Assembly: GCA_977016875.1 (NCBI GenBank)
Contig: CDRNST010000104.1
Coordinates: forward strand, 3,224,001 to 3,288,000
Length of the DNA stretch: 64,000 nt
Origin: Pavona decussata
Taxonomy: Eukaryota
Reading direction: 5' to 3'
The notes beneath the pieces were generated by a model that was not told where the DNA came from, made no database searches, and worked only from the letters and a program-made list of their open reading frames with translations. Of the stretch, positions 1 through 64,000 are shown one piece after another. Position numbers and translations under genes: made by a program. Position 1 is the stretch's first letter; every line of letters starts with the position of its first letter.

Positions 1-15100: not shown

Positions 15101-18100
15101 AGTTCGGAAATCTTACATAATTAACGGGTGCGTAGTGATAAAGCGGATTGACTGCTTGTGGCATCATGTATCCTGGGTAAAATGAACCGTATGGGTATGC
15201 CAATGCCTGTCTCTTGATCACCAGTCCTTCATCTTCACCAGGAATATCAGCCCTACGTGACGAACTTTCTGTGCTTTGTCCCTCTGCACCAGTGCCATAC
15301 ATGTTAGGGTTTCCTATCGAAAAATAGCACAAACAGTTGCTACGGCATTTTGATAATAGAAATCGAGCACCATACAGTAATTTTGAAGAACTCAATTGAT
15401 TTTTGAAGGATAGTTAAGGTAGAACTACTTTACGATAGAATTAAGGTTAAGGTAGAATTGACGGAAGAATTACTTCAAGAAAGGAAATTTATTTAACTTC
15501 ATAAGGGTAGGAATATGTAACTCTGTTTGAGGCATTTGGAGACTGGAATAATCTGAAAAGGGCCATGAATATGTGGAATTTATAAAATTTGGTAGATTAA
15601 ATTATACCATGTCTGAATTCTATTGTGGCTTACTTGTTTCTCCTTTTTCGTCGAATTAGCCAAAACAATTTAGTTTTGCATGGTTCGCTCTCCATCTCAT
15701 CCTTTAGTTGTTTGTTCACGAGCCCGCACATTTACCTAAATTTATATGTGGCTGACCTTAGGGAGCCTTATCCCTTCGTTGTCTTCCCGAATGAGACCGC
15801 AAAGGTTGAGCACATTCATGAACTGGGCTCCTGTCATAGCTTGTACTCACCAGGAAAATATAAGAATAAGTTGAAATGAATATATTAACTAGTTGCAATT
15901 GTGAACTATTAATTGACGTAACGAACTACGTGCGAGTCAGGGGAAAGAAAAAAATTATATAAAATACATGACTTCTAATGATCTATTCCTCTCGCTTTAC
16001 CTGTATCACCAAACGCTTCGGCGGGAAGTTCACCCTCGGATGGATGATAGCTAAAGCTTGACAAAAGGTCCCCAGCCGATGATTGTTGGCCTCCCTGCTG
16101 TTCCATCATGTTTCCAAGCGATGCCTCCCTAAAACCCATTCCACCGTCATCAGGAGTGATACCTCCCATCCCAGCAATATTTTCAGTTGCCTCTCCTGGT
16201 GTGAATTCTGTCGCAGCAGCTTGAGCTGTTTCAGGAGAGGGATTTTCATTGCTTTCCTCCTCTTGATTGTTGTAGGCCTTAGCTGTTGAGCTGTCTGCCT
16301 CTTCCATTGGTGTTTGCAGTTTTTCAACTCCAGGAAATCCCATGGCCAAATTCTGCATTTCTGAGGTTAGTAAGGCGGCGCCTTCCAGGTGAGGATGCGT
16401 CCGCGGGTCTTTGCTAGCACTGTCTTCACCTTCGTCTTGTCCAGGATCCGCTATCTCTTGTCTCGATTCCCCTTTTTCTTCTTTGACATCCTGCATTTTA
16501 GGAAACTTGGATCGCGTCCAACATGGCACACAGTGGTGATGACGGAAGTGACAAGGGAGCGGCCAGGTCCATTTACCGATGAAACCACAACCTGGGTAGA
16601 TACATCCGCCCCATCCACAACAGCCCGGGTGATAGTTTATTACTTGTCTACCCTGGCCAGTTTCGTCTCTATTATCAGGGACATTAGACCTATGGTACGG
16701 GCCAAAGGAGCCTAGTGGAGGTCCATAAGGACCGTAATATCCTCCATTCAGGCCACTGTAAGTGAAAGCACCAAGCAAGGGAAACACTCCGTGGTAGTTA
16801 TGTCCGGGATGTATGGCGCCTCCCCATCCATAACGTCCTGGATTAAAATTTGTTACGAAGTGCCGGCTGGTGGCTTCTTCTTCTTTTTCAGCCTCTTTGT
16901 TGACCTTCTTCGATTTCCCGCTGGGGATGTCTGACTTAAAGAAACCGTTTCCGAAGGCGTATGGATAAAAGCCAACATATGGCGAGAATCCTCCATAAAC
17001 TGGCCCTGGATAAGGAGCGTACCCGCCATAGCCAAGGAATGAGGAGCCAGGAATTCCAAATGGCCCATACGGGAAAGATGGTCCGTAGCCATTCCACGGG
17101 TAGCCAAATGCTCCGTAAGGTTGTTGTATGACCTGCCTTTTTGGACCTTCTTTCTCTTTTCCGTCCTTTTTGCCATGAATATCTCTACGGTAACCCAGTC
17201 CGTGGCCATATCCCAAACCAAAGCCATGACCGAAGCCGTACGGGCCTAATCCACGGCCAGAATAATAGTGGCCAAGCCCGTAATTGTAACCGAATGGGCT
17301 TAAACCGTGACCCCAATCGGCACCTAGAGGTCCCCACCCGGGATAGCCTGTGTTACCCAATCCCCAGCCTCCCCAGCCGCCCATGTAGCCAGGCCACCAA
17401 CGCTTCTCTGCCTTATCTTTCTTGCTTTGTTTTCCAGGAACTTTACTTCGCAGAAATGGATGGAAAACATCGCCCTTAGCGAAGCCCCATCCATGACCAA
17501 GTCCAGCGGCATCAAAGCCATGTCCCCAGAAGCCACCTAGGGGACCCCACCCAGGGTACCCTGCATTTCCGATACCCCATCCTCCCCATCCTCCCATATA
17601 CCCCGGCCACCATCTTTTGTTAGCACTAGCGCCTTTCACTGAAGATCTTGTATGCCCTCTTGATGGCTTCTCTTGAACTTTGGATCGATATCCTCCATAC
17701 GCCCTTGGAACAAACGAGGGCGTAAAAGGGACTGCAGCAAATCCTAAAGATGGATAAGCATATCCATAAGTTGGAAAGACAAATTTAGGCAGCACTTGGC
17801 GCTTTGAATCTGCTTTATGTCCCGACTTTTTTGAGCTTGTTTTGATGATTTGAGATCGGTGCCATCCTCCAAGAGAAGGATATCCGGTCCATCCTCCGTG
17901 AAAGGCCACAGGCCTTGTCCAGTGATATCCGGGCCAATGGGACAAGGTACCCCAAGGATGGCCGTGGTGGTATGGACCAAGATGGATTGCATCTATAACT
18001 TGCTTTTTGTTTTCTTTTGATCCTCTGTGACCTGAAAATATTTGTTTGACGATTTAGAATTCTACATAATTGCTAAATAAGGGCTTGCAATTTTGATTAC

Positions 18101-19400
18101 AGTGATCTTGTACTATTGCGATACTGAGATAGAATAAAGATATTTTTTTTACAAAAATTTACAAAACACGCTGTTGTGAGACAATACTCTCCGACACTTT
18201 ATTGAAAATAAAGTCGAAAGGTCCTGTCACATGATACAAAATAGATGCCCATACCCCTCAGCTGGTAGCCTTCTTACTGCAAAACTACTTTTTGTGGCTT
18301 TAAAGAGAAGGAACTATTAGTCTGTGTCTCATTAATTAAACAACTTAGAAGGATGCTTAATTGACTTTGAATATTAATGTTGATGAATGCTTTTACTGAG
18401 CCATTAGATGAGACACTTTTCGTTGGTTGTAAACTGGAACGATATAGTTTAACAAACAAGGCCACCAGCTTCCAAAGAACTAAACCACTCAACCAGATGA
18501 CTGACCTGTTTTTTTCTAAACAGCGGCCACCGTACAACCTGTGTTTGCGAGACACATATCGCTGGTGGCGGGTTAATACATACCGCTCGTAAACAAGTTT
18601 TGCTTGCACGGTCCGCGAATCCTTATTTTCCTGTTAAAATTGAATGGCCTGTACAGTCTCTTTACCATCAGGACTATTGCTTGTTTAACTTATTTGCTGG
18701 AACTAACGTCCGAACGATTATTAATTAACGAAACTCTGACATATCAGCACGTCAAGAAAGGCAAATTGACTTGAACACAATTATTTTCCCTCGAAATTGA
18801 ATTCACCAGCTTCCATCGGTTTATGCTTCAGCCTTCCCAGCCGATAATAGTTCAATTAAGTTCACGCATGCCTAAAAACGTGAATTAAAACTTTCCAATG
18901 AACATGTTTGGCGGACGGTTTGAAGGAAGTGTTTTCTCTAAAAGACGTGTAATGATAGCTGTGCACGTAATTAGTCACAGATCAGATAGACGTCCTGGTA
19001 ACTCTAGTTTGTTGTCAGAAAATTAAGGAAATAATAGTTCATTTCTTCCCGCCTATATACTGACACACTAACCACACGTTTAAAGATAACAATTAAATTA
19101 TCACTGTCACAGTGAAGTTATGTTTTAGAGAAACCAGAACAAAATTAAATCAGTTTTAAAGAAAATGGTCAGAACGCAACAACCTTTTTCCAACTTGCCA
19201 CAACAGAAATTATAAATCGTACCTTTCTTTTCTTCACCACTTCTTGTCTTAGACTTTTTTAACAAGTCGCTTTCTTCAAAGTTCATTTCATCTTCTTCGG
19301 TAGTTTCATCTACCAAATTGTTTGGTCTTCCTTTTGTCCCATAAATATAAACACCAAGGAATGCGATAAATATCAGTATTTTTGATGACAACACAGCCAT
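3113..19400 (-). CDS. Gene A: 11-exon secreted polyprotein precursor (~1295 aa) with Gly/Tyr/Trp/Pro-rich and Pro/Met/Gly/Gln-rich modules separated by basic cleavage sites
   Basis: Hand-spliced exons: 19223-19400, 16001-18031, 15117-15313, 14366-14566, 13353-13522, 12283-12321, 8502-8716, 6774-7244, 5175-5270, 4012-4196, 3113-3217. All junctions are GT-AG with matching phases (1,1,0,0,2,2,1,1,1,0), giving 3888 nt open to TAG. Starts with the signal peptide MAVLSSKILIFIAFLGVYIYG and has repeated KR/KK/xR-Q sites. The exon-5 donor (GTCTAA) is weak and one intron contains the N gap. Confidence 0.8.
4364..4978. mobile_element. PIF/Harbinger-like non-autonomous transposon
   Basis: Long TIRs gaccccgtccacacgtatccgg / ggatacatgtggacgggatc, flanked by TTA at 4361-4363 and 4979-4981 (3-bp TSD). 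Confidence 0.75.
5422..5652. mobile_element. MITE nested inside another MITE (~5375-5846)
   Basis: TIRs caagagactatgaggtaaaagagcgaat / attcgctctcttacctcatagtctcttg, with imperfect flanking duplication caagtat/ccagtat. Confidence 0.7.
6095..6465 (+). mobile_element. Penelope-like retroelement 3' remnant with inverted pseudo-LTR
   Basis: Encodes SSIGKHL..VLKKC..YEMLLIRELTPSLNVQSDS, resembling a GIY-YIG C-terminus. 6095-6150 is an inverted copy of 6417-6465. Confidence 0.65.
6607..6720. repeat. Palindromic (hairpin) interspersed repeat
   Basis: agttagttttgttttccc..gagtcctgatgtttcc / ggaaacatcaggactc..gggaaaacaaaactaact. Confidence 0.75.
7586..8102. other. Assembly gap (N run) in an intron of gene A
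   Basis: 517 consecutive N. Confidence 0.99.
8103..8430. repeat. TCAG/GAGT tetranucleotide microsatellite tract
   Basis: (cagccagat)n, (tcag)n and (gagt)n runs adjacent to the gap. Confidence 0.9.
9150..9295 (-). mobile_element. tRNA-derived SINE
   Basis: The reverse strand has the tRNA-like head tagctcggtggtagagcatccgaactagtaatcagaaggtcttaggttcgactcctgata. Relatives at 43404-43593 and ~53655-53690. Confidence 0.75.
9895..10086. mobile_element. Palindromic MITE-like element
   Basis: ~95-bp inverted arms, aagaattggttcat..cgagttatggatgcac / gtgcatccataactcg..atgaatcaattctt. Confidence 0.75.
10640..11520 (-). mobile_element. Degenerate non-LTR retrotransposon 3' fragment (possibly Tx1-like)
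   Basis: Broken minus-strand ORF pieces (VLSIPVNTCNSLEKL..IQCH) loosely resemble a LINE C-terminal zinc-knuckle region, inside an intron of gene A. Confidence 0.3.
16001..18031 (-). CDS. Gene A exon 2 (2031 nt): eight modules, seven aromatic/Gly-rich and one acidic
   Basis: The long ORF 15975-17945 extends upstream to acceptor tattttcAG|G at 18031 and ends at donor ACAG|GTAAAG at 16001. Confidence 0.9.
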
Positions 19401-21365
19401 CGTTGTCGGAGACTATATTATCTCCTAGCAGCTTCCAATTATAAATTGAGGCACTCGACGAAAAGGTACTCCAAGACCTTTGCCAGCTAGAACTTTCTTG
19501 ATGAGGGTAGAATAAGCAATTAGGTTAGCATCTTAACGTGGCAGGCGATTGTTTTCATGCATCCTTTGTTCAGCAACAAAGTGGCACCTCTGCTATTGGC
19601 CAATTTGCCCTGTTCAGGTCAAAACGCTGCTTGTGTTATTGACTTAAGGAATATTTGATTTATTTTTCATGAATTATTAACAAGTTATGTTTTCTTCCCG
19701 AGCCTTCCCTCACCGTTTTCACACAAATACAATGTGCCGTCGTTCTCCTTTCAACCTGTCCGTCGGTAACACTAACGAAGGAGGAAGTCCCGAAAAGAAA
19801 GGTGCGGGAAATTAGCCAAGCGTTGTAACCACCATGTTCACATTATGTCCCTGACAAACGGGAACCAGCTAATCTCAATAAGGGAGGCAAAAGTTCAATA
19901 AATGATTCACGCACAGTACCCACAAGAAAGAGAGTTTAATCCTAAATACGGAGATAAATAAGAGGAATCACTGTCCCCATTGTTTTGCAATTCTGTATGG
20001 CTACAGGACAAAATATTATGGGACGCATCTCAAGAACCAAACCATGTAGCATAAGCTGGTTATTTCTTTCGTTTCTTCATTCAGTTATCTTGTTTCCCAG
20101 CTTCAGTCCGAAAATCTTTTCTGGCATTTAAACACAATAACCTTAAATTCTGTCTCCAGTACAATCAGATTCACACTTTGCTTGATCCGAAGTGCCGATC
20201 GATCAGAAACTTGTTTAATTTTAGCTCTTACATATGCATTAAAATAACCTTCAGTTTCCATCCGCTAAAGAAAATGATAAAATCATTTTTTTACCAAAAG
20301 AATAACGATATACCATATTTCATAGCCGATGACTAGAGGACTTTTCCAAAAATTTGCCTCCAAGCGGTTTCATTCAAACTTCATTCAGCTTTCTGAGAAA
20401 CGATACAACACATCGCAAGGTTTTGACGGTCTTTTCGGATATATTCAGTGATCAGCACTTCGGTTTATGTTTTCTCTTTCTCTCAGGTTCCTTTCGTTTA
20501 CCTTTTGTTCAAATTCTCAATAATTTGTAGAAAAATAAAATAATTATTCTTCCTAGGAATGCCCTATATCGAATCAATGTAACCAACTCGAAGGGTTAGT
20601 TATCATCATTTCATGTGCAAGTAGAGTAATTGTTAATGTTTATAAGTAACACGCATGTCGCTGTCAAGGAAAAGGAAATCCTGGGAGATATTGAATGTCT
20701 ATGCAAAAAGACAAATTTAAAACAGATATTCAACCAACCTCTGATTAACAACTGTGAAAACTGGCTATAGGAATAGTGCCATGAGGGATTCGCCCACCCA
20801 ATAGGCTGCTTCGATTCATCGCTGCTTCAAATCATGTAGCAGAAACAGTTGAGCTTTAAACGTTTTGAGAGAAAAAAAAAATAATTGGCACCTTCTTGTT
20901 AAAAAGCTTGATGGATTGATCTAAATCCTCTGTAATTAGTTTGTATTAGTTTGCCAGAGTTTAGTTCAGCGGTATCATAACCACTGTGCAAGCAACGAAC
21001 GGATTAATCCAAGTGATACTTTATCGATTTACTTAGCTGATTCGACAACTAACTGCCAGTGAAACTAATTCATGATATCGTTTACTTAAGTGCCAGCATC
21101 TCTTTGTATTGGTTGCTACTGTTTTATATCGTAACCTTGGATATTAAGTAAACTTGAAGATTGGAAAAACAGATAAACAAAGCTTACAGGTGTTAATCAA
21201 GTATTTCTTAAGAAACAACAGGTGATTGTTTAAGCCACTTAGTCAGACAAAACAATGACTTAACATTACGTGCTAGTGAAGACCATTAATAACAAAACGT
21301 TTTTTACTGGAACAGTGCATCTAAGAAACGTTGACAAAATCACAATTCTTTTCCCTCAAGCAAGC

Positions 21366-22926
21366 ATGAAATTAGTGATTTTATTTGTTGTTTTAGTTAC
21401 TCTGTTTGCTCTGTCAACAGCAAAGCCTGTGATGGAAGACAATGAGCTTTTAATTAAGCGCGAAGAAAAATCTGGTGTTGATGATGAACTGGAGACGTCT
21501 GGGGATGAAGGAGACGACGAGGAAGATGGGAGTGCCACTAACGACGAGCCTCGGGATAGAGAGAAACGAGATGCATACGAGGAGCTCGAGGGCGATGAAA
21601 AGACAAAGGATTCAAGTGGAGCTGAACCAGAACAAGAAAGCGGAGACTCAAGTGGAGACGACGAGTTACAATGGAAAAATACATTGGGAATTGGAGGACC
21701 GTTCACCATAACTGCACTACAACCCCCCGGTTCAGAAATTTCTCCTTCGAAAGTGAAAAAACAGGAAGCTCAATTCTTTTTGGATGCTGTCAGTCCGCCT
21801 GGAAAAATCGAGATAACACCATTGTCGCCTAGTATCAACAAGTTGAAGAAGTTCCGCCGTAGGTGCCTATGCCCATTACCTTGTGCTCCTGGGCCAACAT
21901 ATCAAGTGATTTCTTGTAGCGGACCGTACACTGTTCCTTGTGGATGCCTCGGTGGAGTCTGGCCCAGTCCTGGATGCGGTGGGTGCGGTGGCTTCGGTGG
22001 TCCGTATGGTTTAGGTGGAATTGGACCAGGGTTTCCCTTGTTTGGTGGTGGATTAGGGGGCGGAGGTTATGGAGGGTGCGGAGGGTGCGGGGGATACGGG
22101 GGATACGGAGGCTACGGAGGCTGTGGAGGCTGTGGAGGGGGATTCAGAGGACTCTATGGTGACTGCTTTGGAAACCCCATGATGTGCTGTTGTAAGTGTA
22201 AACTCCTTTGTAGTAAATAGCTGACTTACCCACTCATGACTAGTCAGTTTTAAAAGAGAAGGCAATAAGAAACAATAAGTCAACGTTAATCGTCGTCGTG
22301 ACAGTATGAGGACTGAAATAGAAATTGTTAGATTTTGAAGAAAATACTTAATCGTTAAAATTACGATCAGCTGGACTAAAGCAGTGTGTAACTTCCTCGT
22401 GCTTGTTTTAGAGCAACTCCGTATCGCCTACCTTAGCACCATTAAATAGGATCCAATACTTGTATTGTTGCTGCTGACACAAAAGGAGATTACCATCCCG
22501 ACCACTTCGAGATTTTATTCCTGGGTTGCTAGTCGGTTAGCGATTTGCAAGGGCCCCTAAGAAAAGTTTTCATGCATCGGCGGAAATGACATGATATAAT
22601 GCACCTTTGTTTTTTCGTTGGTAAACAATCTTCTTATTGATCATGCAAAAATTACAGAGAGATTTAAGGCTCGACGTTTCGATCAGTACACTAATAAACG
22701 TCGCAGGTTTTGCCTTTGTTTTATCTTTCTAAATGCTTTGTGTTGTTTCTAAACAGGTTGTAAGAAAGAGAAAAATAATGAACAGCCCGCAAACGACAAA
22801 CCCCATGACTCGCTGAAACCGAAACCAAGTATCGTCAAGTCATCAAATACGCAGTGGGATAGACCATCTCCAGTTCAAGCAACATTAAAAGTGAACAAGC
22901 CACTGGTGAAAGTCCCTAAATCGTGA
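21366..22926 (+). CDS. Gene B: secreted Cys/Gly-rich protein (~331 aa) with acidic propeptide, RRR cleavage site and GGC/GGY repeats
   Basis: Exon 1 is 21366-22191 (MKLVILFVVLVTLFALSTA signal; KKFRRR|CLCPLPC...MMCC; donor T|GTAAGT). Exon 2 is 22757-22926 (aaacAG|GT TGT AAG, open to TGA: CCKKEKNNEQP...VPKS). Unspliced, the ORF would stop at 22220. Confidence 0.85.
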
Positions 22927-24555
22927 ATAATTGCAAACCGTTTTATAGAAAAATTAAATCTAAGAAAATACTTTCAATGACGATCTTTTGTAAATTCTCA
23001 AGTAATTTAAACGAAGCAGAGCGGTCGGTTTTCCCTCTAATGTTAAGGAATTTATTTTATTTGCAATGTACTTTGTTAACGAATATCATTTATCTCCTTC
23101 TAAAATAACATGAGCTGTTGTTCTGCTTTGCTAAGATCTCAGGTTTAGTAAATGAAGTTGATTTGTGGGAAGTTCCAGTCTTCTTTATTGTGTCAAGTTT
23201 TAAAAGTACTAAGTTGCGTTGTTATATAAGAATGAGAATCTCTTAGTTGTCCACATAAAATCATATTCTCTCTATAAAACTCAAGCAGGGGGCAAAAGAT
23301 TATATATTATACTTCAATTGAATTGGCACCTTGAGGGACTTCTTTTCAAAAGGATGAGGTAGAAGGATAGAAGGAGGGAGGGGAGAGGGGGACGCAATTA
23401 GCTTGCCTCTTTGGGCCTCCAAAGGTCTAATGGTCACAATACCATTCCAATTGCAATGGACAGTACCCTTTGAATTTCAACTTGATTGAGACTGTTTCTA
23501 ATTGTTTAAACTGGTCTTTACGGATATCTGACATAGAAACTTTGACCAATAGCTGCTGGTATGGAAATGTAATCCGTAGTATACGTTTTCCAAATATCAA
23601 TATTTTTGCCCCCAAATTTTTGGCACAAAGCGGAAACATTTTAGCTAAAGGACTCTAGTTTCGCAGGCGTACCGAGGAAAATCGACTTCGTACTGGAAAG
23701 GAAAATGCGTAATAAAAAATAAACGCAATTTTTACAGTGGGTTTCAATTTTACCGAGTGGTTTGCAGTTTATGGAAAAAAAGTACAACTTCTGAAAAAGG
23801 CATTTTGCTTTAAAGTGATCATTTAACTGACCTGTTTGAAGATGAACGGAAATATTACTTATTCTTCTGACCTGACAAAATTATGATAGGGATAAAAAAA
23901 GCACGTAAAAAGTGCTCTTGGAATTTGTACTGCAAAATTGTAGAAGAGGATAAAAGTCAAAATCGGCCGAGGATTCTATGATAGTTAGCAAACAATCAGA
24001 AACTGTTAAACATTTTATCGTGTGAAAATCAGGAAACAGACACAAAATTTGAAGATTTATTGACCCAGTTAAAGAAGGGCAAATTAACCAGTGCTTTCCT
24101 TATTAATCAGGATCTTCACTTTTAATTGATTTGACTCCCCGCTATTAGATCAGTAACTGCTGTTTGACTTCATCAGAAATAGCTGCGGGTCTGGTTACCT
24201 GAGCCACTAGTTTGCTGTATCTTTTTACCAAATTTGCTTAAATTTGCTAAGTGCAAATTTGGACCAAATCCATTTTTTCGTCCAGTGTGACGAATTGCAG
24301 CTTTTTGGAACCCACAATTACACAGCAGTGGTACCCGAGAGGAAAATCATATACCAGTGTCTATGTCATAAACGAAAAATCATTTTTACTTTTGAAAATA
24401 TATTCAAATTTTTCCCAAATGTTAAAGCATCGGCGTATTTTTTTAAAAGTTAGGTTTTAACCTGACTTTTAGGGTATCTTCTATTATATACCCCAAAATC
24501 TATCGCTTTGAAAAGAGAAACGAATAATGTTATTATATTTCTGTACAACTGCTCC

Positions 24556-25039
24556 ATGAAAGAGGCACTGTGCATTAAGGCTCACTACTTTAATTTTGTA
24601 CTGATACACATATCTGGAGTGTCTCTACGAATGGCCTCTTTCCCTTGAAGATATTTTAACGTGAAACTGACATCTGTTACCAGTCTACGACGGACAAATA
24701 GAAGACGCAGCGCAAAGCGATCATGACAAGACAAAACTGGTGTGGTTGAGTCTGAAAACCAAAAGAAAAACATGTTCACTATGTTCCTGACAAATGGGAA
24801 GATGTAAGTCTTAAAAACGTTCACATCCTCAAGAGTGTGCTACTGCTTCGATATCGCTATAGCATTATGTTGATCGAGCCAATGTTGACCGTAACAAAAG
24901 TTATAGTGGTATCTGGGGTTATGTTTGAGGCTCACTGATGTCACATTGGGAATGTGAAAGTACGGCTAGGTCGGCGGAGGGTATGGATGTGGTCAACGTG
25001 GATGTGAATTTTATGGTGGGTGTCCCCATACACTTATTG
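24556..25039 (+). pseudogene. Possible decayed paralogue (relic C) of the Cys/Gly-rich family
   Basis: Fragments MKEALCIK.., RRRSAKR, YSGIWGY and GGGYGCGQRGCEFYGGCPHTLI are followed by a phase-1 G|GTGAGC donor. Several stops and frameshifts interrupt them. Confidence 0.35.
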
Positions 25040-25973
25040 GTGAGCATACCTGGCGTATTGAGAAAAGTGACTGAAAGTATTATGAGGTTAACACTGTGTG
25101 AAAGGTACAGAGGGGTAAAACAGGTTTAAGGGGCGGGGGAAGGCAATGTTGCCATCTGAAAGCAAGCCTTTTCCATGCTAAAACACGAAACAGGATTGGA
25201 ACCTGTAATTTGCGCATTGATGTTACTTATTCCGCCATGCCTACATGGTACACGAGGCATGAGTTGCCTGGAGAAGCCAGGCAACTCTGTCATGGGCTTA
25301 TTGTGCTGCTTTCTCCCAATCAATCTCACCCTAAGTAAAAGGCGTCTTTCATTTCCTCATCTACGTCATTTGTTGGAGCATAACATTGTTTTGTTAAGAG
25401 CTCTGCATGCTTGCCCTTACAATGACGGATTGAATGATTCAACGAGGCTCTCGATCCACTGAAAAGCTACTATGAAAAATTAAGAAAATGTATGTCTGTC
25501 TTGAAATGGTTTTTAAAATATTACCCGAAAAATGCCGCCGGGTTATTCAATTACTGAAGCTACAATCCTCGCCAATTTCTTTTGGGAAGGTTAGAAAACA
25601 AGCATGTTGTAATCCCACCAAGAATAATGTTTAAAGATTCACAGCTACAACTCAACATTGACATAGGGGGAGGGGAGGAAAGGGAAGGCAAGGTAAAAGT
25701 TAGCAATCTTCCCAAGAGTTTTAATTTGGCGACGATTATAGATTGTTGGAGTAGGTCTAGCTGTGAACCTAAACAGTTCTGGAAAGTTATGATGCGGCAA
25801 ACTTGTGTTGTGCAGTTCTTCACAGCCTTAAGACGAGTCAGGTGTCAGACAGAGGAATCCATTTCCCACCGACCAGTGTTAAAAGATTTGGCACTGATTT
25901 GTGAAAGAAATCTACTCGATTAATTTCTCTTAAAAAACTTAAAAAACAAAACGACTTTTTTTAAAATTTTCCA

Positions 25974-26554
25974 GACATGTTTCGACGGTACATCCGTGAC
26001 AGTTATGAAAACAAGTGTGGAATGTTATAGCGCGCAAGTCACAATGCACACGTTACATTACGCTACAGAATGTTAGCAGGTGTTACTTTTTTATACAAAG
26101 CTCTTCACGGAATAATTGATATTGATGTAGGACCTTACGTAGATTTCTACAAGGAAACTGATCACTATTCGTTTAGATAAAATGATAAGTTAACTCTAAA
26201 AATGAGATATACGAGAACGAATGTTCTTAAATATTAATACTTATATTCATAGAGTCGTGGGAACATCGAACTCCCTACCCCTTTCCAATCGTGAGGAAAT
26301 AAGTGTAAATTCTTTTAAAGCCTTAGTTAAAAAGTGATCATTAGTGGTCTGCTTTAATATGGGGTCTTTGATTCTTTTGCATTTCATCCCTTGGCTTCTG
26401 TTTTTGTATGCCATAAATTTATAATAAAATAAATAAATTTGAATATTCTGTAACGCAATGTAACGTGTGCATTGTGACTTGCGCGCTATAACATTCAACA
26501 ATTGTTTTCATAACCGTCATACTGACGATAACGGATGTACCGTCGAATCATGTC
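25974..26554. mobile_element. Inverted ~100-bp repeats (Penelope-like ends) enclosing a CR1/L2-like LINE 3' fragment
   Basis: 25974-26071 is the reverse complement of 26445-26554. The interior encodes FLYKALHGIIDID..HRVVGTSNSLP. Confidence 0.6.
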
Positions 26555-28367
26555 CCAAGAAACTGAGTTCTTTGTAACCTTCAGCTCGGTAATCCCTAAT
26601 TTGTTTAACTATTAGACGTTTTACAGGCAGTAGCATTAAAAGTTATAATGCCAAATATTTTGTTATATCTGGAACGTAAGGGTTAGTGTCGTCTAGCCAG
26701 GAGAATTTCCTGCAGTTGTCCCCAATGCTTTAGTTTAAAGTAAGCTTAGAGGGAGGAACTAAAATATGTTCGGGGTAATAGCCGTTTTTCTGGCGTACAA
26801 GTTCTTTACAGTTTTTTAAATTTTAATGGCATCGAATTACACTCTAGCTCCAGTCGAACGAACGTTTACAATCAGGAACTGGGCACCGACCTGGACTTAC
26901 ACTTCTATTTTTTATATAATTTTAAAATTTTTATTTTATATTATTATACTTATACTATTTAATATTTTCTACTATTTTCCCACTGATCTCCGTGCCGGCC
27001 ACAACCGGCCGCGATTTCGCGCACTTTCGCGTTCGGTTCCTGTCTCGCCTTGGAAGGCTTTTATTTTTGTCCCCTATTGTTCTAGTAGCAGCTATTCTTT
27101 GCAAGGTAAACAACTGGAAACAAATCATGGCTGAAGTCAGATTTGAGCCCATGTCCACGACACATTATTTCTATAGCCAAGCTTGCTTTAACCATCCGGT
27201 TGATAAATGAAATCATCAAGGGCACTCAAAGGTTCATTTAAGCGATATCTGTTCGGAAGAAGCAAATCACCTTAGAAAGTTGCAAAGGCGCAATGTCAGC
27301 TCCAAATTCCGTAACAGTGGAAAACTAATTCCTTTTTGTTTTAGAAGCTAAGGGGCAAATTTGTTGTTAAATGCGAAAAAAGGTCAGCTAGACAGCTAGC
27401 ATTTTGGTAGAGCCATGAAACAATAGCTCGTAAATTCCGGGAATGAGATTCTATTTCCTAAAACTTCTCCAATTTAAAATTTTCAGCTGAGGCATCATAA
27501 TAGATCAAACTGCATTTCATAGATATGCTTTTATAAGGCCACAGAACGATGTTGGAATACAAGGAACAGCATATAAGGTTTTATTTTACTTGAATGTTCT
27601 CGTTGGTTGCCCCTAATTTACTGTATTCGTTTTTTTTATTTCATTTATTAAGGAGTGTGTATTTTTTTCTGAAAACTATTATGTTCTATAAGAGGACGTT
27701 TTAGTAATATCTTTATCTTCGTATTCCTCTCTCCTAGTAGAAAATTTGCTTTGTTATGTTTTAAGAAAGTGCATATTTCATCCATGACGTAATGGGTGTG
27801 CCAAAGTACCGACTAAACGACATCTGTATTATGACCACAAGCAAGTAATTGTTTCGATTAGATCATAAAATTAGCCAAAAAGTTTCATACAATTGGTGGC
27901 TCTTGTATCTTCTGTTTATAATTTGTAGGGTTTGATAGTGTTTTTCTTAAAAAAAGAAAAAAAAAAAATGGTAGTTTTCAGCAAGAGTGAGTGTTAGGAG
28001 ATTGGGGTTAATCCATAACAACTCCTCACAACAAAGAACCTGATCTCATGCGATATTTATGAGGCGATCAGGTTGAACATCAAGAAATTTGTTTCATCAC
28101 TCAATGCAAAGAAATCGATGTAAAAGAGATTGAAGACTTAAAGATATAACTGGATTTTACTAAATCTTTTCAACGAGTCGATGAATTAAAAACAGAATTT
28201 TTTGTATTCCGAGGTTTTAAAATGTTAATGAGGGCGTGGCCAGTCACCCATAAATTACGGATAAGTAGTTAAGTCATGTGTATTACAAATTCTAACCACA
28301 GATGAGATCAATGCAAAACACTATACTAAAACGAAACACTGGCTGCAGTGAATCAGTTAAGAAGACA

Positions 28368-29640
28368 ATGTCGAGGGTAAGGTTTTTGAGTATTAACATT
28401 GTTCTTTGCTTGCTTGTTGTGGTAGACGCCCTTCATGATCAAAACGAGAGTCTTCGAGTGGATGGACGAAAAAACATGATAAACGAAGATAGCCTTGGCC
28501 AAAGAAGGGGCAAAGTAAAAAAGAGAAACACCGTGGACTTCGAGGATAAAACCAGCGACAAGAAAGAAGGAAGCTGGCAGCCTCTGAATGTGAGAAGGAA
28601 GCGAAGCCCGTGCGATGGTGGTTGTCTAAGTACTTGGGGAGGTCCATGGTTTCCTCCTTATGGATTTGGCTGTGGTTGTGGCTGTGGTTGTGGCGGTGGA
28701 TGTGGCGGTGGTTGTGGTTGCAACCAAGGCTCGTGGTGCCGTAAGTTATTCTTTATTCTTATGAAGCAGTCCTAAATAAATTTCTAATGAATGAGATTGA
28801 AATGTTGATGTGAAGAGGAATTCCCTCCACGAAATTGATATTGGAAGACAATTTCATGTTTCCTTTGGCTTCTGTACCATAGTATCTATATCATGACCCT
28901 ATTAGTCAGTGTAGTCTTTAAAAAAATATTCTTTGTGGTAAGCACCAAGTGAATGGGGGATGGAATAATTTTCTTGCAATATCGTCCGTTTGTCAGCAAA
29001 TAACTAGGGTTAACATAGAGTAAATTTAGTATGGAGTCCTGGTTAATATGACTAGTCTTCCGTGGCAGTATCTTTGCTGAAAAGAAATACCTTAAACCTT
29101 TACCCGCCGACAAATGGAAGAAATACAATGGCAAAACAACTCCGAAAAACAGCTTGCTTAAAATATAAGTATAAGCAAGAAGGGAAAACAACAAGATATA
29201 TATGTGATTTTTCGATTCTTATTCTCTTCTTGCTTATACTTAGATTTTAAGTTAACAAAATGTTTTTGGACTTGTTGTTTTTCTATTATAAGAAACACCA
29301 TTTGTAAGAAACCTATTGTAAGAAACACATTTTCTAGAGGACCCTTATGTAAACCACTTTTTGCGACGTTGGCATTCCTCATTAAAAATTACCCTCATCA
29401 CCTCATTTGAAAGAAATTTTTATTTTCCTGCTGGAAATTATATGAAGAAAGTAGACACTTGAAGCACATCAGTGAGAAAAGGAGCAGTTGCCCACTCAAT
29501 ATATGTTAAGGTTTAAATGTATTATTTTGTGTTTTTCATCTAAAGCTATTGAAGCTGCAGATGCAGCAGCAGGAGGAGGAGGAGGAGGAGGGGGAGGAGG
29601 AGGCGGAGGAGGAGGAGGAGGAGGAGGAGGAGGAAGATGA
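28368..29640 (+). CDS. Gene D: secreted Cys/Gly-rich protein with poly-Gly tail
   Basis: Exon 1 is 28368-28740 (signal MSRVRFLSINIVLCLLVVVDA; RRKR|SPCDGGC..GCGCGCGC..WC; donor C|GTAAGT). Exon 2 is 29546-29640 (PIEAADAAA-G20-R*). Homologous to gene E. Confidence 0.75.
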
Positions 29641-31839
29641 GGAAATCCATGAGGAGACGGAGCAGGTGATTTGGTATGAAGATAATCTATCACAACTATT
29701 TATAGTTTAGTTACCACCAAACCAGAAGAGGATTAGTGATACTAAATTTAAGGTAGCCTGCCCTTTTTCTTTGTTACTGCTTGCGTTGCTCACTTCACAG
29801 CGAGACTCTCTCAGTTCCTAAAGAGATTCCAATACCTTCAAAAGCGGCCCGTGTTAAAAGATAACAAGTCTTGCTTCTTGTCTACCCACCAAACGTATTT
29901 TGGACCACTGTATCAGACTTAGATTCAGCTGGTTAACACGAAAATCTCGATAATTTCCGCTATATTTACAATATATTTTATGTCATTGGCAATGACAGCA
30001 ACAAATGCTTGTTACACTTTTTTTTCCAGAGCACCATGAGTTTCAGAAAAGAAGACGATTGTAACGCTCCTTTTACTTTTGAAGTTTATCAGAATGGTAT
30101 TTCCTTACCAAGGAACATTCATCGCTCGTGCAGACACATTCGCAAACAGCAAATAAACCAACAAATGTAAACTCACCGACAGAAAAATAAGAATCAAACG
30201 AATAAACAGACAACAACATCAAACGACGAAGTATACATTCATCACTGATGGAAACCTAGTGCATAGTTTCAGCCGGAACGTCTCAATAACCTGTCCTTTA
30301 TGGTCGTCGGGGCAAGATTAGTCTTTCAATAGATGCGCCAGTGCCCCATGACTAGTCGTTGCCTTAATCCGTTCCAGTAAATGGCGCGTACAACGTTCTT
30401 CTGAAGGACTACACTCATCCCGACAACCATGCCACTCAAACTGGGATTCAACAAGCAGTGAAATACGTGTTAACGCAACTTACGTATTCTGGTATTTTGT
30501 TTGCTTTTTACGCAGTGTTACTCAAAGAAAAAAACAATAAATAAGAAAATAAGAATATGATATCGTTTAATGTGGTGATTTGAACCGACGTGTATTTAGG
30601 GACAATTTGTTAAGTACTGTTTATCATAGCAATCCAGTTAATCAGGTGTGCAAACGTGTGTGTAATAAAGTGGATACAAGGGGTGCACGACCGAATGATA
30701 TTGGACGATTTGGTCAAATTATATCAATTTTGTGAGGTTTTGTGACTTGCTTGAAGTGGTTTTGAAAAAGAACCAGTTTTCCACAGCCTTCAAAAGTAAG
30801 CTACGTAAAGTCTTTATTTACCGAGGATAGCACAAAATAGCGTTCATAAGAACAGTAACAAGCAAGTGGCCCTTCTAAAAATGCAATATAAATTAAAATA
30901 AAATATAATAAATCAAGAATAACACTACAAAATACAATAATATCACAATAAAAAATTTAAATAAAAAACTACTTAAATTTAGAAAACAGACTAAACATGC
31001 AAGTAACTAGTTTAAAAACTGCTGACTTTTGAAAATACAATTCTATACTAATACTGACCGGCAGCTAGACTCTCTATTCTTTGTGAGACGTGGTAAATTT
31101 CGAATTCAGTTCTCTGTTTGTTTTCTTTATAAAATCTCAAAATCTAGTTGTCTTAAAGAGCGAGAAAGTTATAAAATTTAGTAAAATATAAAAAAATGCA
31201 TGACTGCAGTTGTAGGTTTTTAAAGTATAAGCAGTCAATCGTATTGGACAAACTGAAATTTTCCTGTCGTTGTCGAATTGTCCCGATAAAATTGACAAAT
31301 ATCTACAATCCTCGCCAATTGAATTAGGGACACTTGGCTCTTTTTGAAAGTTTTTTTCCACTAAACGTTGCCTCAACAGAATCAAATCTTTGCTGTATGT
31401 CGTTCATTGATGTAATCCCCCGCCTCCTGTTCAATGTTGAGCATTAACACATGTGCGTGGATGCATGACACCCCCATAAATTCGTCTTTGTTCATCAACA
31501 TTGTAAGGGCAGTTGAACCTTGTGTGGATTGCCCCACCGACGCCTCAGCTTGTCTCGAACATTTTGGCCAGGATCGTAGTTCGTGTACAAAATGTTGCAC
31601 AAATGAAGTTCGTAACTGGGTTGTGTGAAAAAATCCATCGATTTCATTATACCCTCCACTCCATGCCGTTTCATTAGCTCATGAGTTTAGAAACTTCATA
31701 TAGTGGAAAAAGTATTTTACGGATAAGTTTATGTTTGGATTTTCGGGAGTTTCTCCTCTTTAGACAGCTTTTTCAGGGTTCTTAAGGGAAGGCTGTGGAG
31801 TTTGCAAAGCTTGAACTTTCATAGTGGTGTGATTGCATT

Positions 31840-32154
31840 TTTTCACCCACAAAATTTTCTACTGGATAACTTTCTCCAAAAACGTTTCTTTTTGAAGTGG
31901 CATACTGAATGTTACATGCATGCAAAAAAATCAAGAAAGGTCACCGAGCAAAATTTCGAGAAAAAACAAATGTTTCTTACAGCCTTTATTTCCGGTTCTC
32001 GCGATTTTGCGCTGTAATTCAACTTCCCGTGTTGTGCGCGCGCGACTTTTGATAAACATTTTGATTCATTCAGCTAATTCGTACACCTAGCTTATGACGT
32101 GGGTGAGTTACGCGCGCGCACGCACGCGGCTAAACCCCTTTCGAGCCCCCTTAA
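31840..32154 (-). mobile_element. DNA transposon end (TTAA-terminated); inverted relative at 38039-38340
   Basis: ..aaacccctttcgagcccccttaa vs ttaaggaggctcgaaagggcttttagccg, with ~300 bp of reverse-complement similarity. Confidence 0.6.
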
Positions 32155-33098
32155 CTTAACTCTTTTGCCTGAATCAGAAAACCACTGAGCAGTGCTGTAT
32201 ATGATAGGCTTTTTATCTGTTTTTGTGCCCCTGGGAGAAGAAAGAACCAACAACAACAACTTTATTCTACCCCTAGCTACAGAGCACTACAGCTGAAACG
32301 ACAAGAAACGTACAATCCCTCTGGGACAAAAAAGAACCAATCTTGATAAAGCAAAGACGATCGTCTTACATTGAAAGGAATTGTCTTTGAAGCGATTCTT
32401 TCATCCTTACCCGAGTCACTGGAACAAACATTTAAATAATCCAACGCGAAATGGATAAGCGCACCTTAAGATAATTATCCATCTTACATAATTTGCCTTT
32501 TTTTAAACTTATTCACTAGCTTAAAGTTAAGTTTTGAAGGGTGTTCAATACCTCATTATAATCGTAACACCAGAACCAGAGTAACCACTCTGGCCAATAC
32601 AAGTACAATAAAAACTAAACCCAGGCAATGCAACTGTAAACAACCGTTTCAACCTCAACTTTAATAGGCGCGAAGCGTAGGGAAACGACGCGTGCAAGCA
32701 AGTCGAGATCTCTGAAATGCATATGATAATATTTCTCAACCAATAGATTTCTCCATTCCCGATAACTCTAACCAGAAGCCGTTTCCCTCGGATTTGCTTC
32801 ACTCAAATACTGTACGTATACCTCCGATTTCTCGAGCCCTCGATAACACGAAACGCCCATAAACTCGAACCAATTCTTGGCTCCATAGGCGCAAATTTTG
32901 AACCAAGATAACTATTTAGAAAACCCTTGGGTGAAAACGACACCACGGCAATTGATCCCAATTTGACTTCCGATTTCTTGAATCCCAGAAATTGGGATTG
33001 CACTATCGCAAAATGCCGCTACTGTAAATACCGTTTAGTTCTTGAATGTAATATGTTCTGTTTGTATGGATCTCCTTTTTAACAAATGGATAAGGGGG

Positions 33099-33135
<37 letters not shown>

Positions 33136-34622
33136 GAGTAGAAACAAGTGGTTTGTTTATCAACAGAATTGATAAATAACGGTAAATAGGCCACTGTAAA
33201 GAGATTATAGCGTTCTTTACGGTGGGCAATTGACTTTTACTTACCAAATTCGTTGATAAACCAAACGTTAAACATTCGTGTCTTTTAGTTCATTATTTTA
33301 ATGAAGAGAACAAGACTTTTAAATTTGAAAGACATGTTTCCCTATGTTATTTAGGTCCTCACGCAATCTACTCCCCGAAAAAACGGACGACCCAAAGAAG
33401 GGCTGCGAAGGAGACTACTCTGCAAAGGATATAAATGAATACTTAAAAGTTTCTACTGCGTTTTGTGAGCATATCTTGAAGACTGATTGCATTGCTAAAA
33501 ATTGAAAACTGCACTTAACAGCTAAACCTAAAATATTACAGATCGATTAACAGTAGCTGATATATTTTTTGTGTACCCAAAAACGAACAAACAAATTCTT
33601 GACCCTAAGGTAACATTGTTGTACCATCATTCCAATATTAACAAAGATTTAATGACCTTGTATGATAATAAAAAAATTCACGCTGGCTTAAAGATATTAA
33701 TTTTATTTTTCGTGTTAAACCAACACATTGTCCTTACCACTCGATTATAAAATTCTTATCTTCGCGCCACCGTGTAATGTCCTCTATGTATACGAATTTC
33801 TATATTATGTGGTCGCATGACGGAACCAAAAATATCCAATCAGATACAGCGAGAACCTGTGCTACCATTTAAGTAAAATTCGGTAAAATGGATACAAAAA
33901 TGATGTTTAAATCGTGTCATGGGCAGTGTATGATCCATCTCATATCTGAACTATATGGCACGAGTATATTCAGTGTTTGGTCGCATGAAAGACACAATAA
34001 TGTCCTTTAGATACAGCGACCACTCATAATGTGATCAGATGTGATGCCTGTCTTCGTGTATCTGCAGTTCTTTTGTGTGGTGTTGCCATTGTCAGTTGAA
34101 GTGAAGAAAGTTTCCACGACTGAGGACTTTGGTTTCAAAATGTTTCCCTGTACTTCCTGACGGAAATAATTTTTTTGCTAGTTTTCACGAGAATGAATAA
34201 TTCATTCTTGTCATAGGGGGTGTGTTCTTGTGCTTTCCGCTCAGCAGTTATAATACTACCACAAGCAAACTGATTGTTCAATTTATTTAGATCATCAATT
34301 TGGTGACCAAAATTGTTGACAAAACTGTCCAGTTTTAAAGAGTTGTATCTACAGTTCTAAATGGTAGGCCTAACTGAAAAGTCATTTTGTACCATTAAAA
34401 AGTAAAGAACTAGAAAAGCAGTTGAAGATTGAGGCTGATATCAAAATTTTGGTATAAATACATCCCGAGGCCTTGCATTGTTAATGAGGGATGTCTGATC
34501 ATTAAGAAATTTTTTTCATGGTTATGTGTTTACAATTATGACCTCAATGACTCAAGGCAAAGCTTTACGCTAGCGCTAACAACGCATTTAGAAATCTGCT
34601 CTTGATGAAGGCAGTTTACGAT

Positions 34623-35527
34623 ATGGAAAGGTCGTTGTTTTTCACTTTCAAACTTGTTCTTTGCTTGGTTGCTGTGGCAAATGCCCTTCATGATCAAAAA
34701 AACAGTCTTCGATTGGATGGACGACTGAAAAGCATCCTGATCAATGAAAAAAGCCTTGGCCAAATTAAGGGCGAACTAGAAAAGAGAAGCACCGTGGACT
34801 TCGATGAAAGAACCAACGACAAGGAAGAAAAACGTTGGCAGTCTCTGAACGTGAAAAGGTTTAACGTTGGAAGGCGAAGCCCGTGCGGTGATTGTCCATG
34901 TTCTTGTGGATGCACATCAGGTCCATGGTATCCTTCTTGGGGATGTGGTGGTCCATGGGGAAGTGGTGGTCCATGGGGAAGTGGTGGTCCATGGGGATGT
35001 GGTGATCCATGGGGATGCACCGGGAGCCCCTGGGGTTGCAATGGAGGCAGATGGTGCAGTAAGTTATTCTTTATTCTTGTAAAGCGGTCACTATATAAAT
35101 TTCCAATGAATGATTTCAAGATTTTAAGAACAGTAAGACTCAATATGTGATACTGAAATGTCAACCTGGGACGAGATTTTCCCACACAGAGTAAATTTAG
35201 TATTTCTGTTCATACGACTGATCATCCGCCGTATGAAAGTGTCTTTGCTGAAAAGAAACACCTCATTTGACAGAAAATTGTATTTTCCTCATGGAAATTA
35301 TAGGACGAGCGAAGAGACTTGAAGCACATCGGTGTGAAAAGGAGAAGCTGCCAACTTAATGTTAAAGTTTAACTGTTTTAACTGTGTGTTATACATCTAA
35401 AGAGATTGACGTTGAGGATAAAAATGGAGGAGGAGGAGGAGCGGGAGGAGGAGGAGGAGCTGGAGGAGGAGGAGGAGCTGGAGGAGGAGGAGGAGGAGGA
35501 GGAGCCACGATGAAGAGGAGCAGGTGA
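34623..35527 (+). CDS. Gene E: secreted Cys/Gly/Trp-rich protein (GGPWG repeats) with poly-Gly tail; F/D hybrid
   Basis: Exon 1 is 34623-35058 (signal MERSLFFTFKLVLCLVAVANA; GRR|SPCGDCPCSCGC; GGPWGS/C repeats; donor A|GTAAGT). Exon 2 is 35403-35527 (KIDVEDKN(G5A)3G8ATMKRSR*). Confidence 0.8.
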
Positions 35528-35595
35528 CGTAGCATTGATAATCTATGACCGCGATTTATAGTTTAGTTACCACTGTGCTACCAGAAAGGATACGT

Positions 35596-35910
35596 CATGT
35601 AATATATCAAACACGAGAAGGCGTGTTTCATTAGATATCCAAACAGTGCCAAGAAGGTTGGAAAAAAAAAGGGTGGGGGGGGGGGGGGGGGCGCAGCCGA
35701 GCTTTTTTTAAACGACTTCGAGGTGTTTGGGTACCTGATAAAACACGTTTTCGAGTGTTTGATATGGCTTTTCAAATTATCTATACTTCTTGGAGAAATT
35801 CAAGGCTAAAGTTGGCAAAATTTTAAGGTAATTAGGAACACATATCCAAACCACTGTCACAGAAGTGATTTTCTTTCTTTTCTCTTGATGAATTATTAAT
35901 GCATTTGAGA
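35596..35910. mobile_element. Interspersed repeat inserted downstream of gene E, absent from the gene D copy
   Basis: Partly palindromic (atatcaaacacgagaa..gtgtttcattagatatccaaaca / tgtttgggtacctgataaaacacgttttcgagtgtttgatat) and interrupts the D/E alignment. Confidence 0.65.
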
Positions 35911-37550
35911 AAGTAAATTTAAGCTAGTTCCCCCTCTTTTCGTAGCCACTGCTGGTGTTGCTCACTTAAGAGCGAGCCGGTCTCAGTTCCTACAGAGATT
36001 CTAATACCTTCCGTAAGCGACCCGTACCGTCCTAAAAGTAACAAATGTTCTTCTTCGTCTCTTCCATAAGCCCTGTCCGTCTATCACCAATCCTATCTTG
36101 GATCACTGTATCAGACTTAGGTTCAGCACAAATCTTGATAATTTTCGATACATTTACCGACTTTATTCAATATACTTTTGTCATTGGCAATGACAGTAAT
36201 AATGATTGTTACCCTTTGTTTTCCAGAGCACCATGGGCTTGAGAAAAGAAGATTCTAACGCCTCTTTTAAGGTCGAATGTTATCCGAATGGTATTTCCTT
36301 ACGAAAGAATATTTATCGTTCGTGCATACACATTCGTAAACAGCAAATAAACCAACAAATGTAAGAGAACCAACAAACAAATAATAACCAAACGAAAAAA
36401 CAGACAACAACACAAACAATGAAGTATACATACGTCACTGATGGAAACCTAGTGCATAGTTTGAGCCGGAACGTCTCAATAGCCTATCTTACATGGTCGT
36501 TGGGGTAAGACTAGTCTTTCAATAGATGCAATAGTGACCATGACTAGTCGTTACCTTAAACCGATTCTAGTCAATGGGGTCGTATAGCAGTCCCTTGCAA
36601 GACTACGCTTACCCCGATAACCATGCCACTCCAACTAGGACTCAACGAGCGGTAAAATACGTGTTAACCCAACTGATGTATTCTGTTATTTTGTTTGCTT
36701 TTTACGCGGCGCGGTGTTACTGAAGCCAGACAAACAAAAAAAAAAAAAAAAGGAACATCATAAATGAGGAAATTATATTGTTTAATGTGTGATGTAATCC
36801 AACTTGACTTTTAGAAACAATTTGTTAAGTACTTTACATCAGAGCAATGTTAATCAGATGTGTAATAAAGTGGATAAATGGGGTGCACGATCGAATGGTA
36901 GTGGACAATTGTTTCGGGACTTACTTGTAATGGTTTTGAAAAAGAACCAGTTTTTCGCAGCTGAAAGTTAATCAAGAGAGACGTTGTAAATTTCAAAGTT
37001 TAGTTTTCTGTTTGTTTTATTGTACTTGAACCATGTCTAGATCCGCCCCACCGAGGCCTCGTCCCGAACATTTTCGCCAGGATTGTAGTTCGTGTACAGA
37101 ATGTTACACAAATGAAGTTCGTAACCAAGATTGGTGAAAAATCCCTCGATTCCATTACACCCTCCACTCCATGCCGTTTCGTAGTTCATAAGTATAAAAA
37201 CGTCATATAGTGGAAAAGGTACTTTACGGATAAGATACTGTTTTGGATTTTTTACCTTTTTGGTCAGCTCTTAAGGGAAGGCTGTGAAGTTTACAAAACT
37301 AGGTGTCAATGGCATGCATCTTAATTAAGAAGAATCGAATTTTATTAGCAAGTTTTCAACGAGAAATTGAAATATCAGAGGTCTGAAAACTTAGTCTTAT
37401 ACATCAGGCTATAATTTTGAAGGTTTCGTCTCAATGCTATTGGACCGAGGTAATCCAAAGAAAGTATCCAGCACTAAACAGTCGAGAGGTTGCCTCTTCG
37501 GGTTTACATTGGCTCTACCATTTCTCTCTACATGAGATACACAAATTGAA

Positions 37551-37715
37551 TGCGACAGTAGTGTGAACATTCGCCTCCCACCAATAATCTCGCTCGGATT
37601 CGATTCGCGGAATTGACGTAATATTTGGGTTGAGTAAGTTGTTGGTGTCTCGTCCTTGCTCCGAGAAGTTTTCTCCAGGCAACTCCGGTTGTCTTTTTTC
37701 CTCTCTCCAAATGCC
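37551..37715 (+). mobile_element. tRNA-derived SINE (same family as 2430-2586)
   Basis: ttcgcctcccaccaat..ggattcgattc..gggttgagt..gttgttgg..ctcgtccttgctccgagaagttttctccagg. Confidence 0.6.
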
Positions 37716-40700
37716 ACGTCGATCTGGAGAGTGTCTCCATTTATTCCTCGGCGTTGAATACACAATTTTATTTTGGCTGGTTAGGGATACGGAATGGAGG
37801 GAATTGGAAATGAACACTCCTTTGTAACAGGCCTTGTGAAACTCGACCTGATACATTATTTTTCTCTTCCTGGTGAAAATGTACACTGCTTGGGCCCTTC
37901 TAGTCTCGAAAAAGTTCCCTGAACGATGTTATTACTCCTTTGGGTATGATTTAATTTTGACAATGAGGTTTGCTGCTGAGGGATAAAATTCTTGAACGAA
38001 TCATGGAAACGGTAAGGCAAAGACGACCGGGTTACATTTTAAGGAGGCTCGAAAGGGCTTTTAGCCGTGTGCGCGCGTGTAAGCCACCCACGCCATAACT
38101 AAGGTGTACGCGTCAGCTGAATGAATCAAAATGTCTATCAAAAGTCGCGTGCACAACACCTGAAGTGGAAATGCAGCTTAAAATAGCAGGAACCGGAAAT
38201 AAAAGCTGCAAGAAACATTTGTTTTAATCTCGAAATTTTGCTTGTTAACCTATCTTCATTTTTTGCATGCATGCAACATTCAGTATGCTTCTTTAAATAG
38301 AAACGTTATCCAGTATAATTTTTTTTGGTGAAAAATGCCTTTTTTGATATAACACAATATCTACTGGATAACGTTTTGTCATATTGCCAGAGAAGTTAAA
38401 GAATTTAGGGTGATTTCCATCAAAGCTATAAAAACGGAAGGTCATCGATTTAGGTTTTTGAGGTATTTTGCAGAAACTGCAATTTAGAGGTCATTTGTGT
38501 GGAGTTCACTTCTTGCCATGGTAACCGCTATGATATTCGAACTAGCTTTAAAGTATAGGCTATTAACTGAGTTACAAAGACATTTATAGTTTGAACACAC
38601 GATCAGAAACAAGTTTTTGTAATCTTTCATCATTTCACAAACAAACTTGAGCGTCCTTAAGGAATTGCCTTTGAAGCAATTATTCCATATTATTAAGTGA
38701 ATGATAATGTTTTGTCTAACAGGTCAAACCGGAATCAACCTTACCCACGCCACTGGAACAAATAATTTAAATAATCCAACGCGAAATGGATGAACATATC
38801 TTAACTATCATGAGTGTTAAATTAATACGATGGTGCAATCCGATCCGTTTTACGGGATATTCAAGACTAACAACTGAACCAGGAACTCAACAGACTGTTC
38901 ATTCGCGTGGCAGGCTTTGGTTAGGAGAAATAAAACGCTAAAAAACGCTTATAGATACCCATCAGCATAATCAAACACGTGATCGTCCAATCTGTTAGTA
39001 TTGGCTGAACGTACTGAATACGTGCGCGCTGTGAATCGGCGTGAGTAAGAAAAGAAAGGGCCCAAATTGGATCACTAAGGTTGGTGAAACCCAATTTTCT
39101 GATTACCTTCAACGATTATAGCCGTTCACGCACGGCTATTTAAAAAAATAACACTGTATCTTATTTAAACTCATCGACAAGATGAGCTTGGGAGCTGGTG
39201 CCTAAAAGATGGAGGGGCCTATAGCGCGAAAGTGTAGCACTGCCTTGGAGGTAACCATGGCAACCAAGCGAGCGCCAACCACCCGGCACCGTCACACTGA
39301 ACGCATTCAGTGGAATACTTACCACAACCCATACCTATCTATCCAGGGGTGTGAGGAGTAGGAATAAAAACCAGCAGATATCACAGGCCGTGAATAGCAA
39401 TGAGCCGCAAAGATCGGCAAAGCAAAGCACAGCAAAGCAAAGCCGAGCTGAGATATGCAATCACATGAAAACCCCAGCAGACTCAGGGGCCATCCCACAC
39501 AAGCCTGCCTGCCTGGGGCTCAACCGCTGTTCCGCTAGCATTGTCTCGAGGTTAACCTTGCCTAAATTATATTTAGCCACATAAAATTTAAAACTGAGTG
39601 GATATAAAAGGTATGAGGACTGGCCTTTGGTATTTCAAAAGAAATGGAGAAAAATCCGCCATTTTTTCTATTGAGGTCGTTTTTAGGATCGAGTTTTTTG
39701 TCAATTCAAACTGCCTTCCCAATTTTCACGCACGGCAAATAGAAGACGGATCTTTTATTGGAAAAAGTCCTTTTTAACTTTGAAAATTGGTGAACAGGAA
39801 CCTTCCGCCTCTGTAGTTTAAAAACTACTTGTTGGAGTTGCGTTTGAAAATTTTGCCTGTTGGGTTGGAGAGCTACGGTTTTAAGCACACGAGTGATTAA
39901 CAATGGATGTCAAAACTAACACTACCCATTCAAGAAAACCACTTGACTGTAAAATATATACAATTTCCACGACATTTGAAAACCTGTCGCGCAATGAACA
40001 AGGAAAGCGAAAACGTCCGTCATCAGGAGCTCTTTTCAGAGCTCTTCGAAACCCTGATCTGGTATTCCCTTGGAGCAGAGGGCGTGCAGACCAATGAGAG
40101 TCACCCAGTTGACGCCTTACCGCTAAAGGATCTATAAGTTTTGCCATACTGTAAGTAAATATCCCAAGAACAATAGGGATTATGTGTGATGATTTTAAGT
40201 TGAGTGGCCAAAAAACGAACAAGCAAATTCTCGACCACAAGGTAACACCGTTTTTTATCATCATAATAAAACAATTGGCTTTGACAATTCCTTATGTAAG
40301 TAGTTCAGAACAGCATTTCCTTACATATGAGTTTATTTTTGTTGGTCAAATGACAAAACCAAAATATCCAATGGGATACAGCAAGAACCTGCGCTCCCAT
40401 TTAACTGAATAAAATGCGGCAAAACTGGGTATAAAAATGATGTTTAAATCGCGAAATGTGTAATTTAGACACATCCTTTATACGTGAGCTCTATGGAACT
40501 AGTTTATTTAGTGCTTGGTCGTATGACAGATACTATAATGTCTACTGAGTGGATACATCGAAAATTGGTGTGATGTTTGTGTTCGTATATCTACAGCTAT
40601 TGCAGTTGTAGTAAAGAAAGTTTCCACGACTGAGAGACTTTCGTTGTAAAATGTTTCCCTTTACTTCCCAGCGGAAAAGTATTTTTGGTAATAGTTTTCA

Positions 40701-41120
40701 CGAGAATGTATAATTAATTCTTGTCATAAGGGGGTGTGTTTTTGTGCTTCCCGCTCAGCAATTATAATACTACCACAAGCAACTGATTGTTCAATTTAGG
40801 TCATAAATTTGGTGACCAAAACTGTTGTTAAAATTATTTGTCTTAAAAAATACGTATCTACAGTTCTAAATGGTAGGCCGTAAAAGTTAATTTGTACCAT
40901 TACAAAGAAAGAGCTAGAAGAGTAGCGGAAGATTGAGGCTGATATCAAAGTTTTGTAATAAAAATATCCCGAGGTCTTGAAATGTTAATGAGGGATGGCT
41001 TATCATCAAGGAATTTTTTCATGGCTTTCTGGTTACAATTAAGACGTCACTGAATCAAGGCTAAGCTTTTCGCTCACAGCGCAGTTTAAAAAATTGCTCT
41101 AGATTCAGGCAGTTTACGAA

Positions 41121-42629
41121 ATGGAAAGTTCGTTGTTTTACACTTTTAAACTTGTTCTTTGCTTGCTTTGTACGACAACTGCCTTTTATGACAATACAGA
41201 AAACTTTTCAAAGGACGGAGGAAGATATCCACTCGAAATTGACCAAATATCAAATCTAATGCGGAGAGACGTCATAACACCTGAAAACAGCTTCGTTTTA
41301 AATGAACTTCAACTGGGGCAAGAAAATACCCGGGAAGAAAGAGACGAAATCAAAAACAAAGAAAATAGGAATCGTCAATACCAAAGGTTCAATAGCAGAA
41401 GGCGATGCTTTCTTGGTTACCCGTACGATTGTTCTACAGGATTTCTAGATCCCTTATTAGAATGGTCAAGTCAATTGGGATGGACACCAGGTCCTCTGTA
41501 TCCGGAGTACGGACCAAATTTTAATCGCGGTTGGATGGGGAGGGGAGTTCCGTTTGGATATAACCACTGTGGATGTGGGGGCCCATGGAGCGGACCAGGG
41601 TGTTGTTGTGGCTGCAGCAATAACGGCTGGTTTTGTAAGTCATGTTTTTATTTACGCATTCTTAAACGTACACTCATTTAGGAGTGTTCAATAGAACAAA
41701 GTGTTGTCAGGACTTATGCTGAAATCATGATACTTGCAATTTTTGTGAGAATTGAAGCAGCTGGAGATGTTTTTAATATCAAAACAATATATTCTGCCAG
41801 AACTGAAAGTTATGAAATTTCGAGATTTAGCTAACACAGTCGGAAACAGAAGATTTAGCTACTTTGCTGAGCCTTGTCTTAGCTAATTAAACTTGGCCGA
41901 TTACCTTGTCAGCAAACATCAAACCCTACCTCTGTTACATGACATTTAATTAAGTAAAAGTCAAAATTGAAATTTTCTATACATTCCCAATCTTTTAAAA
42001 TTTCACTAAAGGGACTATTCTACTCTTAATAGAAATGCCATAAAAGCATCCTTTATCCATTATAGATTTTTTCTGGAAAGCTCTAATGGGTTATTCAGGT
42101 TGTAGCCTGCAAACGAACTTCTCTCAGACCTGAGTTGAGGTAAAATCAAATATTTCTGAAGGTGTCTGCTTCTGAATACGTCTTACTTCGATTTTTGTTC
42201 CGTTCGCTTATAGGTGGTGGCGGTGGTGGTGGTGGAAACGCAGCGGTTAACGACTGTCCTCACAACGTTGCCATGAATAAGGCTTATTTCTCACCAAAGC
42301 GGCCCAAACAGGCTGGGCACTTACCACTATTCCAACCTTTCATGGGAAAGCAGTTTAAAGCTCCACCCAAAATGAAACTAGGCAAAACAAAAGATTTTCG
42401 GCGTGGATACAAGCGCTTCGATGTTCCTTACAGCACTGGTGCCCCTTATGGTGCGGCGCTGCCTCCTGCTTACGAATATCCCTGCGACCCAAGCTATGTC
42501 AATTGGCCGTGCCAAGCTCCGGCTCAACAAAGCTCAATTGCTGACCAAGTTGTAGGGAGTTTGTTTTTGTGGAAACCAAATGAAAATCCTCTGCCAAAGA
42601 AGCATTCGACAGTGAATTCCAAAAATTAA
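41121..42629 (+). CDS. Gene F: secreted Cys/Gly/Pro/Tyr-rich protein (~309 aa)
   Basis: Exon 1 is 41121-41634 (signal; SRRR|CFLGYPYDC..CCCGC..WF; donor T|GTAAGT). Exon 2 is 42214-42629 (ttatAG|GT GGT, in frame with ORF 42162-42629). Confidence 0.85.
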
Positions 42630-43403
42630 CACCGTTAAATCAGTTTGCCATGGCAAAACTCCCTTGATGCAAACGATCCATTTGAAACAGGAAGAACAGT
42701 ACCGTAATGCACGGATCAGAGGAAGGAGATTAATTAGTGAAGAAAACAAACCGGCTATCCATATTTTGCTTCGAGGTATATGCGATTAAAAAACATACAC
42801 TGTCCATGACTGAAAATTTTAAAACAGATATTTCAAGGAACAGTTAAAAACACTTTGTGTTTATTAATTAATATAAGGCTGCCAGCAGGAAATCATACTG
42901 TAACTCGGCGCACAAAAAAACACAGAACACTCAAACACTTAAACTTGCAACAGTATATGTATTAATCAATGCTCCGTCGTTATTCTTGTACGGTTAATGA
43001 AACCATCTCAGTGGTAATAAATAAAATTGGCGAAATGCTTATTGATTTAATGCTTGAGTCACAAACCATTAAAGCTGTAATCTTCAAACTTGACGGTTTT
43101 ATAGTGCGTAAAGTTATGATCCCTAAATAGCCACCATCTTGGATTTCTCAAAATCTGCAAACCATCGAAACAACCCAAAAAGAATCAAAGCAAGTAAAAG
43201 TAAATCAAAACAACACTCAATCGGGATAAAAATGTCAAATTATTTGTAAACGCCTTCATCAAAAAGCAAATAAACATATTAGAAAGTGCGAAAAACATGC
43301 GTCAGCTAAAATATGACTACAACGGAGAAACCCAAATTTTTCTGGCATGTCACATGTGTTGCATGACGTGTGTTGCAAGAAGATTGTAGTAAAGTAGAAA
43401 AAT

Positions 43404-43593
43404 AATGAGAATGACGTATTATTCTAGAAAGTGACGCAGGCATACTCGGAAAAAAGAACTCGAGTTTTCCTATCAGGAGTCGAACCTAAGACCTTTAATC
43501 GGAAGGGCTTAGGTTCGACTCCTGATAGGAGAACTCGGATTTCTTTTTTCCGAGTATGCCTGTGTCTTTTCTAGAATAATATATCATTCTCAT
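43404..43593. repeat. Hairpin made of two head-to-head SINE halves
   Basis: aggcatactcggaaaaaag..cctatcaggagtcgaacctaag / cttaggttcgactcctgatagg..ttttttccgagtatgcct. Confidence 0.8.
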
Positions 43594-44392
43594 TCATTCA
43601 CCAGGCTGGAAATATACCATCACGTTTATTTCATAGAAACATAATATGCAAAGCTTGAACAAGCGTTTTCTGCTCCTCCCTCCTTCACCATACTCAGTTT
43701 GATTTAAGTTAAGCTGAGCGAACTTTCGACGGAGAAAACGTTTTGCTACACATGACCTGAACTACCTAAATGTCTAGCACATAAAACCTTCAAATTAAAA
43801 ACGGCCAAGGCAAAACGTGTAGAATTTTTGAACATCTTAAAAGAAGAATATGTATAAGATATGCAAGGAGTTTGACTTCCTCCCATTAAAACGCAGTTTA
43901 TGAAAACTGCGGTCTTTACCACTAATTCTTAATCATCTCCTCTGTCTTATTTCAGTGCTTCTTCGAAGTACGCAACTCGTTCAAGGTTCAGTAGTAACAT
44001 TTAGCACCCACGTTTACATGCAATAAGGAGTTCTAGTTACGTAATTAGTCTTAAACCGGGCGCCAGCGTACCTCAGACTTGCTGAAGATATCGATGGCAA
44101 ACCTATAGAATGATCAATTATAGATTTCGTTTTGAAAATTGGGTGATCCGACTTTCAACGAGGTGACTTTATCCCAACTTTTTGCGCAACAAATTCATTT
44201 AACGATGATCAATCATACATAAATATCACATAATAATGTAGTGGATTTAAGACAGGCTAACGCAGAATTGACGGAGTCTTTTACAGAATCCTTTAAGAAA
44301 AAGTTTCCTTTAAAAAGTTTTGGCCATTCTGACTTAAAAAGTAGATTTCGCTCATTTCTTGTGTGTTCAGAAGCTTTCTTGTACTTATTACA

Positions 44393-44990
44393 AAAATTTT
44401 ACTCCAATATGTGGGACTCCCGTCATTGTTTCCGCATTCTCGATAGCAAAAAGTTACACACCATTTTATTGGCCACGTAAGGGCAGACACGGAGCACTTG
44501 CTCGATTCCTTGGTACCTTAACACGCTCCAGGAGAGACGCTGTGATCGGTGCTTAAAAAGATTAATTAAAACAAAGTCTCCGTAAAAACGTTCTAGTCAT
44601 TCTGACTTGAAAAATAGATTTTGTTTATTTTAAGTGTCTGCTGGTTTCAAGAGATTTAAACATCGACATAAACTCTGAAAGAATCCGATCAAGGCGAGGT
44701 CATCCGGATTGTAGTTTTGGGATAATTACATGAAAATCTGTGCACACACTAGAAATAAACGAAATCTATTTTTCAAGTCAGAATGACCAAAGCATTTTAC
44801 GGAGACTTTGTCTTAATTAATCATTTTAAACACCTGTGACAGCGTCTCTCCTGGAGCGTGTTAAGGTACCAAGGAATCGAGCAAGTGCTCCGTGTCTACC
44901 TTTAAGTGGCCAATAAAAGGGGGTGTAACTTTTTGCTATCGAGATTGCGGAAACTATGACAGGAATCCCACATATTGGAGGAAAACTTTT
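44393..44990. repeat. Long inverted repeat (~235-bp arms) just upstream of gene G
   Basis: 44402-44632 is the reverse complement of 44753-44980; for example acacggagcacttgctcgattccttggtaccttaacacgctccaggagagacgctgt is perfectly inverted. Confidence 0.9.
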
Positions 44991-45215
44991 GCTCTCAAAA
45001 ATCACTCAAGTAGAAATGAATTTCCCCTTTCCTTTTCATGTCCATTCTATATCCATCTTTGAGGAGAAATGAAATTGTTTATGTGCCTGTTTCTGTAAAA
45101 TCAAGGAAACGCTGCCAATTTGTAATAAGATGCAGGCCAGCTTTGAAATAGTACACTTAAATGATGTCATAACTATAACAAAGAACTCCTACAACAAAGC
45201 AAATTGCTGAAAACG

Positions 45216-46932
45216 ATGTGTCTTGGCAAGGTTTTGCTAGCGGCTTCTTATTTCTTAATCCTGCTTACTGACTCGAACTCGTTACAGGAAAAGATAGGTA
45301 AAGATGCAGAAATTCAGGAGTTGGGTGACGACATAACTTTGTACCATAGAAATTTTGGTTTGAAATTCGAGACGTTTTGGCCTCAGAGACGTAAGGCTAA
45401 AATAGAAACTAGACGTTTTTGGACTAAAAGACGCCCTGCCTTCAAATCTCGTTGCTCATCATCGAAACGATGTTTTCCCAACATGCCGTACAGTTATGAC
45501 TCTCCCTGGCCATATTCCCATCATATCCACCATATCGGATTGTGGCCAACATCTCCTTATGGTTTGTGGCCGCAGGACATTTGGAAAAACGAGTACGGTT
45601 ATCCGTTTGGAGGAGGCTATGTTGGACATGGATGGGGATATGGAGGATGGAATTATCCCTTTTCGCCCTCCTCATGTTGTCAGTGCTCATGTGGACATTG
45701 GTGTAGTAAGTATTATAAAGTGATATAGTGATATAGCAGGGTGATCGGTGATTTCGAATCAGTAATTTAGGCAGTGCTGTTGACGAGCGAGGGGGTACTA
45801 AGAAGCATATAAGAGTTGATTGGTCAGATACAAGTTCGTTTATTTCGGCTTTTGTTTAAAGTAAATCATTTTCAGCCTATAGGTTGTACTCTTTTCTTTT
45901 GAGAGGACGAGGAGGTCTATCTAACATGCACTTAAGGTGAAGTAAGGGTTGCTAACATGAAATAATAGGTACCTGTTTTATATTAAGGACGTTTGTTCAG
46001 ATTTATGATCAATTTTGAAATATAAAATACTCATGCTGTCCTGTTTGTTTAAGTCAGTGAATCGAATATTTCAATTACTTTATTTTGAAAGCCTTACGCT
46101 TGGGATGTTTCTTAACAAAGTGGTGGAAGTTGCCTTTTAATCCTTGTATAGCTTTTGTGTTAGGTTCGGTGAGTTAAAATGTTATCTTTCTACCCTTGAT
46201 TACCTAAATAAATAAGCAAACAACTCTTTGCTGTGTTAAAATAAAGATTGCGGTGGAGAGAAGAGTGGAGCAGCGTCCCCAGGTGCGCAAACCCCAGGGC
46301 CCGCGGAAGGACCTCCAGGTTCTAATCCATCAGGGGAAACAGAAACCTCCACTCAAGCTCCATCCGCACAACCCACTTCAGCAGCTCCTAGCTCGCAAGG
46401 GGCATCAACCTCCAACCCATCAGGAGCAACCAGCCCTGCTGGAGGGAATCAACCAACACTAGCTACTTTAGCACCAGCAATGCCACCCACTACAGCAGCT
46501 GGCGCCCAAGCTCCATCCACACAGCCCACTTCAGCAGCTCCTACCTCGCAAGGGTCATCAGGAGCAACTAGCCCTGGTGGAGGGAGTCAAACAACACTAG
46601 CCACTTTAGCACCATTAGGTCCACCCACTACAGCAGCTGGCGCCCAAGCTCCATCCACACAGCCCACTTCAGCAGCTCCTACCTCGCAGGGGTCATCAGG
46701 AGCAACTAGCCCTGGTGGAGGGAGTCAAACAACACTAGCTACTTTAGCACCATTAGGCCCACCCACTACAGCAGCTGGCACAACAAAGTCACTCCCAACT
46801 TCTAGCCCCCAGGAGGCGACAAGCCCAACCGGTGCGAATCAGCCCTCCAAGGGTGTACAAGCTACTACTAATGCAGCAACTACACAGCCCGTTACAATGG
46901 CTACCTTAAAACCACTACGCAAAATTGTGTAG
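45216..46932 (+). CDS. Gene G: secreted Trp/Tyr/Gly/Cys-rich protein with mucin-like Pro/Thr/Ser tail
   Basis: Exon 1 is 45216-45705 (signal MCLGKVLLAASYFLILLTDS; SKR|CFPNMPY..CCQCSCGHWC; donor A|GTAAGT). Exon 2 is 46247-46932, open and in frame with ORF 46480-46932. AATAAA at 46998. Confidence 0.85.
46351..46779 (+). repeat. Coding tandem repeat, 138-bp (46-aa) PTS-rich unit, ~3 copies
   Basis: ccacccactacagcagctgg recurs at 46483, 46621 and 46759. Confidence 0.9.
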
Positions 46933-48736
46933 GCGTATATTTTTATGTATATGTCCACGTATACATTCCCATTCTCTTTCCGACATTAAAAGTGTTCAAT
47001 AAATGAAAATTGTTTTGGGTATATGCAGGGTTTTACAATATTTACCCACTTATTTATTCACTTAATCCATTTCGAAATGAATTCGCTAGAAATTCGCTTT
47101 GATATATGTATTCGCTAATGAAATATTTATCCATTTTTAATCATTTTAAATACAACAAACAGACAAACATAAACTAAAACGTATATATACATATTAACAA
47201 ACGGCTTTTCAGTTTGAACGTTACAATGTTTTATGGACTCACAACGAAACGCCTCGCGTTCTTATTATATATTATCCTCTTTGTAATTGCTTTCGGAAAA
47301 TTGTTCGCCGGTTTTGTAATCGCTTTCGGGAAATTTGCTCGATCTCAAAATTATTTGCACCAAAGGATTTATGTTTTTTCTCTGCGTGGAAAACTAACGA
47401 GAGGGTTAGCATTCTGGACTTTATTTCCAGCAATCGAAGTTCGTTTTGGATGTTCTCTTAATAGTCCTGCCACAATGACAGTACACTTGTAGAACAAAAG
47501 CGGACGTGCTGCCGATTAAAACAAATATATGGGAAAGTAATACCTCTCTTTCGTTTTCTGTTGTTGCATTTTAAATATAAGTTTGTTAACTCCTTGTATT
47601 GGGTTATAGGTTGTTCAGTTTAAAAGGAAGAATTTCAAAACCGTATAGCTTATGGCGGTCCTTAATGAATACTCATAAAACTAAGTAAGACATTTTTCGT
47701 TACACTTTTTGGTAACTAAACATAAGGCCATTTGAAAACTCATACCTTCCTCAATACTGAGATGCTTTCCAGCTGTAAAAGGAAAAAAAATTAGTGGGTT
47801 CACAGTAAAGAATCAAGTGCACTAGTTTTTGCCAAAAACAAGGGGTTCATACTAGGCACCAAAATTGCACTTGCGACTTATCGTCAACAACCGAGCGGAG
47901 AGGTTGAAAGGAACAAACTGTATTTCACACAAGGCAAAAGGTTGACGTGTTATCGGTGAAGGTGTATTTCTTTGAGAAATCCACAACGTTTCACAACCGT
48001 CATAACGAAAAGGTGGCGTTGCACTCTCTGTCAACTGTCATCCAGTGGTTTTGTTCGTAATTTGTATTGATGTAAAATCTATTAAAAACCTTAAATTTTG
48101 TTATTGTTGTCTTGACAGCCGAGCGCATGATACATTTTCGAATTACGAAAAATTTACGAAATGCTTACATCAAATTGTAGTCATCCTGTTGGGAATTTAC
48201 AGTTTCAGAAAACTCCATGTTCGGTCTACGCACTGTTAAGAAAAAAAAATAACTAAAAAACCCGCAAACCCACGAGCACTTTCCGCCAAATCCCGCCATC
48301 AGGATATTTTGGGTGAGGAATGACTGACAATCAAGTAATTGGCTTATCATGCTCTGATTGGACAAGTGCGTTGGTAAGAAAGGTTTCAGCCTCACTTGAG
48401 ACCGCACTTCGGCTCTTTGAAGTTTCGGCGTTTCCTCAGGGCAACTAAGTGTGATCAGCCAGGTGAATCGACACCCATTCACACTCAATACCCTTGACGT
48501 GCACTTCAAATGCCTTTGAAGTGCCTAAAGTGAACTCACCACATAAATGATGTCTTTTAAATTATCCGTTTGTTCAAGACGCATGACCGCTCGCACTTTT
48601 CAGCTGAAACTCGCAAAAGCGATGAGTTGCATTACCCTCATTAAATTTCGGTTCACTCGTGCAACTTCACATCTTTTGTTTGAGTTCCTTGTTATTTGCT
48701 CTACTATTTCAAACTAGATTTTACTTATTTCTTCAG

Positions 48737-49128
48737 CTTTAAGTGAAATCCTTTTCGATACAAACTCAGGGAACGCTAGCCACTACTCATGCGAGAACCA
48801 TTCAACCCTCCACCGGAGCTTCTTCAACGCCTACAACCTCTTGCGTACAAGTGACATCAGTGGAAGCAAGCCTACCATGGGCGCACAAGCCGCTACTCGA
48901 ATGCCGCCGACACAACCTACTACAGCAGCTGCCACAACCCAAACGCAGCCCGATGTTCATTTCCCTAGGGTCGACCAGTCCTACTCAGAGAAAACAAAGT
49001 ACTGGTCAGGGGACAACCACGCAACCACATCGAAAGTACCGACAACGTATGTTTCCTTAGGCACACCCAGTCCTACTCTCTTCCGCTCCTATCCACGCAA
49101 GCCATGCAAGTCAGAAACTGTCAACTAA
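48737..49128 (+). pseudogene. Diverged copy of the gene G mucin-like exon (pseudo-exon or alternative last exon)
   Basis: Acceptor ttcttcAG at 48736. actacagcagctgccacaacc matches the gene G tail. The Thr-rich character alternates between two reading frames. Confidence 0.5.
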
Positions 49129-49860
49129 ATCCTTACAAACTAACCCAAACTTGATTTTTGTCGAACGATTGGAAATAAGATAATATTGAGCAAAACATTT
49201 CAGGAAAGGATTAATGATCGGAACTTTACGGGCTTGCATTCAGTTAAGTCACCGAAGAGTGTTTAAGTTACTTATTACACCCATTTTGAAATCACCGGTG
49301 ATCGTTGCAATCTGATTGGCTCTCAACAGTGCGATTTATTCCCAAATTGCACCATTTTTTGCTCTAAATCGCATCCTTTCTTTAGTCTGTCAAAATGGAA
49401 ATGAAGTAACAAAATAGAATATTAATATTGACAATAAAACTCTGTGATTTCAAAATAGGTGTAATAAAGTGGTAATTGAACATTTTGTCGTGCAATTTTG
49501 GTCTGAAATCATACTTTTGATTTCAAATAAAACTCGCACTGCGCGCTCGTTCGATTTTGACATCACGCGTATGATTTCAGACAAAATTGCACTCCACTCA
49601 GTTCAATTACCATTATAAATCGTTTCGTGAAAAAGTCTTCGGTCTTTTGAGAGCAATGAATTAAGAAAATTTCCTAAAGGAAATAAAGCTAACTTATAAA
49701 AGCACCTTCGAGTCCTCTATCATCACCAAGGTAACGTTTTGCTCATTTAAGTTACTTAATGATAATATTTGTTCAGCCACGCAGTTTTAGGCATGCGCAG
49801 TTTACCACTCTGCACTCGAGTCAGTATAGATCCGAAGTGTACGAATCAGGTTGAGGCTTA

Positions 49861-50047
49861 AAGGGTGCGTTTCTTTGGGAAAATCCGCATCCAGATTTTT
49901 GATCCAAGATCACTCGGATCATGGTGTATCAAAGGAAGCGACGAACACACTCTGGGTAATGATTCGTCGGTTCCTTTGATGCACCATGATCCGAGTAATC
50001 TTAGATAAAAAATCCGGATTCGGATTTTCCCAAAGAAACGCACCCTT
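49861..50047. mobile_element. Palindromic MITE
   Basis: TIRs aagggtgcgtttctttgggaaaatccg / cggattttcccaaagaaacgcaccctt. Confidence 0.8.
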
Positions 50048-50725
50048 AATGCATAGTTCCACTACATATACGTCTTCTTTAAAATCACGTCCAGCAAGGT
50101 GTTCACACAGCACAGCCTGTACAGATCGAACGTAAACGGGTACAAGCAATGAACCTCGCAGGGCCCTATATAAGGAGGCTAGGATAACAGAAACTTTGTG
50201 GAAAAAATTGTTACGCATTGAAAAAAGGATCTGAGCGGTTCAATGCGAAAATAATCTTTGATTTTCTTTGTTGCTATTAGACTAGTGAAAATAGTAAAAG
50301 ATACTGCAGGTATTACATGTTACCATAGTTACAATTCAACAATGTTTGTCTTAGAACCAGTTAAGGTGAGAGTTTTGGCGTAATTACCAGCACAAAAAAT
50401 TGTTAAGGTTAACACGGCAAGTCAATGAATGTTTCAAGTAACCGAGTGACCGCGAAGTCGTGAGTGTGTTTGCAATAACATGTACAAGAAGTCGATTTCG
50501 CTTCCAAATCAAAACCACGTTATGATAGAGAAAACTAAAGTGAGATACTTTGCAAATCGCCAACAATAAATGAAACACATCTGGTATTCTACAAGAAGTT
50601 TAAAGGTTGACTCACCTATGATGTAATACCTGGCAATTTGGCTGTGATTAGACAATTGAAAGCAAGCGACTTTAACGTTATATCAGAAACCTTGTAATCA
50701 GAACATATACAAAACAGAAAGAGCC

Positions 50726-52030
50726 ATGGGCCTCGCTTGGGTTTTCATTAACCTCTTTGTCTTTGTTATAAAGACTCAAACGCACACATTGCAAACGGTT
50801 CGCCGAGATTACCCATGTACACCTTACCCTTGTCCTCTGGAACAAACATCGATGAATCTTTGTCCGAGTGAGTGCTGTACGCCCGAGGTTATGATGCCGT
50901 GTAGTAACGGTCCTCCCCCCATTGCACTTCCGAATGCTCAATGCCCTTGCGGTAAGTGTTCTGATCAGTTTCAAATTCTATACTTAAAAGGAAAGAGAAA
51001 TCGAAGTTTGATTAAGCAATTTTCTGGTATGGATATTGCATTTGAACATATACCAAAGGCAAAATTCAGGTTTTTCGATTCAAAGCGGGTGATTTGTTTT
51101 GATCGCCGCGCGTATTAAACCGGGCATTTATCACACTATGACCTCTCTCTTATTTCTAAGGTTCAAATAAAAAACAGGGAAGTAAAACCATTCACTGAGT
51201 GTAAAGTGTGAAGTGCGCTGGTTGATAAACCATTGTCTATCCCTCGGCTGGTAGGAGAAAACTGCAGTGATGATCAAAATACAGGAAACAAATGAATACT
51301 GGTACCAGACTGTCAATGAATTGGATTTCCGAAATCCGAATTAACATATATTTGACCTAAGTATGAACTATAAACTGCGATTGTTTTTTATACGGTATAA
51401 TGAAGCTGTTCAGTTGAAAGTTGGACACAACGGCTATCTAATTATTCCAAATCTATGCTTGCGATGGATTTTGTTTTTGGCGTAAGCTGTGGAGCCAAAA
51501 TGCCCTTTATACCAAGCGTGCTTCCTATGTCTCAAATGTATACTAAATGGTAGAAATTTCAGTGAATTTCTTCTGCCAATCAAAACCCAGGCAGTAACTG
51601 AGATGTAAATTTCAGAAATTTTCCATGATATTGTAGAATCATGAGTAATCTTTAGTAATCAGGAGAATTCGGACAGGCTAATTTCTAATTTGGTTGCGGT
51701 GACGGTACGTATTTCTACTGTGAAACACTATAAAACAAATTAAGATATTTCAGTGATGTATTTTCAGAAAGACGGAAAATAACAGTTTTAACTCCTTTCC
51801 TGTTGACGACTTAAGGTTGCTGCTGCCAAAGTGCCACAGTTCCAGGAGATCCAAACCAAGCAACGGAGCCCTGTGACAAGGTTACTGGTAGTCTTTTTTT
51901 ATGGAAATCAAACCCCAAACGTTCACCGCCTACAAAGTCAAAAGGATCAAGCGCGCCGCAGCCAGCAGCAGCTCGTACAGGGCCAATAGTGGCCAAAAGC
52001 GGTGGCGGTAACATTCAACCTCCCAATTAA
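50726..52030 (+). CDS. Gene H: small secreted Cys/Pro-rich protein (~146 aa)
   Basis: Exon 1 is 50726-50951 (hydrophobic N-terminus; VRR|DYPCTPYPCP..CPSECC..CPC; donor G|GTAAGT). Exon 2 is 51816-52030 (GCCCQSATVPG..DKVTGSLFLWKSN..PPN*). Confidence 0.8.
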
Positions 52031-53692
52031 GCCCCAACCAAACCTCCTTCAGCAGCAACGACAACTTCTACAGCTTACTGGTTAACAGTGCTATTAGACT
52101 GCTCTTCCTCTTGTTGGCACTTCAGTGGCTTTGAGGACGATTTATTCGTGGCATTTCAGTCGCTTCAGGTTTAATACAATCCCTCTCAATCCCACGTTTG
52201 GTTTTGAGATATGTTTTCCTGTATGTTAAGAGTAGAACTTCGTTATTCGCTTCACCCGCCATTGGTTAAAAATATGAAAATAAAGCATCGTTCGTTTCCT
52301 CGTTAAAGAACACCCTGATATTGACCTTCTAGAGAGTTCTCGAGCGAATATTTATCGATTTCTAGGAAGTTCTCAGGTAACCGATTGAAGCTAACCAAAA
52401 GCTTAATCCGAGCACTTTTGTCTTTGTTTAGTGCACCAACGCAGTTGCTTCGTTTTATGCTGTTGGTTGTTTTCTCGTACAGGAATATAACTTTGAGATA
52501 CTATGAATGGCTTAAATTCGATTCTTATACGAATTTCATTTCAAAGGGCTGAAAATCTGACCTATAAGTTAACGCTGAGATATCAAACAACTGAAAATCC
52601 CGATAAAGATTTAGCATATCTAAGGCAAACATATCATCACGAGTAATGGTAGTCTAAGACATGGGGGTTGACTACTCGAGCAGTCGTCTCGAGCAAAAAT
52701 AAGTTGAATTGTTTCGACACTTGAATAAATTTATCACCTTACCATCTGAACTGTTGTCCCGTATCTTTGATTTTCACTTCTTCATATCCGCATAGATATA
52801 ACCCCTGACTGTTTTCCTCTCAGACAGCTCCTTGAGTGCATCCGCCCACCCAAGTTTTACTGAAAACCCTCACGAAACGCTGGATGGGAGATCGTTTCGA
52901 ATGCCTGTTGCTAAGATATCATCGATCCATTCAAACACAGTGATGGAACTACAGTAGGATTGTATTTTGTTTTCGCCAGGACCTCATTAAAAAAAATAAG
53001 CAATGTCTAGGCCGCGGATGGTAGGAAAAATGCAGTAATAATCAAATATGAGGAAGAAATGTATGCTGGTACTCGGCAGTCTCGACTGACAATGGGTTTG
53101 ATTTCCGAAATCCGAATTTACTTTTTGAATAGGCGAGTTAAATCTTTGAAAATATACTTTGAATTATCCGTTGCACGACTACTTCCTAATATGAAAGTAA
53201 GCTCATCACCATGATCTGGTTACTCACCCAGAGGATTTTATGAGTTTTCAGTGGGCAGCGTAGAACAGGGACTGAGTAAAAACTCAAAATGGCGACGGTT
53301 CACAGTAGAAGTTTCAAACACTGAAGAATGGGGATATATTCACAAGAAAAAGAAATCGAAGACACACAACAACAGAAATGATGGTAAGATGATAGATTTA
53401 ATGAATGTCGATGAAATTACGTTTTCGCTACAGACTACTCTGGTCGAGTAGTCTAAAAGTCTGAAAATCAGTCTCAATGAGACAATTACATACTTTGGTC
53501 TGAAAATGGCAACGCCAGGCGTTAGGCGGGCCACAGAACCCCACCTAAAACTCTGACGAGTATCCATAGGTGTTCAATATACTGCTGGAATTTGAATGAA
53601 GATGTTATTTTTTAAGCCTGGTGACTAAATGATAGATGTATTTTTTCAGTCAGAACTCAGATTTTCTTTTCTCCGAGTATGCCAGTGTCATT

Positions 53693-53933
53693 TGGGCCCA
53701 GTTGTTCAAAGCCCGATTAAACTAATCCTGGGTCAACGTGAACTTTGATTTTAGTTCAATTACTAGACAATAAAGGTTTTCGAAAAGCTTTTGTCCTTCA
53801 GTCTTGACTTAGACTTTTCTTTGCTGTTAGCTTAAAATTAACTTTATAAGGCATTTTTAACAAGCAAACTGAAAACCTCGGTTAACTTTTAATCGGGGAT
53901 TAGCGTAAATCGGCTTTCGAACAACCGTGCCCA
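53693..53933. mobile_element. MITE
   Basis: TIRs tgggcccagttgttcaaagcccgattaa / taaatcggctttcgaacaaccgtgccca. Confidence 0.7.
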
Positions 53934-54765
53934 GGCGTATTATTTAGCACATTATATATATAGGTGTTGATTTTAGGTGTAGTTGGGAAGTCTTATAAAT
54001 TATCCCCTGGTGTATCTCATCAATTGGATAGTCTTGTTTTCGCCTTTTTTTTTTTTTGGCAAATTTCCCTATTTTTTACTCACGCTTACGTTTATTTGCG
54101 ATCCGAAAATCAATTCATTTGCGCCGTTTAAGCTGTTATTATGACATTGAAGTTCTGAACACTATGTGAACCACTAACGCGTTTATTGATGCAGAAAGGA
54201 TTTATTCCTCTCATTTGGACTGGTGCTTTTGTGTCTCAACCTCATCTGGTGTTAACATGAACTCTTTAAAAAATGACTGAATTTTCGAATACCCTGGAAT
54301 CCTTCCACATCTATAAATTTCTCGCATTATCTTTAAGGGAAATTAAACTATAAATCTGAAACAAAACGTCAGTCGGATTTTCCCCTCCTCCATGCCCCAT
54401 CCCTTCTTCCAATGATGTGCGGACGCTAGAAGCATCAGCCAAGAACACTCCAACTTTTCATTTGCTGGTAATAGTAGCGCAACTAATGATACCTTTATCC
54501 ATTCAGGAGGTCATGACCCAGAGCCTCTGTCTTTAATACTAAGCCTTAGAGTCAACCCTTTTTCGAGCACCTTCAATTGTAGAGCGGGCTCTCAAGGGAC
54601 CTTTGGAACGTCCACATTTCAAATACCCAATCAACAAAGAGCGATGGCAAATGAACTGCCATATGTCATACCTTTTCGCAAGAAAAGCTCTAAAAATAAA
54701 TTTACTGGGAAAGCATCTATATAAATAGAGACTCCTGGCCATGGGTTCCTGGTCCACGCTATCAT

Positions 54766-57132
54766 TCAAATAGTAGGGATGTGACGATTATACCTAATCC
54801 TCAAATCACCCAAACCAGAAACAATTGTATGCTCTTCTTTGTCTTTCCTCTCGTGCTTCTTTTGCTCTTTTCGTCTCGCATATGAGGCGGACACGTCACC
54901 CACTTCAAATCCTTTGTACCCCTTATTTAAGTCCCTGAATATTGCATTTCCTTTTTGCAGCTTACTGAAGACAAATGGGCTAACTAGGCTGTTGGTTAGC
55001 TTTTCTCTTTCCCTCTTAGAAGATGACCAGAAATGTCCCATATTAAATTTGCTGGCGTATTTGGGATAATTTGCTGCTTCGTCCCCTTTCACTGTGGAAT
55101 TTAATTTCAAACCGTCCTGATTTGTTCCCACCCCCAACTGTTTTCCTTTGATACTTTGTGGAACATATTTCTGGTTCCCCTTGTCAAAGTTTAAACTTTC
55201 CATCGAACCCTCCGAGCTATAGGGATAATTTGTTGCTTCGCCCCCTTTCACTGTGGAATTTAATTTCAAACCGCCCTGATTTGTTCCCACCCCCAAATTT
55301 TTTCCTTTGATACTTTGTGGAACATATTTCTGGTTCCCCTTGTCAAATTTTAAACTTTCCGTCGAACCGTTCGAGCTATTGACTGTTTTCCTGTCCTTCT
55401 CATGAAGTGTATTATCTTTTTCACTATTGATGGTGGTTTTGCTTTGCGCTACATTTTCGAGTAATTTTGCTTGTTGACGAAACAACTCAGAATCTCTGAA
55501 AGGTGCCCCCGGCGAAAAAGGACGGTGCAACAGCGAGAAGTGCTTATCGTCAAATTGGTATTCAGGGAAATACTGGACATTTCTCACACGGTATGGATTC
55601 ATTCCCCAAGGAACCTTCCCTCTCACGAAAAAAGGAGAGTATCCTTGGAAATCCCAATATGTTTGGTGTGGGAATCGCAAAATATGAGGCATGTAATATG
55701 GAAAATAATCAGACCACATGAAGAATGGTCGAGGGGGTCTACGCATGTGTGGTACCCATGGTCTCCAGTGCATGGGACGAGCAGCGTAAGCTTCATTTGA
55801 AGACTTGGGCTCGTCACTTAGATTCAGTTCTAAATTCATGTTCGGTCCCTTGCTGGCATATCCTCCGTCATTTTTCTTCGGTTTAGGGTGTCTCTGGCTA
55901 TCTGTGGAGAGTTTCGGTTGGCGTGTAGCTGGGAAAGCCGTGATGTCGAAGCGCTTGATGGCATTGCTTCCATGCCCTGGACGTTTCTCACTACAACCTA
56001 TTCATGAAATGAATAGGTAATTGGATGTAAAATAACTGTGATTCCCTGTATGTTAATTTTCCATTTAAAACTTCAGAGAAATAAAAGATGAAAATTGGTT
56101 AACAATGCCAGTGTTTTCTCGTGATCTGGAATATTGTCATCTTCCATTTGTTTTCTTCTGCCTTAATGTATTTTTTGCACTCACGGGCGCGTACAAATAC
56201 AAGCGTAGCTTTAGTTCAATAAATTGTGGTTATTGTGGCTTTGTTACCCGACAGAGCACCACCTATAACCGACAGAGAAATTCCGGCGCATTTATTTGCT
56301 TGTAATCCTGACAAGGTCATCACTGGCTCTTTGTCTGTATTTTCCACAGTAAAGCATGAACGTTTCAGAAATTATTCGGAGGGTTATAAAAAACATAAAC
56401 CCCTTCACGGCTTACTGGTATATCGGATGATAATGCCCGAGGATGAAACATTGTTTTCGAAACTTGTTTCACACTTGCCCTCGTAACTTCGCTTCCTGGA
56501 CAACTGTTCACTTTTGGACAATTTTTCAGTCTCGGGCATTATCTTCTGATGTTCCTTGTGTCTCTCTCTATCAGGTGTTAACGAACTAGTGTTAAACAAT
56601 TCTACTACGGAAAGTATAAACCAGTTAATAGAGACATTTTCTATTGTAAAAGTGATCTTATACCATGTATTAGTAAAGCTTTTGTTGAGTGTTGTTTTTG
56701 ATTCATCAAGGCTAAGCCTAAATCGAATTTACGCGGCGAAATTGAGCATGAGTGAATCATAGAAGTACTGCGGAAGAGCTAGAGGTACTTACTCGAAACA
56801 GTCGAAATGGGAAATCCAATGGCAGGGCCACAGTTGAAGCCTCCACAGTCTGTTGCCTTTATAGGTCTGCAAAGTCCCCCACGAAATAACACCTCCCTCT
56901 TAAGAGGGCAGTTTGAAAAATACAAACAGTTCGAAGGATATCTCTGGGGAAAATTTCTTTTATAGAAACTGTGAACGAATGAAGGTTTAGTGTTCGTGTT
57001 TCGTTCGTTCTTTGTTATATCCAGTCCATCTGGAAGAGTACTTGAGACAACTTGGCGACTCTGAACCACTCCCAGGCTTACAATTATAAGAATAATGGTA
57101 ACAACCTTCGTTTCAAGGTATGAAGACTTCAT
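54766..57132 (-). CDS. Gene I: 3-exon secreted precursor (~586 aa) with KR-flanked Cys peptides, an aromatic/Pro/Arg-rich segment and a 53-aa repeat
   Basis: Exons 56793-57132, 56416-56604 and 54766-55997, joined by phase-1 GT-AG junctions, 1761 nt open. Signal peptide MKSSYLETKVVTIILIIVSLGVVQS. Confidence 0.75.
55063..55380 (-). repeat. Coding tandem repeat, 159-bp (53-aa) unit x2, in gene I
   Basis: gggataatttg at 55063 and 55222; the units are near-identical. Confidence 0.9.
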
Positions 57133-59355
57133 CCCTTTGTTCAGTAGAAAATATTTCGTTCTCAGACGGAGGGAAGAAACGACGATTACGTTTTACGTTT
57201 CTCTATTGGGTTTTGGTGGTTAATATTAATGAATAAAGTCACGAAGTTTATGTGGTAAGAATTGTTCAATTATGTCAAAAATTCTAATCAAGTTTTGGAT
57301 AGAAAACTGCTCCAAGAAAATTAAATAGTTTTAAAAAACACTTTCTCATGCGAACCAAATCTCTTTGAAAACAAATTTGAGATAATATTTGCTCCATCTA
57401 ATTAAAGACTGATAAATGTGAGTTATAATTTTACGTTGTTTAAAACTGAGCTTTTGAAAGGTTCCTCCCACAAAGCGGGTACATGTTGCTTTACATTTCT
57501 CAGTTTTACGCAAGTGATTTCAAAAATTGTAAAGTGGTTTAAAATATAGCTGTTATATACTTAAAACTGTAATGCCCTTATATTTTAAACGGTAGCGAAA
57601 CAAGTGAGTGACTGAGTGATAACTCTATTTATCCTTAGGAGTAGGTGACGTAACAGGTCGCAAGCTTTTGACAAAATAGAAATTCCTTGCAGTGGTTTTT
57701 ACAATATTTATTTCCTTAAAAAATATAATCGTGGCGACTCCTTTCTAGCAAGTATACGTTTATTGGTGCTCCAGTTGAGGCCGTACGGATATAACAAGAG
57801 ATAGCACTTTAATTAATTTGGACAAGGAAATACCATAATCGCCGGCCTATAGCCTTTGGGTAACACATCCAGGAAAAAAGGTTTTGTAAATGTTCTTCAC
57901 GCTGCTGGTGTTCTTTTGTCTTTTATTTTCTTGATCTTCTTCTTCTTCTTCTTCTTGTTTTTGCATGTTGTTGTTTTTCTGCTTCTTGTGCTTCTCCTTC
58001 TTGTTCTTCTTGTTTTCATTCTTGATCTTTTTCTCTCTTGCTTCTCTTCCTTTTTCTATTATTCTCATTGGCTGTCCAAAGACTTGTTGCAATATCATGC
58101 TTGGTGTTCCAAAGGCAGGAACACAATAATGGAACATGAGCATGAAGTTTCAACAAACCTGGAATCAGGTGAATTGTGTGTGCCTCACTCCATGTTCCTT
58201 GCCCAGTGGCGTGCTATGATTTGATTGCATTAGTTTCTTCGGATGTGTTTTGGAGTTATAAATGCTAGATGAAATACAGATGACTGGATGGCCTAAAGAC
58301 ACGCACGATGAAGGGATACACGTGTGCTGTTTTGTTAATAATGGCTTGTGCCTGATACACAATGCACTTTCAGTATCTCCATGGTCCTACCCTGGTCAGA
58401 AAACACGTTGTAACGCCATTTACCTGCTGTAACTATTCGAATAATAGCCGGGGCGATTTTTTTTTCGCACTTTAAGTGGGCGATGGCGGGAGGTGGCGAT
58501 TAATCGAGGGCGGCAATTATTTTAAACGTTGTTTGTGGAAAGTCGGGCCCACATATTTTGTTTTATTGTTCCATTTGATCATGCATTAAATAATCACACC
58601 AAGTAAACAATGCCCTAAAAAGTGTGCTCAATTTGGTTTTATGAACTAACAACATCAATGTCATCACAGTCAGAGCCGGAGTCCTCGATCAGCCTTGCTT
58701 GCTATCCAAGACGTAATTTTGAACTTGACAGGGAGGGGGTGAGAGAAGAAAGGTAGAGGGGTTTGAGCATTTTAAGAAAGGGAGGAGGAGTGGATGTTAG
58801 GGATTATTCAAGGGGGGCAATTGTTTCAAATATTTCCACCGAAAGGGGGACGGTCCCGTTCGCGGTGAATCGAAGGACGGATATTATTCGAATAAATGCG
58901 GTACTCTTAAGAGGTAAGTTTTCTAGAAATTCAAATTAAAAATTGGATGACGCTTTTGACATTGAAGTTATTCCCCAGATAATATTACTATTCTAGCAAA
59001 TTTTTCGATCGTATGTTTTGTCTACTTATCGGTAATATGTAGTGCCATTCTATTAATTGAGATTAAAACTGCGCATCATTTAAGGGACTGAAAATCATTG
59101 CCGCAGAGTATGAAAATAAATACATATTGCTTGCTTAAAAATACGACTACTATTCGTAATTGACTTAGTAGGTTGTGAAAAGTAAAAATAAACCTGTTTG
59201 TCATGTCTCATGTGTATTGAACTGTCAACTCCCTGCTGTTAAACAGTCAATGCCACCAGGTTCTATTATGAGGTAATGTAACATTTCTTCCACTTTTTAA
59301 ATTGGCTTTAAGTGATTTGTACCGCCCCATTTTGACACGAAAATTTTGGCACAAA

Positions 59356-60480
59356 ATGACAGTGTTCTCTTTATGGATATTCCTTTTGCTGAATGCAGTT
59401 TTGATAACTGACAAAGCGTTTGCCCCCAACCCTAATCACGGAAATAACAATCCATTGGCTCCATCTGGTAGAAACAGGAATGTTGGAGTGTTTAGTGTAC
59501 AAGTGGGTACTCCATTGTCACAAAACGTAGCTTCTGAAAATTTTAAGTCACCTCCAGCTCCAACTAATGGACAGAACGAAGGCATACAGCAAAAGCAATA
59601 TTCGCTTCAAAAGAAACCCTCGAAATTAAATAAGGAACTTGAAATTGCCGCACAGGGTGGCATTTCAACACAGCAGAGGTTACAGGGTGGTAAAACAACT
59701 CAGAAGGTAATACAGGGAACACTGCAAGTTGAGCAACCTATACTGGACAGCCAACAGCTTCAGAATTCACCGCAGGAAAACGCGTCATCTCAGCAGTCAG
59801 TACGGGATCAACAGCTACCTGGACAGCTAACACAGAACAACCAACGACCTACACAAGCATTTCAGGTTAGTCAGTCATCTCAGATCGATCAACAGGCCAC
59901 TAAGAGCGAGGACCAAAACAACAAGAGCAACGATTGCGGAGGCAGTTGCGGATGTTGTTGTGGAAAAACTAACAATAACAACAATGGTGGCAATGGCAAC
60001 AAGAATAACAACTGCCGTGGTTGCTGCTGCTGCTGCTGCCAACCATGCTGTTGTTGCCAGCCTTGCTGCGGTTGTCAGCTATGTTGTTGTCAACCATGTT
60101 GCTGCCAACAGTGTTCTCATAACCATCAGCACGTGCACGACCTCTGCGTGCATCACGTTCATCACATCATGCATCATCACAAATGTCCCAATGCGTGTGC
60201 ACAACCGTCCTGCTGCGAATGTGCTCAACCATCCTTCTGTGGCTGCGGATGTGAATTCGTGGATCCTTTCAGCTGCGGATGCGTTGGACCTTGTGGCTGT
60301 GGAATTGGCAGTGGATGTGGGTGTGGGTCTGAGTTCGGATGCCAGTGTGGTTTCCCCTACCCGTGTGGGTACACCAATGAGTTTAGCAATTTCGACTGTG
60401 ACATCTTTGCAACTGAAAATGAAGGTAGTTATACATACTTTAAGAATAAAGTCAAACCAATACTAAAAAGGACGCCTTAG
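59356..60480 (+). CDS. Gene J: single-exon secreted protein (374 aa) with Gln-rich N-half and ultra-high-Cys, His-containing C-half
   Basis: ORF 59302-60480 with ATG at 59356 and signal MTVFSLWIFLLLNAVLITDKAFA. Contains CCCCCCQPCCCCQPCC, HNHQHVHDLCVHHVHHIMHHH and CGC repeats. AATAAA shortly after the stop. Confidence 0.88.
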   Translation: MTVFSLWIFLLLNAVLITDKAFAPNPNHGNNNPLAPSGRNRNVGVFSVQVGTPLSQNVASENFKSPPAPTNGQNEGIQQKQYSLQKKPSKLNKELEIAAQGGISTQQRLQGGKTTQKVIQGTLQVEQPILDSQQLQNSPQENASSQQSVRDQQLPGQLTQNNQRPTQAFQVSQSSQIDQQATKSEDQNNKSNDCGGSCGCCCGKTNNNNNGGNGNKNNNCRGCCCCCCQPCCCCQPCCGCQLCCCQPCCCQQCSHNHQHVHDLCVHHVHHIMHHHKCPNACAQPSCCECAQPSFCGCGCEFVDPFSCGCVGPCGCGIGSGCGCGSEFGCQCGFPYPCGYTNEFSNFDCDIFATENEGSYTYFKNKVKPILKRTP

Positions 60481-63400
60481 CTAATTCCTAACGGATACTT
60501 ATTACGGGTGAAAGCAATAAAGAAACTGAGATTTTCATAAGATAGACGTGTTTCCTTGCTTAGAAAAATAAAGGTGACTAGCTTATGCCTAAAAAAAAAA
60601 AATCAAGTTTACATTGGATAAAGTGACCATTTTCTGTAATTTGACATACGTCGCTTGGAGACCGCAAAGGGTACGTAATCAAGTGAATTTTCAAAGGAAG
60701 CACGAGCCACAATCACACAACCCGTTTCGCCAATTATATCTGATCCAGATACATTACAGTGCATTGATCTTAACTATTTCAAAATTATTGAATCTTATTG
60801 GATACCGCCAGCTATAATCTGATCACTAATAGGACAGTCTACACAGCATGTCGAGGTAACCAGACAGTACGCGCCATCTCTTACGCTGTAATAGGACAGT
60901 TGCACCTATACACATCTTTTGACTGTAGTTGATACTCGAATTTTATGTACAGGATGCATGGTATGGTAACCATGGAAATTTAATACTGTTTAGCAATAGA
61001 TTGTTTTTAGGCCACTTATCATTCAGCATTTCAAAGGCAAACAACACCAGACTGCATTCTCTACTCGCCCGCAGGTTGGTTCTTTGTAATAGTCAAACAA
61101 TATCAAACGGAAACTTCCAAAAGCTCCCTTAATAGACCAATTATCCATTCACTTTCATAGAATCGAGTAAGGAAAAAAGTAAAGGCAAAACGGAAAAGAG
61201 AGAAGAACGTCGTCAGCTTATCCCTCAACCGGGTTATCTGTTTCCAGCCTTTCGACACGTCGGAATTTTCCAGTTCTTAAAAAGGTGAGATTGTTTGAAA
61301 CTTTGTTTCTACGATTTAACATTTGCTTGATAATGCATTCTAGGTGTGAACTGACCTCAAACTATCTATGTTTCAATTAATTAAAGGCCCGGCCATCGGT
61401 TAAAATTCCTCCCAAATAGATGTGTCACTACTTTCTATCTATTAGCAAACAGAGCTTACCAAAATCCAACGCTATCTGAATTTAGGATAAAAAACAAGGA
61501 ACATAAACGCAGTTTTAACTTTGGACGCTCTGCAGGTGAAGCAGTTGTTCTGATAAAAGAATACCTGATGCATTAATACCAAAATGAGACACGAGGAGCA
61601 ATATCCGTTATTGACTCTTAATTTATTTTGAATCCACAGGACTAAGGTTCCGTATTCAAAGCGTATCAAGGAGCACATGGCACGGTTACATCGTTCTCAT
61701 TTTGATACTAGTAGTGGCGAGATGAGGCTCAAGAAGTTGTCGAAAATCCGTTAGGAAGAATTAAATCCTATCTTGCCTGGGCTGTTTTTAGGTGGTGAAC
61801 CTACCTCTTCTTACTCCCAGCCCGGCCTCCAACGCAACTTCAAGACAATAAAAGGTGTACCAGTAAACCTTGGAGAGTAGATTAAGTACGTCCAGAACTG
61901 TTTCCTTTGAGATTCGCAAAATTTCATGGCAATTTCATTTCTTTTGATCATCCCGATCCGCCATTTTTCTCCATTAAAAATGATAAAACTATATCGGTTA
62001 AAACTATATCGAACTGGTAAGGGGAAGCTAGATCCAAATTAAGACAATTGAGAAATTTGAATAAAAAACCTTGCTCCTGGTTTTGCTTGTCTACAATAAT
62101 ATGCTAATGTACTTTAATTTTTTATTTGTGAGTTCAGCGGTTCAAACATTGCTCAAAATGAAAAAGAAACAATGTCTATACGTTTCAATTTTCATTGATT
62201 AACGCGTCTTTTATTTCACAGCATTGGTTGTCTAATTTGATGACTTAGATTTTTATCCTGAAAGACATAACTCGAACGTAGAATGGGTTGTTGGTCATGT
62301 TAATTATAGCTTGGGAGGAAACGTCACACCAGTCTAATTCTAGAACAGAACCAGACATACGGCTCAAGTTGTGGCAAAATGAACCTAATAAACAAGGAGA
62401 GAAACATAGAAAGAAGCATTTGAAAAAAACGCCCCAGATATTGAAGTTAACTAAGATGTGTTGGACGGTTGTTCACCTGCAATGGCTCTATCCATCCCAA
62501 AACATTTTCAGTTGTGCCCGTCGGTAACATGTTTATAATTTGACAAATTTACGACGTACTGCGTGATTTTAGTAAGCTGAGCTCTCCGTTACAATTTATC
62601 TTTATTACTCTCTCTCTTAAGGTAAAATATATTGACTCAATTCCGAGTGCTTCGGTACGGCGTTAGCAGTGAACTGCCAGTTTTTTAGGGCAAAGTTTTT
62701 TAGAAGCGCAATGATTTCCTTTTGATCTGGCACTCTCACGTCTGCTTTGCTACTCGTTCACAACATCACGAATTTCACACGAGATGAGTGTTCCAATGAA
62801 ACCACATTGTCGATATTGAGAATTGCGTTCTCGTTCTCGGAGACCCGGCTGCAAAATTGAGATCCTTCCGATTTGCTTGCACTGCTTCTTTTTTTCCTGG
62901 CCGGACTGTGTCCAGTTTTCGACATTTTTTATGTCCAGTAGTTTTGTGGCGTTGACACTGCAGTCGGCAAGATTCGCTTGACCCTTGGGACAACATTTGT
63001 GACCGCGACCCTTTGATCAATCGGCTTTTAGTGTGCTCACAATCAAGTTAAATCCTTCACTAAATTTTCTGATTTTTGTGGCACTCGGTAGGCATACTCG
63101 ATCAGAGAAACTATAGTTTTTGTCAGTCAGGATTCCCGTCTTTCGAAGTGTATCTGATAACATTGTACCTTTCACATGTTTGTTTACATTTGCTATCGTT
63201 TCCGGTTTGCGCTGATTGGCCAAATTCTGACAGCTAGGACAGCAGGGAGCCGCGGGGAGTATTGGGGGTGGCATTCAAATTCTTGAGACATCGTTGCAAG
63301 CTCTCTCCTCTTTCCCCCTCCCGCCCCCACCCCCAAGAGAGCTTGCTCGCAGGCTATAAATCAGTCAATGATGGCGCACTTAGGGACTTACTGCAAAAAT

Positions 63401-63741
63401 GCGGTAATTATTTATTCTATATATTCTTATTAGCCAAGCACGAGGGGTGTACTGGAATAAGATCGACCCTAGCTCTTGACAAAATGCTTAGGGCGTAACG
63501 TGATCTATACACTCAGAAAAGAACTGTGGTCGATATCCTCCCAGTACGGTCTTGAGTAACCTTAGTTACCAAGAGATTTAATACACGACTTTATTATCGA
63601 ATTAGAGCTTTGGGCATTTTTTAGATACTTTACCTGGTCCGATACTTAAAATCTATATTTGCGTGACAATAAAGTGTGCTTAGTGGCTGATTTCAGTTAT
63701 TGCCCCTATCGGCTGTCTTGGTCCGTAGTAATTAAACTTAC

Positions 63742-63855
63742 CGTCTTTACGTGTTTCCTTATGTTCTTTACTCGACTTCTTTTTCCTCCACTTCACCTTC
63801 TTCACCTTCTCACGTTCGCTGTCACCGGAACTAGCCTCCTCAGCACTATCTGTGT
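63742..63855 (-). CDS. Internal exon of a neighbouring gene extending beyond the window (acidic then Lys-rich)
   Basis: ttAG|ACACAGAT...AAAGACG|GTAAGT, 114 nt, phase 1-1: (D)TDSAEEASSGDSEREKVKKVKWRKKKSSKEHKETRKD. Partner exons not resolved. Confidence 0.5.
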
Positions 63856-64000
63856 CTAATTTATTTTTGTTCAAACATCGGAGAGTAAGAATAATAATAG
63901 TAATAATTAGTTCTGATCCCGAAAACAATCTTCATCTTTCTCTTACAGTGTAATGCGCCTTACAGTGACCACCCAACAAACATTTTTTTACAAGTTAGCC

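Follow-up and report, generated by a model that had tools for sequence, protein, structure and literature searches.

Haemoglobin anti-Lepore genes are β-5′/δ-3′ hybrids that lie between the normal δ and β genes. The CYP11B1/CYP11B2 chimera of glucocorticoid-remediable aldosteronism is a human disease allele for which the change in expression has been demonstrated. Chimeras of the stickleback spiggin B and C genes have been attributed to unequal crossing-over or gene conversion, and their genomic arrangement and breakpoints were mostly unknown (PMC4989455). Here, we compare with these systems a tandem array of three coral genes, D, E and F, that lies in a window of 64,000 nucleotides (the whole stretch of DNA that was analysed). 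An initial annotation had proposed that E is an anti-Lepore-type hybrid of F (5′ part) and D (body).

The three genes are arranged head to tail on the + strand, with an open exon 1 in each. Their starts lie in the order D (28368), E (34623) and F (41121), so that the hybrid E sits between both intact parents. The gene models were read from the sequence by translation and splice phase, and the coordinates and peptides given for the three genes in the initial annotation were all correct on re-checking. Each gene encodes a signal peptide, a charged propeptide with dibasic sites and a Cys/Gly/Trp-rich segment, as read from the sequence; a phase-1 GTAAGT intron follows, and then an exon that opens with poly-Gly. 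The upstream parent D (28368-29640) consists of exon 1 (28368-28740; 124 codons plus 1 nt), an intron (28741-29545) and the poly-Gly exon 2 (29546-29640). The hybrid E (34623-35527) consists of exon 1 (34623-35058), an intron (35059-35402) and the poly-Gly exon 2 (35403-35527). The downstream parent F, taken with its 5′ flank (40334-41120), which carries the family promoter motif at 40969-40994, covers 40334-42629; its exon 1 lies at 41121-41634, and its exon 2, from 42214 to the stop at 42629, encodes poly-Gly followed by a long tail. The reading frames of D and E stop soon after the poly-Gly stretch, whereas that of F runs for about 130 residues further.

Several smaller features of these models and of the window were observed. 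Exon 2 of F (42214-42629) has the same poly-Gly opening as D and E and carries a GSLFLWK motif. The poly-Gly exons are found at 29546-29700 and 35403-35560 and, in a related species termed S2, at 10658-10847 of contig L001. The short tail after poly-Gly differs from gene to gene, reading GGR-stop in D, ATMKRSR-stop in E and ETPGGV-stop in the E gene of S2; in another frame the tail of D (MRRRSR-stop) resembles that of E, which suggests a frameshift inside the GGA run. Positions 7586-8102 of the window are a run of 517 N.

The family is limited to a few corals. Exon 1 of D, E and F matched no Pfam family, a language-model atlas gave an uninformative best score of 0.78, and a HMMER profile search of 1.84 billion representatives returned just three clusters, all belonging to the D/E/F family itself. 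No curated domain match and no protein outside the cluster was found, with cnidarian minicollagen, cnidoin and SCRiP-like proteins considered, and the literature on Gly/Cys-rich secreted proteins of cnidarians yielded no identity for D, E or F. Exon 1 alone served as the query in the protein searches, with no spliced models joined. Cleavage of the signal peptide and processing at the dibasic sites would be expected in all three proteins, and our best guess, from composition only, is that their products may be secreted, proteolytically processed structural or defensive peptides.

E is a chimera with a single, sharp change of nearest paralogue. Upstream of position 34654 it is about 80% identical to F and about 53% identical to D, whereas downstream it is about 80% identical to D and about 55% identical to F. 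The same pattern is seen in the BLAST blocks within the window, which pair E 33810-34693 with F 40343-41191 (77% identity) on one side and, on the other, E with D in exon 1 (34637-35113 with 28382-28794; 70%), around exon 2 (35259-35573 with 29399-29717; 78.5%) and in the 3′ flank (35903-36961 with 29732-30787; 75%). In the three-way MAFFT alignment, the informative sites left of the break number 170 for E=F and 32 for E=D, and those right of it 31 and 111, respectively. The maximum chi-square of 133 is reached for a break at E 34653-34671, a value that was not equalled in any of 2000 permutations (Fisher p = 3e-32). In sliding windows of 80 columns, the E-F identity is 0.76-0.96 upstream and 0.49-0.63 downstream, and the E-D identity is 0.46-0.69 upstream and 0.62-0.85 downstream. 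BLAST, the three-way alignment and the break test thus agree with the initial annotation in placing E nearer F upstream of 34654 and nearer D downstream; the BLAST blocks likewise uphold its statement that the likeness to D reaches into the intron, the poly-Gly exon and the 3′ flank. The absence of a paralogue switch at the signal peptide, which had been named as the outcome that would speak against a hybrid, is clearly not what the sliding windows display.

The exchange interval can be confined to 34654-34670 (+ strand), between the last site at which E agrees only with F (34653) and the first at which it agrees only with D (34671). It holds the 14-mer TTGTTCTTTGCTTG, which had already been named as the place of the switch; the window contains three copies of this 14-mer and no more, at 28399, 34654 and 41152. 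Around the break, D and F are identical today over just 14-17 nt or so. The F-derived part of E, at 33801-34653 (+ strand), comprises a 5′ flank of about 820 bp, together with the 5′ UTR and the first ten codons of the signal peptide; it carries the promoter motif at 34465-34490 and TATAAAT at 34455. Over 792 shared columns it has 80% identity to F (K 0.231), and its identity to D is 53%. The interval lies within the hydrophobic core of the signal peptide and at the same signal-peptide codon positions in D and F, so that the junction is in register and the frame is kept, as predicted for an anti-Lepore origin with its junction at homologous in-frame sites. A signal-peptidase site is predicted after ANA (residue 21 of E), which would place the junction some seven codons before it; the contexts ANA|LHDQ in E and VDA|LHDQ in D were read by eye rather than with a prediction tool. 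Because the break precedes the predicted cleavage site, the secreted product of E would have been wholly D-type at birth.

The 5′ side of D provides a further view of the array. The D-type 5′ flank and 5′ UTR (27620-28367, + strand) are an old paralogue of the E/F flank and the sole copy in the genome. The family promoter motif CCGAGG..TGTTAATGAGGG lies upstream of D (28209-28234) at the same distance from the ATG as in E and F, and weak homology at 60% identity extends back to 27732, or about -640. The D flank is equidistant from the E and F flanks (K2P 0.74-0.80, compared with 0.23 between E and F), in line with the anti-Lepore prediction that it should be an old paralogue equally far from both (K of about 0.75). 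The D promoter is thus a distant homologue of the E and F promoters and not unrelated DNA. Searches of the window species' own 602-Mb genome with E and the D 5′ flank gave no further paralogue of either half of E; they returned just D, F, GGA repeats and a dispersed repeat at 27215-27620. This last element, which lies upstream of D and is also found upstream of D in a second species termed L2, had more than 1000 first-look candidates in the same genome at 68-75% identity.

The homology on both sides of E is not confined to the genes, and the array consists of two copies of one unit. Copy 1 (28399-34653, + strand) contains the D body, the D 3′ flank, a spacer and the F-type promoter of E, and copy 2 (34654-41151, + strand) contains the E body, the E 3′ flank, a spacer and the F promoter; from junction to junction the unit measures roughly 6.3 kb. 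The two copies align in 15 collinear blocks, of which one is inverted (31881-32154); together the blocks extend across the entire spacer, as expected if the spacers flanking E are copies of each other. Upstream of 33801, the flank of E still matches the spacer of F (33576-33620 with 40208-40252) and not the D 5′ flank. Species S2 retains pieces of the unit that are missing from one or other copy in the window; for instance, positions 11715-11913 of its contig L001 correspond to window 31258-31456 only. Given the collinear blocks and the pieces kept in S2, both spacers go back to a single ancestral unit. Identity is 82.5% in the E/F part (n = 806 nt) and 82.8% in the D/E part (n = 1961 nt; p = 0.91), so each half of E has diverged from its donor to the same extent, again as predicted, and the six blocks of at least 150 nt are homogeneous in identity (chi-square 5.1, df 5, p = 0.40). 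The unit has been duplicated, and the two halves of E are of equal age.

Two stretches within the unit drew attention on their own account. RNA-like contigs cover 30053-30548, 400-900 nt past the stop of D (the copy in unit 2 lies at about 36220-36720), at depths of 97, 44 and 3 in three runs. This segment falls where the 3′ flank copies of D and E are most alike and holds no ORF of more than 53 amino acids; it could be a 3′ UTR exon, a noncoding RNA or a repeat fragment. In the spacer between D and E, an element of about 45 nt at 33100-33147 recurs in hundreds of RNA contigs, with a summed depth of up to 12046 in a coral metatranscriptome, and is a dispersed, highly transcribed repeat.

E is transcribed. 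RNA-like contigs beginning at 34545 or 34558 and running to 34974 cover its exon 1 at depths of 100-660, compared with 2-11 for the 5′ flank and the intron; these are Logan contigs from three runs of three studies that are labelled as the same organism, with the RNA type guessed. The difference in depth indicates transcripts that begin at least some 65-80 nt before the ATG. The contigs are interrupted within an 18-bp tandem repeat, the read comparison passed over the poly-GGA exon, and the model of exon 2 comes from the sequence. The ORF of E is intact in three species. Estimates of dN/dS are high, at 0.75-1.05 for E, 0.56-1.05 for D and E overall and 0.70 for F between the window species and S2; the proteins of D, E and F evolve rapidly, whether under weak constraint or positive selection. 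The expansion of a GGPWG repeat in E, reported in the initial annotation, is confirmed: the 18-bp unit of the repeat (34938-35017, + strand) codes for GGPWG(S/C) and is present 4.4 times (Tandem Repeats Finder; 95% matches, score 139). The E gene of S2 has about two copies, and D has a different repeat of the 12-bp CG(G) type (Cys-Gly). Having inherited roughly 850 bp of F-type flank, E would be expected to stand under F-type regulation.

Relatives were gathered by contig look-ups and by word-based searches for proteins, in which exon 1 of each of the three genes was the query. Two other assemblies of the same species (L013 and L014; 99.4% identical) have the same hybrid structure. In species L2 (Logan runs SRR286022xx), E is represented by L002 (91% identical) and D by L019-L026 (P0007/P0008; 87% identical), the latter with the D-type 5′ flank; D and E of L2 both occur in run SRR28602247. 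Species S2 (ENA ERZ26692694; haplotype contigs L001 and L015) has E and F, and a third species, S3 (Logan runs SRR284001xx), has yielded F alone, on 2-kb contigs. The orthologues of F are P0003, P0004 and P0005. L2 and the two S2 haplotypes have the same junction interval (chi-square 108-152, values reached in none of 1000 permutations), and the junction is therefore common to three species. The initial annotation had implied a recent event and had suggested that sister species might have D and F only. Neither was found: E with the same junction is present in L2 and S2, and the event is old. No pre-duplication genome with only D and F was found among the sources of family members, S3 being known just from its 2-kb contigs with F, and an exhaustive protein search together with two pattern scans of JGI metagenome contigs revealed no further species with the family.

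In S2, the upstream block syntenic with window 26603-27003 is followed by 2-4.6 kb of species-specific DNA and then by E and F. Neither D nor a remnant of it was detected between the syntenic block and E on either haplotype contig (blastn with word size 7 and tblastn). The S2-specific DNA at the place expected for D (L001 3080-7700; L015 2220-4257) differs in length between the haplotypes and carries an ORF of 133 amino acids (L001 7057-7458).

Trees and distances date the duplication relative to these species. In the 5′ tree, E of the three species forms a clade (support 94/99), and the F flank of S3 is equidistant from the E-type and F-type flanks (K 0.58-0.62). Together with the common junction, these results suggest that E arose once, after S3 had split off and before S2 did; the S3 lineage is accordingly predicted to be older than E. 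The exon-1 body tree, rooted on F, contains a D clade (97/99) and a trichotomy of the window and L2 E genes, S2 E and D (55/51); in AU tests, none of the placements was rejected (p = 0.35 and 0.22). Distances in the 3′ part are star-like, at 0.27 between the window D and E, 0.31 between window D and S2 E and 0.30 between the two E genes, with a local departure in 36201-36975, where the D-E distance is 0.19 and that between the E genes 0.33. For the 5′ flank, paralogues are further apart (0.23) than orthologues (0.17 and 0.21). From the 5′ and 3′ distances, the two halves of E therefore calibrate slightly differently against S2, a result less tidy than the direct comparison of identities. We read this as a duplication that probably took place shortly before the S2 split, with differences in rate or limited later exchange between D and E. 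The intron of the window E (35059-35402) has lost about 230 bp that are kept in the L2 E intron and in both D introns. A high distance between the window D and E introns from a global MAFFT alignment was discounted because this loss misleads the alignment, and the D/E distances were recomputed from local alignments.

The order D, F5′/D3′, F had been put forward as the product of unequal crossing-over; this is supported, and the four further predictions noted above (for the spacers, the two halves, the junction and the D flank) also hold. We consider it likely that a single unequal exchange between the old tandem paralogues D and F produced the array D, E, F. D and F would have been long-standing neighbours encoding secreted pre-pro-proteins, and F on one chromatid would have been joined to D on the other in a short island of identity in the region coding for the signal peptide. 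The exchange would have duplicated the stretch of about 6.3 kb between the breakpoints in D and F. E would have been left with the promoter, 5′ UTR and first ten codons of F, and with everything that follows from D: the rest of the coding sequence, the intron, the poly-Gly exon and the 3′ flank. The secreted product of the new gene would at first have been a pure D-type protein behind an F-type promoter. S3 would already have branched off, and S2 would have split shortly after the duplication and later lost D by deletion, keeping E and F; with a single event this secondary loss has to be assumed, given that S2 is without D. E would have stayed transcribed, evolved fast and gained its GGPWGx repeat expansion. 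The meiotic unequal crossover as such is presumed: since D and F were very diverged at the time of the event and offered about 14-17 nt of homology, the same product would be expected from a replicative duplication mediated by microhomology. Every model of tandem duplication amounts to the scenario of the initial annotation, with the left gene keeping the old 5′ flank and the middle gene receiving that of F.

The missing D gene of S2 is also where another history gains some ground. Two separate events might have occurred at the same recombination-prone 14-mer, the first giving rise to E, with its F-type 5′ part and D/E-type body, from a donor that is unknown or was replaced, and the second, after the S2 split, giving D its body, 3′ flank and spacer from E, or restoring them to it by conversion over a long tract. 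D would then be a younger chimera and not simply a parent, a status that we regard as improbable for it. Such a history would fit the lack of D in S2, the best body tree, in which S2 E lies outside D and E (though with support of only 55/51), and the 3′ distances, which are slightly smaller between D and E than between the window and S2 E genes, and clearly so in 36201-36975. The tree, however, is not favoured by the AU tests. The old D-type 5′ flank (K of about 0.75) must moreover have had a gene, and there is no other such gene in the genome; S2 would still have to lose the gene bearing that flank. At more than 3.5 kb, spacer included, the collinear homology would make a long conversion tract. 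A single exchange demands that the E/F and D/E parts be equally diverged, as they are (p = 0.91); under two events this would be a coincidence. On balance, we consider two events unlikely.

Similar considerations apply to two whole-gene duplications followed by gene conversion of the 5′ part of E by F or of its 3′ part by D. Conversion is, in general, common between tandem paralogues, and a sharp switch at a conserved island would be expected from it as well. The homology nevertheless passes the limits of the genes and takes in the entire spacer to either side, with its order kept; the flank of E upstream of 33801 matches the upstream spacer of F and not the D 5′ flank, and divergence is uniform along the unit. 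Conversion would need tracts of at least 0.85 kb or at least 3.5 kb that stop precisely at the point at which the other homology sets in, and we judge this course of events to be quite improbable. That E is an assembly chimera, or a dead by-product rather than a functioning gene, is harder still to credit and has in our view only a very slight chance of being correct. A dN/dS near 1 would suit a dead gene, and the splice between exons 1 and 2 was not visible, the poly-GGA exon having been passed over in the read comparison. The ORF of E is intact in three species, however, and the depth of exon 1 is 10-100 times that of the flank and intron in the RNA-like runs of three studies. An assembly chimera was rejected: E differs by about 20% from both D and F, so no mis-join of their reads could have produced it, and the structure is found again in two further assemblies of this species as well as in two other species.

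With a single unequal exchange as the preferred origin, the consequences for regulation can be considered. The D-type product may have come under F-type cis-regulation, with the chimera and not the parent becoming the retained copy; we put this forward tentatively, as somewhat more doubtful than probable. If it is true, S2 encodes a D-type peptide only behind an F-type promoter, and the locus records a natural, dated promoter capture followed by replacement of the parent. For coral expression atlases, the prediction is that E follows F and not D. The case is unusually clean and datable, the promoter, the 5′ UTR and a discarded part of the signal peptide having been swapped with the mature protein untouched, and E thereby separates regulatory novelty from coding novelty. 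It also illustrates the growth and turnover of a small, lineage-restricted family of Cys/Gly/Trp-rich secreted coral proteins through duplication, loss of a parent in one species and repeat expansion. E reveals no new mechanism: the mechanism is a textbook one, and what is new is its occurrence in a tiny coral gene family.

Among the known systems, the spiggin genes resemble D, E and F in being a fast-evolving tandem family of secreted proteins whose intrachromosomal chimeras keep their introns (PMC4989455), whereas the case of E is resolved down to the complete unit, its junction and its age. The promoter-swap chimera of CYP11B1 and CYP11B2 appears, by analogy, to be the closest functional counterpart of E. 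In both cases, unequal crossing-over sets the regulatory region of one paralogue before the coding body of the other, the chimera lies between both intact parents and the consequence would be regulatory rather than structural, although in E, unlike in the disease allele, the regulatory effect is inferred only. The likeness to anti-Lepore globin is one of structure, with the upstream parent, the hybrid and the downstream parent in the same order, the 5′ part of the downstream gene joined to the 3′ part of the upstream gene at a single in-register junction, and a duplicated intergenic spacer. The differences lie in the setting. D and F are about 50-60% identical, compared with about 93% for δ- and β-globin, and their exchange used an island of just 14-17 nt; the break in E falls in the signal peptide, so that the mature protein is not chimeric; and E is fixed and common to at least three species, in contrast to anti-Lepore globin, which is a rare variant. 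With one switch, intact parents on either side, copied spacers, halves of equal age and a junction in register, E has every testable property of an anti-Lepore gene.
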